64,000 nucleotides of DNA. It comes from Alphaproteobacteria bacterium. Lineage in GTDB: Bacteria > Pseudomonadota > Alphaproteobacteria > CALKHQ01. The translations under genes and the position numbers were made by a program. The DNA lies in the NCBI GenBank assembly GCA_965227515.1, contig CBDDFZ010000001.1, forward strand, positions 736,001 to 800,000. The letters are read 5' to 3'. The notes beneath the pieces are model-generated. The model ran no database searches. It was not told where the DNA came from and saw only the letters and a program-made list of their open reading frames with translations. This document shows positions 1 to 64,000 of the stretch, piece after piece (positions within the stretch are counted from its first letter, which is position 1; each line of letters begins with the position of its first letter).

Positions 1-10
1 GCCGCCGCAA

Positions 11-1237
11 CTACTTCTTCTTTTCTCGTCCCCCGAAAAGACTCAGTTTGTGCTTGCGCCGGCCTTCCTCCAGGCCGGCCGCAACACCTGTGATCTGGCG
101 CAGTCCTGCGCCGGTACGCGAACTCTTGGCGGTCAGGGCCAGGGGCTTTGCCCCATTGGCGATGGCCGCCGCTTTCGGATCTTCCGGAATGACCAGGTCG
201 ACCGACCCTTCCAGGTTGCGCTCGAAGTCGGCCTGGCTCAGCTCGTTGCGCTTGTTGACGCCCAGGCGGTTGACCACGATCTGGATATGGATGTCGGGCG
301 AGATCTTGCGGACCGCGTTGCGGATGCGCACCGTGTCGCGCAGGCCCGGCAACGTGAAATCGGTCACGATGACGACCGCGCTGGCGACGCTGAGCGCCGT
401 GGTGTCTTCCACCATCAGGTAGCGCGGCAGGTCGACCACCACCATTTCGAAGGCCTGCTGCAGCTCGTTCAGCAGGTAGGTGATGCCCTCGCCGCGTATC
501 GGCACGGTGTCGTCGACCGGCTCCTCGGAACTCAGCACATAGAGGTTGTCGCCGTCGTGCACCAGGGCGGAGGCGACGAACAGGCTGTCGATGCGATCGG
601 GGTTGGACAGCACGTCGCGCAGCCCGTGGCCGGGCTCAAGCTCCAGCATCAGGGCGGCGGTGCCGAAATGCATGTCCAGGTCGACCAGCGCGGTGCGCTG
701 CTTGTGCTCGTTGGCCAGCAGCCACGCCTGGTTGACGGCGATGGTGCTGGCGCCGACGCCGCCGCGGGTGCCGATGACGGCCATCACCCGGCCGCGCGGC
801 CCGACGTCCTGCTGTACGGCAGGCGCATCGTTGCTGGCGGTCAGGAGCGCGCGCCTGAGGTCGGTGCTGGTCAGCGGCTTGATCAGGTACTCGCTGACGC
901 CCGCGCTGACCAGGGCGCGATAGAGCGACACGTCGTTCTGGTTGCCGATGGCGATGACGGTGGTGTCGTTCGGCAGGATCTCGCGCACCTTGGCCAGGTC
1001 GGCCATCGGCGCCGGGGATTCGGAAATGTCGACCAGCAGCAGGTCGGGCGCCTGTTCGGCGTTCAGCGACCGGCACGCTGCCTCGACGCCGCCCTCGCAC
1101 ACCTCGACCCCGCGCCGGCCGCCCGGCACGACGCGGCTGACAACGTCCATGGTCGGATCGTCGCAAACGAACGCCAGCACCGGCGTGCGGCTGGCCGGAC
1201 GTTTGGAGTGTCCCATCGTGACTTCCGCCAGGCTCAT
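11..1237 (-). CDS. cpaE: Tad pilus assembly protein CpaE/TadZ (receiver-like domain + MinD/ParA-type ATPase)
   Basis: N-terminal 'PDLLLVDIS' receiver-like domain, deviant Walker A 'GTRGGVGAST', 'LVDLD' motif; downstream of cpaBCD. Confidence 0.9.
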   Translation of the reverse strand: MSLAEVTMGHSKRPASRTPVLAFVCDDPTMDVVSRVVPGGRRGVEVCEGGVEAACRSLNAEQAPDLLLVDISESPAPMADLAKVREILPNDTTVIAIGNQNDVSLYRALVSAGVSEYLIKPLTSTDLRRALLTASNDAPAVQQDVGPRGRVMAVIGTRGGVGASTIAVNQAWLLANEHKQRTALVDLDMHFGTAALMLELEPGHGLRDVLSNPDRIDSLFVASALVHDGDNLYVLSSEEPVDDTVPIRGEGITYLLNELQQAFEMVVVDLPRYLMVEDTTALSVASAVVIVTDFTLPGLRDTVRIRNAVRKISPDIHIQIVVNRLGVNKRNELSQADFERNLEGSVDLVIPEDPKAAAIANGAKPLALTAKSSRTGAGLRQITGVAAGLEEGRRKHKLSLFGGREKKK

Positions 1238-1908
1238 ATGCTGTTGTCCTCAGGTGCAACCAGAGGGGTAATCTCGCCGGTCCGGTATCGCACGATGCCG
1301 CCGATGGCGCTGTCGGTATCCACGCCCCAGGTCGCCGCGGGGCCGTCGATCAGCTCCTCGGGATTGGCCACCATCCGGCTGAGGTTCAGCGCATTGGCGC
1401 AGCCGAACGGCATCGACTGCCGGCCCTCGTAGCCGGGCAGCGTGTCGCCCAGGCAGGCGGTGGGCACATAGATCACGCGCTTGACCGTCACCACCACATT
1501 GTCCTGGCCGCTCAGGGAATCGACCATCGGCGTGATGCGGTGGCCGCGCAGCGCGAACGCCTCCACGACCGCGGCCGCGCGTTCCGGCCCCAGCGGGCCG
1601 CCGACGGTGGCGTACAGTTCGTCGTTCGCGGCGATGCCGTACTCGTCGATGAACATATTCAGGCGCACCATCTCGTCGAGCGACGGCTCCACCGCGCCCG
1701 GCGCGTACGCCACCATGTAGTCGATCTCGCTCTGGTACCACTCGAAGGCGTTGCTCGACGGCATGGCAGCGTCCAGCCGCGGGTCATAGGGCCCGCCCAC
1801 CGGATGCTTGAACTCGGAACACCCCGCGGCGGCAAGCCCGCCGGCGGCGACAACGACCAGTGATTTCAAGATGCGCACGTTCATCTGTCCTGCTCGGTAT
1901 CGGTTCAA
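1234..1908 (-). CDS. cpaD: Tad pilus lipoprotein CpaD-like
   Basis: Lipobox-like 'LAAAGC', C-terminal 'FGCANALNLSRMVANPEELI' motif; between cpaC and cpaE; true start may be 1884. Confidence 0.8.
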   Translation of the reverse strand: MNRYRAGQMNVRILKSLVVVAAGGLAAAGCSEFKHPVGGPYDPRLDAAMPSSNAFEWYQSEIDYMVAYAPGAVEPSLDEMVRLNMFIDEYGIAANDELYATVGGPLGPERAAAVVEAFALRGHRITPMVDSLSGQDNVVVTVKRVIYVPTACLGDTLPGYEGRQSMPFGCANALNLSRMVANPEELIDGPAATWGVDTDSAIGGIVRYRTGEITPLVAPEDNSI

Positions 1909-3326
1909 TTCAGGATGAAGCCCGCGCCGCCAACCAGCCCTTGCGGCTGGCCGGTGGCGGCACCGCGCCCGGCGGTGCCGATCGGCACGCTGGCGGCCGG
2001 CGGGTTGTCCAGCGCCGAGACGCCGCGGAACTCATCGGACGGGCTGACGATCGGCGCCTGGGTCGGCGGCTGCACCAGATAGGGGGTGATCACGATGACC
2101 AGCTCGGTCTCGTTGCGCTGGAACTCCTCGGACCGGAACAGCGCGCCCAGGATCGGGATGTCGCTGACGAACGGCAGGCCGCTCACCGTCTCGCTGCCGC
2201 TGTTCTGATACAGGCCGGCGATGGCGAAGCTCTGGCCGCTGCCCAGTTCCACCGTGGTCTCCGCGCGGCGGGTGATCAGCGACGGCACGTTGAAGCCGTT
2301 GAGCTGGACGCCGCCGTCAGGCGACAGGTCGCTCACCTCCGGGCGCACCCGCATGCTGATCAGATTGTCGGACAACAGGGTCGGCGTGAAGGCCAGCGAG
2401 ACGCCGAACTCACGGTACTGGATCGTGATGTCGCCGTTGTTGCCGGCCACCGGGATCGGGAACTCGCCGCCGGCCAGGAAGCTGGCGGTCTCGCCGGACA
2501 CCGCGGTCAGGTTCGGCTCGGCCAGGATGGTGACCATGCCCTCGTTTTCCAGCGCATCGATCATCGTGTTGATGTTGCGCCCGGTGCCCTGGTTGCCGAA
2601 GTACAGGCCGTAGCGGTCGCCGTTGCGGATCAGCTGGTTGGACTGGGTCTGGTTGTCGAACTGGATGAAGTCGAAGCCCTGGGCGATGCCGAACAGGAAC
2701 GTGCCCGGGTTGGTCAGGGTCTCCCAGTTGATGCCGAGCTGCTCGACGACATTGCGCTGCACCTCGGCGATCCGGACCCTGAGGTTGATCTGGTTGGGGC
2801 CGTGGACGCGCGCGCGGTTGATCACCTGGCCGTCCGGGCCGACGAACTCGCCGGCGATCAGGCTCAGATCGGCGGCCTCCACCGCGGAGTTCACCGCGCC
2901 GGTGATGACCAGGCTGTCCTCGACCGCGCTGACGACGACGGTGCTGTCGGGCGCGATGGCGTCGACGGCGGTTGCCAGCCGGCTGATGTTCGGGACCACC
3001 TGGATCGACAGGTTGGCGATGACCTGGTCGCCCTGGCCGACGGCATAGAGGTTGGTGTCGCCGGGGCCGACGCCATAGACATAGATCAGGGTCGGCGACA
3101 TCACCTCGACGTCGGCGATGTCCGGATTGGCGATGAACACGGTCGCGGCCGGCCGGTCCAGCTTGAAGAGCTGGCCCTTGTTGATCTCGAGGGCGACGGG
3201 GGTGACCTGCGCCTGCACGGCTTGCACCGACTGCGCCATAGCCGGCGCCACCGCCGCCATCAAGGCAGCGCAGATGACGGCCATAACGCCTATCACGCGG
3301 TCTGCACGCAGCATGGTCACTGCCAT
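1905..3326 (-). CDS. cpaC: Tad pilus secretin CpaC/RcpA
   Basis: Secretin motifs 'LAEPNLTAVSGETASFLAGGEFPIP', 'IPILGALFRS', 'ETELVIVITPYLV'. Confidence 0.95.
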   Translation of the reverse strand: MAVTMLRADRVIGVMAVICAALMAAVAPAMAQSVQAVQAQVTPVALEINKGQLFKLDRPAATVFIANPDIADVEVMSPTLIYVYGVGPGDTNLYAVGQGDQVIANLSIQVVPNISRLATAVDAIAPDSTVVVSAVEDSLVITGAVNSAVEAADLSLIAGEFVGPDGQVINRARVHGPNQINLRVRIAEVQRNVVEQLGINWETLTNPGTFLFGIAQGFDFIQFDNQTQSNQLIRNGDRYGLYFGNQGTGRNINTMIDALENEGMVTILAEPNLTAVSGETASFLAGGEFPIPVAGNNGDITIQYREFGVSLAFTPTLLSDNLISMRVRPEVSDLSPDGGVQLNGFNVPSLITRRAETTVELGSGQSFAIAGLYQNSGSETVSGLPFVSDIPILGALFRSEEFQRNETELVIVITPYLVQPPTQAPIVSPSDEFRGVSALDNPPAASVPIGTAGRGAATGQPQGLVGGAGFILN

Positions 3327-3347
3327 CGAAAGTCCTCCGGGGGGCTA

Positions 3348-4298
3348 CTATTCGTCGCCGTCGCGGCCCGAGCCGCCACGGAAAATAATCACTGTCGGTT
3401 CTGCGTCCGGCGCCGGCTCGTCGGCCGAGACCTGGTTCTCGTCGGCCGGGCCAAGCAGGATCGACACATCGGAATCGAGGGTGAAGGTCTGGCCTTCGTA
3501 CGTGCGCTGCTCGGGGGCATCGGCGCCACCCAGGCCGGCCAGGGAACTGGCGATGCGGTCCATGAACGAGTCATCGTCGCCCTGCGCGCCCTCTGCGTTC
3601 GCCGAGGCGGGCACCTCGGCCAGGCTGCGCAGGCTGAGCGACAGCGAGCCGAGCTGCAGCATCACGCGCACCTTCTCGGCCTGCTCCGGCGTCACTTCCA
3701 GGGTGGCGGTATTGGCGAGCACGGGGCCGGCGGACTGCTCCACCATCTGGTCGATGGCGAGCACGCGCACATCGGTCAGCACGGTCTCGCTGGCACGGCG
3801 CACCTGCACGCCCTCCGCCGTATCCTGGCGCACGGCATGGGTCAGGATCACGTCGACGCGGTCGCCCGGGAACACCAGGCCGGCGATGCCGGACGTCTCG
3901 TCGACCGGGACGGAGATCGCGCGCATGCCGGGGGTCAGCACGGCGGCGAGGAAGCCACGGTCGCCGGGCTTAACCACGCGGTTCAGGGTGATCGGCTCGC
4001 CTTCGGCAACGCCGGTGCGCACCACCGAGCCGATGAAATCGTCGATGACCATTTCGCCCTGCTCGATATAGGCGTCGGCCACGTTGTCCAGCGGCCACGG
4101 CTGCCAGCGCAGGTCTTCCGGTTTCACGAACCGGCCCGCCGACATCGGCTCCACGGCCACCAGGACCTCGGTCGCCTCGACCTCGACACGTTGGACTTCG
4201 CTGGCGGCAGCGCGCTCGTTGGCAAGCCACTCGCGCGCGAAATAGATCGTGGCACCACCCACGATCACAGCCAACAGTCCCAAAATTGCGACCCGCAT
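3348..4298 (-). CDS. cpaB: Flp pilus assembly protein CpaB/RcpC (SAF domain)
   Basis: 'GMRAISVPVDETSGIAGLVFPGDRVDVILT', 'DVRVLAIDQ', 'TATLEVTPEQAEK'. Confidence 0.95.
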   Translation of the reverse strand: MRVAILGLLAVIVGGATIYFAREWLANERAAASEVQRVEVEATEVLVAVEPMSAGRFVKPEDLRWQPWPLDNVADAYIEQGEMVIDDFIGSVVRTGVAEGEPITLNRVVKPGDRGFLAAVLTPGMRAISVPVDETSGIAGLVFPGDRVDVILTHAVRQDTAEGVQVRRASETVLTDVRVLAIDQMVEQSAGPVLANTATLEVTPEQAEKVRVMLQLGSLSLSLRSLAEVPASANAEGAQGDDDSFMDRIASSLAGLGGADAPEQRTYEGQTFTLDSDVSILLGPADENQVSADEPAPDAEPTVIIFRGGSGRDGDE

Positions 4299-4350
4299 GA
4301 AGTCTAACTCCTCGACTGGGCGCCTATTCCTGCGCGCCCGGCCTCTCGCT

Positions 4351-5079
4351 CTACGATGCAGCCACCGTGGTTAACAATTTGTAAGCCACGGCCAGTGCGC
4401 CGCATCCGATTGCAACGCCATACGGGACCGGATGCTTCAACGGCCCCGCCTTCCTGGCGCCCCCCATTTCGGCGCCACCAGTCTCGGCACTCGCCGTATC
4501 CGTCTCGGACGGCGGCGCGCCATTCGGCCGCCTGTCCATCGACGAATGCGCGTCCGATGAACGTGCGGCAGACGTATTCGTCCGGCCGGCCGAGGTCGAT
4601 GTTTCGATGACAGGCGCTGGCGATGCGGATACTGACCGCACACGGTCCCAGCACCTTTGGCCCCACAAGACAAACATGGTTAATATAGGCTGACCGGCCA
4701 TAGAAGGTGCGATTTTTATTGCCAGCAGGATCACAATTCCCAGAGCACCGCCGACGACGGCGGTGACCAGCGCAAAAAGCACCGCATGATCCGGGCCCGC
4801 CCACAGGGCAATGGCCGCGATCAGCTTGGCGTCGCCGGCCCCGAACAGGCGGGCGGCGAAGCAGGCAAACCCGATAACCAGCGCGATGGCGCCGACGGCA
4901 AGTCCCCACCGCGGATCGACAGCCGGCCAGGCCGCGATCACCAATGCCGGATAGAGCAGCGCGATCGCCGCGCAGATGCGGTTCGGAATCTTGTAGGCCG
5001 CGACGTCGCAGGCGACAGCCCACAGAACGAGCGCGACGAACAGGCAGATGACGACCGTTTCTATCGACAATGGCGGCAT
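4351..5079 (-). CDS. cpaA: Prepilin peptidase CpaA/TadV (A24 family) with internal hydrophilic insertion
   Basis: 'DVAAYKIPN', 'FGAGDAKL' aspartate motifs, C-terminal 'VPYGVAI'; start at MPPLSIE is inferred. Confidence 0.85.
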   Translation of the reverse strand: MPPLSIETVVICLFVALVLWAVACDVAAYKIPNRICAAIALLYPALVIAAWPAVDPRWGLAVGAIALVIGFACFAARLFGAGDAKLIAAIALWAGPDHAVLFALVTAVVGGALGIVILLAIKIAPSMAGQPILTMFVLWGQRCWDRVRSVSASPAPVIETSTSAGRTNTSAARSSDAHSSMDRRPNGAPPSETDTASAETGGAEMGGARKAGPLKHPVPYGVAIGCGALAVAYKLLTTVAAS

Positions 5080-5299
5080 GGCAATGGCGAAATCCCGTCC
5101 CGGTCGCCGTGGGGGACATCCGGGACATGCGTGGTTCCTGGGCTCAACAGGTCGAGCCCGAGTACACCACAAGAGTGTTAACCACAAAAGAATGTGGCCG
5201 CCTTGAGGCAAGGACCGGTCCGGTCCGACTTTGCCGCACGGCGCAACGCATGCTCCCCCGCCTGCGATCTGCCTCCCTCGGTCAGGTTCAACTAACGCC

Positions 5300-5461
5300 T
5301 AGAGCATGATCATCTAAGTCGGCATCGGCCCTCTCCCATTTCCATGCGGTCGCGCATCCGCGCTCCCTTTTGGCACCCGGCCGCCCAACGACAGTATCCG
5401 GCTGGGTGGCCGGGTGGGGGAGAGGGCTGGCGCAGATTCAGCGTAAGCTGATCCCGATCTA
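5300..5461. repeat. TAGAGC...GATCTA palindromic MITE-like element, copy 1
   Basis: Shares long blocks with 21316-21441, 36513-36641 (inverted) and 56959-57020; imperfect terminal inverted repeats. Confidence 0.8.
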
Positions 5462-5625
5462 ATCTGCGCCAGCCCGTTGCGTGGCCCGCAAACGACCGAA
5501 CCGGCTGCCCGTACCGCCCGTGCTAGCGGAAGGTCGGACAGCCGGCTGGCCATGCATTCGGGCGGCGCAGGATGAAACTGGGGAAGGGCGCGCCGCCCGA
5601 TGTTGTCTTGCGTTATCCGGACATC

Positions 5626-5656
5626 CGCGCCGGGGGAGGTTGGTCGACCCGGCGCG
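5626..5656 (-). terminator. GC-rich hairpin downstream of the pilin gene (possible terminator or mRNA stabiliser)
   Basis: CGCGCCGGG...CCCGGCGCG about 20 bp after the pilA stop; no strong U-tract. Confidence 0.35.
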
Positions 5657-5675
5657 AAGTGTCTCAGGCCTTGGC

Positions 5676-5882
5676 TTAGGCGCCGGAGCCCGTGCCGGTG
5701 CCGGAACCGGAAACAGCGCTGTCCAGCTCGGTCGAGACGGTGGAGAACATGGTCTCCAGGCTGTCGCCCATGGTGGCCAGGGCGCCGATGGCGGCGACGG
5801 AGACCAGGGCGGCGATCAGGCCGTACTCGATGGCGGTGGCGCCGTCTTCGTTGGCAGCGAACTTCTTGAACAACTGGATCAT
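5676..5882 (-). CDS. pilA: Flp family type IVb pilin
   Basis: 'NEDGATAIEYGLIAALVSVAAI' Flp motif; RBS AAGGAG upstream. Confidence 0.95.
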   Translation of the reverse strand: MIQLFKKFAANEDGATAIEYGLIAALVSVAAIGALATMGDSLETMFSTVSTELDSAVSGSGTGTGSGA

Positions 5883-5946
5883 CTGGGTAACTCCTTAGCA
5901 CAGGTGGATCGGTGCGTTCCGATGACCTGAGAATGCGCCAGAAGTT

Positions 5947-5962
5947 CTAAAAGTGTCTTAAC
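5947..5962. promoter_or_regulatory. Putative CtrA-binding site upstream of pilA
   Basis: CTAA-AAGTGTC-TTAAC, one mismatch to TTAA-N7-TTAAC, in the AT-rich pilA upstream region. Confidence 0.55.
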
Positions 5963-6097
5963 GCGAAAGTACAAAATGATACAAATCGAACAATCGAAAA
6001 GTATTCGATCAGTCTAATCAAAATAGAGAAGCATTTTATCTTTCGGCACTTGCCTCAAATTTTAGGCAAATTTCTGGTGCCGGGGCGTAGGGCGGTT

Positions 6098-7273
6098 TCA
6101 CCCGTTGCTGAACAGGACACGCGCCACATCGGTGAAGGTCTCCGCGCCGGTCTCGCCGACGGCGAAGCTCTCGGAGATCGTCAGCCCATAGCGCTCCATC
6201 CAGATCGCCGGTATGCAGTGGAATGTCATGCCGGGCTCCAGCACCGTCTCGTCGCCGGCGCGCAGCGAGCAGGTCAGCTCGCCCCAGGTCGGCGGGTAGC
6301 CGATGCCGACCGGATAGCCGATGCGGCTGTCCTTCTCGATGCCATGGCGGGCGATGACGGCGCGCCACGCCTCGGCCAGGTCGGCACAGACGCGGCCGGG
6401 CCGCACCGCCTCCAGCACCGCGTTCAGGCCCTCGGCAATCACCTTGGCCACGTCGGTCATCGCAGGCTCCGGCGGGCCGACCGTGACGCAGCGCGACAGC
6501 GGCACGTGATAGCGTTGCCGGCAGCCGCCGAGCTCGATGTAGTAGAGGTCGCCCTCGACCAGCGGATCGTCGGTCCACGACAGGTGCGGCGCCGCGCACA
6601 TATCGCCGACCATCGCGTTCGGCGGCTTGCAGGTGAAGGTGCCGCCGACGTCCGCGATGCCGCCGGTGGTGATCCGGTAGGTCTCGGCCATCACGTCGCA
6701 CTGGCGCACGCCCACCTGGGCGGCGGCGACGCTGGCGTCCATGGCGGCGGTGGCGATCCGGCCCGCCTCGCGCATGTAGGCGAGCTCCTGGGCGGACTTC
6801 ACCATCCGGCAGCGGTTGACCAGCAGGAAGGCATCGACCAGGTCGGCATTGGGCAGGCCCGCGGTCAGGATCGCGTGCCAGCGCGCGGTGTAATAATAGT
6901 CGTCCATCTCCACGCCGATGCGGCCGGTATCCCAGCCCCGTTCGGCCAGGATCTCGACCAGCCGGTCCATCGGGTGGCGCTCGGCGGAGGCGACGTAGTT
7001 GTCCGGATAGGGGACGATCTTGTCGTCGTCCATATAGACCGTGCGCTCCGCCCCGGCGGCATCCATGGCCCGGCCGAACCAGATCGGGTCGCCCTCGCCC
7101 GGCACGATCACCATCTGCGGCGTGTAGAACGACCAGCCGTCGTAACCGGTCAGCCAGAACTGGTTGGCCGGGCTGGCGACCAGCAGCAGGTCCAGCCCGC
7201 GCTTGGCCATGGCGGTGCGCACGCGGGCCAGCCGGCCTTCGAATTCGGCGCGGGTGAAGAGTGCGTTGGTCAC
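6098..7273 (-). CDS. M24 family hydrolase, ectoine hydrolase (EutD/DoeA)-like
   Basis: 'FTRAEFEGRL...WLTGYDGWSFY', 'APHLSW', 'LEPGMTFHCIP'; GTG start overlaps the upstream stop. Confidence 0.8.
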   Translation of the reverse strand: MTNALFTRAEFEGRLARVRTAMAKRGLDLLLVASPANQFWLTGYDGWSFYTPQMVIVPGEGDPIWFGRAMDAAGAERTVYMDDDKIVPYPDNYVASAERHPMDRLVEILAERGWDTGRIGVEMDDYYYTARWHAILTAGLPNADLVDAFLLVNRCRMVKSAQELAYMREAGRIATAAMDASVAAAQVGVRQCDVMAETYRITTGGIADVGGTFTCKPPNAMVGDMCAAPHLSWTDDPLVEGDLYYIELGGCRQRYHVPLSRCVTVGPPEPAMTDVAKVIAEGLNAVLEAVRPGRVCADLAEAWRAVIARHGIEKDSRIGYPVGIGYPPTWGELTCSLRAGDETVLEPGMTFHCIPAIWMERYGLTISESFAVGETGAETFTDVARVLFSNG

Positions 7274-8055
7274 CACGCACCCCTCGGATCGCGTAGCCAC
7301 GGATCGAACCTTGGCGGCATCAGGCCGGCCTGGAACCACTGCACGAACGTAAAGATCGAGAACACCGGCACGCCATAGCGGCGGCGGATGGCAGCGGCGT
7401 AGGGCATCATGTTGGTGCACTCCAGCACGATGGCGCCGATGTCCGCGTGGTTGTCCATCAGGTCGGCGGCGGCGTCGAGCAGGTCGAGCTCGGCGAGGTC
7501 GCGGTCGAAGTCGGCCTCGTCGTCCAGGATTACCCGGTTGAACTCGCGCCCGTTGTCGGTGCCGACGATGGGGGTGTCCAGCGGCACGTTGGCCGCCCGC
7601 AGGTGCGCCTCGGTCAGCGACGCCTTGTCGATGGTGATCACCCCCACCCGCTTGCCGGGCGGCAGCATCGCCTGGGCCATCGGCACCTGCATCAGCGAGG
7701 ATGAGGCTACCGGCACTTGCACCGCTTCGGTCAGGGTGTCCTGGAACAGCGACAGGAACCCGCAGGTGGTGGTCAGCCCGTCGGCGCCGGTCGCGACCAG
7801 CTCGCGCGCGGCCTCGATGAAGGCGTCTTCCAGCCCCGCCGCCTGGTGGCGCACCACATGGTCCGGCGAGGCCCCCTTCACCTGCTTGTAGAGCACCGGG
7901 AACGGCCAGGTGAAGGCGTTGCCCATGTCGCCCGGTATGCGCGGGAAGCGGGTCTCCAGCATCAGGATGCCGACGACGGCGCCATAGACGGTCTTGCCGC
8001 CCGGCTGCTTGCCAAGAGAGGTCGCGCTCGGCGCGTGCGTGCCCTGGATTGTCAT
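7270..8055 (-). CDS. Asp/Glu/hydantoin racemase family protein
   Basis: 'GILMLETRFPRIPGDMGN', 'TTTCGF', 'IVLECTNM' paired Cys motifs. Confidence 0.85.
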   Translation of the reverse strand: MTIQGTHAPSATSLGKQPGGKTVYGAVVGILMLETRFPRIPGDMGNAFTWPFPVLYKQVKGASPDHVVRHQAAGLEDAFIEAARELVATGADGLTTTCGFLSLFQDTLTEAVQVPVASSSLMQVPMAQAMLPPGKRVGVITIDKASLTEAHLRAANVPLDTPIVGTDNGREFNRVILDDEADFDRDLAELDLLDAAADLMDNHADIGAIVLECTNMMPYAAAIRRRYGVPVFSIFTFVQWFQAGLMPPRFDPWLRDPRGAW

Positions 8056-8123
8056 TGTACCTCCCCGATTGGCTTGCCCTGGCGGGAAATGTATACCGGA
8101 TCGTCAAGGGAAGGGGATGGCTG

Positions 8124-9827
8124 ATGCCACATGAGGGGTCCAACGCGCCGAACGGGGCCGAGGCGCTGGTCGAGATGCTGCGCCTGCATGGCGTCAGGCA
8201 CATCTTCGGCCTGTGCGGCGACACCTCGCTGCCGTTCTACGACGCGCTCGCCCGGCTCGATCACGGCATCACGCACATCCTCACCCGCGACGAGCGCCAC
8301 GCCGCCTACATGGCCGATGCCTATGCCCGGGTGACCGGCCGGGTCGGCGTTTGCGAGGGGCCGAGCGGCGGCGGCGCCACCTACATCCTGCCCGGCGTGG
8401 TGGAGGCGAACGAAAGCTCCGTCCCGGTGCTGGCGATCACCACCGATGTGTCCACCGCCTCGCGCGGCCGCTTCCCGCTGACCGAGCTGGCGCAGGACCA
8501 GCTCTTCCGCCCGCTGACCAAGTGGAACGGCATGCTGGACCGTGCCGACCGGCTGCCGGCGCAGGTGCGCGCGGCGTTTCGCGCCATGACCACGGGGCGG
8601 CCGGGTGCCGCCCATCTCGGCCTGCCGTTCGACACCCAGGTGGCGCAGGTGCCGCCGGAGGAGCTGTGGGCACAGCCGGAGCTGGGCCGCTATCCGGCGT
8701 GGCCGGCAGCCCCCGATCCCGACGCCGTCGATGCGTTCATCGAGCGCCTGCTGGCGGCGAAGCGGCCGGTGATCGTCTGCGGCGGCGGCGCGGTGATCGC
8801 CGGCGCGGAGGCCGCCCTTGCCCGGCTCGCCGAGCGGCTGAACCTGGTCGTCGCCACTACCATCAGCGGCCAAGGCGCGCTGGCCGCCGGCGATGCCAAT
8901 TGCCTGGGCGTCGTCGGCAGCAATGGCGGCACCCCGGCCACCCGCAAGGTAGTGGACGGTGCGGACCTGGTGGTCTTCATCGGCTGCCGGGCCGGATCGG
9001 TGACCACCGAGCGCTGGCGCAGCCCCGGCCCCGGCGTGGCGGTCATGCACATCGACGCCGACCCGATGGCGATCTCGGCCAACTATCGCACCGACGTGGC
9101 GCTGGTCGCCGATGCCCGCCTCGCCCTGGAGGCGATCAACGACACGCTCGATATTGCCGATGCCACGGCGCCTGATTTCGGCGGCGCGGCACTCGTTGCG
9201 GAAGCGAAACGAGAGAAGTTCGCCGCGTTCGAGAAACTGGCCAACAGCGACGACACGCCGATCAAGCCGGAGCGCACGGTGGCCGCGCTTGCCGCCACCT
9301 TGCCCGACGACGCCATCGTCACCGCCGATCCCGGCACGCCATGCCCGTATCTGTCCGCCTATTTCGAGGCGAAGCTGCCGGGCCGGCGCTTCATTACCAA
9401 CCGGGCGCACGGGGCGCTTGGCTACGCGCTGCCGGCCGCCATCGGCGCCAAGGTGGGCCAACCCGATGCGCCGGTGGTCGCGGTGATGGGCGACGGCAGC
9501 TTCGGCTTCGCGGTCGGCGAGTTCGAGACCGTGGTCCGCCTCGGCCTGCCGATCAAGGTGGTGGTGTTCTCCAACGCCGTGTTCGGCTGGATCAAGGCGG
9601 GGCAGAAGGTGGGCTACGACGAGCGCTATTTCTCGGTCGACTTCGGGCGCACCGACCACGCGGCGGTTGCCGCCGCCTATGGGCTGAAGACCTGGCGGGT
9701 GGAGGCGCCCGGCGACCTGTCGGCGACTCTGTCGGCGGCGCTGGCCCACGACGGCCCGGCGCTGGTCGACGTGATCAGCCAGCCCCTGCACGAGGCCCGC
9801 GCCCCGGTCAGCGAGTGGGTGGCGTGA
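8124..9827 (+). CDS. Thiamine-diphosphate-dependent enzyme (acetolactate synthase-like)
   Basis: 'RDERHAAYMADAYAR', ThDP motif 'GDGSFGF...N'. Confidence 0.9.
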   Translation: MPHEGSNAPNGAEALVEMLRLHGVRHIFGLCGDTSLPFYDALARLDHGITHILTRDERHAAYMADAYARVTGRVGVCEGPSGGGATYILPGVVEANESSVPVLAITTDVSTASRGRFPLTELAQDQLFRPLTKWNGMLDRADRLPAQVRAAFRAMTTGRPGAAHLGLPFDTQVAQVPPEELWAQPELGRYPAWPAAPDPDAVDAFIERLLAAKRPVIVCGGGAVIAGAEAALARLAERLNLVVATTISGQGALAAGDANCLGVVGSNGGTPATRKVVDGADLVVFIGCRAGSVTTERWRSPGPGVAVMHIDADPMAISANYRTDVALVADARLALEAINDTLDIADATAPDFGGAALVAEAKREKFAAFEKLANSDDTPIKPERTVAALAATLPDDAIVTADPGTPCPYLSAYFEAKLPGRRFITNRAHGALGYALPAAIGAKVGQPDAPVVAVMGDGSFGFAVGEFETVVRLGLPIKVVVFSNAVFGWIKAGQKVGYDERYFSVDFGRTDHAAVAAAYGLKTWRVEAPGDLSATLSAALAHDGPALVDVISQPLHEARAPVSEWVA

Positions 9828-11083
9828 TGTCTCCAGCACCCGAAAAAGTCGTCATCATCGGCGCCGGCATCGTCGGCGTCGCCACCGCGCTGCGCCTGCA
9901 GGAGGCCGGCATCGCGGTCGAGATCGTCGACCGTGGCCCGCCCGGCGAGGGCACATCGTTCGGCAATGCCGGCGTGCTCGCCGCCGCGTCGGTGGTGCCG
10001 GTGACCACGCCCGGCCTGCTGAAGCGCACGCCGAAGATGCTGTTCTCCAAGGACGGGCCGCTCCACCTGCGCTGGTCCTACCTGCCCCGCATGCTGCCCT
10101 GGCTCAGCCAGTACCTCGGCCATTGCAAGCCGGAGCGGGTGCGGGCCATCGCCGCCGGGCTGGCGCCGCTGGTCGGCAACAGCCTGGAGGAGCATGAGGC
10201 GCTGGCCGCCGGCACGCCCGCTGCAAAGCGCATCCAGCGCCGGCCCTACGTCTTCGTCTACCGCGACAGGGCAGCCTTCGAGGGCGACGGTTTCGGCTGG
10301 GAGCTGAGGCGCGCCAATGGCTTCACCTGGCACGAGGCGGAAGGCGACGCGGTGTTCGAGCGCGAGCCGGCCCTGGCCCGCCACTACCGCTTCGCGGCGT
10401 TCTGCGAGGACCAGCACGGCATCGTCACCTCGCCCGGCGACTACGTGAAGGACCTTGCCGCCCACTTCGTGGCCCAGGGCGGCACCATCACCCAGGCCGC
10501 GGTCGAGGGGTTCGACCAGGCCGACGGCAAGGTCACGGGCATTCGAACCGCCACCGGCGCAATCGCGGCCGACACCATCGTGGTCGCGGCCGGCGCGTGG
10601 TCGGCGCGGGTGCTTGCCGGCCTCGGCATCAAGATCCCGCTGGAGAGCGAGCGCGGCTACCACGTCGAGTTCGTCGGCGGCACGCCGCAACCTCATGGTG
10701 CGTTGATGGTCGCCGATGCCAAGTTCGTCATCACGCCGATGGACGGACGATTGCGCGCCGCCGGCATGGTGGAGTTCGGCGGCCTGGACGCCGGCCCCTC
10801 GACCAAGCCCCCCGCCACCATGATCCGCCGCATCGCCGAGGTGCTGCCCGGCATCGAATACGCCAGCCACCGCACCTGGCTGGGCCACCGCCCCGCCACC
10901 ACCGACAGCCTGCCGGTGATCGGGCCGCTGAGCCGCCATCCCAACGTCCACCTGGCGTTCGGCCACCATCATGTCGGGCTGACGAGTGGTCCGCGCACCG
11001 GCCGCCTGGTCGCCGACACCATCACCGGGCGCCACCCGAACATCGACCTGAGCCCCTACAGTGCTGCGCGGTTTAACGCTTGA
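9827..11083 (+). CDS. FAD-dependent D-amino acid dehydrogenase (DadA-like)
   Basis: 'VVIIGAGIVG', 'TSFGNAG', 'ERGYH', 'WLGHRP', 'AFGHHHVGLT'; ATG overlaps the upstream TGA. Confidence 0.9.
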   Translation: MSPAPEKVVIIGAGIVGVATALRLQEAGIAVEIVDRGPPGEGTSFGNAGVLAAASVVPVTTPGLLKRTPKMLFSKDGPLHLRWSYLPRMLPWLSQYLGHCKPERVRAIAAGLAPLVGNSLEEHEALAAGTPAAKRIQRRPYVFVYRDRAAFEGDGFGWELRRANGFTWHEAEGDAVFEREPALARHYRFAAFCEDQHGIVTSPGDYVKDLAAHFVAQGGTITQAAVEGFDQADGKVTGIRTATGAIAADTIVVAAGAWSARVLAGLGIKIPLESERGYHVEFVGGTPQPHGALMVADAKFVITPMDGRLRAAGMVEFGGLDAGPSTKPPATMIRRIAEVLPGIEYASHRTWLGHRPATTDSLPVIGPLSRHPNVHLAFGHHHVGLTSGPRTGRLVADTITGRHPNIDLSPYSAARFNA

Positions 11084-11173
11084 GGGTTCGCGCGACCTCA
11101 CCCTATGCTGGCATTCACGCGGCAAAGCCCGCCGATGCAGGGAACCGTCGAGGGAACGAAGGAGACCAATAAT

Positions 11174-12148
11174 ATGCGCAAGACATTGATTCTGGCCGCG
11201 GCCGCCACCGGCGCCGCGTTCATGGCATCAGCCGCCCAGGCCGAGACCTGGGACATGCCGATGGCCTATGCCGCGACCAACTTCCACTCCGCCACCGGCG
11301 CTGAGTTCGCAAGCTGCGTCACCACCGGCACCGGCGGCGCGCTGGAGATCGTCACCCACCCGTCCGGCTCGCTGTTTGCGGGCGCGGAGATCAAGCGCGC
11401 GATCCAGACCGGCCAGGTGCCGATCGGCGAACGCCTGCTCTCCGGCCACCAGAACGAGAATGCGCTGTTCGGCATCGACAGCGTGCCGTTCTTGGCAACC
11501 TCGTTCGACGATGCCGCCCGGCTGTGGGACGTGGCCGAGCCGGCGATGTCGGAGCTGTTGGAGAGCCAGAACCTGAAGCTGCTCTACTCGGTGCCGTGGC
11601 CGCCGCAGGGCATCTACACCAACAAGCCGATTGAATCGATTGGCGACCTCGCCGGCGTGAAGTTCCGCGCCTACAACATCGCGACCGAGCGGCTGGCCGA
11701 GCTGGCCGACATGATCCCGGTGCAGGTCGAGGCCGCCGAGCTGAGCCAGGCGCTCGCCACCGGTGTCGCCGAGGCGTTCATCTCGTCGGGTGCCACCGGC
11801 TATGACCGCAAGGTCTGGGAGCACCTGAGCCACTTCTACGAGGTCGATGCCTGGCTGCCGCGCAACTATGTGATGGTGAACCTGGAGTCCTGGAACGGCC
11901 TGGACGAGGCGACCCAGAACGTGATCCTGGGCTGCGCCGAGCTGGCCGAGTATGCCGGCACCTGGCGGGCCAAGGAGTACACCGGCTTCACGCTGCAGGG
12001 CTTGCGCGACGGCGGCATGACCGTCGAGCGCGCCGGCGAGCAGCTCGCCGGCGACTTCCGCGCCATCGGCGAGACGATGACCGCTGAGTGGCTGGAGCAG
12101 GCCGGCGACGAGGGCCAGGCGATCATCGACGCCTTCAACGCCGAGTAG
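11174..12148 (+). CDS. dctP: TRAP transporter substrate-binding protein
   Basis: Signal peptide, 'WDMPMAY', 'PWPPQG', 'GVKFRAYN'; followed by small and large permeases. Confidence 0.9.
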   Translation: MRKTLILAAAATGAAFMASAAQAETWDMPMAYAATNFHSATGAEFASCVTTGTGGALEIVTHPSGSLFAGAEIKRAIQTGQVPIGERLLSGHQNENALFGIDSVPFLATSFDDAARLWDVAEPAMSELLESQNLKLLYSVPWPPQGIYTNKPIESIGDLAGVKFRAYNIATERLAELADMIPVQVEAAELSQALATGVAEAFISSGATGYDRKVWEHLSHFYEVDAWLPRNYVMVNLESWNGLDEATQNVILGCAELAEYAGTWRAKEYTGFTLQGLRDGGMTVERAGEQLAGDFRAIGETMTAEWLEQAGDEGQAIIDAFNAE

Positions 12149-12169
12149 CTCCAACCACAAGCCAAGGGT

Positions 12170-12273
12170 CGTCATTGCGAGGAGCAGAGCGACGCGGCAA
12201 TCCAGTGCATCGTTTCGGCAAGTCGTGCCATCGCCTGGATCGCCGCGCCCGCTGATGCGGGCTCGCGATGACG
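12170..12273. repeat. CGTC-tagged palindromic repeat (CGTCATTGCGAG...CTCGC(A/G)ATGACG), copy 1
   Basis: Terminal inverted repeat; homologous to 23310-23439 and 61216-61339. Confidence 0.85.
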
Positions 12274-12319
12274 GCATTCTTATTGTGTCGTTGCTCCCTC
12301 CCAACACATCAACCGCACC

Positions 12320-12856
12320 ATGACCCGCGGGCTGGCGATACTGCGCCGGGTGCTCGACGGCCTCTATCTGGCCGGCGGGGTGCTCGGCGCGCTGTTCCTG
12401 ATCGCCATCCTGGTCCTGATCGTGGCGCAGATGGTGGCGCGGTGGACCTCTACCACCCTGCCGGGGGTGGCCGAGTACGCCGGCTATTGCATGGCCGCCT
12501 CCTCGTTCTTCGCGCTCGCCTACGCGCTGAACAAGGGCGCGCATATCCGGGTCAGCCTGTTGCTGACAGCGCTCGGCCGCCACCGCCGGATCGGCGAGAT
12601 CTGGTGCTATGCCATCGGCGCCATCACCGCGGTGTTCTTCACCTGGTACGCCATCGACGCCACCTGGCTGTCCTACAAGATCAACGACATCAGCCAGTCG
12701 CAGGACGCGACCCCGCTGTGGATTCCGCAGCTTTCCATGGCGCTGGGGGCGCTGTTGCTGTCGCTGGCGCTGGTCGACCATCTGGTGCGCATCGTCTTCA
12801 CCGGGCACCTGGGCGCCGAGCGGGCCGGCCTGGAAGATCAAAGCCATGCGGAATAG
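12320..12856 (+). CDS. dctQ: TRAP transporter small permease
   Basis: Four hydrophobic segments, 'GAHIRVSLL', 'TPLWIPQ'. Confidence 0.9.
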   Translation: MTRGLAILRRVLDGLYLAGGVLGALFLIAILVLIVAQMVARWTSTTLPGVAEYAGYCMAASSFFALAYALNKGAHIRVSLLLTALGRHRRIGEIWCYAIGAITAVFFTWYAIDATWLSYKINDISQSQDATPLWIPQLSMALGALLLSLALVDHLVRIVFTGHLGAERAGLEDQSHAE

Positions 12857-12880
12857 GCGCCACTTCATGCGGTGCAGACC

Positions 12881-14206
12881 ATGAACGAGGTCTATCTGAT
12901 CGGCGCGTTCCTGTTCGTGCTGTTCCTGTTGCTTGGGACGGGCGTGTGGATCGGGCTCGCGCTGATCGGCGTCGCCTATGTCGGCATGGAACTCTCCATG
13001 GAACTGGCCGGGCAGCGCCTGTTCCCCGGCGACACCATGATCACCAAGATCTGGTCGTCGTCTTCGAGCTGGACGCTGACCGCGCTGCCGCTGTTCATCT
13101 GGATGGGTGAGGTGCTGTTCCGCACCCGCCTGTCGGAGGACATGTTCAAGGGCCTGGCGCCCTGGATGGCGCGGCTGCCGGGCGGATTGCTGCACACCAA
13201 CGTGGTCGGCTGCACCATCTTCGCCGCGGTCTCGGGCTCGTCGGCGGCCACCCTGACCACGGTCGGCAAGATGTCGATCCCGGAACTGCGCAAGCGCGGC
13301 TACCCGGAATTCATGACCATCGGCACGCTGGCCGGGTCGGCCACGCTGGGCCTGATGATCCCGCCGTCGCTGACGCTGATCGTCTATGGCGTCACCATCA
13401 ACGAGTCGATCACCGCGTTGTTCTTCGCCGGCATCCTGCCCGGCCTGGTGCTGGCCGGCCTGTTCATGGCCTATGTCGTGGCCTGGCATTTCCTGCGGCC
13501 CAACCAGCGCCCGGCACCGGAACCGCGCATGCCGTTCCTCGACAAGCTCAGGAACTCACGCTTCCTGCTGCCGGTGATCTTCCTGGTCGTGCTGGTCATC
13601 GGCTCGATGTATTTCGGCTGGGCGACCCCGACCGAGGCGGCGGCCTTCGGCGTGCTCGGCTCGATGGCGCTGGCGGGGTTGCAGCGGTCGCTGACCTGGC
13701 GCTCGTTCACCGCCAGCCTGATGGGGGCGACCCGCACGTCGTGCATGATCGCGATGATCCTGATGGGGGCGTCTTTCCTGTCGGTCTCGATGGGCTTCAC
13801 CGGGCTGCCGCGCAACATGGCGGACTGGATCGCGTCCATGGAGCTGTCCCGGTTCGAGCTGATCATGGCGCTGATGGTGTTCTACATCATCATCGGCTGC
13901 TTCCTGGACGGCATCTCGTCGGTGGTGCTGACCATGGCGGTGGTGGAACCGATGGTCCGCGACGCCGGCATCGACCTGATCTGGTTCGGCATCTTCATCG
14001 TGGTGGTGGTGGAGATGGCGCAGATCACGCCGCCGATCGGCTTCAACCTGTTCGTCATGCAGGGCATGACCCACCACGAGATCGGCTATGTCGCGCGCAC
14101 CGCGCTGCCGATGTTCGGCCTGATGGTGGTGATGGTGTTCCTGCTGATCGAGTTCGAGGGGCTGGCGACCTGGCTGCCCACCACCGTCCGCGAAGGCCCG
14201 GGGTAG
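12881..14206 (+). CDS. dctM: TRAP transporter large permease
   Basis: 'ALPLFIWMGE', 'FAAVSGSSAAT', 'LGLMIPPS', 'ITPPIGFNLFV'. Confidence 0.95.
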   Translation: MNEVYLIGAFLFVLFLLLGTGVWIGLALIGVAYVGMELSMELAGQRLFPGDTMITKIWSSSSSWTLTALPLFIWMGEVLFRTRLSEDMFKGLAPWMARLPGGLLHTNVVGCTIFAAVSGSSAATLTTVGKMSIPELRKRGYPEFMTIGTLAGSATLGLMIPPSLTLIVYGVTINESITALFFAGILPGLVLAGLFMAYVVAWHFLRPNQRPAPEPRMPFLDKLRNSRFLLPVIFLVVLVIGSMYFGWATPTEAAAFGVLGSMALAGLQRSLTWRSFTASLMGATRTSCMIAMILMGASFLSVSMGFTGLPRNMADWIASMELSRFELIMALMVFYIIIGCFLDGISSVVLTMAVVEPMVRDAGIDLIWFGIFIVVVVEMAQITPPIGFNLFVMQGMTHHEIGYVARTALPMFGLMVVMVFLLIEFEGLATWLPTTVREGPG

Positions 14207-14224
14207 GCTTCAAGCGAGAGACAT

Positions 14225-14280
14225 GTAGCCTGGGTGGAGCGTAGCGAAACCTGGGTTCCACTTCGTTTCACCCAGGCTAC
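14225..14280. repeat. GTAG-tagged REP element (intact, empty copy)
   Basis: GTAGCCTGGGTG...CACCCAGGCTAC perfect 12-bp terminal inverted repeat between convergent genes; reverse complement is 49/56 identical to the IS-interrupted copy at 47621/49054. Confidence 0.9.
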
Positions 14281-14310
14281 GACACTTGCGTGGGCGGCGA
14301 TGACGGCGTG

Positions 14311-15081
14311 TTACACATTCCGCTGAAACGGTGCCGCCAGCAGGCGCAGGATGTTCTGGTCGTGGCGGTCGGGCACGCCGATCGGCATGTCCAGGCGGCG
14401 CGGGTTCGGGCTCTTCGAGCCGAAGATGCGGTCCCAAACGCTCAGCACATTGGCATAGTTGGAGTTGAGGTCGCGCGCCTCGGCATGGTGGTGCACCCAG
14501 TGGATGCCGGGGGTGACGATCACCCACGACAACGCCCGGTCCACCGCTGGCGCGATGCGGATGTTGGAGTGGTGGAAAAGGGCGGCAGCCAGCACCAGGG
14601 TCTCGGCCACCAGCACGGACGTCAGCGGCAGGGCGAGCGCCAGGATCACGCCCAGCCGCGCGGTCGCCGACAGCAGCACCTCGCCGATATGGAAGCGCAC
14701 GGCAGACGTGGTGTCGAGCGTCGTCTCGATGTGATGGACGTGGTGGAACCGCCACAGCACGTCCAGCCGGTGGTTCAGTCGGTGCCACCAGTAGATCAGG
14801 CAGTCGTAGATCACCAGGTCGATGGCCAGCCCTAGTCCGCCCGACCACCAGTCTGGGCGCTGCCACAGCGGATCATTGGCCACCCAGGCGGTAACCGGCA
14901 CGATGATCAGGATCGAGGCGCCGGTATTGACCAGCCACAGGCCGACATTGCGCACCAGGCGCGCGACATCGAACACCGTGCGAATGGCGGCCGCCGGCTG
15001 CCACCGTTCCCAGGCGAACAGCACGGCGAACACGGCGGCCACCGCGACGGTCTTGTACGTCAGCAGGTCTTCGACGGTCAT
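14311..15081 (-). CDS. Sterol desaturase / fatty acid hydroxylase family membrane protein
   Basis: His boxes 'YWWHRLNH', 'WRFHHVHH', 'FHHSN', 'HWVHHH'. Confidence 0.9.
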   Translation of the reverse strand: MTVEDLLTYKTVAVAAVFAVLFAWERWQPAAAIRTVFDVARLVRNVGLWLVNTGASILIIVPVTAWVANDPLWQRPDWWSGGLGLAIDLVIYDCLIYWWHRLNHRLDVLWRFHHVHHIETTLDTTSAVRFHIGEVLLSATARLGVILALALPLTSVLVAETLVLAAALFHHSNIRIAPAVDRALSWVIVTPGIHWVHHHAEARDLNSNYANVLSVWDRIFGSKSPNPRRLDMPIGVPDRHDQNILRLLAAPFQRNV

Positions 15082-15176
15082 GCATGCTCCATGGCGGCCG
15101 GCACCATATCAGAGCTTCCGCCCAGGCGGTGATGACGGCTTGTCGAGCCGATGTGAACACCGTTAGAAATTCCCTC

Positions 15177-15980
15177 ATGAAACTCGCTACCTGGAACATC
15201 AATTCGGTCCGCCTGCGCCGGCCGATTGTCGACCGGCTGATCGCCGAGCACGCGCCAGACGTGATCTGCCTGCAGGAAACCAAGGTGCAGGACGCCGACT
15301 TCCCGCACGCCTTCTTCCAGGAGCGCGGCTACAAGCACCGCGAGATCTATGGCCGCAAGAACTGGCACGGGGTTGCCATCGTCTCCCGGCTGCCGTTCAG
15401 CGCCTCGGGCCGGCGCGACTGGTGCGACCTGTCCGACGGCCGCCACGTGCACGCCACCATCGGCGATGCGGGGGGCGAGGGCATCGAGGTGCACTCCTAC
15501 TACGTGCCGTCCGGCGGCGATGTTCCCGACCCGGCACAGAACGAGAAGTTCGCCCACAAGCTCAGATTCATGACCGAGCAGACCGACCACTGGCGCGAGC
15601 TGCGCGATGACAACGCCAAGCGCGTCATCGTCGGCGACTTCAACGTGGCGCCGCTGGAAACCGACGTCTGGTCGCACAAGCAATTGCTGGACGTGGTCAG
15701 CCACACACCGATCGAGGTCGAGCACCTGGCGGCATGGCAGGACGCCGGCGGCTGGGTCGACGGCGTGCGCCGGATCATTCCGCCGGCCGAAAAGATCTAT
15801 AGCTGGTGGAGCTACCGCGCCAAGGACTGGCGCGCGTCGAACCGCGGCCGGCGGCTGGACCATGTGTGGGTGACGCCGGCGCTGGCGCCCGCGCTGACCG
15901 GCATCGAGGTCTTGGCCGACGCCCGTGGGTGGGAGAAGCCCAGCGACCACGTGCCGGTGATCGCGACGTTCGAGGTGTAG
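15177..15980 (+). CDS. xth: Exodeoxyribonuclease III
   Basis: 'KLATWNINSVR', 'CLQETK', 'GDFNVAP', 'YSWWSYR', 'RLDH', 'SDHVPV'. Confidence 0.95.
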   Translation: MKLATWNINSVRLRRPIVDRLIAEHAPDVICLQETKVQDADFPHAFFQERGYKHREIYGRKNWHGVAIVSRLPFSASGRRDWCDLSDGRHVHATIGDAGGEGIEVHSYYVPSGGDVPDPAQNEKFAHKLRFMTEQTDHWRELRDDNAKRVIVGDFNVAPLETDVWSHKQLLDVVSHTPIEVEHLAAWQDAGGWVDGVRRIIPPAEKIYSWWSYRAKDWRASNRGRRLDHVWVTPALAPALTGIEVLADARGWEKPSDHVPVIATFEV

Positions 15981-16028
15981 GACGGCGGCCTTCCTACGAG
16001 TAGTCACTGGATCCGAGCCAAAAACACA

Positions 16029-16204
16029 TTGATGCCCTCGGCCTTGTGCCGAGGGCCCATCTAGCCGCCCCCTGCGGTCGATCGGCAAGAATCCTCCGAT
16101 GTCCAACGGCGTTATTGTCTCGCCCCATCCGGGGTGTTGCGGGCCGGTTCTGGCACCGCGCCCGATATTGCCATGGGCCCTCGGCACAAGGCCGAGGGCG
16201 TCAA
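16029..16204. repeat. REP doublet (REPIN-like): 32-bp inverted arms, each internally palindromic, around a 112-bp spacer
   Basis: 16029-16060 is 31/32 identical to the reverse complement of 16173-16204. Confidence 0.85.
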
Positions 16205-16219
16205 GATGGGATTGAGAAG

Positions 16220-17191
16220 CTACCGCGCCCGGGGGTGGGCGGCATCGTAGACCTTGCGCAACTGCGCCATATCGACGGCGGTGTAGCGCTGGGTCGCGGC
16301 CAGCGAGGCGTGGCCGAGCAGTTCCTGGATCGTACGCAGGTCGCCGCCGCCGGCCAGCAGGTGGGTCGCGAAGCTGTGGCGCAGCGCATGCGGGGTGGCG
16401 TGCTCCGGCAGGCCCAGGGCCGCGCGCACCAGGCGCATCGCCTTCTGGGCGACCGCGGGCTGCAGCCGGCCGCCGCGCGCGCCCCGGAACAGCGGTGCGT
16501 CCTCGCTCGCCGGGTAGGGGCACGCGTCCAGATAGGCGGCGACGGCCTGCTCGACCACCGGCAGCACCGGCACCTGGCGTACCTTGCCGCCCTTGCCGAG
16601 CACCCGGACCCGGCCATCCGCCGGCCGGTCGCCCGCGTTCAGCGCCAGCGCCTCCCCGATGCGCAGCCCGCAGCCATAGAGCAGGGTGAGGAGCGCGGTG
16701 TCGCGCAGGCCGATCCAGTCCTGGTCCGCCATCGCCTCGGCGGTCTCCAGGGCGGCGACCGCGTCGTCGGGCGCCAGTGCCTTCGGCGTCGTCACCGGCA
16801 GCCGCGGCCCGCGCAGCACGGCAGCCGAGGTGTTCTTGCACACGCCCTGCCGCTCCAGATGGCGGAAGAAGCCGCGCACCACCGACAGCCCGCGCGCCAC
16901 CGAGGTCTTGGCCATGCCGCGCGCGGTGCGGCGCGCCAGCCACGCCCGCAGGTCGGAGACCGAGACCGCGGCCAGCGTTGCCTGTGTGACCGTGGCGCCC
17001 GTGTGCTCGCTCAGGAATCCCAGGAAATCCGCCATATCGCGGCTGTAGGCGGCGACCGTGTGGGCGGAACAGTTGCGCTCCACCGCCAGCCGATGGCGCC
17101 AGCCCTCGACAAGGCCGCGCACGTCGTCGCCAACGCTGTCGGCGAGCGGATCGGCCAGGCCAGGCGCTGCGTCGGGCGGTCGAGTCGGCAT
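16220..17191 (-). CDS. xerC: Tyrosine recombinase XerC
   Basis: 'LLYGCGLRIGE', 'VLGKGGKVR', 'TPHALRHSFATHLL', 'LLGHASLAATQRYT'. Confidence 0.9.
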   Translation of the reverse strand: MPTRPPDAAPGLADPLADSVGDDVRGLVEGWRHRLAVERNCSAHTVAAYSRDMADFLGFLSEHTGATVTQATLAAVSVSDLRAWLARRTARGMAKTSVARGLSVVRGFFRHLERQGVCKNTSAAVLRGPRLPVTTPKALAPDDAVAALETAEAMADQDWIGLRDTALLTLLYGCGLRIGEALALNAGDRPADGRVRVLGKGGKVRQVPVLPVVEQAVAAYLDACPYPASEDAPLFRGARGGRLQPAVAQKAMRLVRAALGLPEHATPHALRHSFATHLLAGGGDLRTIQELLGHASLAATQRYTAVDMAQLRKVYDAAHPRAR

Positions 17192-17261
17192 GCGGCCATA
17201 TTACCGATGCCCGGGTCGAATTGGCGCCGCCGCATTAACGTCTCAACAACAGCGGGCTGGC

Positions 17262-18248
17262 ATGCTCGGACGCATCGGCTCGCGCCGCATGTGGTGGCGG
17301 GCCCTCATGGTCAGGAAGATCGCAATGCGCAACATGATCATCGGCGTGTTTCTGGGCGTCGGCCTGGTGTGGGTGGCCTGGACCTATCTACGCTCCGACA
17401 TGAACTCGGAATGCTACGACGCCGGCCAGCGCGGCGACTACGAGCGCCAGGTCGAAGCCTGTACCGCATTCATCGACCGCGCCTCGATGGTCGGCCTGGA
17501 TGCCGCCGTGCTCTACAACAATCGCGGCTCGGCCTATCTGGCGCTTGGCCAGTACGAGGAGGCGCTGGCCGACCTCACCGCGGCGATCGAAGACGAGCCG
17601 GAAATGGTCAACGCGCTGCTGAATCGGGCCGCGACCTATGCGCAGATGGAGCGGTACGAGCGCGGCATCGAGGATATCGACCGCGCCCTGGCGCTGGTGC
17701 CCAATTCGGTGACCGCCTATGTCGGGCGCAGCCGCTTGCTGCGCGAACTGGGCCGGATGGAGGAGGCGCTGGCCGACCTGGACCGCGCGCTGAAACTGGC
17801 GCCGGCCAACTTCACCGCCCTGCACGACCGCGCCGAGCTGCGCGACCATCTGGGTGACAATGTCGCCGCCATCGAGGATTGCAACGCGGTGCTGGCGCTG
17901 TCGCCGGAAGATGCCAAGTGCCATTATCGCCTGGCGTGGCTGCACTATCGCCTCGACGGGGCGGAGCAGGCATTGGTGCATGCCACCGCCGCCCGCGAAC
18001 TGGTGCCGCAATCCTCCTACGTCCACGACATCTACGCCCGTGTCGCCGTGCGGCTGGGCCAACTGGATGACGCATTGGCCGCGTTCGACGATGCGCTGGG
18101 GCAGGAAGACAGCGACTACGTGCTGCGCCTGGAGCAGGCCCTGCTCGACAACGGCTACAATCCCGGCCAGGTGGACGGCGAGCCGGCACGCGAGACCTTG
18201 CAGGCGATCTCGGCCTGTCTGGGCGACGGCTGCGGCCTGTTCAACTGA
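17262..18248 (+). CDS. Membrane-anchored TPR-repeat protein with C-terminal peptidoglycan-binding-like motif
   Basis: TM segment, repeats such as 'YNNRGSAYLALGQYEEALADL', C-terminal 'LEQALLDNGYNPGQVDG'; start uncertain. Confidence 0.75.
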   Translation: MLGRIGSRRMWWRALMVRKIAMRNMIIGVFLGVGLVWVAWTYLRSDMNSECYDAGQRGDYERQVEACTAFIDRASMVGLDAAVLYNNRGSAYLALGQYEEALADLTAAIEDEPEMVNALLNRAATYAQMERYERGIEDIDRALALVPNSVTAYVGRSRLLRELGRMEEALADLDRALKLAPANFTALHDRAELRDHLGDNVAAIEDCNAVLALSPEDAKCHYRLAWLHYRLDGAEQALVHATAARELVPQSSYVHDIYARVAVRLGQLDDALAAFDDALGQEDSDYVLRLEQALLDNGYNPGQVDGEPARETLQAISACLGDGCGLFN

Positions 18249-18334
18249 TCGCGAGCCGGTGGCGGCCGCCATTGCGGCGCCTCCGAGGATGACCCAAGGT
18301 CCCGGTTCCTGAGCGAACCGAGGACCGCGCAAGC

Positions 18335-19201
18335 ATGACATTCAGGATCAGTGAGCGATGGCGCCGTGCCGCCGTCGCGGCCATGGCTGTTGCCGTGGTT
18401 GTTGCTGGGGCGGGCGCATGGCTGATGGGTGCCATGGCGCCGGCCCATGCGTGCAGCCTGACCACCGATTGCATGGTCGATGGCGGCACCTACCGTGTCG
18501 CCGTGCCATGGCAATGGGACGGCGCGTCGCCGTTGCCGGTCGCGGTCTACTTCCACGGCCACCAGTCCAGCGCCGAGGCCGTCCTCAACAACGAGAGCCT
18601 GGTGCGCGGCTTCTGGGAGCACGGCATCCTGCTGGTGGTGCCCAACGGCCGCGAGCGCACGTGGTCGAACGTCGGCGCACCGACCTCCGCGCGCGATGAG
18701 ATGGCGTTCATGGATGCGGTGCGCGCCGACGTGCTGGCGCGCTGGCCGGTCGATACGGACCGCCTGTGGGCCACCGGCTTCAGCCAGGGCGCCTCGGTGG
18801 TCTGGGACCTGGCGTGCTATCGCGGCGGCGACTACGCCGCCTATGTGCCGTTCTCCGGCGTGTTCTGGCAGCCCTTGCCCGAGGCGTGCCCGACCCCGGT
18901 CTCGCTGCGCCATGTCCACGGCACCCGGGACACCGTGTTCCCCATGGAGGGGCGGCAGATCGGCGCGCAATGGCACCAGGGCGATGCCGAGGTCAGCATG
19001 GCGCTGCTGCGCGAGGCCAACGGATGCGCCGACGATCCCGACACGGTCATCGAGGAAGGGGTGCTGAGCTGCCGTGTCTGGTCGTCATGCCAGTCGGGCA
19101 AGGAGCTTCGGTTTTGCACCTTCAATGGCGGCCACGAGCGCCCGGCCGGCTGGATCGACGGCGCCTGGAACTGGGTGGCGGCGCAGGCGGGCGCGGACTG
19201 A
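18335..19201 (+). CDS. Secreted alpha/beta hydrolase (LpqC/PHB depolymerase-like esterase)
   Basis: Signal peptide, 'YFHG', nucleophile 'GFSQG', 'HGTRDTVFP', 'GGH'. Confidence 0.85.
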   Translation: MTFRISERWRRAAVAAMAVAVVVAGAGAWLMGAMAPAHACSLTTDCMVDGGTYRVAVPWQWDGASPLPVAVYFHGHQSSAEAVLNNESLVRGFWEHGILLVVPNGRERTWSNVGAPTSARDEMAFMDAVRADVLARWPVDTDRLWATGFSQGASVVWDLACYRGGDYAAYVPFSGVFWQPLPEACPTPVSLRHVHGTRDTVFPMEGRQIGAQWHQGDAEVSMALLREANGCADDPDTVIEEGVLSCRVWSSCQSGKELRFCTFNGGHERPAGWIDGAWNWVAAQAGAD

Positions 19202-19212
19202 TCTCAGAAGTA

Positions 19213-21177
19213 TCAGCCCGGAGATGAGGGCGGACGCTGTCGCCCGCCGCGCCGGCGGCGGCGTGACGTCCCTACGGGCGCGATTGACCCCCGCGCGACA
19301 TCCGGTCGTTCCGCTGCCGCACAGGGTCTGTCTTCTGCGGTGGCGTCCGATGTCCCGTTGGCGGCGCCATTGGTCCGCACCACACGCTCCTGCGGCCAGA
19401 CGATCGTGGCGGTCGTGCCTTCGCCAACCTTGCTCTCGATCTCCAGCCGCGCGCCGTGCGTCTTCAGGATCTTGGTGACGATGGACAGGCCCAGCCCGGA
19501 CCCTGGCTGGTCGCGCACGTACGGGTCCTCGCCGCGCTTGAAGGGCTGCATGACGGCGGCGATCTGGCCCTTCGGAATGCCGACGCCATTGTCGGCAACG
19601 CTGATACGGATCGTGCCGGCCGGTTCCAGCACCGTGGAGACGGTCACCCGGCCGTGGGGCGGCTTGGTGAACTTGGTCGCATTGGTCAACAGGTTGATCA
19701 GGACCTGTGTGAAGTGGCGCGCGTCGCCGCGCAGGGTGACCGGCTGCGGTGCATCGGCGGCTTCCAGGCGGATGCCCTTGGCCGAGGCCTGCACGCGGAG
19801 CAGACCAACGGCACGTTCGATGGAGTCCGCCAGCGAGAACGTCGTCTCGTGATGCTCGCTCGATCCGGTTTCGATGAACGACACGTCGGTCAGGTCGTTG
19901 ATCAGCGCGGTCAGGTGCTTGGCGCTGGTGTTGATGTGGGCGATGTATTCGCGCCGTTTCTCCTCGGGCAGCACGCCGAATGTGTCGCGGTCCAGGATTT
20001 CGGAGAAGCCGACGATGGCGTTCAGCGGCGTGCGCAGTTCGTGGCTCATATTGGCCAGGAACTCGGTCTTCATGGTGTTGTCGTGCTCGGCGCGGCGTTG
20101 CGCCTGCACCACCTTGTCCGCCGCCTCGCCGATGCGCGCGAGCATGTCGTTGATCGAGGTCGCCAGCGCGCGCATTTCCCGTGGCGCATACCAGGAAAGC
20201 GGTGGCAGGCGCACGGCCGGTTGCGCACTGTCGATGGACTGGGTCAGCGCTAGCACCTGGCGGATCGGCTTGGCCAGCAACCCGGACAGGACCCAGGCAA
20301 CCGCCAGCGCGACCGCGATGCCAAGCGCCAGCACGCCCAGGCCGGACTGCCTGATGCCGCCGATCTCCGCCTCCAGCTCGGCGACCGGCTGCGGCACCAT
20401 CACGCCCCAGCCGCTGAGCGGCGCGCGCGTATAGCCGGCGATCATGTCGGCCTCGAACGCGGGCGAGTAGAAGGTCATCACGCCGGTCTCGCCGCTGATG
20501 ATGTTATCCACGATCGGCAGGGCGGACAGATTGCGCCGTTCCGCCACCCAGGTCGGGTTCGGGTGGGCCAGCAAGTTGCCTGCGCTGTCGACGATGGCGG
20601 CGTGCCCATTCACGCCGAATGCGATCTGGCGCGCCAGTTGTTCGAAGAACGCGGTATCCAGCGCGCCGACGGTCAACAGGCCCTGGGACTGCTCGGCGAT
20701 GTAGACCACCGGTTGGCCGTCGGGCCCCGCCGTCACGCCACTGAAGGCGACCGTCCCGCCCGCCGCCAGGTCGCGCAGCATGGCCAACCGCTCCGGCGGC
20801 ACGGTTTCCGGACAGGTCAGGTCGTTGTTGATGTAGCCGGCCAGCACGGTGCCGGTGTCCTGTTCCGCCAGGCAGACGTGGCGGAAGTGCATGTTGGAGA
20901 GCAGCGGTTCCAGCGCCAGCGGCGTCCGTCCCGCCACGATGTTCTCGCGCAGCAGCTCGAACACCGCCATTACGTCGGTGTAGTACCGGTCCAGCGCGAC
21001 GCCCAAATTGCGCGCCATCAACAGATGGGCGCGCGCGGTATGTTCAAGGTCCTCGTCGATGGCGCGGGAGAACGGCCAAAACCAAAAAACGACCAAGGGA
21101 ATGATCGTTACCAGCGTCAGTGCAGCAAAGATGATCCGCCTGACGCTGAAGAGCCTGTGGGGGACAAGCGATTTCAA
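19213..21177 (-). CDS. Sensor histidine kinase (Cache-like periplasmic domain, HAMP, HisKA, HATPase)
   Basis: Two TM segments, H-box 'FLANMSHELRTPLNAI', N-box 'NLLTNATKFT', 'DNGVGI', 'GSGLGL'. Confidence 0.93.
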   Translation of the reverse strand: MKSLVPHRLFSVRRIIFAALTLVTIIPLVVFWFWPFSRAIDEDLEHTARAHLLMARNLGVALDRYYTDVMAVFELLRENIVAGRTPLALEPLLSNMHFRHVCLAEQDTGTVLAGYINNDLTCPETVPPERLAMLRDLAAGGTVAFSGVTAGPDGQPVVYIAEQSQGLLTVGALDTAFFEQLARQIAFGVNGHAAIVDSAGNLLAHPNPTWVAERRNLSALPIVDNIISGETGVMTFYSPAFEADMIAGYTRAPLSGWGVMVPQPVAELEAEIGGIRQSGLGVLALGIAVALAVAWVLSGLLAKPIRQVLALTQSIDSAQPAVRLPPLSWYAPREMRALATSINDMLARIGEAADKVVQAQRRAEHDNTMKTEFLANMSHELRTPLNAIVGFSEILDRDTFGVLPEEKRREYIAHINTSAKHLTALINDLTDVSFIETGSSEHHETTFSLADSIERAVGLLRVQASAKGIRLEAADAPQPVTLRGDARHFTQVLINLLTNATKFTKPPHGRVTVSTVLEPAGTIRISVADNGVGIPKGQIAAVMQPFKRGEDPYVRDQPGSGLGLSIVTKILKTHGARLEIESKVGEGTTATIVWPQERVVRTNGAANGTSDATAEDRPCAAAERPDVARGSIAPVGTSRRRRRGGRQRPPSSPG

Positions 21178-21315
21178 CCAATTGGCCCATGGTCGGTCTA
21201 TCGTCGAAACTAATGATGGACCGGCCCGGAACCAGGCGCAACCAACTTCACGGTGTTTGCAGAATCAGGCCTGAGCCGCGTTTGGATATTTGCCGGCTGG
21301 GGCCCTCAGGTTCCC

Positions 21316-21441
21316 AGAGCATGATCATTTAAGTCGGCACCGGCCCTCTCCCCCACCCGGCCGCCCAGACATCATACTGGAGTTGGGCGGCCGGGTGGGG
21401 GAGAGGGCTGGCGCAGACTCAGCGTAAGCTGATCCCGATCA
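21316..21441. repeat. TAGAGC...GATCTA MITE-like element, copy 2
   Basis: Near-identical termini to 5300-5461; internal palindrome CCCTCTCCCCCACCCGGCCGCCCA...TGGGCGGCCGGGTGGGGGAGAGGG. Confidence 0.8.
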
Positions 21442-21443
21442 AG

Positions 21444-22388
21444 TCAGCCTCCCAGTTGCCGCTCCAGCGCGTCGAGGGTGCGGTAGCACGGCATCACCTT
21501 GTGGACGCTGGCATTCGGCTCGCGGCCCTCGGCGATGGCGGCGAAGAATTCGCGGTCCTGCAGCTCGATGCCATTCATCGACACGTCGATGCCGCTGAGG
21601 TCGATTTCCTGCTCGCGGCCGTCCACCAGGTCGTCGTAGCGCGCGATGTAAGTGCCGTTGTCGCAGATGTAGCGGAAGAAGGTGCCGAGCGGCCCGTCAT
21701 TGTTGAACGACAACGACAGGGTGCAGATCTTGCCACCGGTTGTCTTGAGCTGGATCGACATATCCATGGCGATGCCGAGCTCCGGGTGCAGCGGGCCCTG
21801 CACCGCGTTGGCGGTCTCCAGCTCCTCGCCGGTCTGGTAGAGGAACAGGTCGACGGTGTGGGCGGCGTGGTGCCACAGCAGGTGGTCCGTCCACGAGCGG
21901 GGCTCGCCCTTGGCGTTGATGTTCTTGCGGCGGAAGAAGTAGGTCTGCACATCCATCTGCTGGATGGCGAGTTCGCCGGCATCGATGCGGCGGCGGACCC
22001 ATTGGTGCGACGGGTTGAACCGGCGGGTGTGGCCGACCATGCAGACCAGGCCGGTCTCTTTCTGCTTGGCGGCGACCGCCTCGGCGTCGGCCAGGCTGTC
22101 GGCGAGCGGGATTTCCACCTGCACATGCTTGCCGGCGTCCATGCAGGCAATGGCTTGCGCTGCATGCATCTGGGTCGGCGTGGCCAGGATCGCGGCGTCG
22201 ACACCCTCCATCGCCAGCGCCTCGTCCAGCTCGGTGGTGGCGAGCGGAATGCCGTGCTCGGCGGCGACCCGTTCCGTCGGCTCCTGGCGGCGGCCGACCA
22301 GGGCCGCGACCTCGATGCCGCCGATGTTCTTGATGCCGTCGAGGTGCTTGAGGCCGAAGGCGCCGCCGCCGGCGAGGATGACTCTCAT
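21444..22388 (-). CDS. ligC: 4-carboxy-2-hydroxymuconate-6-semialdehyde dehydrogenase
   Basis: 'GAFGLKHLDG', 'ATPTQMHA', 'GHTRRFNPSHQ', 'RSWTDHLLWHHAAHTVD'; lig cluster context. Confidence 0.92.
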   Translation of the reverse strand: MRVILAGGGAFGLKHLDGIKNIGGIEVAALVGRRQEPTERVAAEHGIPLATTELDEALAMEGVDAAILATPTQMHAAQAIACMDAGKHVQVEIPLADSLADAEAVAAKQKETGLVCMVGHTRRFNPSHQWVRRRIDAGELAIQQMDVQTYFFRRKNINAKGEPRSWTDHLLWHHAAHTVDLFLYQTGEELETANAVQGPLHPELGIAMDMSIQLKTTGGKICTLSLSFNNDGPLGTFFRYICDNGTYIARYDDLVDGREQEIDLSGIDVSMNGIELQDREFFAAIAEGREPNASVHKVMPCYRTLDALERQLGG

Positions 22389-22392
22389 TCAA

Positions 22393-23286
22393 CTAACTCC
22401 AATAAAGGCGAGTGGTATTGTCGACCAGCAGCCGCTGCTGCAGGTCTGGCGTGGTCGCGATCCGGGGGATGAAGTCGACCAGCTTGCCGTCGTCCGGCGT
22501 GTGGCTCTTCATGTTCGGGTGCGGCCAGTCGGTGCCCCACAGCACGCGGTCGGGAAATTCCTCCACGATCGTGCGCGCGAACGGCACCACGTCGTCGTAG
22601 TCGACCGGTCCGGAGGCCGACAGGCGTTCCGGGCACGAGACCTTGGACCAGAAGTTCTCGTGCTCGCGCATCAGCTTGCGGAACAGCGCGAACTCGGCGC
22701 CGTCGACCGGCTTGGTCACGTCGGGGCGGCCCATGTGGTCGACCACCACCGTGGTCGGCAGGGCGGCAAAGAAGTCGTAGAGCTCGGGCAGCTCGGCCGC
22801 CTCGAAATAGATCACGATGTGCCAGCCCAGCGGGCGGATGCGCTCGGCGATCTCCATCAGGCTGTCGGTGGGCAGCGCGTCGACCAGCCGCTTGACGAAG
22901 TTGAAGCGCACGCCGCGCACGCCGGCGGCATTGAGCTGCGCCAGCTCCAGGTCGCGCACCTCGCGCTTCACGGTGGCAACGCCGCGCGCCCGGCCGTCGC
23001 TGTGCTCCAGCGCATCGACCAGGGCGCTGTTGTCGGCGCCATGGCAAGTCGCCTGCACGATGACGTTGCGCTCGAACCCCAGGAAGTCGCGCAGCGCCCA
23101 GAGCTGGTCCTTGGAGGCGTCGCAGGGGGTGTACTTGCGCTCCGGCGCGAACGGGAACTGGTCGCCGGGCCCGAACACGTGGCAGTGCGCGTCCACCGCG
23201 CCCGGCGGCGGCACGAACGCGGGCTTGGTCGGGCTGGGGTGCCAGACCCGCCAGTCCGGCGGGTCCATCTGGAAGGTGCGGCCCAT
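22393..23286 (-). CDS. ligI: 2-pyrone-4,6-dicarboxylate hydrolase
   Basis: 'PGAVDAHCHVFGP', 'VQATCHGADN', 'RGVRFNFVKRL', 'WGTDWPHPN'. Confidence 0.92.
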   Translation of the reverse strand: MGRTFQMDPPDWRVWHPSPTKPAFVPPPGAVDAHCHVFGPGDQFPFAPERKYTPCDASKDQLWALRDFLGFERNVIVQATCHGADNSALVDALEHSDGRARGVATVKREVRDLELAQLNAAGVRGVRFNFVKRLVDALPTDSLMEIAERIRPLGWHIVIYFEAAELPELYDFFAALPTTVVVDHMGRPDVTKPVDGAEFALFRKLMREHENFWSKVSCPERLSASGPVDYDDVVPFARTIVEEFPDRVLWGTDWPHPNMKSHTPDDGKLVDFIPRIATTPDLQQRLLVDNTTRLYWS

Positions 23287-23309
23287 GGGTTAGGTTCCTG
23301 CCACTGTGG

Positions 23310-23439
23310 CGTCATTGCGAGGAGCACCGCCCGCTTGAGGGCGGTGCGACGCGGCAATCCAGAGCGACGTCTCAACCGCCTGGGCAATCGCCTGGATTGC
23401 TTCGTCGCCCACGCCAGGCTTGGGCTTCTCGCAATGACG
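23310..23439. repeat. CGTC-tagged palindromic repeat, copy 2
   Basis: CGTCATTGCGAG...CTCGCAATGACG with GCAATCCAG/CTGGATTGC inner arms. Confidence 0.85.
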
Positions 23440-23469
23440 GTATTGTGCGGGCGGGTGCATCAACCGCTC

Positions 23470-24495
23470 CTACAGCCCCCGCGCCTTCAAGGCGGCGTCC
23501 AGGCGCGGATAGACCCGGCGGGCATTGCCCTCGAACACCTTGTGGCGGTCGGTCTCGGAGAGGTCGAGCGCGTCGATGTAGCGTTTCGTGTCGTCGAAGT
23601 TGAACCCGGTCTCCGGGTCGATGCCGGTGACCGCGCCCACCATCTCCGACCCGAACAGGATGTTGTCGACGTCGATCACCTCGAACAGCAGGTCTATGCC
23701 CGGCTGGTGATAGACGCAGGTGTCGAAATAGACGTTCTTCATCACGTGGGTGGCCAGCGGCGGCTGCTTCAGCATGTCGGCGAGGCCGCGGTAGCGCCCC
23801 CAGTGATAGGGCACGGCGCCGCCGCCATGGGGGATGACCAGCCGCAGATCGGGGAAGTCCTTGAACAGGTCGCCCTGGATGAACTGCATGAAGGCGTTGG
23901 TGTCGGCGGCGATGTAGTACGAGCCGGTGGCGTGGAACGCCGGGTTGCACGAGTTGGAGACGTGGATCATCGCCGGCACGTTCAGCTCCACCATCTTCTC
24001 GAAGATTGGATACCAGTAGCGGTCGGTCAGCGGCGGCGATGTCCAGTGGCCGCCCGACGGGTCAGGGTTCAAATTGCAGCCGACGAAACCGAGTTCGTTG
24101 ACGCAGCGCTCCAGCTCGGCAATCGAGTTGACCAGGTCGCCGCCCGGCGTCTGCGGCAACTGGCACACACCGATGAAGGTCTCCGGATAGAGCTGGGTGA
24201 CCCGCCAGATCAGGTCGTTGCAGGCGCGCGACCAGGCGAGCGAGGTCGCGGCATCGCCGACGTTCTGCTCCATCCGCGAGGCACGCGGCGAGAATATGGT
24301 GAGGTCGGCGCCGCGCTCGCGGATCAGCCGGAGCTGGTTGGTCTCGATCAGCTCGGCGATCTCGTCGTCGGAGATGTCGGGCCGGGTCGGCTCCGGCAGC
24401 GACGGGTCCGCGATGCGCGCCTTCTGCGCGTCGCGGTAGTCGATGTGCGCTTGCGGCACCTTGGTGTGATGGCCGTGGCAGTCGATGATCATCAT
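23470..24495 (-). CDS. ligJ: 4-oxalomesaconate hydratase
   Basis: 'MIIDCHGH', 'NLNPDPSGGHW', 'IPHGGGAVPYHWGRYRG', 'FGSEMVGAV'. Confidence 0.93.
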   Translation of the reverse strand: MMIIDCHGHHTKVPQAHIDYRDAQKARIADPSLPEPTRPDISDDEIAELIETNQLRLIRERGADLTIFSPRASRMEQNVGDAATSLAWSRACNDLIWRVTQLYPETFIGVCQLPQTPGGDLVNSIAELERCVNELGFVGCNLNPDPSGGHWTSPPLTDRYWYPIFEKMVELNVPAMIHVSNSCNPAFHATGSYYIAADTNAFMQFIQGDLFKDFPDLRLVIPHGGGAVPYHWGRYRGLADMLKQPPLATHVMKNVYFDTCVYHQPGIDLLFEVIDVDNILFGSEMVGAVTGIDPETGFNFDDTKRYIDALDLSETDRHKVFEGNARRVYPRLDAALKARGL

Positions 24496-25388
24496 GGCCG
24501 CCCAATACCCCCCGGCTCGATTGATTCTAGCAGCGCGTCCAGCATCGCATCCAAGCCGCCCGCTTCCAAGGCCTGGCGGCGTTCGGCGGACCAGTCCTGG
24601 CGCGCGGCACAGGCGCTGCTCATGGCCGGGTCGAGCCCTGCGCCGGCCACCGTGACCGCGACCTCGCGCATCTCCTCGGCCCGTCGGCGCCCGTGCTGCA
24701 GCGAGCGCGAGATCATGTATTCGGCGATCTTCGGCCAATCCATGCCCGGGAACAGGTCGTCCAACGAGGCCAGCACCGTGCCGTCGACGCCATAGTGGCG
24801 GGCCGCGATCAGGCTTTCCGACAGCAGGCTCTCGATGCCCTTGATCACCACGCTGCGGCACATCTTGGCGGCCGATGCCTGACCGAGGGTGTCGGAGAAC
24901 ACCGACATGCCGGCGAAGCCCAAGGCCTGCGCGATGGGCAGGAATTCAGCCGCATGCGGCCCGCCGAGCAGGATGGAGGTGGCGATCCGCTTCGGCCCGA
25001 TGGGCGACATGGCGACCGCCTCGACATAGCGCCCACCCGTGGCCTTGATATGGCCTGCGGCCCCAATCTTGGTCGCCGGGGCGGCGGAGTTGATGTCGAC
25101 GAACCAGGTACCGGGCGCAAGGCCTGGCGCGGCGGCCTGGGCCGCGTGGACGGTGTTGGCGGCGGTGACGGCGCAAATGACCAGATCGGCTTCCGCAACC
25201 GCGTGCGCGGCGGTGGTGCCGGCGCGAACCGGTGTGCCGGCCAGTGCGCGCGACGGTATGCTGGCCGGGTCGTCAAACAGCACGTCCCAGGCGGTCAGCG
25301 AGAGGCCGCCACGCGCGGCAAGGTCGGCGGCAAGTATCTGGCCGACCTCGCCGAAGCCGACCAGCGCAACATGCGAGATTGCGCTCAC
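24492..25388 (-). CDS. NAD(P)-dependent oxidoreductase (6PGDH/HIBADH-like, DUF1932-type C-terminus)
   Basis: 'LVGFGEVG' Rossmann motif, 'ASAAKMCRSVVIKG', 'HGRRRAEEMRE'; overlaps both neighbours (translational coupling). Confidence 0.85.
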   Translation of the reverse strand: MSAISHVALVGFGEVGQILAADLAARGGLSLTAWDVLFDDPASIPSRALAGTPVRAGTTAAHAVAEADLVICAVTAANTVHAAQAAAPGLAPGTWFVDINSAAPATKIGAAGHIKATGGRYVEAVAMSPIGPKRIATSILLGGPHAAEFLPIAQALGFAGMSVFSDTLGQASAAKMCRSVVIKGIESLLSESLIAARHYGVDGTVLASLDDLFPGMDWPKIAEYMISRSLQHGRRRAEEMREVAVTVAGAGLDPAMSSACAARQDWSAERRQALEAGGLDAMLDALLESIEPGGIGRP

Positions 25389-26497
25389 CGCCCCGGCCAC
25401 ACCGACGCGGGCACGTACACCTCGCCCGACATCAGCTTACGAGCGGTACGCAGCAGGGCGGCACGGCGCACCACGATATCGGCACCGGCGCCCTCGACCT
25501 CCATGTCGACGGTGAAGAACCCGGTCGGGTGCTCCACTTCCAGCCGGGCCGCGCCGTCCGTCGCCGGCGGCACCCGTGCGATGTCCGATCCGACCGCGCC
25601 GTCGATCATGCAGCCGGTGGCGACACTCACCGCCGCCAGCACGCCGATCGCCTCGTGCACCCGGTGCGGAATGAAGCTGCGTGTGGAGATCGCGCCTGTG
25701 CCGGCTGGTGGCGACAGCAGCGTCATCTTCGGTACCGTCTTCGCGGCCACGTCGCCCAGGTTCATGCGTGGGCCGATTTCCAGCCTTATCCGCTCGACCC
25801 GTTCCTTCAGGCTGGCGTTGGCCTCCAGGTCGGCCGGCGCTTCGCTTCCATCGAGGCCGAAATCGGCGGCGCGCATCAGCACCACCGGCATGCCGTTGTC
25901 GATGGCCGTGACCTGGATGCCGTCGACGGTGTCGGCGACGTTGCCTGTTGGCAGCAGCGCGCCGCAGGTCGACCCGGCAACATCCAGAAAGTCGATGGGG
26001 ATCGCGGCGGCGGTGCCGGGCACGCCGTCGATGCGGGCGTCACCCTCGTATTCGGGCATGCCGGCCGGCGTCGACACGTGGGCGACGGCCAGGCTCTCGG
26101 AATTCACCATGAAGATGCGCACGTCGGTGGTCGTGCCGCTGGCTTTCACCAGCCCATGCTCGATGGCCCAGTGGCCGATGCCGGCCAGGATATTGCCGCA
26201 GTTCTGGCTGTCGGAGACCTCGGCCTTGTCGACCACCACCTGCAGGAACAGGTAGTCGACGTCGGCGTCGTCGCGGGTCGACGGGCTGACCACCGCGATC
26301 TTGCTGGTCAGCGGGTGGGCGCCGCCGACGCCGTCGATCTGGCGCACATCGGGCGAGCCCATGGCGGCGAGCAGCACCCGGTCGCGCGTCGCGGGGTCGT
26401 CCGGCAGGTCCGCTTTGGCGAAGTAGAGGCCCTTGGAGGTGCCCCCGCGCATCAGCGTGGTCGGGATCGCGGTCAGCATGATCGCGCTATCCGCCAC
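25385..26497 (-). CDS. ligU: 4-oxalomesaconate tautomerase (PrpF/LigU/GalD family)
   Basis: 'MRGGTSKGLYF', 'QIDGVGGAHPLTSK', 'QNCGNILAG', 'RTARKLM'. Confidence 0.9.
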   Translation of the reverse strand: MADSAIMLTAIPTTLMRGGTSKGLYFAKADLPDDPATRDRVLLAAMGSPDVRQIDGVGGAHPLTSKIAVVSPSTRDDADVDYLFLQVVVDKAEVSDSQNCGNILAGIGHWAIEHGLVKASGTTTDVRIFMVNSESLAVAHVSTPAGMPEYEGDARIDGVPGTAAAIPIDFLDVAGSTCGALLPTGNVADTVDGIQVTAIDNGMPVVLMRAADFGLDGSEAPADLEANASLKERVERIRLEIGPRMNLGDVAAKTVPKMTLLSPPAGTGAISTRSFIPHRVHEAIGVLAAVSVATGCMIDGAVGSDIARVPPATDGAARLEVEHPTGFFTVDMEVEGAGADIVVRRAALLRTARKLMSGEVYVPASVWPGR

Positions 26498-26507
26498 CCA
26501 ACACAGT

Positions 26508-26597
26508 CGTCATGCCCGCACGTGTTGCGGGCATCCACGTCTTTGATCGACCGATGCAAGAAAGACGTGGATGCGCGGATCAAGTCCGCGCATGACG
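26508..26597. repeat. CGTCATG-type palindromic repeat
   Basis: CGTCATGC...GCATGACG ends with inner CATCCACGTCTT/AAGACGTGGATG arms. Confidence 0.8.
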
Positions 26598-26623
26598 CTG
26601 AACGGTAAGGTGTGGCCACTATT

Positions 26624-27319
26624 CTAGTCCCCATCTCCCTGGTCGACGTACTTCAGGCCCCGTTCCGCAAGCCGTTCGCGCATGTTGTAGATGTCGAGCC
26701 CCAGTTCTCCGGCCGAGAGGCGCGCGCGCTTGTCGGCCTCGTTGGCCTCGCGTGCACGCGATTTCTCCAGCACCTCGGCGGCGCGGACGCGCGGCACGAT
26801 CACGACGCCATCGTCGTCGGCCACCACCAGGTCGCCGGGGTTGACGGCGGCACCGGCGCACACGATGGGCACGTTCACGTCGCCCAGCGTCTCCTTCACC
26901 GTGCCTTGCGCCGACACGCACTTCGACCAGACCGGAAAGCCCATCTCGGTCAGGTCCCGCACGTCGCGCACACCGGCGTCGATGACCAGCCCCTTCACGC
27001 CGCGCGCCTGCAGCGAGTGAGCCAGCAGATCGCCGAAATAGCCGGCATCGGAATAGGAGGTGGGCGCCAGCACGATCACGTCGCCCGGCTGGCACTGCTC
27101 GATGGCGACGTGCAGCATCCAGTTGTCGCACGGGGCGGCGGAGATGGTGATGGCGGGGCCGGCGATGTGCGCGCCGGGATAGATCGGAGTGATCGCCGGC
27201 GCCAGCAGGCCGCTGCGGCCCTGTGCCTCGTGCACGGTGGCGACGCCCAGCCGCTCGTCGGCATAGGCCGCGACGAGGCCAGCGTCGACCCGCTGGATGT
27301 TCTGCACTACGACCGGCAT
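26624..27319 (-). CDS. ligK: 4-carboxy-4-hydroxy-2-oxoadipate aldolase
   Basis: '[12 protein letters not shown]', '[12 protein letters not shown]', 'GYFGDLLA', 'IDAGVRDV', 'GELGLDIY'. Confidence 0.93.
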
Positions 27320-27450
27320 GTGTCCTCCCTCTCCAGTTCGCCGGCATTATGCCGTCCTCGGGGCTTCGACGGAAACGGCTTGTTCGGGCTGGCGTCGACC
27401 TGAACTCCACCGCTAAGCTCGGACCCAACACGAAAAGGGGGGATCAAGGC

Positions 27451-28749
27451 ATGATGCGCGTTTCCGCGCCTTTGGCGGCCTGTTCGATGGCGCTTGCACT
27501 GGCGCTGCCGGCATCGACGGGTGCCGTGGCCCAACCAACCGTCGCCGCGTCCGCCGCCGAGGAGGCCGCCGACCGCCAGGCATGGTGCGAAGCCGATGCT
27601 CCGGCCTGCGCGCTTCTCGACACGGCGATCGCTACCTCGTTCGAGATGGACCATGACGTCTGGGTGCGTTGGGCCGTCTTCGGCACGGCCGGGGCTCTGA
27701 TCGACATTGGCCGGCCCTGGGAGGCGCTGGACCTTCTCGACAACGAGACGGGTGAATTCGGATACGACACGGAGGCGTTGTGGCAAGGACTCGGGTTCGA
27801 GCACGCCGAGCATGAGTGGCTCGCGCTTGCGCTGCGTGCCCAGATAGCCGCCGGGCTGGATGATGGCGCGACGCGCTCCCTGGAGCGGATTCGCACGCTG
27901 GCCGATGGATCGGACAAGCCGCTCAAGACGTTCCAGCTCATCAAGTCGCTGGCCGATGCCGGCCTGGTCGACGAGGCGCGCGCGCGAGCGGCCGACGCGA
28001 TCTCTCAGTTCGACGACGGCACCCCCGACTTCGACCTGGTGCTATGCGCGGAGCTGCTGGTGCACGCCGGACTGTGGGATGAAGCGCGAACTCTCGCCCT
28101 TTTGGTCAAGGCGGCGGCCCACCGCAATCAGGCCCTGGTCGTGCTGGGCATCGCGCTGGCCGAGGACGGCCAAGTCGGCGCGGCCTGGGACCGCCTGGCA
28201 GAGATGGTTGCCGAAGAAACTGAAAACAGCGACCCGGAAACACAGTGGCGGCCAGATGAGATCCTGTCGGCGATCGCTTCGGCCTACGCCGACGCGGACC
28301 ATCTGGACTATGCCCGTGAGACCGCAGGTCGGATCGGATCGGAGGTGCAGGCGGATCTGTCGGCGGCGCTGTGCAGCATCGCCATCGCCGAAGCGCGCGC
28401 CGGTGAAATCGACCAGGCGCTACAGACTGCCGACGCCATCCCGGGTCCAAACCTACATGCGATCTGCCTGGGCCGCGTCGCCGCGCGCGTTTCGGCTGCA
28501 GGCGACCCACGCGGCGACTCGATTCTGGATCGGGCGTTGGCCCTTGCCGAAGAGCAGTCCGCATCGCTGACCGGTGAGCTGAGGGTGCGCATCTGGATTG
28601 GCGGTGCGTTCGCCGATGTCGGCCTCGGCGAGAGGGCGCGCGATCTGATGGTCGATCCCGAGCGCGTAGCCCGGGCGGGCGACCTCGACGCCAAGTTCTA
28701 TGTGCAGATGCTGCTGGAGGCGTTGCTCGCGCTCGAAGAGACTGGGTAG
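27451..28749 (+). CDS. Secreted alpha-helical repeat hypothetical protein
   Basis: Signal peptide; Ala/Leu/Asp-rich helical repeats ('ALCSIAIAEARAGEIDQALQTADAI'). Confidence 0.6.
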   Translation: MMRVSAPLAACSMALALALPASTGAVAQPTVAASAAEEAADRQAWCEADAPACALLDTAIATSFEMDHDVWVRWAVFGTAGALIDIGRPWEALDLLDNETGEFGYDTEALWQGLGFEHAEHEWLALALRAQIAAGLDDGATRSLERIRTLADGSDKPLKTFQLIKSLADAGLVDEARARAADAISQFDDGTPDFDLVLCAELLVHAGLWDEARTLALLVKAAAHRNQALVVLGIALAEDGQVGAAWDRLAEMVAEETENSDPETQWRPDEILSAIASAYADADHLDYARETAGRIGSEVQADLSAALCSIAIAEARAGEIDQALQTADAIPGPNLHAICLGRVAARVSAAGDPRGDSILDRALALAEEQSASLTGELRVRIWIGGAFADVGLGERARDLMVDPERVARAGDLDAKFYVQMLLEALLALEETG

Positions 28750-28765
28750 TCGCGCGCCACAACCT

Positions 28766-29944
28766 TCAGAACGGCAGGCCGATGTATTCATAGGCCATCA
28801 GCGCCTGCGCTTCTTCAGACATCAGCAGCACGTCATAGGTGTTCTGGCGGATCTTGCTGTCGAACGGGTCCTCGCCGGGGAACACGTGCAACAGCTTGGT
28901 CATGCGCCACGACAGGCTGGCCGATGCCCACACCCGCTTCAGGGCGGTCTGCGAGTAGCTCTCCAGATAGCTGTCGGACCCGGACTTGTAGTGCTCGATC
29001 AGCGCGCGCGACAGGTAGTAGACGTCGGAAAACGCGAGGTTCAGCCCCTTGGCCCCGGTCGGCGGCACGATGTGGGCGGCGTCGCCAGCGAGATACAGGC
29101 TGCCGTACTGCATCGGCTCGGCAACGAAGCTGCGCAACGGCGCGATCGACTTCTCGATCGATGGACCGGTCACGACCTCGCGCGCCAGGTCGGACGAGAA
29201 CCGGGACAGGAACTCCTCCCAGAACCGGTCGTCGGGCCAGTCGTCGATGCTGTCGCTCAGGTCGCACTGGATGTAATAGCGGCTGAGCATCGGATTGCGC
29301 TGCGAGGCGAGCGCGAACCCGCGGTCGTGATAGGCGTAGACGATCTCGCTGACCGGCGGCACCTCGGCCATGATGCCGAGCCAGCCGAAGGGGTACGCGC
29401 GCTCGTATGTGTTGAGCACGTCCGCCGGTATGGTCGTGCGGCTGATGCCGTGGAAGCCGTCGCAGCCGGCGATGTAGTCGCAGTCGAGCCTGTGCGCGAC
29501 GCCGTCATGGGCGTACGTCACGTACGGCGCACCCGTGGTCAGGTCGTGCAGGGCGACGTCCAGCGCCTCGTTGACCACGTTGCCGCCCTCACGGGCGCAG
29601 GTGTCGTAGAGGTCTTCGGTGATGACCGTCTGCCCGTACGCCATCATCGGCTTGCCGGTCCAGCGCACGGTGTCGATGAACATATCCGGCTTGTCCTGCC
29701 AGACGATGCCGCACCCGTTCTTTTCCTTGCCCTCGCGCGCCATCCGCTCGCCCAGGCCATAGTCGCGCAGCATCTGGATCGTGCCGGCTTCCAGCACGCC
29801 GGCGCGGATGCGGCCCAGCACGTACGCCTTGCTGCGCTGTTCCAGCACGACATTGTCTATGCCGCTGAGGTTGAGGATGTGGGACAGCATCAGCCCGGCG
29901 GGGCCGCCGCCGATAATGGCGACCTGCGTGCGGTTGTTGGCCAT
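28766..29944 (-). CDS. pobA: 4-hydroxybenzoate 3-monooxygenase
   Basis: 'TQVAIIGGGPAGL', 'RIRAGVLE', 'AGCDGFHG', 'YPFGWLG', 'AGDAAHIVPPTGAKGLNLA'. Confidence 0.95.
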   Translation of the reverse strand: MANNRTQVAIIGGGPAGLMLSHILNLSGIDNVVLEQRSKAYVLGRIRAGVLEAGTIQMLRDYGLGERMAREGKEKNGCGIVWQDKPDMFIDTVRWTGKPMMAYGQTVITEDLYDTCAREGGNVVNEALDVALHDLTTGAPYVTYAHDGVAHRLDCDYIAGCDGFHGISRTTIPADVLNTYERAYPFGWLGIMAEVPPVSEIVYAYHDRGFALASQRNPMLSRYYIQCDLSDSIDDWPDDRFWEEFLSRFSSDLAREVVTGPSIEKSIAPLRSFVAEPMQYGSLYLAGDAAHIVPPTGAKGLNLAFSDVYYLSRALIEHYKSGSDSYLESYSQTALKRVWASASLSWRMTKLLHVFPGEDPFDSKIRQNTYDVLLMSEEAQALMAYEYIGLPF

Positions 29945-29950
29945 ATTCCG

Positions 29951-30373
29951 TCAACCTTCCCCGGATCGGTCCCGCCCTATCGCGGCCAGTAGCGCCATGA
30001 CCCTGCGGCGGTTTGCTCCCAGATCCGAATAGCCGACCCGCGATGCGCTGTAGATGGCAAGCGTTGCCCTGTCGGCGCCGAGCGGGATGATGTCGACGAG
30101 CACGTCATCGACAAAGCGAAAGATACGCGAGGTCTGGGTGAAACGGAACTGCCGGGTGTCCTCCGCGACGATCTGCGTACGCCCCAGCCCGGCGATGGCA
30201 TCGCGCACGCGTTGGCGCAGGGTTTCTGCGGGGCAGGCATAGGTAGGCGCCGCCGCATCCGGCGGGCGGTTGGCATAGTTTTCGGGGCAGACGAGATAAT
30301 GGTTCGGCGAGGTGCGCTGGGGCAGGTCTTGGAAGTCATAGCTGGGCACGCTTGTCATGCCGCTACGGGCCAC
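29951..30373 (-). CDS. DUF1499 family protein
   Basis: 'SPNHYLVCP', 'FRFVDDV', 'SASRVGYSDLGANRRR'. Confidence 0.8.
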   Translation of the reverse strand: MARSGMTSVPSYDFQDLPQRTSPNHYLVCPENYANRPPDAAAPTYACPAETLRQRVRDAIAGLGRTQIVAEDTRQFRFTQTSRIFRFVDDVLVDIIPLGADRATLAIYSASRVGYSDLGANRRRVMALLAAIGRDRSGEG

Positions 30374-31358
30374 GGCCCTGAATCAGCGGGGCCGGGTCGT
30401 CGATCATGATGGTCTGGCGGCGTACCGGCAGGAAGCCGGCGCGCTGATACATGCCGAGCGCGCGCGGGTGGTCCATGTCGCAGGTGTTGATGGTGACCTT
30501 GGCGGTATCGCCGTCCCAGGCCCGGCGCACCGCCCAGTCGATGATGTAGCGGCCGAGGCCACGGCCGATGAACTCCTCCACCAGCCCCAGGAACTGGATG
30601 TTCGGGGTGGCGGTGCGGCGGCGGTCGATCTCGACGAAGCCGCCAGGCACGCCCTGTACGTAGAGGACGTAAATCTCCACCCCCGGGTCGTGGATGATGC
30701 GGCGCAACTGCGCGTCCGACATCACCCGGCGTTGCCACCACATCCAGCGCGCGCCGACGGTCTCGTACAGGTAGCGGTAGAACGAGACGGTGGGCTCGTG
30801 GGCGCGCAACAGCGCCATTTGCAGGGCCGGTGGCGGCGGATGGGCCGGGCCGGGATGTGCCGTCATCTCCAGGTAGGTGATCGTCACCTCGCGCTGTGCC
30901 TTCGGCGCGTCGGCCGGATCGTTGCCCAGCCAGCGCTGCCACAGCATGTTGGGGCTCAGCTGGTAGCCCAGGTTCTGGTAGAAGCCAGCGACCGCGGCAT
31001 TGGTGTCGCGGATGAACAGGTGCATCTTCGGCAGACCCTTGGCGGTTGCCCATTCCTCCGCCGCCTGCACCAGCCGCCGGCCATAGCCGCGGCCCTGCCT
31101 GTCCGGCGCCACCGCCAGATAGTACATATATGCGCGGTGAGCATCGTGGCCGACCAGGACGCTGCCGACGGGCGGTCCGTCCTCGGTTTCCCGCGCCACC
31201 AGCACGACGCCGTGGCCGGTGGAGCGCGCCAGGTCCAGGTCGGCGTCGGGATCGTTCCACGGCCTGGTCAGGCCAACCGCGCGCCACAACGCGGTGACGG
31301 CCTCGCGGTCGGCCTCGGCGAACGCACGGACGGTCAGACGCGCCGGCAGCACGGTCAT
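30363..31358 (-). CDS. Tandem GNAT acetyltransferase (two GNAT domains)
   Basis: Domain 1 'YYLAVAPDRQGRGYG'; domain 2 'ITYLEM...FYRYLY...FIGRGLG...DHPRALGMYQRAGF'. Confidence 0.8.
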   Translation of the reverse strand: MTVLPARLTVRAFAEADREAVTALWRAVGLTRPWNDPDADLDLARSTGHGVVLVARETEDGPPVGSVLVGHDAHRAYMYYLAVAPDRQGRGYGRRLVQAAEEWATAKGLPKMHLFIRDTNAAVAGFYQNLGYQLSPNMLWQRWLGNDPADAPKAQREVTITYLEMTAHPGPAHPPPPALQMALLRAHEPTVSFYRYLYETVGARWMWWQRRVMSDAQLRRIIHDPGVEIYVLYVQGVPGGFVEIDRRRTATPNIQFLGLVEEFIGRGLGRYIIDWAVRRAWDGDTAKVTINTCDMDHPRALGMYQRAGFLPVRRQTIMIDDPAPLIQGRGP

Positions 31359-31378
31359 CGGCGGCAGCTCCCGGTTCG

Positions 31379-32236
31379 CTAGGTCTCGACCGGCGTGTCG
31401 CCGGGGCGGCCCCATTCGGCCCACGAACCGTCATAGACCGCGGCGTTCGGCTGGCCGACCAGATAGGCGCCCAGCGCCAGAACGCAGGCGGTGATGCCGG
31501 AGCCGCAGCTGCACGTGATCGGCCGGTCTAGGTCGACGTCGGCGGCAGCGAACCGGGCGCGGATGGCATCGGCATCCACCACGGTCTTGTCGTCGGGGTC
31601 GATCAGGTCGACGAACGGCAGGTTGCGGCTGCCCGGAATATGCCCCGACCGGCGGCCGGGCCAGATCTCCGGTGCCGTGCCGCCGAAGCGCCCGGCGTCG
31701 CGCGCGTCCACGATGGTCTCGGGCGCGCTGCCCATCAGCGCGTGCACATCTTCGATCGCGGCAACCAGCTCGGGCCGGAAGCGCGGCGTCAACGTGCGCA
31801 CGGCGGCCAATGCGGTGCCGGACTCCGTCTGCCGGCCCTCGGCGAGCCAGCGCGGCAGGCCGCCGTTCAGCACCGCCACCTTGTCGTGCCCGAACACCCG
31901 CAGCATCCACCAGGCGCGCGCCGCCGACATCAGCCCATGGGTGTCGTAGACCACGACCTGGCTGTCGTTGCCGATCCCCAGCGCGCCGACCGCGTTCGCG
32001 AAGCGCTCGGGCGACGGCAGCATGTGCGGCAGGTCGCGGTCGGTGTCGGCGATGCCGTCGATATCGAAGAACCGCGCGCCCGGGATGTGGGCGTCGGCGA
32101 ACTCGGCGCGCGGGTCGCGGTTGGCGTGGGGCAGGTGGTAGGTGGCGTCCAGCACCACCAGGCCCGGGTCGGCAAGCTGGGTTTCCAGCCAGTCGGTTTC
32201 CACCAGCGCGTCGGGATTCGCGTAGCCGCCGGACAT
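31379..32236 (-). CDS. sseA: 3-mercaptopyruvate sulfurtransferase / rhodanese
   Basis: 'HIPGARFFDID', 'ARAWWML', 'CSCGSGITAC', 'YDGSWAEWG'. Confidence 0.92.
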   Translation of the reverse strand: MSGGYANPDALVETDWLETQLADPGLVVLDATYHLPHANRDPRAEFADAHIPGARFFDIDGIADTDRDLPHMLPSPERFANAVGALGIGNDSQVVVYDTHGLMSAARAWWMLRVFGHDKVAVLNGGLPRWLAEGRQTESGTALAAVRTLTPRFRPELVAAIEDVHALMGSAPETIVDARDAGRFGGTAPEIWPGRRSGHIPGSRNLPFVDLIDPDDKTVVDADAIRARFAAADVDLDRPITCSCGSGITACVLALGAYLVGQPNAAVYDGSWAEWGRPGDTPVET

Positions 32237-32241
32237 CGCGC

Positions 32242-32955
32242 TCAATCCACCAACTCGAGAGACACGCGGCGGTTCTGCTTGCCCTTGCTCTGGATCTTGA
32301 CCACCTCGACCTTGCCGATCTCGCCGGTGTGCGCGACATGGGTGCCGCCGCACGGCTGCAGGTCGCGGCCGACGACCCGGATCAGCCGCACCTTGCCGCT
32401 GCCGCTGGGCGGCTTCACCGCCATGGTCTTGACCAGTTCGGGCTGGGCGGCCAGCTCCTCGTCGCTGATCCACTCCATTTCCACCGGATCGTCGGCGTCG
32501 ATCAGGCGATTGAGCTCGTCGGTCAGCGCCGCCTTGTCCGGCGGTGCCTCGTTCATGTCGAAGTCCAGCCGCCCGCGCCCGTCGCCGACCTGGCCGCCGG
32601 TAACCGGATAGGTCAGCACCGCCGACAGCAGGTGCAGGCAGGTGTGCATGCGCATGTGGCGGTGGCGGCGGTCCCAGTCGATCTCCGCGGTCACCGTGGC
32701 GCCGACGGCCGGCGGCGTCTCGCCCTCGGCCGGCACGTGGACCACCTCGTCCGGCGTGTCGCCCTTCACCGCGGTCGCGATGGCCACCGCGCTGCCGTCG
32801 GCCAGCCGCAGCACGCCGCTGTCGCCCGGCTGCCCACCGCCGGTGGCGTAGAACACGGTGCGATCGAGCACGATGCCGCCACGGTCGTTCACGGCCGTCA
32901 CCACGGCGTCGCACGATTTCAGATAGGGCTGGTCGCGAAACAGGGCCTCGGTCAT
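32242..32955 (-). CDS. alaX: Free-standing alanyl-tRNA editing protein (AlaX)
   Basis: 'TVFYATGGGQPGDSG', HxxxH 'MHTCLHLL', CxxxH 'QPCGGTHV'. Confidence 0.9.
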   Translation of the reverse strand: MTEALFRDQPYLKSCDAVVTAVNDRGGIVLDRTVFYATGGGQPGDSGVLRLADGSAVAIATAVKGDTPDEVVHVPAEGETPPAVGATVTAEIDWDRRHRHMRMHTCLHLLSAVLTYPVTGGQVGDGRGRLDFDMNEAPPDKAALTDELNRLIDADDPVEMEWISDEELAAQPELVKTMAVKPPSGSGKVRLIRVVGRDLQPCGGTHVAHTGEIGKVEVVKIQSKGKQNRRVSLELVD

Positions 32956-32989
32956 GGGCGTTTCCGGAGCCTCATTTGGGCGTTGGGGG

Positions 32990-33994
32990 TCATGCATCCA
33001 TCCACGGTGGCGTCGGCAGGTCTTTGGAGCGCAGGAATTCCGGGTTGAACAGCCGCGACATGTACCGCGATCCGGAATCGCACAGCACGGTCACGATGGT
33101 GTGGCCGGGGCCGAGCTGCTTGGCCAACCTGATGGCGCCGGCGACATTGATGCCGCTTGACCCGCCCAGGCACAAGCCCTCATCGGTCAGCAGGTCGAAC
33201 GTGGTCTGCACGATCTCGGTATCTGGAATGCGGAAGGCCTCGTCGATGACGATCCCTTCCAGGTTGGCGGTGACGCGGCCCTGGCCAATGCCCTCGGTGA
33301 TCGACGAGCCCTCGGCCTTCAACTCGCCGGTCTTGACCCAGCTATAGATCGCCGCGCCGTGCGGATCGGCCAGGGTGATCTTCACCTCCGGCTTCTTCTC
33401 CTTCAGGAATGCGCTGACCCCGGCCAGCGTGCCGCCGGTGCCGACCGCGCTGACGAAGGCGTCGACCTTGCCGTCGGTCTGCTCCCAGATCTCGGGCCCG
33501 GTGGTGCGATAGTGGCCGAACCGGTTGGCGGTGTTGTCGAACTGGTTGGCCCAGAACGCGCCGTTGGGCTCGGTCACCGCGAGTTCGGCCGCCAGCCGGC
33601 CGGAGACCTTCACGTAGTTGTTGGGGTCGCGATAGGGCACGGCCGGCACCTCGCGCAGGTCCGCGCCGCACATCCGAAGCGTGTCCTTCTTCTCGTCGCT
33701 CTGGGTGTCCGGGATGACGATGACGGAGCGCATGCCGAGCGCCTGGCCGACCAGGGCGAGCCCGATGCCGGTGTTGCCGGCGGTGCCTTCCACGATGGTG
33801 CCGCCCGGCTTGACCAGGCCCATATCGAGGGCGTCCTGCACGATGGCGAGTGCCGCGCGGTCCTTCACCGATCCGCCGGGGTTCATGAACTCCGCCTTGC
33901 CCAATATCTCGCAGCCGGTCTCTTCCGATGCTTTGCGCAGGCGGATCAGGGGCGTGTTGCCGATGGTCTCCAGGAGGCCGTTCTTGATGTTCAT
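32990..33994 (-). CDS. cysK: Cysteine synthase A
   Basis: 'IGNTPLIRL', PLP lysine 'NPGGSVKDR', 'EGTAGNTGIG', 'GTGGT'. Confidence 0.93.
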   Translation of the reverse strand: MNIKNGLLETIGNTPLIRLRKASEETGCEILGKAEFMNPGGSVKDRAALAIVQDALDMGLVKPGGTIVEGTAGNTGIGLALVGQALGMRSVIVIPDTQSDEKKDTLRMCGADLREVPAVPYRDPNNYVKVSGRLAAELAVTEPNGAFWANQFDNTANRFGHYRTTGPEIWEQTDGKVDAFVSAVGTGGTLAGVSAFLKEKKPEVKITLADPHGAAIYSWVKTGELKAEGSSITEGIGQGRVTANLEGIVIDEAFRIPDTEIVQTTFDLLTDEGLCLGGSSGINVAGAIRLAKQLGPGHTIVTVLCDSGSRYMSRLFNPEFLRSKDLPTPPWMDA

Positions 33995-34001
33995 GATGTC
34001 G

Positions 34002-34613
34002 TTATCCGTCGGTATCGGCCCAGGCGTCCCGGACCTCGTCGTGATGCAGCATCAGCCATTGCAGGGCGATGATCGCCAGCGCGTTGCTGATCTCGCCCCG
34101 CTCCAGCATGGCCACCGCTTCGGCGAACGGCACCACGAACGCGCGTATGTCTTCGTGCTCGTGGGGCAGGCCATGGATGCCGGCCACGCCGTCGCTGTTG
34201 ATGTGGGCGACGTAGCAGACGACGACCTCGTTGGTGCCGCCCGGGCTGGAGAGATATTGCGTGATCCGCCGTATGGCCAGCGGCGCCCGGCCGATTTCCT
34301 CGACGCACTCGCGCCGCGCCACGCTGTCGTAGTCCTCGCCGTCCTCCACCAGGCCGGCAACCACCTCGATCTGCCAGGCCGGCAGGTCCGTCAGGTGGGC
34401 GCCCAGCCGGAACTGCTCGATCAGCACCACCGTGTCGCTCACCGGATCGTAGGGCAGCACCGCCACCGCCGGTCGGCGGATGAACATCTCCCGCTCCATG
34501 ATGTCGGTCCAGCCGCCACGGAACAGCTTGTGGCGCAGCTTCATCACGTCCATGCGGAAGAACCGCCGATAGGGCGTTTCGCGCTCGAGAATCTCGACGT
34601 CGGAGGAGTCCAT
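34002..34613 (-). CDS. nudF: ADP-ribose pyrophosphatase (Nudix)
   Basis: Nudix box 'AGLVEDGEDYDSVARRECVEEIG', 'SPGG', 'EHEDI', 'IIALQWL'. Confidence 0.9.
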   Translation of the reverse strand: MDSSDVEILERETPYRRFFRMDVMKLRHKLFRGGWTDIMEREMFIRRPAVAVLPYDPVSDTVVLIEQFRLGAHLTDLPAWQIEVVAGLVEDGEDYDSVARRECVEEIGRAPLAIRRITQYLSSPGGTNEVVVCYVAHINSDGVAGIHGLPHEHEDIRAFVVPFAEAVAMLERGEISNALAIIALQWLMLHHDEVRDAWADTDG

Positions 34614-34872
34614 GGCGGCCGATTGTCAGAACAAGATGGCGGCCATGGATAGACCGCGACGGGGCCGAGCGCAATGCGCCTCGGCTCGCCCGCCGGTCTC
34701 AGGTGCGGTCACAAGAAGTCCATGCGGCAACCGGTCACCCTCCCCGACGAATATTTGAGTGCTCATATGGTGTTAAGACGAGCGACCAGGTGAAGGTGGC
34801 ACGGCTTGAGGATCGCCCGTGTAATCGCGGGCGGTGGGCATGTGTGCTTTCTAAAGAAGAACGAGGCTGTCG

Positions 34873-35484
34873 ATGACAAGACTTGCAATCGGATGCCTGT
34901 TGGCATCGTGCGTGCTGATCGCGGGTTGCGCGCAACGCGTGGCGCCGACCACCGACGACGGTGTGGAGCCACCGGATAACGAGGCCGAGCTGGCGGTGGT
35001 GCCGGCGTCCACGTCGGCGCCGTCGGTGGTGGTTTCCGACGATCCGCCACGTGAGTTGCGGTTCACGTCGCAGTTGTCCTCCAGCCAACGCGCCGTCATC
35101 CGTTCCGAACTGGCCGAGATGACCGGATTGAACGCGGCCTTGTCCGGGGCGACGGCGGTGGACATCGACCTGAACGCGGACGGCACCAACGAGGTGCTGG
35201 TGATGATCAAGAACAATGCCTGGTGCGGGTCCGGCGATGTTTGCAACATCTGGTTGTTCGGCCAAACTGCGGACGGGTGGCGCCAGCTTGGCAGCGGCCG
35301 GGACGCGGGCTCGTGTGTCTCCGTGTTGCCGACGGCCACCAACGGCTACCGGGACCTGCGGTTGCACGGCCAATGTGCGGTCGAGATGTGCACGTTCGAC
35401 CTGCGCTATGACGGCAACCAGTACCAGTGGGACGGCAACAGCGACTGCGAAGAAATACCGGAACTGATCTTGAGACAGCCGTAA
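34873..35484 (+). CDS. Hypothetical Cys-rich lipoprotein
   Basis: Lipobox 'LIAGC'; 'DLNADGTNE' DxDxDG-like loop followed by 'WCGSGDVC'. Confidence 0.65.
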   Translation: MTRLAIGCLLASCVLIAGCAQRVAPTTDDGVEPPDNEAELAVVPASTSAPSVVVSDDPPRELRFTSQLSSSQRAVIRSELAEMTGLNAALSGATAVDIDLNADGTNEVLVMIKNNAWCGSGDVCNIWLFGQTADGWRQLGSGRDAGSCVSVLPTATNGYRDLRLHGQCAVEMCTFDLRYDGNQYQWDGNSDCEEIPELILRQP

Positions 35485-35692
35485 CGTGCCAGGCAGGTGT
35501 GTCGCGGCGACCGGGCCGAACCGCCATGCGCGGCTCGGCCCGGCTTTGTTGCGCAACATTCGCGCGCTGGCACAAACATTACAGTCGAGATAGCATTCGC
35601 GCGCTCGCCGGTTCGGCGGGCGGTTCGATGTCATCACAAAACGACGGCTGCCGCGGTCCGGGTGGCCTGGTTCCGTCTTGGGGAGGTGCGCG

Positions 35693-36433
35693 ATGCCGAC
35701 GATGAATATCTACATGCTGGTCACCGACGGAATTCTCATGGGGAACGAGAGTAAGAGAGTGGCCGACGTCTTCGCCGGTTTCGCAGGTTTCGTGGGCCTC
35801 CAACGCACTAACGCGCCTGCGGCGGACCTCAATGTTTTTATGGCGACAGAATTTTATTATGGCGCGAACGCACGTCCTAAGGCGGACCGCAAGAAGGTCG
35901 AAAAACTGGCTCGAACTCTTTCACGCGGACACGGCAACAGCCTTGTTTTTCCAGGGACTATTATACAAGAAAAGGGCGACGGTATTAAGAACAGGTTGCC
36001 GATCTACTTCAACGGCAACGAAGTATTATTGCATTCCAAACGAAGCTGGGGCGGGTCCCGCACGGCGGACGGCTCGAGCGGTGGCGCCGCCTTCATTGCC
36101 GGCGAAAAGGATCCCACATTCACTATCACTGTTGCCGGCACCCAGTACACCTGCGGGGTCGAAATCTGCATGGACCACCAGGCCGGCGATCTCGCTGGCT
36201 ATCTGGCGCAGGCGGGTGCGGCGGTCGATCTTCATTTCATCGTGGGCAACACGGTGGGCGCCGACCAGAACAACCTGTGCGGCACAACTCTCTCTGTGCT
36301 GTGTAACGCCAACATGGGCATAGCTGCCGGTATGCTAGCGCTGGGCAGCCGGGTTTTTGACAACGCCGGAACAGAGGTGGCGCATGCTACCCAGACGATG
36401 CACGAAAAGTCGTGGACCGGCTTGGTTTTTTGA
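35693..36433 (+). CDS. Divergent carbon-nitrogen hydrolase (nitrilase superfamily) protein
   Basis: Candidate Glu-Lys-Cys triad: 'VFMATEFY', 'LLHSKR', 'GVEICMDH'; RBS GGAGG. Confidence 0.6.
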   Translation: MPTMNIYMLVTDGILMGNESKRVADVFAGFAGFVGLQRTNAPAADLNVFMATEFYYGANARPKADRKKVEKLARTLSRGHGNSLVFPGTIIQEKGDGIKNRLPIYFNGNEVLLHSKRSWGGSRTADGSSGGAAFIAGEKDPTFTITVAGTQYTCGVEICMDHQAGDLAGYLAQAGAAVDLHFIVGNTVGADQNNLCGTTLSVLCNANMGIAAGMLALGSRVFDNAGTEVAHATQTMHEKSWTGLVF

Positions 36434-36476
36434 TCCCCGTGCCACGGCACTCCCAGGTCGCGACCTTCCCATTCCG

Positions 36477-36509
36477 CAATTCGGGCCACAATTCGGGCCA
36501 CAATTCGGG
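36477..36509. repeat. 12-bp tandem repeat CAATTCGGGCCA x2.75
   Basis: Directly visible tandem duplication. Confidence 0.9.
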
Positions 36510-36512
36510 TAT

Positions 36513-36641
36513 GCCGGCACCGCCGCCGGGCCACCCAGATAGGATACTACCGTTGGGCGGCCGGGCGCCAAAAGGGAGCGCGGATGCGCGCCCGCACGGA
36601 AATGGGTGTGGGCCGGCGCAGATAAGCCGAAAGTTGCTCTA
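36513..36641. repeat. TAGAGC...GATCTA MITE-like element, copy 3 (partly inverted, degenerate)
   Basis: 36526-36606 closely matches the reverse complement of ~5334-5413; ends in GCTCTA. Confidence 0.7.
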
Positions 36642-37421
36642 AGCCGCCGACAGCTCCTGCTCCAGTTCGGCGATCTCCGCGCCGCCGGCCATCAGCGTCC
36701 TGATCTCGTCGGAGTCCAGCTCGTCGGTGGTGCCGCTGCCGATCACCCGGCCGCGGCTCAGGAACGTGAACCGGTCGGCGATCAGCTTGGCGTGCAGGTC
36801 GTTGTGGGTGATCAGGATGATGGCGATGTTGCCCAGCCCCTGCACCCGCTTGATCATGCGCAGCACCTCCATCTGCTGCTTCTGGCCCAGGGCCGAGGTC
36901 GGCTCGTCCAGGATCAGCACGTTGGCGCCGAAGTAGATCGCGCGCGCGATCGCCAGGGTCTGGCGCTGGCCGCCGGACATGGTGCCGATGGGCTGGTTCG
37001 GATCGGCAACGTCGATGCCGAGCTTGCCCATTTCCTCGCGCGCGATGCGTTCCATCCGCGGCACGTCCAGGAACTTGAACGGTCCCGCCCCTCTCCTGAA
37101 CTCGCGCCCCATGAAGAAGTTGCGGGTGACCGACATCAGCGGCACCAGCGCCAAGTCCTGGTAGACGGTGCCGATGCCGGCGTTGGCGGCGGCGCGCGGC
37201 GAGCCGAAGTGCACCGCCCTGCCGTCGATCAGGATTTGGCCTTCGGTCGGCTGGTGCACGCCGGACAGCGTCTTGATCAGGGTCGACTTGCCGGCGCCGT
37301 TGTCCCCGAGCAGGGCGTGCACCTCGCCCCGATAGGCGGTGAGCGTGACGTCGGCCAGTGCGATGATATTGCCGAAGCGCTTGCCGACGTTGCGCACTTC
37401 GATCAGCGGTGTATCGGCCAT
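36639..37421 (-). CDS. Sugar ABC transporter ATP-binding protein
   Basis: 'GDNGAGKST', 'MSGGQRQ', 'ILDEPT'. Confidence 0.95.
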   Translation of the reverse strand: MADTPLIEVRNVGKRFGNIIALADVTLTAYRGEVHALLGDNGAGKSTLIKTLSGVHQPTEGQILIDGRAVHFGSPRAAANAGIGTVYQDLALVPLMSVTRNFFMGREFRRGAGPFKFLDVPRMERIAREEMGKLGIDVADPNQPIGTMSGGQRQTLAIARAIYFGANVLILDEPTSALGQKQQMEVLRMIKRVQGLGNIAIILITHNDLHAKLIADRFTFLSRGRVIGSGTTDELDSDEIRTLMAGGAEIAELEQELSAA

Positions 37422-37424
37422 GGC

Positions 37425-38528
37425 TCAGCTCCCGCCCGTCATGCGTCTGCGGATATAGGTATTGAAGGCGACCGCCAGCAGCAGGATGCCGCCCAGGAAC
37501 ACGCGGTACCAGTCGCCGTCGATGGTGGTGTAGTTGAAGCCCAGATTGACCATGCCGTAGATCAGCGCGCCCAGGCAGGCCCCGATGATGTTGCCGTAGC
37601 CGCCGGTCAGCAACGCGCCGCCGATGACCGACGCGGCGATGGCCTCCAGCTCCTTCAGATTGCCGCGCGCGGCATCGACCGCGCCACCCTGGAACAGCAG
37701 GATCGCGCCCATGATGGTGGCGCAGAGCGCGGTGATCATGAACAGCGAGATCTTGACCGCGTTCACCGGCACGCCGACCGAGCGCGCGGCCTCCGGGCTG
37801 CCGCCGGCGGCATAGATCCAGTTGCCGGGCCGCGTGCGCGACAGCACGATGTGGGCGATCACGGCCAGCACCAGCAGCCAGACGATCGACATCGGCACGC
37901 CGACATCGATGATGATCTCGTTGTCGCCGCGCATGAACGAGGATTCGAAGGTGAACAGGTCGCCGCCGAAGAACCAGGCGATCGAGTAGATCTCCTCGCT
38001 CATGCCGGAGAAGCCTTCGACCTGGGTGTCGCCGTGAATCCAGCGCATCGAGACCAGCATCGCGCCCCGCAGCAGGAACAGAAACGCCAACGACACAATG
38101 AACGATGGCAGGCGGGTCGCCACCACGATCAGGCCGATGATGGCGCCGATGCCCATCGCCATCACGATCGTGATCAAGAGCGCGAGCCAGACCGGCAGTT
38201 CGGCCTCATGGATCAGCATGCCGAGAATGGCGCTGGAGAACCCGATCATCGAGCCCAGCGACAAGTCGAACTCGCCGCCGATCATCAACAGGCAGGCGCC
38301 GATGGCGATAATGCCGAGCAGTGCGCACACGTTCAGCCAGTTGAACAGGCCCTGGGGCGAGAACATCTGCGCGCTGGCGGCAAACGAGAAGAATATCAGC
38401 AGTACGACGAAGCCTGAGATGGCGCCCAGTTCGGGCCGCGCCATCAGGCGCGTGATAAACGACTGGGTGTAGATCCGCTCGTCGACGTCGGGTTTGGGCG
38501 ACGCGTCGGCTTGTGTTTCGGCGGTCAT
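37425..38528 (-). CDS. Sugar ABC transporter permease (RbsC-like)
   Basis: 'GGEFDLSLGS', 'IYAAGGSPEAARSVGV', 'ELEAIAASVIGG'. Confidence 0.93.
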   Translation of the reverse strand: MTAETQADASPKPDVDERIYTQSFITRLMARPELGAISGFVVLLIFFSFAASAQMFSPQGLFNWLNVCALLGIIAIGACLLMIGGEFDLSLGSMIGFSSAILGMLIHEAELPVWLALLITIVMAMGIGAIIGLIVVATRLPSFIVSLAFLFLLRGAMLVSMRWIHGDTQVEGFSGMSEEIYSIAWFFGGDLFTFESSFMRGDNEIIIDVGVPMSIVWLLVLAVIAHIVLSRTRPGNWIYAAGGSPEAARSVGVPVNAVKISLFMITALCATIMGAILLFQGGAVDAARGNLKELEAIAASVIGGALLTGGYGNIIGACLGALIYGMVNLGFNYTTIDGDWYRVFLGGILLLAVAFNTYIRRRMTGGS

Positions 38529-38695
38529 GGCAGCTTACCCGCAGCGTATCGGGTGGACGGACCCTCATGGTGCGCGGACGGCGATGTCTTGCGCACGGTC
38601 CGGATACGGCAGGGGCGGCACCGCGATACGGCACCGCCCCCGACGCAACTAATGCAACCTTGGCACGGCCCTGAGATCGGGCCGCATCCGGGCGG

Positions 38696-39631
38696 CTAGC
38701 GGTACTGGCCCGCCAGCTCCAGGACCTGTGCGGCGTTCTCCTGGGTCACGAAGCCAGGGCCCGACGGGATGTCGGCGCCGGGCAGCAGCCCATACTGGTT
38801 GTAGAGGTGCAGCACCACCAGCGGCATGTAGCCCTGCAGGAACTGCTGCTGGTCGATGGCGAAGGCCACGTCGCCGGCCTGGATGCCCTCGACCACGCCG
38901 GGCGTCAGGTCGAAGCAGCCTAGGTGGATCTGGCCGTTCAGGCCCAAACCGGTCAGCGCCTTGACCGCGGCCTCGCACACGTGCGGGCCGGTCGCGAACA
39001 CGCCGTCGATCTCGGCATCCGACGACACCGCGGCGGCGGTGCGCGCCTCGATCTCGGCCGGATCGTTGGTCACATCGATCATGTTGAGCTCTTGGCCCAG
39101 ACCGTCGAAATAGCCCTCGCAGCGCTGCACCAGCGCGACGTTGAAGGCTTCCTGGTTCAGGCAGATGCCCTTGGTCACGCCCGCCGCGGCCGCGCGTGCG
39201 CCGCCTGCGCTGCCGGCCTCGTACTCGGGCTGGCCGACGTGCATCAGCACACCCAGCTCACCCGCGACATCGGCGCCGGAATTGATCGAGACCACCGGGA
39301 TGCCGGCGGCGACGGCGGCCTGGATCGGCCCGCCCAGGATGTCGGCATCGGGGATCGAGACGACGATGCCGTCGGGACCCTGCGCGATGGCGGCCTCGAC
39401 GATCTGGCCCATCTCGACCAGGTCGCCGGCGGACGGGTGGCGGTACTCGAGGCCGACACCCAGATCGGCGGCCGCTTCCTCTGCGGCGCGCTGCACGACC
39501 GGCCAGAACGGATCGGTGCCGGCGGTGTGGGTGACCATGATGTAGGTCTCGTCCTGCGCCATGGCGCCGTTGGCCAGCGCGGTGACGCCGGCAAGCGCCG
39601 CAGCGGCGCTCAGCATGATTGTCTTGTGCAT
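38696..39631 (-). CDS. Sugar/polyol ABC transporter substrate-binding protein
   Basis: Signal peptide, 'DPFWPVVQ', 'GIPVVSINSG', 'IDQQQFLQGY'. Confidence 0.9.
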   Translation of the reverse strand: MHKTIMLSAAAALAGVTALANGAMAQDETYIMVTHTAGTDPFWPVVQRAAEEAAADLGVGLEYRHPSAGDLVEMGQIVEAAIAQGPDGIVVSIPDADILGGPIQAAVAAGIPVVSINSGADVAGELGVLMHVGQPEYEAGSAGGARAAAAGVTKGICLNQEAFNVALVQRCEGYFDGLGQELNMIDVTNDPAEIEARTAAAVSSDAEIDGVFATGPHVCEAAVKALTGLGLNGQIHLGCFDLTPGVVEGIQAGDVAFAIDQQQFLQGYMPLVVLHLYNQYGLLPGADIPSGPGFVTQENAAQVLELAGQYR

Positions 39632-40066
39632 GTCTCTTTGCTCCTCCCAAGAGATCGTGATTGGCGTCATCGGTTCTCCGGTGCGCCGGGCCACTATCGG
39701 CCCTTACTTCGTGGCCAAAAAATACAATCGGCCTGCGTATGTAAAGGCGATTTTGTCCGGCGCGAAGGCCAGCCCCGCGCGGTGCGCGCGCGTTGCCGTC
39801 CGTGGGCGCATTTCCGGCCGTCCACGGATTGTCGTTTGACAGATGCGCACGTGTTCCCGATAATCTTCGCAGGTTCAAGCGTTGGCAATGCGAACACGTC
39901 GACGGCAAATCCCCGCAGGTGGATCAAGTAAAACGCCAACCCGTTGCAAGAAAATATCACAAAAAAATGGGGTGCTATTGATGCGGTACGCTGAGCGCGC
40001 ACTGCGTTTTGTTGCGCGTGGCCGCAGGCCAATGCCTTCACAACGATTTTCGAGGGAGAATTGAGC

Positions 40067-41710
40067 ATGTCCGACAAGAAATGGTGGAAAGATGTCCACC
40101 CCGGTATCCCCGATGTGGCCGAGCGTCTGCGCAAGGAAGAGATCAGCCGGCGTGAATTTGTCCGCACGGCGACCCTGCTCGGCATGTCGGCGACCGCGGC
40201 CTATGCGGTGGCGGGCGAACTGACCGGCCAGGGCGCGGTGCCGGCCGCCGAGGCGCAGGACGGCGAGCCGACGATGGGCGGCACCCTGCGCTGCGGCATG
40301 CGGGTGCAGCAGATGAAGGACCCGGCGACCTTCGACTGGACCGAGAAGTCGAACCAGGCCCGCCACGTGCTGGAATACCTGGCCAAGACCGACGCCAACA
40401 ACATCACCACGCCATACCTTCTGGAAGGCTGGGAAGCGTCGGAGGATCTGAAGACCTGGACGTTCAACCTGCGCCAGGGCGTGAAGTGGAACAATGGCGA
40501 CGATTTCATCGCTGAGGACGTGAAGGCCAATTTCGATCGCTGGACCGACCCGGAAGTCGGCTCGTCGAACGAGAGCCTGTTCTCGTCGCTGGACGGGGTG
40601 GAGATCGTCAATGACCATCAGGTGCTGCTGCATCTGAAATCGGCCGAGCTGGCGATCCCGGAGAACCTCTACAACTATCCGACCGCGATCACCCACCGCA
40701 GCTTCCAGGAGACGGGCGCCGACTTCGAGGCGAACCCGATCGGGACCGGCCCGTATGAGCTGACCGACTTCGAGGTCGGCGGCGTGTGCCGCCTGGCCAA
40801 GCGCGATCCCAGCCAGTACTGGGGCGACGAGGTCTACCTCGACGGCATCGAGTACATCGACTTCGGCGAAGGCACCGGCCCGTCGGTGCAGGCGCTGCTG
40901 TCCGGCCAGGTCGACACCGTCTACGAGATCGGCGTCGAGGAAATCGAGGTCATCGAGAACGAGGCCGACCTGCGGGTGTACGAGGCGATCACGGCGCAGA
41001 CCGGTGTGGCGCGCATGCGGGTGACCGAGGCGCCGTTCGACGACGTGCGCGTGCGGCAGGCCGTGGTGGCCTGCCTGGACAACGACCGCCTGCTGCAGAT
41101 TGGCTATCGCGGCCGTGGCGCGCCGGCGGAGAACCACCATGTCTGCCCGATCCACCCGGAATACTTCGCCCTGCCGCGGCTGTCGCAGGACCATGAGCGG
41201 GCACGGGCGCTGCTGGCCGAGGCCGGCCACGCCGACGGCATCAACATCACCATCGACGTGCGCCAGGCGCCGGCATGGGAGTTGAACACCGTCACCGCGA
41301 TGAAGGAAATGTTGGAGCCGGCCGGCATCAACATGGAAATCAACGTGATGCCGAGCTCGCAGTACTGGGAGGTCTGGGACAAGACGCCGTTCGGCTTCAC
41401 CGCCTGGACCCACCGCCCGCTCGGCGTGATGGTCATGAACCTGGCCTACCGCTCCGGCGTGTCGTGGAACGAGAGCGCGTATTCGAACCCCGAGTTCGAT
41501 GCCGCGCTGGACGTGGCCAGCGGCATCCTGGATCCGGTGGAGCGTGCCAAGCAGATGGAAGTGGTGGAAGGCATCCTGCAGAACGACGCGGTGATCGCCC
41601 AGCCGCTGTGGCGCGCGGTCTACACGGCCGCCAATACCAGCGTCATGGGCCGGGTCTGCCACCCGACCTACTATCACCAGTTCAACACCGTCTGGCTCCA
41701 ATCGTCCTGA
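40067..41710 (+). CDS. Dpp/Opp-family ABC substrate-binding protein with twin-arginine signal
   Basis: 'SRREFVR' Tat motif, 'WTFNLRQGVKWNNG', 'PIGTGPY', 'PFDDVRVRQA'. Confidence 0.92.
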   Translation: MSDKKWWKDVHPGIPDVAERLRKEEISRREFVRTATLLGMSATAAYAVAGELTGQGAVPAAEAQDGEPTMGGTLRCGMRVQQMKDPATFDWTEKSNQARHVLEYLAKTDANNITTPYLLEGWEASEDLKTWTFNLRQGVKWNNGDDFIAEDVKANFDRWTDPEVGSSNESLFSSLDGVEIVNDHQVLLHLKSAELAIPENLYNYPTAITHRSFQETGADFEANPIGTGPYELTDFEVGGVCRLAKRDPSQYWGDEVYLDGIEYIDFGEGTGPSVQALLSGQVDTVYEIGVEEIEVIENEADLRVYEAITAQTGVARMRVTEAPFDDVRVRQAVVACLDNDRLLQIGYRGRGAPAENHHVCPIHPEYFALPRLSQDHERARALLAEAGHADGINITIDVRQAPAWELNTVTAMKEMLEPAGINMEINVMPSSQYWEVWDKTPFGFTAWTHRPLGVMVMNLAYRSGVSWNESAYSNPEFDAALDVASGILDPVERAKQMEVVEGILQNDAVIAQPLWRAVYTAANTSVMGRVCHPTYYHQFNTVWLQSS

Positions 41711-41860
41711 CGGTTCGGTGATGCGGGCGGCGGTCGATACGCCGCCGTCCGCCCTTCTCCGCAATCCACGGGCCCGCGCCGCCCAGGCGCCTGGTTTCGA
41801 GACCCGATGACTGCGGACACGACCTGATCCGGCTGCAACCCGGAGGGCCTGCAAAGCGAC

Positions 41861-42805
41861 ATGCTGGTTCTGATCGTCAAACGCATCGGCGTAACACTGC
41901 TGACGATGTTGGTGGTGTCGATCCTGCTGTTCCTGATCTTCGAGCTCAGGGTCGACAATGTCGCGCTCAAGGTGCTCGGGCCGTACTCCACCGAAGAGCA
42001 GCGCTCGCTGTGGCTGGAGGCCAACGGCTACTACGACCCGTTGGTCGAGCGCTATCTGCGCTGGCTGGGCAATGCCCTGGTCGGCGACTTCGGCGAGTCC
42101 GTGCAGTTCAAGCGGCCGGTCAACGACCTGTTGTGGGACCGGCTCGGCAACACCGGTCTGCTCGGCGGCGTGGCGATGGCCGTCATCATCCCGCTCGCCC
42201 TATTCCTGGGCGTCATCGCCGGCATGCGCGAGGGCTCGATCCGCGACCGCACGATCTCGGTCACCTCGATCATCACCACCTCGATCCCCGAATTCGCCAG
42301 CGCGATGTTCCTGATCTCGATCTTCGCGGTGGCGCTGGCCGGCACCGGCTGGTCGCTGGACGGGGCGACCAACATGGCCGACGGCATCCAGTTCAGCGAG
42401 CTGATCCTGCCCGCCGCGGTGCTGATCCTGTATGACTTCGGCTATGTCGCGCGGATGACCCGGGCCTCGATGGCCGAGGTGATGACCACCCACTACATCC
42501 GCACCGCGGTGCTGAAGGGCCTGCCCTACCGCCGCATCATCACCAAGCACGCGCTACGCAACGCGCTGATCCCGCCGTTCACGGTGATCATGCTGCAGTT
42601 CAACTGGCTGTTGTCCGGCGTGATCGTGGTCGAGGTGGCGTTCGCCTACAAGGGCTTCGGCTTCCTGTTGCTGGAGGCAGCGACCAATGACGATATCTAC
42701 ATGATCCAGGCGTGCTCCATGGTCGCCGTGCTGGTCGCGGTCGCCACCCAGACCATCTCCGACATCGGCTACGGGTTCCTGAACCCGCGGATCAGGTTCT
42801 CCTGA
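41861..42805 (+). CDS. Dpp/Opp ABC permease (DppB-like)
   Basis: EAA loop 'YIRTAVLKGL...HALRNAL'. Confidence 0.92.
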   Translation: MLVLIVKRIGVTLLTMLVVSILLFLIFELRVDNVALKVLGPYSTEEQRSLWLEANGYYDPLVERYLRWLGNALVGDFGESVQFKRPVNDLLWDRLGNTGLLGGVAMAVIIPLALFLGVIAGMREGSIRDRTISVTSIITTSIPEFASAMFLISIFAVALAGTGWSLDGATNMADGIQFSELILPAAVLILYDFGYVARMTRASMAEVMTTHYIRTAVLKGLPYRRIITKHALRNALIPPFTVIMLQFNWLLSGVIVVEVAFAYKGFGFLLLEAATNDDIYMIQACSMVAVLVAVATQTISDIGYGFLNPRIRFS

Positions 42806-44166
42806 TGAGCGCGGTCGCGGAATCGGCGCCGGCAGGGCGCAGCTTCGGGCAGGCTTTGATGGGCGCTTTGAGGTCGTTCGCGCTGTTGCGAGAGAGCAAG
42901 GTCGGCATGGTCGGCGTCGGCATCATCCTGCTGTGGATCGTGGTCGCGATCACGGCGGGGTGGATCGCGCCATATGACCCGAACCGGACCATCAATCGCG
43001 AGATGGTGCGGCCGTTCGAGACCGTGCCGGTCGACGTCGCGTCCTACCCGTCGATGATGGTGCGGGTCAGCGGCGTGCCCGACGACGTGTCGTTCTCGGA
43101 AGGCGAGCGCGAGGGCGGCGACTGGGTGGTCACCGGCTACGACATCCTCGACACCCGTATCGTCCTGCCGGAGGACGCGGAGGGGACGATCTCGTTCCCG
43201 GTCGAGGCCTGGGAGGTGTTCCGGGAGACCGACCAGGACGGCAATGAGATCGTCACCTTGGAGGACCTGACCTCCGGCACGCTGACCTATGACATTTCCG
43301 CCGCCATGGCCGAGCAGGAAGCGGACGACGCGGAGGACGTGTCGGACGCCTATGGCAACGCGTACGGGCAACAACAGCCGCAAGACGACAGCAATGACGT
43401 TTCGTCCGGCTATGGCAACGCGTACGGCCAGCAGCAGCAACAGGCGGAGCCGGAGGAGGAGGTGGGCCTGCCCATCGACCTGACCGAAGGACTGCCGGTC
43501 AGCTACGTGCTCGGCACCGACCATTCCGGCCGCGATATCTTCTCCCGCGTGCTCTATGGCTCACGTACGGTGCTGATGTACGCGCCGTTGGCCACCATCT
43601 GTGCGTACTTCGTCGGCATCCTGCTCGGGCTTGCCGCCGGCTACTACCGCGGCTGGGTGGATTCGGTGCTGTCGTTCATCGGCAACGTCATCCTGTCGTT
43701 CCCGGTGCTGGTGCTCTACATCGTCATCATCTCGATCATCGGGGCGTCCGGCTTCAACATCGTGCTGGCGGTCACCTTTGCCAGCGCGCCGGGCATATTG
43801 CGTATCGTGCGCGGCCTGGTGCTCGACCTGCGTAACCGCGAATACGTGGCGGCGGCCCAGACCCGCGGCGAGTCGAGTTGGTACATCATGCTGGTGGAAA
43901 TCCTGCCGAACGCGCGCGGGCCGCTGATCGTCGATGCCTGCCTGCGCATGGGCTACGTCACCATCACTATCGGCGTGCTCGGATTCCTGGGCCTCGGCCT
44001 GCCGCCGCCCGATCCCGACTGGGGCGGCATGGTGAACGACGCCCGCAACAACGGTGCGTTGACCAACATGCACACGGCGCTGTTCCCGTGCATCGCCATC
44101 TCGTCGCTGGTGCTGGGGCTGAACTTGCTGGCCGACGGCCTGCGCGAAGTATCCCTGAGGGACTAG
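42805..44166 (+). CDS. Dpp/Opp ABC permease (DppC-like) with ~150-aa inserted soluble segment
   Basis: 'IAPYDP' ... 'LGTDHSGRDIFSR', 'EYVAAAQTRGES', 'GFLGLGLPPPDPDWG'. Confidence 0.9.
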   Translation: MSAVAESAPAGRSFGQALMGALRSFALLRESKVGMVGVGIILLWIVVAITAGWIAPYDPNRTINREMVRPFETVPVDVASYPSMMVRVSGVPDDVSFSEGEREGGDWVVTGYDILDTRIVLPEDAEGTISFPVEAWEVFRETDQDGNEIVTLEDLTSGTLTYDISAAMAEQEADDAEDVSDAYGNAYGQQQPQDDSNDVSSGYGNAYGQQQQQAEPEEEVGLPIDLTEGLPVSYVLGTDHSGRDIFSRVLYGSRTVLMYAPLATICAYFVGILLGLAAGYYRGWVDSVLSFIGNVILSFPVLVLYIVIISIIGASGFNIVLAVTFASAPGILRIVRGLVLDLRNREYVAAAQTRGESSWYIMLVEILPNARGPLIVDACLRMGYVTITIGVLGFLGLGLPPPDPDWGGMVNDARNNGALTNMHTALFPCIAISSLVLGLNLLADGLREVSLRD

Positions 44167-44169
44167 CCC

Positions 44170-46320
44170 ATGAGCAGCAACGGCCACGACACCAACACCG
44201 CCCGGGCTGGCCTCGACGCCGACGCCCCGCTGCTGGAGATCGAGAACCTGTCGATTTCCTACTTCACCCGCGCGGGCGAAGTGCCGGCGGTGATCGACTT
44301 CAACCTGACGCTGCAGGCCGGTGAGGCTGTCGGCTTGGTCGGGGAGTCCGGTTGCGGCAAGTCCACCGTCGCGATGGCGGTGATGCAGTACCTGGGCGGC
44401 AACGGCAAGATCGTCGGCGGGTCGGTCCGCTATAAGGGCCGCGACATGACCCAGATGGGCGAGGAGGAGCTGCGGCGCATCCGTGGTGCCGACATCGCCA
44501 TGGTCTACCAGGAGCCGATGGCGTCCCTGAACCCGTCGATGCTGATCGGCATGCAGCTGATGGAAGTGCCGATCTTCCATGAGGGTGTCAGCCGGGAGGA
44601 GGCCGGGGAGCGGGCGCGGGAAATCCTGGCTAGCGTGCACCTGCCGGACCCGGACCGGGTGATGAAGTCCTACCCGCACCAGATCTCCGGCGGACAGCAG
44701 CAGCGCGTGGTGATCGCGATGGCGCTGCTCTCCAACCCGTCGCTGCTGCTGCTGGACGAGCCGACCACGGCGCTGGACGTGACGGTGGAGGCCGGCATCG
44801 TCGAGCTGATCGCAGAGATCAGCGAGAAGTTCGGCACCGGCATGCTCTACATCTCGCACAATCTGGGGCTGATCCGCGAAACCTGCGACCGCATCTGCGT
44901 GATGTACTCCGGCCAGGCGGTGGAAACCGGCGACATCGCCACGGTCTTCAACAAGCCGACCCACCCCTACACCAACGGGCTGTTCGGCTGCATCGCGCTG
45001 CCCAGCGCCGACCGGTTCGCGCGCCCGCTGACGCCGATCCGGGGCAACCTGCCGCTGCCGCACCAGCGCCCGAAGGGCTGTTATTTCGGGCCGCGCTGCG
45101 ACTTCTTCCAGGCCGGCCGCTGCGACGGCGACCTGATCCCGATGTATGGCGTCGACAACACGGATGAGCACCAGGTGCGCTGCGTGCGCTGGGACGAGAT
45201 CGACTGGGACACCTACACCCCCGACGTGGAGCCGTTCGAGCGCCAGGACGCCGGCGAGGAGGTGCTGAAGGTCGACGCGATGTCGAAGTACTACCAGGTC
45301 AACAAGTCGGGCTTCGGCGCGTTGATCGGCGGCGGCGAGGTGCGCGAGGTCAAGGCCAATGAGAGCCTGACCTTCACCGCGCGCGAGGGCGAGACGGTGG
45401 CGATCGTCGGCGAGTCCGGCTGCGGCAAGTCCACCTTCGCCAAGGTGCTGATGGGCCTGGAGACCGCGACAGGCGGCGAGCTCATCTTCATGGGCACCGA
45501 CATCGCCGAGGTCGAGGTAGAGGATCGGTCGCGCGAGCAGATCGGCTCGCTGCAGATGGTGTTCCAGAACCCGTTCGACACGCTGAACCCCAGCCAGACC
45601 GTGGGCAGCCAGATCAGCCGGGTGATCCGCAAGTTCGGCGTCGAGAGCGACCCGCGCAAGGTGCGCCAGCGCATGCTGGAGCTGCTCGACCTGGTGAAGT
45701 TGCCGCGCGCGTTCGCAAAGCGGCGGCCGCGCCAGCTCTCCGGCGGCCAGAAGCAGCGCGTCGGCATCGCGCGCGCGTTCGCCGGCGAGCCGAAGACGGT
45801 GATCGCCGACGAGCCGGTCTCAGCCCTCGACGTGTCGGTGGCCGCCGCCGTCACCGGGCTGCTGCTCGACCTGCAGCGGCGCAACCGCACGACGCTGCTG
45901 TTCATCAGCCACGATCTGGGCGTGGTGCGCTATCTCGCCGACCGCATCGTGGTGATGTACCTCGGCAAGATCATGGAGCAGGGCACGGCCGACGAGATCT
46001 TCTCGCCGCCCTACCACCCCTACACCGAGGCGCTGCTGTCGGCGGTGCCGGTGGCAGATACCAGCGTCGACAAGCGCAAGATCATTCTGGAAGGCAACAT
46101 GCCGAGCCCAGTGAACCCGCCGTCGGGCTGCGTGTTCCGCACGCGCTGCCCGCGCAATCTGGGCGCGATCTGCGAGGAAGAGGTGCCGCCAGTGCAGGAG
46201 CCGACGCCGGGCCACAAGATCGCCTGCCACATCCCGCTCGAAGAGCTGCGAGAGACCGACCCGGTGTTCAAGATCCTCGACGCCAAGGAAGGCCTGGCGG
46301 CGGGAGAGACGCGGGTTTAG
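44170..46320 (+). CDS. Fused DppD/DppF double ABC ATPase
   Basis: Two 'GESGCGKST' Walker A motifs, two signature motifs, two Cys-rich oligopeptide C-terminal domains. Confidence 0.95.
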
Positions 46321-46705
46321 GGGAACGCCATCGCGTTCCAAGCGATCAGTAACGTGCTTGAATTTCTCGAAGAGCATCCAAAGACCAGACTGTTGTGTGC
46401 ACGTTTCCGACCCTAATATTGTGTCGTCCATATCTAGTTGGAGACGGTCAATGCCCTGGCCGAATTATTGGTGCTCTGGTTACAATAGTTCATAGTATAG
46501 TGGGCTGGTTGATCGACTAAAGTATATGCGAATAGATCCCAAATCTAATATTTGATGTTCCGCAAAAAAATGAAAAACGCAGAACGAGCCAGCTCATTCG
46601 CAGAAGTAGAACACAATATTCGCCAAAGTGGATGGAGTAGAACTCCTATTTATTCGCAACGACCTCGATATTTAGCTATACTGCATATGATGCTTTGTTC
46701 ATTAT

Positions 46706-47131
46706 TTAATGAGCAAGACTCATTAGTTTGATGAATCCCGCTTCAAGATCCACGCCTAGCGCATCTTGATAGTTTTGCTGGGCCTGATCAACAAATCGCG
46801 CGCCTGGCGTCTTGATGTCGCGCCACAAACCACCTAGGTCCGAGGGGAAATATTCCAAGGTAATGCCTGCGATAAACGCAGTGTAGTATGCAGAAAAGTA
46901 GTCACCGCGCTCAATGTGTCCGGCTATCTGATCAACCATCATTTCCTCAAATACTGCCCTGGTTTCCCGGATGATATCTCTCGGAGGGAGTATATTTGGA
47001 TCAGCAAAATTGTCGTCAATGATCGACTTGCCATCATTGATTGCGAGCGGTTCGTCAGCGTGGACATTCTCGACTGAAAGGCAGGCGGTGAATAATACAA
47101 CAACCACACTCATAGAATGCAAAATTCTCAT
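46706..47131 (-). CDS. Hypothetical exported protein (low-GC islet)
   Basis: 141-aa ORF with signal-peptide-like N-terminus; ATGA overlap with upstream ORF; no recognised motif. Confidence 0.5.
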   Translation of the reverse strand: MRILHSMSVVVVLFTACLSVENVHADEPLAINDGKSIIDDNFADPNILPPRDIIRETRAVFEEMMVDQIAGHIERGDYFSAYYTAFIAGITLEYFPSDLGGLWRDIKTPGARFVDQAQQNYQDALGVDLEAGFIKLMSLAH

Positions 47132-47508
47132 GACTGATCTCCTGTCGTCGCTATATATGCAGTGTGGTGTGTTTCAATTAGTTCCCGTGCCTTCTCAAGC
47201 AAGTGAGCCCGCAACGCCGGCCTTACCCCTGCCCGCAATGAAGACCAACCGCCATTCCTTTTTACTTGCGTCTCAACCATAGCTAAGTACGCAGTAATCG
47301 CTGCGCCACAGCTCTGGAAAGCGCTATCGATGGCTGAATCTATATGTTGCCCGTCCGCTACATGATGTGCGGCCCCAAACTCTGCACAGACAATAAAATC
47401 TCGAAAGCGACTTTCTAGAGAATTTGTGCCTGAGGTGCTCGATCCACTGGAGGCAACGCAGCCCGCTAGAAAGACGACCAAAGCTAGTATGCCAATTCTG
47501 TGATGCAT
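47128..47508 (-). CDS. Hypothetical lipoprotein (low-GC islet)
   Basis: Lipobox 'FLAGC' after a hydrophobic stretch, followed by a Ser-rich linker. Confidence 0.55.
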   Translation of the reverse strand: MHHRIGILALVVFLAGCVASSGSSTSGTNSLESRFRDFIVCAEFGAAHHVADGQHIDSAIDSAFQSCGAAITAYLAMVETQVKRNGGWSSLRAGVRPALRAHLLEKARELIETHHTAYIATTGDQS

Positions 47509-47734
47509 AAATCTGCCTCGTTCACCTCTGCTTCGATACAATTTTTTTCTATCACGCCGTCTGGTTGGTGGCAATTATTCCAATTGGGGGTTTATGGAAA
47601 TGTTAGTCACAACAGCAAGCGTAGATGGGCTAACGGCCCTCGTTTGGTGGCTTGCATGAGTGGTCGTCCCTCAAGATGTCGGTGTCATACACGGAGTCGG
47701 GTTTGCCGCTCCAAGACATCGAGGAGAGACGACC

Positions 47735-48778
47735 ATGAACTACTATGCCGGGATTGACGTTTCTTTGGAATGGTCATCGGTGTGCGTTGTTGACGGCGCG
47801 GGCGGGATTGTCTGCGAGGCTCGTATTGCGAGCACGCCGGCGGGTTTGTTGTTGTGGTTTGGGTCTTTGGGGATTTCGGTTGAGCGGATTGGTCTTGAGG
47901 CGGGGCCGTTGTCGCAATGGCTTGTGCGGGAGTGCGCGCAGGGCGGTCTTTCGGTTGAGTTGCTGGAGACGCGTCATGTTGCGCGGGCCCTTTCGACGAT
48001 GCCGGTGAAGTCGGACCGCTCGGACGCACGCGGGATTGCTCAGCTGATGCGTGTGGGCTGGTTTCGTCCGGTTCACTGCAAGTCTTTGGCGGCCCAGGAG
48101 ATGCGGGCCCTTTTGAAGGGTCGCGACCAGCTCCGCGCGAAGCTGCACGATCTTGAGATGCACCTTCGTGGTCAGCTGCGGAACTTCGGGCTGAAGGTAG
48201 GGCACACCACCAGGCGCAGCTTTTCGACACGTATTTCGGAGCTTGTGGCGGGGCATCCGGTACTGGAGGCGGTGGCGGGGGCGCTGCTGTCGGCACGCGA
48301 TGGCCTGTTGCTATCGTTCACGGCGCTGGACCGGCAGGTCCGAGCGGCATCGCAGGCGGACGATCGCGCTCGCCTGCTGATGACGGTGCCGGGCGTGGGG
48401 AGCATTGTCGGACTGACCTACTTGTCGGGAGTGGACGACCCCGGGCGGTTTGCCTCGTCGCGCCTGGTGGGGGCGCACTTCGGCCTGACGCCGACCAAGC
48501 GCCAGTCGGGCGAGAGCGAGATGACGGGGCGGATCTCGAAGGTGGGCGATGCGGACGTGCGTGCAGCGCTTTACGAGGCGGCGCACGTAATCCTGACCCG
48601 GCCGATCAAGGGCGGGTGGTTGAAGAGCTGGGCGATGAAGCTGGCCAGGCGAGCCGGCATGAGGAAGGCGAAGGTCGCGCTGGCGCGCCGGCTGGCCGTG
48701 ATCATGCACCGGATGTGGGTTGACGGCACCGCGTTCAACCATGCCGGACCGGTGCGCCCGGCGATGGCAGCGGCCTAA
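47735..48778 (+). CDS. IS110-family DEDD recombinase/transposase
   Basis: 'YYAGIDVS', 'GLEAG', 'KSDRSDARGIA', 'LMTVPGVG', 'FGLTPTKRQSGE...GRISKVG'; RBS GAGGAG. Confidence 0.95.
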   Translation: MNYYAGIDVSLEWSSVCVVDGAGGIVCEARIASTPAGLLLWFGSLGISVERIGLEAGPLSQWLVRECAQGGLSVELLETRHVARALSTMPVKSDRSDARGIAQLMRVGWFRPVHCKSLAAQEMRALLKGRDQLRAKLHDLEMHLRGQLRNFGLKVGHTTRRSFSTRISELVAGHPVLEAVAGALLSARDGLLLSFTALDRQVRAASQADDRARLLMTVPGVGSIVGLTYLSGVDDPGRFASSRLVGAHFGLTPTKRQSGESEMTGRISKVGDADVRAALYEAAHVILTRPIKGGWLKSWAMKLARRAGMRKAKVALARRLAVIMHRMWVDGTAFNHAGPVRPAMAAA

Positions 48779-48853
48779 TGGCAAAGACGACCGCCGCATA
48801 GGGAGAACCAGCACACGAGCTTCGGCGGGCGCAGACACCGGCCCGTCAAGCGC

Positions 48854-48998
48854 CGTCCCGCGCCGGGACGATGGATCAGGTCAGGCCGCCATCCAGGATG
48901 TCGCCTCGCACGAGAGCACGCTTCCGTAGATTGGACCGACCGATCCTCGCATATCCATCTTGGTGGCGGCCGTGCGCCGACCCCGTACAGAAGCATGA
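48854..48998 (+). ncRNA. Predicted bridge/seek RNA of the IS110 element
   Basis: 5' hairpin plus two stem/internal-loop modules whose loop segments match the REP target and the donor circle junction; boundaries approximate, folded by eye. Confidence 0.75.
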
Positions 48999-49051
48999 CC
49001 CAGGCGCCGGGACGACGAAAAAGGGATTGACCAACAATGGCCCGTTACAGA

Positions 49052-49105
49052 AGCCTGGGTGAAACGAAGCGGAACCCGGGTTTCACTGCGTTCCACCCGG
49101 GTTAC
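49052..49105. repeat. Right part of the GTAG REP interrupted by the IS (left GTAG at 47621-47624)
   Basis: Reconstituted sequence is 49/56 identical to the reverse complement of 14225-14280. Confidence 0.9.
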
Positions 49106-49118
49106 GAGAGCTTGCCGC

Positions 49119-49973
49119 CTACAACGACCGCAAATACGCAATCAACGCCGCCATGTCCTCGTCGGTCATGTTGGCGTAGGCGTAGGTGCCCATCGGCGGC
49201 AGCAGCTGCGAGCCGTCGGGCCGCACGCCGGTGGTGATGATCTGGACCAGCTCCTCGTCTGAATAGCGCTCCAGGGCCGCTCCGGTGATCGGCGGCGAGA
49301 CGCTGACGCCCCACGGGCCGTGGAACGGGAAGCCGCCCTGGTTCAGCGCGTTCTCCAGGTCGGGCGCGCCCATTGGGCCGGGCGACGAGTGGCACTCGGT
49401 GCAGTGGCCGAGCGGGCCTGCCAGGTATTCGCCATACGCCAACTGATCGGCTGGGTCGACGTCGGCCACGCTGTCGATCGGCGGGCCGTAGGCGGGCGGC
49501 AGTGGCACGTGGTACTCGGACGGCTGCACCTCGTTCTCCACCGCCGGCACTTGCCTGAGATAGGCGATGATCGCGTCGACATCGTTGTCGGAAAGCCCGC
49601 GATAGACCTGGCACGGCATCGGCGGGCCGATGATGGCCCCGTCCGGCCGCAGGCACTCGCGGATGGCGCGCGCGATATCCTCGTCGCTCCAGGTCCCGAT
49701 GCCGGTTCCCTCGTCGGGCGTGATGTTCGGCGTGAAGACCATGAACACGCCGGGTTCCTCGATCGGCAGGCCGCCGGCCAGTTCCATGCCGGGGATCAGC
49801 CCGTCCTGGTTTTGCGGCGTGTGGCAGTTGCCGCAATTGACGATGGACTGCATCAGGTAGGTGCCGCGCTCCAGCGGCGTTTGCCCGGTCGCCACGGACG
49901 CGCCGGTCGCCAGGCACAAAAAAACGGCCGCGGCAGATGCGCCACGAACCGTCCACTTCCCACCGAACTGCAT
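49119..49973 (-). CDS. Diheme cytochrome c
   Basis: Signal peptide, 'CGNCH' and 'CTECH' heme motifs, 'PNITPD'. Confidence 0.9.
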   Translation of the reverse strand: MQFGGKWTVRGASAAAVFLCLATGASVATGQTPLERGTYLMQSIVNCGNCHTPQNQDGLIPGMELAGGLPIEEPGVFMVFTPNITPDEGTGIGTWSDEDIARAIRECLRPDGAIIGPPMPCQVYRGLSDNDVDAIIAYLRQVPAVENEVQPSEYHVPLPPAYGPPIDSVADVDPADQLAYGEYLAGPLGHCTECHSSPGPMGAPDLENALNQGGFPFHGPWGVSVSPPITGAALERYSDEELVQIITTGVRPDGSQLLPPMGTYAYANMTDEDMAALIAYLRSL

Positions 49974-50070
49974 TGAACCCTCCCCAATTTATTTTGTTCG
50001 ATTTCGCGCCATTCGCGGGCGCCACGCAAGGGAAATATTTTGATGTTCGTGTCCGGCGCGGTCCCGGGCG

Positions 50071-50436
50071 TCACGCGGTGCCGGGCCCCGGTTGCCACAG
50101 TTCGATCGGGTTGCCTTCGGGATCGTGGATGCGGGCGAAACGGCCGATCTCGACACTGTCCCATTCGGCGCGGGTCTCGACCGCGATGCCGGCGGCTTCA
50201 AACTGGGCGATCATCGCGTCCAGGTCGTCGACGCGGAAGTTGATCATCCATTGCTGCTCGGCCCGGCCGAAATAGTCGGTGTCCCGGTCGAACGGCGCGA
50301 ACACGGTGGTGCCGGCCTGCTGCTGCCAAGGCGGCACGCCGGCGTCGACGCCCAGGTGGTCCTTGTACCATTGCACCAGCGCGTCCGGGTCGCGCGCGCG
50401 AAAGAACACCCCGCCGATCCCGTTCACCTTCTGCAT
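50071..50436 (-). CDS. VOC/glyoxalase family protein
   Basis: 'GIGGVFFRARDP', 'NFRVDDLD', 'DPEGNPIELWQP'. Confidence 0.9.
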   Translation of the reverse strand: MQKVNGIGGVFFRARDPDALVQWYKDHLGVDAGVPPWQQQAGTTVFAPFDRDTDYFGRAEQQWMINFRVDDLDAMIAQFEAAGIAVETRAEWDSVEIGRFARIHDPEGNPIELWQPGPGTA

Positions 50437-50563
50437 GACGTTGTCCCTCTTGGTCGCGGAGACTCTACCTTGTCGTGAGATTGCACTTGATTGCCGGCCA
50501 CGCCACAACGACATTAGACAATATGGACGATTTGTCCATTCCAGGATCAGGGGAGTCACGAAG

Positions 50564-50815
50564 ATGCGCACGATGTCTGCCACGGAAGCCAAACAGGCGT
50601 TCGGGCGTGCATTGGATATCGCCCAGCGGGAGCCGGTGGTGATCCGCAAGCAGAACCGCGACGTCGCCGTTCTGGTGTCCGCGCAAGACTATCAAGAACT
50701 GCGCAGGGCGCGCATTGCAGAGCTGGAGGCGCTTTGCGACGACATTGCCGCGGATGTGGCGCGCAAAGGGATGACGGAAGAACTGTATGCAGAGCTGATG
50801 AAGGATGTCGATTGA
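50564..50815 (+). CDS. Phd/YefM family antitoxin
   Basis: 'MSATEAKQAFGRALDIAQREPVVIRKQNRDVAVLVS'. Confidence 0.9.
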   Translation: MRTMSATEAKQAFGRALDIAQREPVVIRKQNRDVAVLVSAQDYQELRRARIAELEALCDDIAADVARKGMTEELYAELMKDVD

Positions 50816-51221
50816 GCGGGTGGTTCTGGATACCAACGTTCTGGTCAGCCGCCTCATCAAGCCGTCATCGGGCGCCGGCCAAGCTGTCTCGCTGGCGTTC
50901 AGACGGCACCTGGTCCTGACATCGGAAGCGCTCCTGTTCGAGATTGTCGATGTCCTCAGCAGGCCCAAATTCGCTTCGACCATCGAGGTGCCCGCCGCAC
51001 GGGCCCTGATACGCGCATTGGCAGGTGCGACCGAGCGCATTGCGATCAGCACCGATGTCGACGTCTGCCGCGACCCCAAGGACAACCATGTGCTTGCTCT
51101 GGCGCTGGATGGCATGGCGAGTGTCGTCATTACCGGCGACAGCGACCTGCTGGCTTTGCATCCGTTCAGAGGCATTCCAATTGTCACGCCGCGGCATTTC
51201 CTGGAATTGGACGCCGGCTGA
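50805..51221 (+). CDS. PIN-domain toxin
   Basis: 'VVLDTNVLVS', 'CRDPKDN', 'ITGDSDLL'; overlaps the antitoxin gene. Confidence 0.9.
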   Translation: MSIERVVLDTNVLVSRLIKPSSGAGQAVSLAFRRHLVLTSEALLFEIVDVLSRPKFASTIEVPAARALIRALAGATERIAISTDVDVCRDPKDNHVLALALDGMASVVITGDSDLLALHPFRGIPIVTPRHFLELDAG

Positions 51222-51323
51222 CCCTGCCCTCCACACGGCACGGCACGACCCCGTCCCGCCAACACACTGTCGCCGCATTTGCCGCCAACCGTGCCGCCAT
51301 CAACGATTTGCGGAGGTGTGGCG

Positions 51324-52658
51324 ATGAACGGTGTGCGGATCGGGCTCGGCATGGCGGCGGCTGCCGTCGGGCTGGCGATGTCGGCTGGGGCGGCCCAGGC
51401 GTTTTGCGGGTTCTACGTGGCCCAGGCGGGCACCGACCTGTTCAACGAGGCGTCCAAGGTCATCTACGTGCGCGACGGCGACCGCTCGGTCATCACCATG
51501 GCCAACGACTATCAGGGCGAGCTGACCGAGTTCGCGCTGGTGGTGCCGGTGCCCACGGTGCTGCGCGAGCAGGACATCGACGTGGTCGACCCGGCGGTCA
51601 TCGACCACCTGGACGCCTACACCGCGCCGCGACTGGTCGAGTATCACGATTTCGACCCGTGTGAGCCATTGCCGCTGCCGACCGTTGGCGCGACCTCTGC
51701 ACCGGAAATGGTCGACAGCGCGCCATCGCTCGGTGCCGCCGGCCTCGGCGTGACCATCGAGGCCGAGTACACCGTCGGCGAGTACGACATTCTCATTCTG
51801 TCGGCCGCCGAGAGTGCCGGCCTGCAACTGTGGCTTTCGGCCAACGGCTATCAGGTGCCGCCCCAGGCCGAGCCGGTGCTGGCTGACTACATCTCCGCCG
51901 GCATGAAGTTCTTCGTCGCGCGGGTGAACCTGAAGGAGCAGTCGGCGCTGGGCTACAGCTATTTGCGGCCATTGCAGATCTCGACCGTCTCGCCGGAGTT
52001 CATGCTGCCGATCCGCCTCGGCATGGTGAACGCGAAGGGCCCGCAGGAGCTGTTCGTGTTCATGCTGAACCGCACCGGCCAGGTGGTGACCGTGCATACC
52101 CCGACGGTGCAACTGCCGACCGGCTCCAACGTGCCGCTCTACGTCGCCGACAATTTCGACGACTTCTACCTCGCGATGTTCGACCAGCAGGTGGAGCGCA
52201 ACAACATGCGCTCGGTGTTCATGGAGTACGCGTGGGACATGGCGTGGTGTGATCCCTGCGCGGCCGATCCCCTGTCCGCCAGCGAGCTCAGCCAGCTTGG
52301 CGTGTGGTGGGCCGATGGCGGCGACGGCCAGGCGCCCGACGTGTTCGTCACCCGGCTGCACCTGCGCTACTCCGCCGAGTCCTTCGCCAACGACCTGGTG
52401 TTCCGCGAGACCGGCAATCGCGACAACTTCCAGGGCCGCTATGTGCTGAACCATCCGTTCCGCGGGCCGGCCACCTGCGAGGCCGCGGAGTCATACTTCC
52501 GCAGCCTGCCCAGCCGGTTCGAGACCGAGGCGCAGTCGCTGGCGCAGCTTACCGGCTGGTCGATCAACGAGATCCGCCGCCAGATGGAGGCGAATGGCCA
52601 GCCGTTCGATGCCCATCGCGCCGCCGATGACGACGACTTCTGGGACGACCACCAATAG
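51324..52658 (+). CDS. DUF2330 family secreted protein
   Basis: Signal peptide then 'FCGFYVA', 'YTAPRLVEY', 'EYAWDMAWCDPCAADP', 'NFQGRY'. Confidence 0.85.
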   Translation: MNGVRIGLGMAAAAVGLAMSAGAAQAFCGFYVAQAGTDLFNEASKVIYVRDGDRSVITMANDYQGELTEFALVVPVPTVLREQDIDVVDPAVIDHLDAYTAPRLVEYHDFDPCEPLPLPTVGATSAPEMVDSAPSLGAAGLGVTIEAEYTVGEYDILILSAAESAGLQLWLSANGYQVPPQAEPVLADYISAGMKFFVARVNLKEQSALGYSYLRPLQISTVSPEFMLPIRLGMVNAKGPQELFVFMLNRTGQVVTVHTPTVQLPTGSNVPLYVADNFDDFYLAMFDQQVERNNMRSVFMEYAWDMAWCDPCAADPLSASELSQLGVWWADGGDGQAPDVFVTRLHLRYSAESFANDLVFRETGNRDNFQGRYVLNHPFRGPATCEAAESYFRSLPSRFETEAQSLAQLTGWSINEIRRQMEANGQPFDAHRAADDDDFWDDHQ

Positions 52659-53163
52659 CGATGGGGCGCCAGCGGCGGTTCGGATCAGGGCGGCCGCCGC
52701 GCCCGACGCCGATGCGCTGACCGCCCTGGCCCGCCGGTCGAAGGCGGCCTGGGGCTATCCGCCCGAGATGACCGCCCGGTTCGCGGCCGAACTGACGGTG
52801 ACGCCGGAGTTGATCGCGCAGGGGCACACCTTCGTTGCGCAGTGCCCCGACGGCGGCCCGGTTCTCGGCTTCTATGAGCTTGCGATGCTGGGCGATGGCC
52901 AAGCCGAAATCGGCTTCATGTTCATCGACCCGGCCCATATGCGCGCCGGCATCGGCCGCGCGCTGTGGGCGCACATGGTCGCCCATGCCGCGTCCCAGGA
53001 CGTGCGGGTCATCGAGATCGACGCCGACCCCAACGCCGCCGGCTTCTATCGCGCCATGGGCGCGGTCGACCGTGGCGCACGGCCCTCTGCCAGCATTCCC
53101 GGCCGTATGCTGCCGTATCTCGCGTACAAGGTGTCCGCCCAGGACCCCAAGACTCGAATGTAA
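52594..53163 (+). CDS. GNAT acetyltransferase
   Basis: 'SKAAWGY', 'FIDPAHMRAGIGRAL', 'DADPNAAGFYRAMG'; start uncertain (ORF overlaps the upstream gene). Confidence 0.8.
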   Translation: MASRSMPIAPPMTTTSGTTTNSDGAPAAVRIRAAAAPDADALTALARRSKAAWGYPPEMTARFAAELTVTPELIAQGHTFVAQCPDGGPVLGFYELAMLGDGQAEIGFMFIDPAHMRAGIGRALWAHMVAHAASQDVRVIEIDADPNAAGFYRAMGAVDRGARPSASIPGRMLPYLAYKVSAQDPKTRM

Positions 53164-53279
53164 TAAAACAGCAACGAGTTGAGATTTGCGGGCGCGTTTG
53201 ACTGCAAAGCGATTGATGTTCCGGCTGTCATCCGCTAAAATACATTGATACTGAAGAAGATATTTCAGGAGTCATTGGC

Positions 53280-54425
53280 ATGCGCATCGCGGCCTTCAAT
53301 GTCGAGAACCTGTTCGATCGCGCCAAGGTATTCAACGACACCGACCCCACGGCCCATCAGGACGTGTTGGACGCCCATGCGGCCCTGAACAAGCTGTTCG
53401 AAAAACCGGCCTACAGCGATGCCGACAAGGCGCGCATGCTCCAGTTGTTCGACACGCTCGGCATTCTGAAACGCGACGAGGGCCGGTTCGTCCATTTGCG
53501 CAAGATCCGCGGCAGGATCGTCACCCGGCCCCGCAGCGGCCCGCCGCGCATCGTCGCCGACGGACGCGACGACTGGGTCGGCTGGGTCGAACTGAAGACC
53601 GAGCCGGTGAACGAGGTCGCGATGATGAACACCGCCCGCATGGTGCGCGACGCTGCGGCGGACGTGCTGGCGGTGGTGGAGGCGGAAAGCCGCGTGGTGC
53701 TGAAGGAGTTCCACGACATGGTGCTGACCGAGGTCGGGGTGCCTGCCGGCCAGGGGTACCGGCATATCATGGTGATCGACGGCAATGACGGGCGTGGCAT
53801 CGACGTCGGCCTTGCCACCCGCGACGGCTATCCGATCGGCTGCATGCGCAGCCACGTCGACGACCTGAAGCCGGACGGTCAGCCGATCTTCAGCCGTGAC
53901 TGCCCGGAATATGAGGTGACGACGCCGTCGGGCGCGCGGTTGGTGGTGCTGCCCAATCACTTCAAGTCGAAGTACGGCGGCAACGACGCCGCCAGCCGCT
54001 ACAAGCGCCGCGCGCAGGCCGAGGCCACCGCCAACTACTACCGGCGTTTGCGCGACGAGGGCTTCGACAATGTGATCGTGCTGGGCGATTTGAACGACAC
54101 GCCGGACAGCGAGGAGTTGGCGCCGCTGCTCTCAGGCACCGACCTGAAGGACGTGTCCGGGCACCCGTACTTCACCGCGTTCCAGTTCCGCGCCGACAAC
54201 GGCCATCGCGGCATCGGCACCCATGGGCTGGGCAACGACAACACCAAGATCGACTATCTGCTGCTGTCGCCGGCCCTGTACGGGCGCGTGACCCTGGGCG
54301 GGCTGGAGCGGCGAGGCATCTGGCCCGGCAAGCGGGTCAAGCGGTGGGACACCTATCCGCAGCTGAGATACGAGCACCACGCCGCATCCGACCATCACCT
54401 GATCTGGGCGGACATCGACATTTGA
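53280..54425 (+). CDS. Endonuclease/exonuclease/phosphatase (EEP) family protein
   Basis: 'FNVENLF', 'NHFKSK', 'GDLND', 'IDYLL', 'SDH'. Confidence 0.9.
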   Translation: MRIAAFNVENLFDRAKVFNDTDPTAHQDVLDAHAALNKLFEKPAYSDADKARMLQLFDTLGILKRDEGRFVHLRKIRGRIVTRPRSGPPRIVADGRDDWVGWVELKTEPVNEVAMMNTARMVRDAAADVLAVVEAESRVVLKEFHDMVLTEVGVPAGQGYRHIMVIDGNDGRGIDVGLATRDGYPIGCMRSHVDDLKPDGQPIFSRDCPEYEVTTPSGARLVVLPNHFKSKYGGNDAASRYKRRAQAEATANYYRRLRDEGFDNVIVLGDLNDTPDSEELAPLLSGTDLKDVSGHPYFTAFQFRADNGHRGIGTHGLGNDNTKIDYLLLSPALYGRVTLGGLERRGIWPGKRVKRWDTYPQLRYEHHAASDHHLIWADIDI

Positions 54426-54482
54426 CGTTGCCCGCGCCGCATGCGGAGATGTGCACCTGCCACTTCACTGCGGACGAGCATC

Positions 54483-55379
54483 ATGACCGAACCACGCTTC
54501 CCAGATGGCGTCGCCTATGTACGCGGCGACTACCGGCCGATGGCCGAGGCGACGATCTCGGTGCTCGACTGGGGCTTTCTGCGCTCCGACGCCACCTATG
54601 ACGTGGTGCACGTCTGGCAACGGCGCTTCTTCCGGCCCGATGCCCATGTCGACCGCTTCCTGCGCTCCTTGGAACGGCTGCGGCTCAGCCTGCCGGTGGA
54701 CCGCGACGGGCTGATCGACATCCTGAAGACCTGCACCGCCAAGGCCGGCCACGACGACGCCTATGTCGAGATGATCTGCACCCGCGGGTTCTCGCCCACC
54801 TTCAGCCGCGACCCGCGCGATGCCGACAACCAACTGATCGTGTTCGCGATCCCGTTCGGGTGGATTCTGCGGCCGGAGGAACGCGACCGTGGCCTCGACA
54901 TCATCATCAGCGACATCCCGCGCATCCCGCCCGCGTCCGTCGACCCGACGGTGAAGAACTATCACTGGCTGGACCTGGTGATGGGGCTCTACGACGCCTA
55001 TGACAAGGGCGCCAGCAACGTGGTGCTGGGCGATGGCGCCGGCAACGTCACCGAAGGGCCGGGCTTCAACGTGTTCGCGGTCCAGGGCGGCGCGGTGGCG
55101 ACGCCCGCCGTCGGCACCCTGGAAGGCATCACCCGCGACACCACGCTGAAGCTCTGCGCCGAGCTCGGCATCCCGGCGGAGACGCGGCTGGTGTCCGCCG
55201 ACGAGCTGCGCGGGGCCGACGAAGTGTTCATCACCTCGACCGCAGGCGGCATTATCCCCGTCACCCGCATCGACGGTGCGGCGGTGGGCGATGGGGCAGC
55301 GGGGCCGGTCTATCGCCGGCTGGTCGACCTCTATTGGGCGAAGCACACCGATCCGGCCTGGACGACGCCGGTGGACTGA
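54483..55379 (+). CDS. Class IV PLP aminotransferase, (R)-amine transaminase-like
   Basis: 'LDWGFLRSDATYDV', 'YVEMICTRG', 'DPTVKNYHWLD', 'EGPGFN', 'LEGITR'. Confidence 0.85.
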   Translation: MTEPRFPDGVAYVRGDYRPMAEATISVLDWGFLRSDATYDVVHVWQRRFFRPDAHVDRFLRSLERLRLSLPVDRDGLIDILKTCTAKAGHDDAYVEMICTRGFSPTFSRDPRDADNQLIVFAIPFGWILRPEERDRGLDIIISDIPRIPPASVDPTVKNYHWLDLVMGLYDAYDKGASNVVLGDGAGNVTEGPGFNVFAVQGGAVATPAVGTLEGITRDTTLKLCAELGIPAETRLVSADELRGADEVFITSTAGGIIPVTRIDGAAVGDGAAGPVYRRLVDLYWAKHTDPAWTTPVD

Positions 55380-55469
55380 ACGGCAACGGCTCCAGCAGGC
55401 TGCTGGATTCCGTAATTCGCCACAATTTGTTGCTAGAGCGCGCTTGCGGCTCCAGCAGGAGTGCAGACC

Positions 55470-56189
55470 ATGCCAGTTCTCAGCAGACGAGCATTCGTTG
55501 GCGGCAGCATCGCGGCCATGGGCCTCGCAGGCTCAGGTGCGGGCGCCCTGGCCGCCGGTTATGAAACATACGGTGACCTGCCCTGGTGGGTGCACCGGCT
55601 CGACGTTCTCGCGACGCTGCTGCGCAATGGCGGGATCGACCGCGAATATTGGCAGGGCAGCATGGAGGATGAGCTCCACGCCGTGGCGTTCGATAGTTTC
55701 GCCGCCGACATCGGTTTTGACCGGTTGCGACAAGACGCAACGTTCGCGGCGCGCGGACCTGCGCGCATTCCGATTGATTTTGACGGATTGGATCGCGCAC
55801 TCAATGTCGCGTTCGAGCTGGTTGCCCTCGATACCGGTCGCGGCATCGCACCCCATTTTCACAGCAATCGGGTTTGGGCGCAGGTCACATTGGCCGGCGC
55901 GTTCCATGTCCGCCGCTTCACCACGCTTGAGCAAGACGCCGAGACGGTCTTGCTCGATCGCCACATGGACATCGTTCTGGGCGACTACACGATCCTGTCG
56001 TACGGCGCAGGCCACGGCAACGTTGCCTGGCAGGTCGCCACCGACCCCACATTCCTGCTGGAAATGAGCGTCACGCTGCCGGGCGACGAGATCTCGTACG
56101 TGGATATCGAGGCCGCGACGGAAGTGGAGGATGAGCGTCTACGCGCGCCACTGATCGACGATGCAACCGCGCTGGCGAAATACGGCTGA
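55470..56189 (+). CDS. Tat-exported hypothetical protein with cupin-like HxH motif
   Basis: 'SRRAFV' twin-arginine signal, 'IAPHFHSN'. Confidence 0.55.
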   Translation: MPVLSRRAFVGGSIAAMGLAGSGAGALAAGYETYGDLPWWVHRLDVLATLLRNGGIDREYWQGSMEDELHAVAFDSFAADIGFDRLRQDATFAARGPARIPIDFDGLDRALNVAFELVALDTGRGIAPHFHSNRVWAQVTLAGAFHVRRFTTLEQDAETVLLDRHMDIVLGDYTILSYGAGHGNVAWQVATDPTFLLEMSVTLPGDEISYVDIEAATEVEDERLRAPLIDDATALAKYG

Positions 56190-56264
56190 GGTCCGATCAC
56201 GTTTTCCGCGGCCGTTGACTATGTAAGCAAGTGCTTACATATTGGTGCAAGGAGGACTTGCACC

Positions 56265-56951
56265 ATGATCAGTCTGCACGACCGCCGCTATCCCGGCGAA
56301 ACCGATGCCTACCGCGCGGCCCGCGACGCCCTGCTGGCCGAGGAGATGGCGCTGCGCCGCCAGGTCGAAGCCGTGGCGCGGCACCGCCGCGACATGCCGC
56401 TCGGCGGGCGGGTGGCCCGGGACTATGTCTTTTCAGACGCTCGTGTCGGCGGCGATGGCGGCGCGGTCGCATTCAGCGCGCTATTTCAGGACGGCAAGGA
56501 TTCGCTGGTCGTCTACAGCCTGATGTACCGGTCCGGCGCCAAGCCGTGCCCGATGTGCACCGCGTTCCTGGACAGCCTGAACGGCAATGCCGTGCACATC
56601 CGCCAGCGGGTCAACCTGGCGGTGGTGGCGCGTGCCTCGGTCGGGGAGCTGCAGGACTTCGCGGCATCACGCGGCTGGGACCGCCTGCCGCTGCTGTCCT
56701 CGGCCGACAACACCTACAACACGGACTACTTCGCCGAAGCGCCGGATGGCGACCAGCTGCCGGCGCTGAACGTGTTCGAGCGCACCGGCGACGGCATCTT
56801 CCACACCTACGGCACCGAGATGTTCTTCGTCAGCCCGGAAGCGGGACAGCATCCGCGCCATGTCGATGCGCTGTGGCCGCTGTGGAATGTGTTCGACCTG
56901 ACCCGCGCCGGCCGCGGGGAGAACTGGTGGCCACAGCCGAGCTACGGGTAG
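56265..56951 (+). CDS. DUF899 thioredoxin-like protein
   Basis: 'YRAARDALLAEE', 'CPMC', 'WNVFDLT..GR'. Confidence 0.88.
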   Translation: MISLHDRRYPGETDAYRAARDALLAEEMALRRQVEAVARHRRDMPLGGRVARDYVFSDARVGGDGGAVAFSALFQDGKDSLVVYSLMYRSGAKPCPMCTAFLDSLNGNAVHIRQRVNLAVVARASVGELQDFAASRGWDRLPLLSSADNTYNTDYFAEAPDGDQLPALNVFERTGDGIFHTYGTEMFFVSPEAGQHPRHVDALWPLWNVFDLTRAGRGENWWPQPSYG

Positions 56952-56958
56952 GGCAGCG

Positions 56959-57020
56959 GCGCGACCGCATGGAAATGGGAGAGGGCTGGCGCAGATTCAG
57001 CGTAAGCTGATCCCGGTCTA
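56959..57020. repeat. TAGAGC...GATCTA MITE-like element, truncated copy 4
   Basis: GAGAGGGCTGGCGCAGATTCAGCGTAAGCTGATCCCG identical to 5420-5456. Confidence 0.8.
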
Positions 57021-57779
57021 AGCCGCCTTGCGGGAATCGCTCTGGCCGCTGACCGTCACGACCTTCATGCCGATGTTGGTGAAGATCGCCTTGCGCACCG
57101 CGGCCATGGTGTGGGCCTCGCCTGCGCCAAGCGGCGTGTCGATGGTGATGACCCGGCCGACGTGGTCACCGCCCCAGAAAGCGGCACTGACGATGTCGGA
57201 GCTCATGCGCAGATTGATGCCCCAGCTCTCGCCCAGGTGCTTGCCGCGCGCGATGCTCTGCGCGATCTGGCTGAACACCGGGAACGCCAGACTGCCGCCG
57301 GGCATGTACCAGACCAGGCGGCGCGCCGTCTTGGCCCAGCTCTCGTCGACGTTGGTCGCCATCGGCGGCGCGTTGAAGGTGACGAACGGCACCTTCGCCT
57401 GGTAGCCGACCACTTGCGCCAGCCCGCCGCCCAGCGAGTGGCCGCAGATCGAGATCGTCTTGGTGCCGAATTTCGCCTGCGCGAAGGCCAGCAACTGGGT
57501 CGCCGGCGTCACCTGTTTCGGTAGCTGGCCGACCGCGAGCCGGATGTCGGCGGCCACGTCCATCAGGCCCTGGCGCATGCCCTTCTCGGTCTCGGTGCCC
57601 TTGAACGCCACCACGCAGTCGCCGCCACGGATGTAGATGGCGCCCTTGAAGCCCTCCACCGGGTCGGTGACCATTCGCGCGCACTCGAAGCCAGGGACCA
57701 GCGTGTCGCCGCCGCCGATTTCCGAGACTTGGTAGACCTTCGAACAAATGTGGGCGTACTCGTTGAGCATCAGGGCCAT
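57018..57779 (-). CDS. Lipase class 3 / DUF2974-like alpha/beta hydrolase
   Basis: 'VVAFKGTE', nucleophile 'GHSLGG', 'TFNAP', 'DIVS', distal His; RBS AGGAGG. Confidence 0.8.
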   Translation of the reverse strand: MALMLNEYAHICSKVYQVSEIGGGDTLVPGFECARMVTDPVEGFKGAIYIRGGDCVVAFKGTETEKGMRQGLMDVAADIRLAVGQLPKQVTPATQLLAFAQAKFGTKTISICGHSLGGGLAQVVGYQAKVPFVTFNAPPMATNVDESWAKTARRLVWYMPGGSLAFPVFSQIAQSIARGKHLGESWGINLRMSSDIVSAAFWGGDHVGRVITIDTPLGAGEAHTMAAVRKAIFTNIGMKVVTVSGQSDSRKAA

Positions 57780-57942
57780 GGCCACCTCCTGCGCCGGCGG
57801 ATCGCGATACCGGCGCAGGCTACGCCCAATTCATTGTGCAATTGCTGATGCTGGCCCGAAATGTGGAGATGCATGCACCGGCGTTGGTGCGCCGGCAGCG
57901 GGGGCGTAGAATTACGGTCGCGCCGTAGTGGGAGGCTCGCGA

Positions 57943-59817
57943 ATGCCGGTGGACGTGCCACAAGGACCGCCTGATGTGCCAGCGGCGGCCGCGCCTCCGC
58001 GCAAGCGCGTGCGCGTCGGGCCGTTCTCGATCTCCGTCACCCTGGCAACGAGCATTGGCCTGCTGGTGTTTGCCGCCGCCGCGGCGGTGCTGGTGATCGG
58101 CTTCAACACGGGCCGTCAGAACACGCTCGACCTGTTGAACGACCGCTCGATCGAGATGGTTGCAACCATCGAGACCGGCGTGCGCAACCACCTGGAGCCG
58201 GCGCGCGATCAGGTCGAGTGGCTGGTTTCGCTGGTCGAGAGCAAGCGCGTCGACCCGCGTACCGATGCGCAGCGGTTCGTCGACATGATGGTCGGTGGGC
58301 TGGCGGCGACGCCGCAAACCACAGCACTTGTCTATGTCGATGCCGATCTGCAGGAAATGTCGGTCGCGCGAAACGGCGACACGCGCGAAGCCGACCGCAG
58401 CCGCGATGACATGATGATCGCGCTGCAGGAACGGGCGCGGGCCGATGGAGAACCGTTCTGGGGCCCGCTGACCTATGTGCCCCCGCCGTCCGACATCTCG
58501 TACGTCAACTACCTGCACCCGATCTACGTCGACGGCGCCTATGTTGGTGTGCTGGCCAGCGTGATCTCGATTTCCGAGATGTCGCTGCTGGTCACCGATG
58601 TCGGCGGCCTTTACGACGCGACGGCATTCATCCTGTACGGCGAAGACCGTGTGCTCGCTCATCCCAACCTGACCGGCGGACACGCGGACCTCAGCCCCGA
58701 CAATCCGGCGGTTGCACTGGATCGGGTCGGCGACCTGGTGCTGGCCGGCGCGCCCGGACGCGAGCCGATGGAGCAGTTCGAGCCGGCTGCGCTGGCCGGT
58801 GTCGAGGTCAGCGACGTCGGGCTGCCCGATGGCACCCACATCATGTTCCGCAAGCGCATCGACGGGTTCGGCCATACGCCGTTGGTCATCGGTGCCCACG
58901 CGCCGATCAATGTGGTGGACGAGCAGATGCGCCGGCTGATCGATTCCGGTGTGGCCGGGCTGATCGTGCTCGCCGTGGCGCTGGTGGCCGCCATCGTGCT
59001 CGGCAAGATGATCGCGCGGCCGATCCGCCGGGCGGCGGAAATCGCCGGCAGGATCGGCGACATGGACCTGGAGGGCGTCAGGCCGATGCCGCCCAGCATG
59101 ATCCGTGAGCTGAACGAGCAGGGCGTCGCCTTCAACCGCATGCTGGTCGGCCTGCGGTGGTTCGAGGCCTATGTGCCGCGCCGGCTGGTGCGCCGCCTGA
59201 TCCGCCGCGGCCAGGACGTGCAGTCGATGGAGCGGGACCTGACCATCATGTTCACCGACATCGTCGGCTTCACCACGATGGCCGAGGACATGCCCGCCGG
59301 CGACATCGCCGACGAGTTGAACGCGCATTTCCAGTTGCTGGCCGACGCCGTAGAGGCCGAGGGCGGCACCATCGACAAGTTCATCGGCGATGCGCTGATG
59401 GCGTTCTGGGGCGCTCCGGACGACATGGACGACCATGGTGCGCGTGGGTTGCGGGCGGTGCGGGCGATGGCGGTGGCGGTGAACGCCGACAACGCCCGGC
59501 GGCGCGCGGCGGGAAAGCCGGCGGTTCGGGTGCGCATCGGCCTTCACACCGGCCCGGTCGTGGTTGGCAATATCGGCGTGCCGAGCCGGATGAACTACAC
59601 CATCGTCGGCGATGCGGTGAACACGGCGCAGCGCATCGAGGCGCTGGGCAAGCAGTATGACGACGGCGCCGACGTGACCGTGCTTGTCAGCGCGGCGACG
59701 GCCCGCGCCGCGGGCGAAGCTGCCGCGGACCTGGAGGCGCTGGGCGACGTGGAGCTGAAGGGCCGCAGCCATGCCATCGGCGTCCTGCGCTGCCGAACCG
59801 CCGATCCGGCGGCATAG
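57943..59817 (+). CDS. Membrane class III adenylate/guanylate cyclase (periplasmic sensor, HAMP)
   Basis: 'MFTDIVGFT', 'DKFIGDALMAFWG', 'RIGLHTG', 'GDAVNTAQRIE'. Confidence 0.93.
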   Translation: MPVDVPQGPPDVPAAAAPPRKRVRVGPFSISVTLATSIGLLVFAAAAAVLVIGFNTGRQNTLDLLNDRSIEMVATIETGVRNHLEPARDQVEWLVSLVESKRVDPRTDAQRFVDMMVGGLAATPQTTALVYVDADLQEMSVARNGDTREADRSRDDMMIALQERARADGEPFWGPLTYVPPPSDISYVNYLHPIYVDGAYVGVLASVISISEMSLLVTDVGGLYDATAFILYGEDRVLAHPNLTGGHADLSPDNPAVALDRVGDLVLAGAPGREPMEQFEPAALAGVEVSDVGLPDGTHIMFRKRIDGFGHTPLVIGAHAPINVVDEQMRRLIDSGVAGLIVLAVALVAAIVLGKMIARPIRRAAEIAGRIGDMDLEGVRPMPPSMIRELNEQGVAFNRMLVGLRWFEAYVPRRLVRRLIRRGQDVQSMERDLTIMFTDIVGFTTMAEDMPAGDIADELNAHFQLLADAVEAEGGTIDKFIGDALMAFWGAPDDMDDHGARGLRAVRAMAVAVNADNARRRAAGKPAVRVRIGLHTGPVVVGNIGVPSRMNYTIVGDAVNTAQRIEALGKQYDDGADVTVLVSAATARAAGEAAADLEALGDVELKGRSHAIGVLRCRTADPAA

Positions 59818-59855
59818 CGTCCCCGGCGGCATAGCGTCCCCGGCGGCATAGCGTC
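59806..59855. repeat. 17-bp tandem repeat CCGGCGGCATAGCGTCC x~3
   Basis: Directly visible; the first unit contains the cyclase stop codon. Confidence 0.9.
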
Positions 59856-59931
59856 ATTGTGTCGTTACGCGGTGCGCCGTTCGTACGGTGTGATAGGTTG
59901 CCGCCAGACAGGGATGCGCCGGGGAGGCACG

Positions 59932-61187
<1,256 letters not shown>

Positions 61188-61215
61188 TGACGCGGCATAT
61201 GCCCACCTTCTCCGA

Positions 61216-61339
61216 CGTCATTGCGAGGAGCGCCGCGCAATGAAGTGGAGCGGTGCGACGCGGCAATCCAGAGCGACGTTGGTTTCGGCGCGGCAATCGC
61301 CTGGATCGCCACGCCCGCTTATGCGGGCTCGCGATGACG
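61216..61339. repeat. CGTC-tagged palindromic repeat, copy 3
   Basis: Left half resembles the 23310 copy; right half resembles the 12170 copy. Confidence 0.85.
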
Positions 61340-61364
61340 GGTGGGGTGGTGGGGGACCACACCC

Positions 61365-63044
61365 ATGAGCGCCAACCCCATAACAGGCGCCGAGGCGCTG
61401 CTCAGGAGCCTGAAGCAGAACGGCATCGACCTCGTCTTCGCCAATGCCGGCAGCGACTTCGCGCCGATCATCGAGGCGTGCGTGGCCCTCGGCAAGTCCG
61501 ACGAAGTGCCCGAGTTCATCATTGCCACCCATGAGAACGTCTGCCTGTCGATGGCCCATGGCTACTACCTGGCCACCGGGCGCATGCAGGCGGCTATGGT
61601 GCACACCAATGTCGGGCTGGCGAACGCGACCATGGGCGTGCTCAACGCGCGGTCCGACGACATCCCGATCTTCGTGCTCTCCGGCCGCACGCCGCTGACC
61701 GAACACGCCCGGCTGGGCAGCCGCCAGAACCCGATCCAGTACGGCCAGGAGATGTTCGACCAGACCAGCCTTGTGCGCGACAGCGTGAAGTACGACTACG
61801 AGCTGCGCTATGCCGAGAACGCCGCCGACCTGGTGTCGCGCGCGGCCTCGGTGGCGCGGTCGGAGCCGGTGGGGGCGGTCTATATGTCGCTGCCGCGCGA
61901 GCCCTTGTGCGAGACCGTGGACTCCATGCCGGATGGGCCGATCCAGGTTGCGGGCTCCGTGCCCTATCCCGACCCGGCGGCGATCCGGGCGGCGGCCGAT
62001 GCACTGGCGTCGGCGCAAAACCCACTGATCGTCTGTTCGCGCGGCGACCCGGCCGGGGCCGTCGAGGCCGAGCTTATCGCGATTGCCGAGGAGAACGACA
62101 TCGCCGTCGCCGAGGTCTTCTCCACCCGCAACATCATGCCGACCGACCATGATCTATTGATCGGCCCTAACCTGGTGGCCCACCTGCCCGCCGCCGATGC
62201 GGTGCTGGTGATCGACGCCTCGGTGGCGTGGATGGAGGCAAAGGTGCAGCCGGCGGCCGACGCGACGGTCATCCATCTCGGCCCCGACCCGCTGTTCGCG
62301 CGCATGCCGGTGCGCGCCTACCGCACCTCGATTGCGATCCAGTCCAATGTCGCCGCTGGCTTGGCCGCCCTGCGCGCGGCCCTGCCGGGCACCAGGCGCC
62401 CGGAACGCCGGGCCGCGATCCTGGAGAAACACCGTGCGTTCTTGGCGGCGATGGACCGCAAGGCGGCCGATGGGTCGCAAGGCACGCCGACCAAGGCGTT
62501 CGTCGCGCGCGCGGTGTCGGACCGTCTCGGCGACGACGGCGTGGTCTTCGCCGAGCGCGCCGGGCCGGTCGCCACCTTCCGCATGGCAGGCGGAAACCGC
62601 TGGTTCGGCAACACCCAGGCCGGTGGGCTCGGCTGGTGCCTGCCGGCGGCGCTGGGCTACCAGATGGCCAACCGCGACCGGCTGGTGGTGGCGATGATGG
62701 GTGACGGCTCGTATGTGTTCGCCAACCCGACGGCCAGCCACCAGGTCGCCGCCGCCAACGACCTGCCGGTGCTCACCGTCGTGCTGAACAATGGCGGCTG
62801 GGATGCGGTGCGAACCTCGACCCTGGATGTCTACCCCGACGGCGCGGCCGCGAAAGCGAACCGCATGCCGATGGTGCACTTCGAGCCGGTGCCGGACTAT
62901 GCCGCCATCGCCGCGGCCAGCGGCGCCTGGTCACGCAAGGTCGACCAGGCCGGCGATGTCGCCGCCGCGCTCGATGCCGCCATCGAGGTGGTGCGTAGCG
63001 AACGCCGCCAGGCCCTGCTCGACATCACCGTGCTGCCGGATTGA
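61365..63044 (+). CDS. Thiamine-diphosphate-dependent enzyme
   Basis: 'FANAGSDF', 'HENV..SMAHGY', 'GDGSY...NNGGW'. Confidence 0.88.
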   Translation: MSANPITGAEALLRSLKQNGIDLVFANAGSDFAPIIEACVALGKSDEVPEFIIATHENVCLSMAHGYYLATGRMQAAMVHTNVGLANATMGVLNARSDDIPIFVLSGRTPLTEHARLGSRQNPIQYGQEMFDQTSLVRDSVKYDYELRYAENAADLVSRAASVARSEPVGAVYMSLPREPLCETVDSMPDGPIQVAGSVPYPDPAAIRAAADALASAQNPLIVCSRGDPAGAVEAELIAIAEENDIAVAEVFSTRNIMPTDHDLLIGPNLVAHLPAADAVLVIDASVAWMEAKVQPAADATVIHLGPDPLFARMPVRAYRTSIAIQSNVAAGLAALRAALPGTRRPERRAAILEKHRAFLAAMDRKAADGSQGTPTKAFVARAVSDRLGDDGVVFAERAGPVATFRMAGGNRWFGNTQAGGLGWCLPAALGYQMANRDRLVVAMMGDGSYVFANPTASHQVAAANDLPVLTVVLNNGGWDAVRTSTLDVYPDGAAAKANRMPMVHFEPVPDYAAIAAASGAWSRKVDQAGDVAAALDAAIEVVRSERRQALLDITVLPD

Positions 63045-63061
63045 CCGGCGCCCGGTCCCCG

Positions 63062-64000
63062 CTACGCCTCCTTCAGGGCCTTTCTCAGGCCGATGAAGAT
63101 GCACACGCACATCGCCAGCAGCACCAGCGCGAACGGGAAGCCGGTGGCGATGGCGGCGGCCTGAAGGGCGGCCAATCCGCCGCCGATCAGCAGCGCCGCG
63201 GCGACGATGCCCTCGAACAGGACCCAGAACACCCGCTGAGCGACCGGCGCGTCGATCTTGCCGCCGGCTGTGATCATGTCGATCACCAGTGAGCCGGAAT
63301 CCGATGAGGTGACGAAGAACACGATCACCAGCACGATGCCGATGAACGAGGTCACCTCCACCCATGGCAGCGCTTCCAGCATCTTGAACAGCGACAGTTC
63401 CGGCGTCCACGCCGACACGGTCTCGGTCACGCCGGTGTAGCCGTCGTTGATGAACTGGCCGATGGCGGTGCCGCCGAACGACGTCATCCACAGCACGCAA
63501 ACCAGCATCGGCACGATCAGGACGGCGATCAGGAACTCGCGCACCGTGCGGCCGCGCGAGACCCGGGCGATGAACATGCCGACGAACGGCGACCAGGAAA
63601 TCCACCACGCCCAGTAGAACGTGGTCCAGCTCTGCATGAAGCCCTCGTCCTCCCGGCCGATCCAGTTGCTGAGCTCTGGCAGATTGACGACGTAGCCGGC
63701 GATGTTGGTGAAGAAGCCGCCCAGCACCTCCAGCGTCGGCCCGACAGCGATGACGAAGATCAGCAGGATCAACGCGAGCAGCATGTTGATCTCGCTCAGG
63801 CGCTTCACGCCGCCATCTAGGCCGCGCAGCACCGAGATCAGCGCAATACCGGTGATGCCGAAGATCAGCAGGATCTTGGCCAGGTCGTCGGCGGGAATGC
63901 CGAACAGATAGTCCAGGCCGGCGGTCGCCTGCTCGGCGCCGATGCCGAGCGAGGTCGCCAGCCCGAACAGGGTCGCGAACACCGCCAGCACATCGATGAT
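63062..64000 (-). CDS. BCCT family betaine/carnitine/choline transporter (5' end outside window)
   Basis: 'WTTFYWAWWISWSPFVGMFIARVSRGRTVREF', 'FFVTSSDSGS'. Confidence 0.95.
   Translation of the reverse strand: MIDVLAVFATLFGLATSLGIGAEQATAGLDYLFGIPADDLAKILLIFGITGIALISVLRGLDGGVKRLSEINMLLALILLIFVIAVGPTLEVLGGFFTNIAGYVVNLPELSNWIGREDEGFMQSWTTFYWAWWISWSPFVGMFIARVSRGRTVREFLIAVLIVPMLVCVLWMTSFGGTAIGQFINDGYTGVTETVSAWTPELSLFKMLEALPWVEVTSFIGIVLVIVFFVTSSDSGSLVIDMITAGGKIDAPVAQRVFWVLFEGIVAAALLIGGGLAALQAAAIATGFPFALVLLAMCVCIFIGLRKALKEA

Follow-up and report, generated by a model that had tools for sequence, protein, structure and literature searches.

An IS1111-group insertion sequence at REP sites of an alphaproteobacterial genome and the conserved, probable bridge RNA downstream of its transposase gene

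Results

The window, by which we mean the whole stretch of 64,000 nucleotides analysed, contains an insertion sequence of 1429 bp (47625–49053, ATGGGC...ACAGAAG) when one copy of the AG core is counted at its right end. The left flank ends in ...CGTAG at 47624, and the right flank opens with CCTGGGTG (49054–61). Non-coding sequence of 110 nt (47625–47734) precedes the transposase gene and 275 nt (48779–49053) follow it (Table 1). The encoded protein matches PF01548 (DEDD_Tnp_IS110, 1.9e-12) and PF02371 (Transposase_20, 1.2e-19), both above their cut-offs, as well as the NCBIfam model NF033542, "IS110 family RNA-guided transposase" (236.5 bits; cut-off 140). The ISCro4 and IS621 transposases in the PDB match at E about 1e-10. 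GLTPTKRQSG aligns to GLTPRRYESG of ISCro4, the catalytic-serine motif, and GIDVS, LEAG, and KSDRSDAR align with GIDVS, MEAT, and KTDAVDAR in an N-terminal alignment that is weak on its own (i-Evalue 3.7e+02). An earlier sequence-only reading of this DNA had spoken of an IS110 recombinase, which holds at the level of the family; because the inverted repeats are subterminal and the RNA lies 3′ of the transposase gene, the element belongs to the IS1111 group rather than to IS110 proper. A plasmid search returned 228 matching records, one of them in the 80–90% identity band. The 15 matches listed are 67–70% identical and either annotated "IS110 family transposase" or unannotated, and no ISfinder name could be attached from them; the element may be catalogued already.

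Table 1. Coordinates of the insertion sequence, its target, and its putative RNA
Feature	Position in window	Strand	Basis or remarks
Interrupted target, left half CGTAG	47620–47624	+	GTAG is the REP head; AG at 47623–24 is the core dinucleotide
Insertion sequence	47625–49053	+	Identity among genomic copies stops at these bases
Left-end terminal extension ATGGGC	47625–47630	+	Donor half matched by segment 3; homologue ends covary
Left subterminal inverted repeat	47631–47648	+	18 nt, 72% complementary to 49030–49047; 6 nt in from the element end
Transposase gene, 347 aa	47735–48778	+	DEDD RuvC-like domain and Tnp domain with GLTPxxxxSG; Pfam, NCBIfam, and PDB matches
Proposed bridge RNA or long seekRNA, ~161 nt	48854–49014	+	Ends set by the closing helix; nucleotide conservation from ~48848
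Closing helix P0, 5′ strand	48854–48867	+	Overlaps the local hairpin 48854–70; compensatory changes in homologues
Outer stem of target-binding arm, 5′ strand	48873–48882	+	Pairs with 48938–48946; both-side changes (GC/CG/AU types)
Segment 1, target guide CAUCCAGG (DNA CATCCAGG)	48890–48897	+	A48895 is G in 13 second-variant copies; covariation
Variable inner hairpin of target-binding arm	48899–48920	+	Hairpin of variable length and sequence in 31/31 homologues
Segment 2, target guide CGUAG (48925–29), then AU	48925–48931	+	Left-flank sense, hence bottom-strand pairing; core AG included
Outer stem of target-binding arm, 3′ strand	48938–48946	+	Pairs with 48873–48882; consensus fold
Segment 3, donor guide CCAUCUU (DNA CCATCTT)	48955–48961	+	Covaries with the left end
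Donor-arm hairpin between donor guides	48962–48984	+	Both-side changes in 5/5 pairs; 99.4% and 99.6% of cells paired
Segment 4, donor guide UACAGAAG (DNA TACAGAAG)	48986–48993	+	Same sense as the right end, 49046–53
Closing helix P0, 3′ strand	48999–49014	+	Compensatory changes in homologues
Conserved TTGACC, candidate −35	49027–49032	+	TTGAC at near-fixed distance from the right end in homologues
Right subterminal inverted repeat	49030–49047	+	Partner of 47631–48; 6 nt in from the element end
Right part of interrupted REP (CCTGGGTG...) and inverted second REP copy ending ...CCCGGGTTACG	49054–49107	+	Sequence; genome-wide site counts

The genome holds 20 full copies, with lengths of 1429 and 1420 bp, and one deletion derivative whose right end is mutated. 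All 20 full copies retain open transposase frames (345–347 aa), and those with the window's guide are 97–100% identical to the window copy, with one exception at 93%. Insertion is site-specific: every copy lies at the GTAG|CC boundary in one orientation (GTAG is preceded by C in 15 copies, by T in 3, and by A in 2), with flanks that differ between all insertions. There is no target duplication, as uninterrupted GTAGCC... sites carry a single AG and the core dinucleotide is shared. The bottom-strand strings for the empty target and the circle junction in the sequence-only reading are correct. The target is a short palindromic repeat with a GTAG head, present in many copies; the window copy, which was the one checked, is extragenic. 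Across the genome, 114 uninterrupted and 20 occupied sites of the form GTAG+CC(T/C)GG(G/A)TG were counted, with ~0.66 expected per 12-mer. The same genome contains two Y1-transposase-like genes.

The 275-nt region behind the gene contains four segments related to the target and to the element ends. These segments, the hairpin CGTCCCG-CGC-CGGGACG (48854–48870), and the stems GGATC-A-GGTC/GACC-GATCC, CTCG-CA-CGAG, and GGTGGC/GCC-G-ACC are all present exactly where they had been placed by eye. Segments 1 and 2 are complementary to both target strands around the insertion point, as is characteristic of bridge RNAs and seekRNAs; segments 3 and 4 are complementary to both element ends, as expected of donor guides, with fewer independent changes than the target guides. 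In dinucleotide-preserving shuffles of the non-coding region, from which the terminal 12 nt were excluded, single segments arose in 5211, 2846, 117, and 39 of 20,000 cases and all four together in 0/20,000. The 7/8 match of segment 1 to the target is confirmed, and the one position that seems unmatched forms a U·G wobble. Another stretch, 48997–49004, also agrees with the target at 7/8 positions and falls inside the closing helix, on its 3′ strand; chance probably accounts for it, since it is not conserved in homologues and such a match occurs in 26% of shuffles. The segment complementary to the top strand lies 5′ of the one complementary to the bottom strand, which is the IS1111 order. The IS621-like order described earlier appears only when the DNA is flipped, as had been done there.

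We analyzed the fold of this region in homologous elements, whose transposases are 37–69% identical and come mostly from Alphaproteobacteria. Of 75 loci, 39 were kept (nhmmer E of 1e-3 or better), and 31 of 32 distinct RNA sequences were used, all but L034, which is nearly identical to L055. In the RNAalifold consensus, none of the four segments is paired. In a MAFFT alignment, 95.4% of cells pair and 12/22 pairs show changes on both sides, a result reached in 0/500 shuffles and set against 34–56% in slid controls. Among 55 distinct model-aligned sequences, 88.5% of cells pair and 27/30 pairs are compensatory (0/500 shuffles reach this); homologue alignment A2 was fitted to the structure under test. 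A covariance model built from the homologues finds its sole match in the 64-kb window at 48850–49019 and matches 66 of the 77 searched sources, in each case on the strand of the gene and, in every locus checked, 3′ of it. No Rfam 15 family was detected in 47000–49500 at E up to 1, which reflects a library that lacks such a model rather than absence of an RNA.

The folding check that accompanied the sequence-only reading gave a divided outcome. Folded alone, the sequence pairs the region of segment 1 with that of segment 3, mean unpaired probabilities for segments 1–4 are 0.13, 0.41, 0.15, and 0.73, and the shuffle z-scores are weak (−1.8 and −1.4). The minimum-free-energy fold has −77.3 kcal/mol, compared with −65.3 kcal/mol when the four segments are forced open, and the fold drawn by eye arises only under that constraint or in the homologue consensus. 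The pairing between segments 1 and 3 is not conserved, and the single-sequence fold was therefore dropped as a guide to the structure of the family. The comparative fold bears out the unpaired segments.

Comparison of the homologues further revealed a long closing helix (48854–60/49008–14, 48861–64/49003–06, 48865–67/48999–49001). In the test of this helix, from which L053 was dropped, 87.9% of 390 cells pair, compared with 41–45% when the strands are slid, and 0/1000 permutations reach the observed count; the register was picked for each sequence from the first 8 positions, so the test favors those positions. The helix would place the donor guides in a multiloop and carry the RNA to ~49014; the RNA is probably longer than first proposed, when its end was set at 48998. 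The 5′ hairpin at 48854–70 is present in the sequence, but it is probably not to be read as a hairpin only: its pairs are near-invariant, whereas the competing long-range helix shows compensatory changes, and the stretch is more likely one strand of that helix. Both structures may form.

We next asked of each segment how well it matches its own flanking DNA or element end across the family, scoring junction-anchored exact matches against own and permuted DNA. Mean matches with own and permuted DNA were 6.14 and 2.52 for segment 1 (0/5000), 4.50 and 2.56 for segment 2 (0/5000), 5.25 and 4.50 for segment 3 (4/5000), and 7.29 and 6.06 for segment 4 (0/5000), in permutations that ignore shared ancestry. 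For these tests L024 was assigned its observed right flank manually, its first match being an internal tandem copy; for L045, L053, and L077 the left flanks and ends were judged unreliable and excluded, and loci with no recognisable end were omitted from the test concerned. Each of the four segments thus tracks its own flank or end, and the guide-target covariation that had been called for as a check is strong.

Individual elements illustrate the relationship. Segment 1 matches its own flank exactly in L012 (AATCCGCC) and L013 (AACCCGCC). Left ends ATGGGG, ATGGTG, and ATGCCG occur with CCCCAT, CACCAT, and GGCAT in segment 3, and right ends ACAGAAG and AGAGAAG occur with ACAGAAG and AGAGAAG in segment 4. 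The left end ATGGCG of L014 and L017 is an uncompensated change, and the signals of segments 3 and 4 consist of few independent changes. The anchored match of segment 1 is at most 3 nt in 7 of 28 elements (L015, L017, L018, L024, L028, L036, and L077). By eye, L018 and L028 have junction-adjacent wobbles and L024 is offset by 2 nt; in L015, L017, L036, and L077, segment 1 fails to match the element's own flank. The sequence AG-AU, made up of the end of segment 2 and the next two nucleotides, is invariant in the homologue RNAs, and the left end always starts with AT. In this subclade, the two nucleotides behind the first target guide are AU, AA, or CA and not CU. The C at 48994, a candidate handshake nucleotide of the donor arm, agrees with the target in only part of the homologues, as judged by eye.

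The genomic copies fall into two guide variants that differ at one base of segment 1, and this one-base change in the guide tracks a one-base change in the target. All 7 copies with CATCCAGG lie in CCTGG(G/A)TG, six of them in CCTGGGTG and one in CCTGGATG. The 13 copies with CATCCGGG lie in CCCGGATG (9), CCCGGGTG (2), and CCTGGGTG (2), so that 11/13 are in CCCGG(A/G)TG (Fisher p=4.6e-4 for guide variant against T or C in the target). Guide-target mismatches among the genomic copies are all G·U or G·T wobbles. For the second variant, the perfect-match site is occupied 9 times and empty 18 times, and the U·G-wobble site is occupied twice and empty 60 times (p=2.6e-4); perfect-match sites are thus filled ~10 times as often. 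The previously proposed preferred target, CGTAGCCTGG(A/G)TG, applies to the guide variant in the window, whereas the second variant prefers CCCGGATG. The C of CGTAG (48925) is not enriched at occupied sites (15/20, compared with 81/114 empty sites), and selection of this base is not demonstrable.

A scan of 47550–49150, with the element in its linear form, found no sigma-70-like promoter on either strand and two terminator-like sites, both on the minus strand and within the number expected from shuffles. The conserved TTGACC near the right end is, from its sequence and position, a possible −35 element of a promoter that would be completed across the joined circle ends; the −10 candidate at the junction (GAAG+AT) agrees with the consensus at only 3/6 positions.

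Discussion

We put at roughly 0.88 the probability that 47625–49053 is an active-looking insertion sequence of the IS1111 group whose 3′ non-coding region encodes a bridge RNA. In the proposed model, the closing helix (48854–67/48999–49014) would enclose two arms. The internal loop of the target-binding arm (48873–48946) would present CAUCCAGG (48890–97) and (C)GUAG (48925–29), and the donor hairpin (48962–84) would be flanked in the multiloop by CCAUCUU (48955–61) and UACAGAAG (48986–93). The RNA-bound DEDD/serine transposase would align the circle junction with a GTAG-headed REP, and recombination would occur at the shared AG (CT on the other strand) without target duplication. By analogy with published work on IS621, ISEc11, and ISPa11, the RNA would be co-transcribed with the gene from a junction promoter and bound by the transposase, the chemistry and circular intermediate would be as in those elements, and the invariant AU at 48930–31 is a possible handshake guide. 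The segment matches, the covariation, and the conserved stems support the original interpretation of a complete RNA-guided recombination system, with production and binding of the RNA carried over from the published systems.

An alternative is that the working RNA comprises only the target arm of ~75–80 nt (~48871–48948), that the protein recognises the ends through the subterminal inverted repeats, and that segments 3 and 4 serve precursor processing or stability or have no role. Siddiquee et al. 2024 (PMC11187229) reported an abundant 70–100-nt RNA that contains the target matches and was sufficient for ISEc11, and left the role of the 145–170-nt form open; donor guides may therefore be dispensable in the IS1111 group. 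The target arm described here fits the smaller size. The signals of segments 3 and 4 are weaker than those of segments 1 and 2, and the left-end change in L014 and L017 is uncompensated; yet both segments track the ends (ATGGTG with CACCAT, ATGCCG with GGCAT, ACAGAAG as opposed to AGAGAAG; 4/5000 and 0/5000 permutations), and the donor hairpin and closing helix that frame them show compensatory changes. For many IS1111 elements, Durrant et al. 2024 (PMC11208160) also describe a multiloop that carries the donor-binding nucleotides. We regard the target-only alternative as unlikely.

It is far less probable still that the segments act in DNA, as internal pseudo-ends, protein-binding sites, or leftovers of nested insertions. 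Segments 3 and 4 do resemble the ends as internal binding sites would, and the scan of the linear element yielded no promoter. Segments 1 and 2, however, track the flanking target. This target varies among elements and between the two variants in one genome, so that DNA sites for a conserved protein fail as an explanation; the compensatory changes in four helices point to selection for the fold of a single strand, and the protein family is annotated as, and by experiment is, RNA-guided. That the RNA gene and copies are intact in sequence in an element no longer mobile in this host is comparably improbable, for although one deletion derivative has a mutated right end, the frames are open in 20/20 copies, same-guide copies are 97–100% identical to that in the window (one at 93%), every insertion has different flanks, and occupancy favors perfect-match sites.

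The bridge RNA element preferred here is a well-supported additional member of the family of RNA-guided insertion sequences described in 2024 (Durrant 2024, PMC11208160; Siddiquee 2024, PMC11187229), not a new kind of system. Like ISPa11, ISEc11, and ISKpn4 (Siddiquee et al. 2024, PMC11187229), it has inverted repeats in subterminal position and encodes a GL-P----SG transposase of ~340 aa; the non-coding region 3′ of the gene and the segment order are shared as well. The long (145–170 nt) and short (70–100 nt) seekRNAs of that study fit the proposed 161-nt whole and the ~75-nt target arm, and the target of ISPa11 is also a REP (PMC11187229). Set against the published descriptions of these three elements, the present one differs in host group, REP, and guide sequences. 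Donor guides are not assigned in PMC11187229, whereas both donor segments here covary with the ends.

Shared with IS621 (Durrant et al. 2024, PMC11208160; Hiraizumi et al. 2024, PMC11208158) are the two guide pairs, each reading both strands at a CT core, which in the present element is AG on the strand of the gene, and the capacity of the two nucleotides after the right target guide to pair with the donor, in the manner of the IS621 handshake guide. The IS621 RNA is encoded upstream of its gene, at the left end, and has two simple internal loops. The present RNA, in contrast, follows the gene; together they form a module whose orientation to the recombination sites is reversed. A long helix closes the multiloop that contains the donor guides, and in this subclade the first target guide has no core pairing. 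The target of IS621, an E. coli REP sequence, is headed by GTAG/CTAC like the target of the present element. Durrant 2024 (PMC11208160) predicted a right-end bridge RNA for 93% of IS1111 elements, its donor-binding nucleotides being situated in a multiloop. The RNA described here resembles those predictions in its right-end position and its multiloop donor guides. ISCARN28, ISAzs32, and ISPa11, which we take to be IS1111 members, are among the six examples of the Durrant study.

Targeting of REPs by IS110-family elements has long been known (Tobes & Pareja 2006, PMC1525189; Pares-Guillen et al. 2025, PMC12288879). As in ISPpu9, ISPpu10, and ISRm19, all copies occupy one REP position in one orientation with AG at both boundaries (PMC1525189, PMC12288879). 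ISPpu9 has no hybrid junction promoter and encodes the extra small RNAs Asr9 and Ssr9 (PMC12288879), the like of which were not seen in this element.

These findings add no new mechanism; they do test the bridge-RNA model cleanly, on natural material, in an IS1111 branch that has received less study, with all four guides and four helices covarying across a mostly alphaproteobacterial family, and with a one-base guide change and matching one-base target preference in two variants within one genome. The alignment offers a concrete fold for the IS1111 branch (closing helix, target arm, and donor guides in a multiloop) that could aid the engineering of IS1111-type recombinases, the occupancy figures inform wobble tolerance, and the data illustrate how such elements spread through REP populations.

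A more tentative proposal, to which we give slightly less than even odds, is that two guide alleles of one insertion sequence coexist in this genome and split its REP population between them. The A48895 allele would be confined to CCT..., the G allele would prefer CCC... and reach CCT... through a G·T wobble, and competition between the closing helix and the invariant local 5′ hairpin could switch between a long, donor-binding RNA and a short, target-only form. If causal, the allele split would document in nature the way in which single-base guide changes, together with wobble pairs, determine the range and efficiency of an RNA-guided recombinase.

Features of the element and its predicted RNA. 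Match scores are longest exact junction-anchored matches (own DNA; permuted DNA; permutations attaining the own score) and ignore shared ancestry, which weighs most on the donor guides, where independent changes are few.
Feature	Window position	Sequence or extent	Match score
Insertion sequence	47625-49053	1,429 bp; inter-copy identity begins directly after ...GTAG, stops at ...ACAGAAG	
Transposase start (likely)	47735	ATG; 347 amino acids	
Local 5′ hairpin	48854-70	CGTCCCG-CGC-CGGGACG	
Closing helix (unconstrained and guides-open folds)	48854-60/49008-14, 48861-64/49003-06, 48865-67/48999-49001		
Target-binding arm (predicted)	48873-48946		
First target guide	48890-97	CATCCAGG	6.14; 2.52; 0/5000
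Second target guide	48925-29	CGTAG	4.50; 2.56; 0/5000
First donor guide	48955-61	CCATCTT	5.25; 4.50; 4/5000
Donor hairpin (predicted)	48962-84		
Second donor guide	48986-93	TACAGAAG	7.29; 6.06; 0/5000
Covariance-model match	48850-49019	only match in window	
Conserved TTGAC	49027-32	17 nt ahead of right end	
REP inverted pair	49054-49107	downstream of cytochrome c gene	

An IS1111 element inserted in GTAG-headed REPs

The host genome (two contigs, 5.5 Mb total, 66.6% G+C) contains 20 full copies of the element, all of which retain open frames of 345-347 amino acids and sit in a single orientation between GTAG and CC(T/C)GG(G/A)TG. Uninterrupted GTAG+CC(T/C)GG(G/A)TG sites number 114 genome-wide compared with about 0.66 expected per 12-mer, which identifies the target as the GTAG-headed REP proposed in the sequence-only reading; the copy in the window occupies one member of an inverted pair. 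The uninterrupted site has one AG, whereas AG flanks the element on both sides in the occupied site. Thus, insertion generates no target duplication and AG is the shared core, equivalent to the CT core assigned earlier on the opposite strand. No selection for the C of CGTAG is apparent (15/20 occupied and 81/114 empty sites).

Reading-frame analysis of the window places a 372-amino-acid open frame immediately 5′ of the RNA region. The protein contains Pfam DEDD_Tnp_IS110 and Transposase_20 domains, scores 236.5 bits against NCBIfam NF033542 (IS110 family RNA-guided transposase), and aligns with the ISCro4 and IS621 transposases of solved structure (E about 1e-10), the GLTPxxxxSG serine motif falling in register. 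The element has imperfect inverted repeats of 18 nt, set 6 nt inside each end, and 275 nt of non-coding DNA follow the gene compared with 110 nt that precede it. Subterminal inverted repeats and a long 3′ non-coding region are among the published IS1111 marks (Siddiquee et al. 2024, PMC11187229; Durrant et al. 2024, PMC11208160); together with the AG core and the lack of target duplication, they assign the element to the IS1111 group. Rfam yielded no family match to the RNA region, and a promoter scan revealed no sigma-70-like promoter in the linear element. The conserved TTGAC, joined to the left end, would generate a weak promoter at the circle junction.

A deletion derivative of the element resides outside the window at C1:998352-999209 (contig 1 of this genome). 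It retains the left end and about 720 bp of gene sequence, fused at a short TGGACCG repeat to roughly the final 150 bp; it lacks the target-binding arm and has a C-to-T change in the right end. Two Y1-transposase (PF01797) matches above cut-off, C1:2017088-2017375 and C1:1603908-1604246, are candidates for REP-associated transposases that maintain the targeted REP family.

Guides covary with flanking and terminal DNA

The guide strings, the 5′ hairpin, and the surrounding stems all lie at the positions originally described. Scanning a single genome for each species identified 75 loci that encode relatives 37-69% identical, mainly in metagenome bins of Alphaproteobacteria, with Nitrobacter, Xanthobacter, Mesorhizobium, Methylocystis, and Leisingera among the named hosts. 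At the nucleotide level, 39 of the 75 loci align (E of 1e-3 or better) with the window's non-coding region, over the stretch between about 48848 and the right end. Columns of the first target guide are hypervariable and in most loci constitute the reverse complement of the same locus's right flank. This guide reads CATGCGGG in L019-L023, AATCCGCC in L012, and AACCCGCC in L013, each exact to its own flank; such agreement extends to L014, L060, L065, L029, L058, and L035. The second target guide ends in AG then AU in every locus, while its variable part tracks the left flank, with matches of 9-11 nt in L024/L025, 8 nt in L036, and 7 nt in L055. The first donor guide tracks the left end (ATGGGG with CCCCAT, ATGGTG with CACCAT, ATGCCG with GGCAT) and the second tracks the right end, ACAGAAG and AGAGAAG agreeing in RNA and end. 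For all four guides, own DNA outscores permuted DNA, revealing the guide-target covariation that the sequence-only reading had named as a check.

Exceptions were also evident. Seven of 28 elements match over 3 nt or less at the first target guide. Weak cases reflect wobbles adjoining the junction (L018, L028) or a two-base offset (L024). The first target guides of L015, L017, L036, and L077 fail to match their own right flank. The second target guide of L036 matches its left flank over 8 nt. These four elements may have moved in trans, using a sister element's RNA, or their guide may have changed after insertion. No compensating change accompanies the left end ATGGCG of L014/L017.

Two guide variants divide the REP population of one genome

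Two variants of the 3′ non-coding region occur among the 20 copies, with four differences between them inside the RNA, one of which falls in a proposed guide. Seven copies, including that in the window, carry CATCCAGG and occupy CCTGGGTG (6 copies) or CCTGGATG (1 copy). The other 13 carry CATCCGGG and occupy CCCGGATG (9), CCCGGGTG (2), or CCTGGGTG (2). Guide variant is associated with the third target base (Fisher p=4.6e-4). In terms of RNA-DNA pairing, all imperfect cases are wobbles, with the U of CAUCC... opposite the G of ...GGGTG and the second variant's G opposite the T of CCTGG. The single mismatch in the 7/8 target match reported earlier is thus a U·G wobble. With the second variant, perfectly matching sites are occupied in 9 cases and empty in 18, whereas wobble sites are occupied in 2 and empty in 60 (p=2.6e-4); wobble pairs apparently carry a penalty in site occupancy. 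This division of a REP population by two guide variants within one genome is noteworthy.

A predicted closing helix surrounds the two arms of the RNA

Folding of the window sequence alone generates a minimum-free-energy structure that pairs the first target guide region with the first donor guide region, and shuffle z-scores are only -1.8 and -1.4. By the sequence-only reading's own standard, this weighs in part against the predicted RNA. The comparative evidence overrides the single-sequence fold. RNAalifold analysis of 31 distinct homologues (L034 left out) recovered the 5′ hairpin, the first module's outer stem, and the second module's inner stem, and left all four guides unpaired; 95.4% of cells are paired compared with 34-56% in slid controls, 12 of 22 pairs are altered on both sides, and 0/500 shuffles reach this result. 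At the position of the inner hairpin CTCG-CA-CGAG, each homologue forms a hairpin, though its length varies.

The 5′ hairpin has a second potential partner. Its loop and 3′ arm are complementary to a segment 3′ of the second donor guide, and across homologues the pairs change together (CGCCGGG/CCCGGCG, CGCAGGG/CCCTGCG, and, in L016, CCCCGGG/CCCGGGG), with matched one-base deletions on both strands. Its 5′ arm pairs with the next downstream segment (GTCC/GGAT in one clade, ATGTC/GACAT in another). In 30 sequences, 87.9% of 390 closing-helix cells are paired compared with 41-45% when slid, and 0/1000 permutations attain the observed count. A covariance model that includes this helix matches 66 of the 77 sources scanned, in all cases on the strand of the gene and, in every locus checked, 3′ of it. 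The model-based alignment of 55 distinct sequences, itself fitted to the structure under test, shows 88.5% of cells paired, 27 of 30 pairs compensatory, and 0/500 shuffles reaching this result. The local 5′ hairpin is almost invariant across homologues and may also form.

The best picture of the predicted fold is a closing helix around the target-binding arm and the donor hairpin, with the donor guides in a multiloop. It agrees with a remark by Durrant et al. (2024, PMC11208160) that many IS1111 elements hold donor-binding nucleotides in a multiloop and with the long (145-170 nt) and short (70-100 nt) seekRNA sizes given by Siddiquee et al. (2024, PMC11187229). On these grounds the RNA probably ends near 49014 rather than at 48998, as originally proposed. 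This covariation-supported three-way fold is noteworthy for this IS1111 branch. A second 7/8 target match, GACCCAGG, falls at 48997-49004 within the closing helix's 3′ strand, where its A disrupts one helix pair in this element; homologues do not conserve the match.

Proposed mechanism and relation to known elements

By analogy with IS621 and the IS1111 elements of Siddiquee et al., the element would excise as a circle whose ends abut at the core. The RNA-loaded transposase would read the circle junction through the two donor guides and the REP head through the two target guides, and strands would be exchanged at the AG/CT core. The AU 3′ of the second target guide can pair with the AT at the start of each left end but cannot pair with the target. 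The handshake guide of IS621 behaves in the same way, and we infer that the AU may act as one. On the gene strand, the guides follow the IS1111 order, which Siddiquee et al. (2024, PMC11187229) describe as the reverse of that in IS110-group elements; the IS621 order of the sequence-only reading holds once the DNA is flipped, as was done there.

That IS110 and IS1111 elements choose their targets by RNA guidance is already reported (PMC11208160, PMC11187229), the former paper predicting a right-end bridge RNA for 93% of IS1111 elements (Durrant et al. 2024). REP targeting by the IS110 family has likewise been published for IS621, ISPa11, ISPpu9/10, and ISRm19. A plasmid search yielded no close relative among the matches listed, which were 67-70% identical; the element may already be catalogued. 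It represents a well-supported addition to the published RNA-guided IS110/IS1111 elements.

At L024:2540-3060, the whole roughly 253-nt 3′ non-coding region (RNA and right end) is tandemly duplicated with the joint after AG. This duplication, which may be a transposase-made rearrangement, recalls the ssr9 module of ISPpu9, which is separately mobile. The left flank of the window copy (46700-47620) is markedly A+T-rich compared with the genome and may be foreign DNA; it contains two small frames on the minus strand, at 46706-47131 and 47128-47574, one of which starts like a signal peptide. Two small adjoining plus-strand frames 3′ of the element (50565-51221; part of 50279-50815, and 50805-51221) look, from their translations, like an antitoxin-toxin pair.
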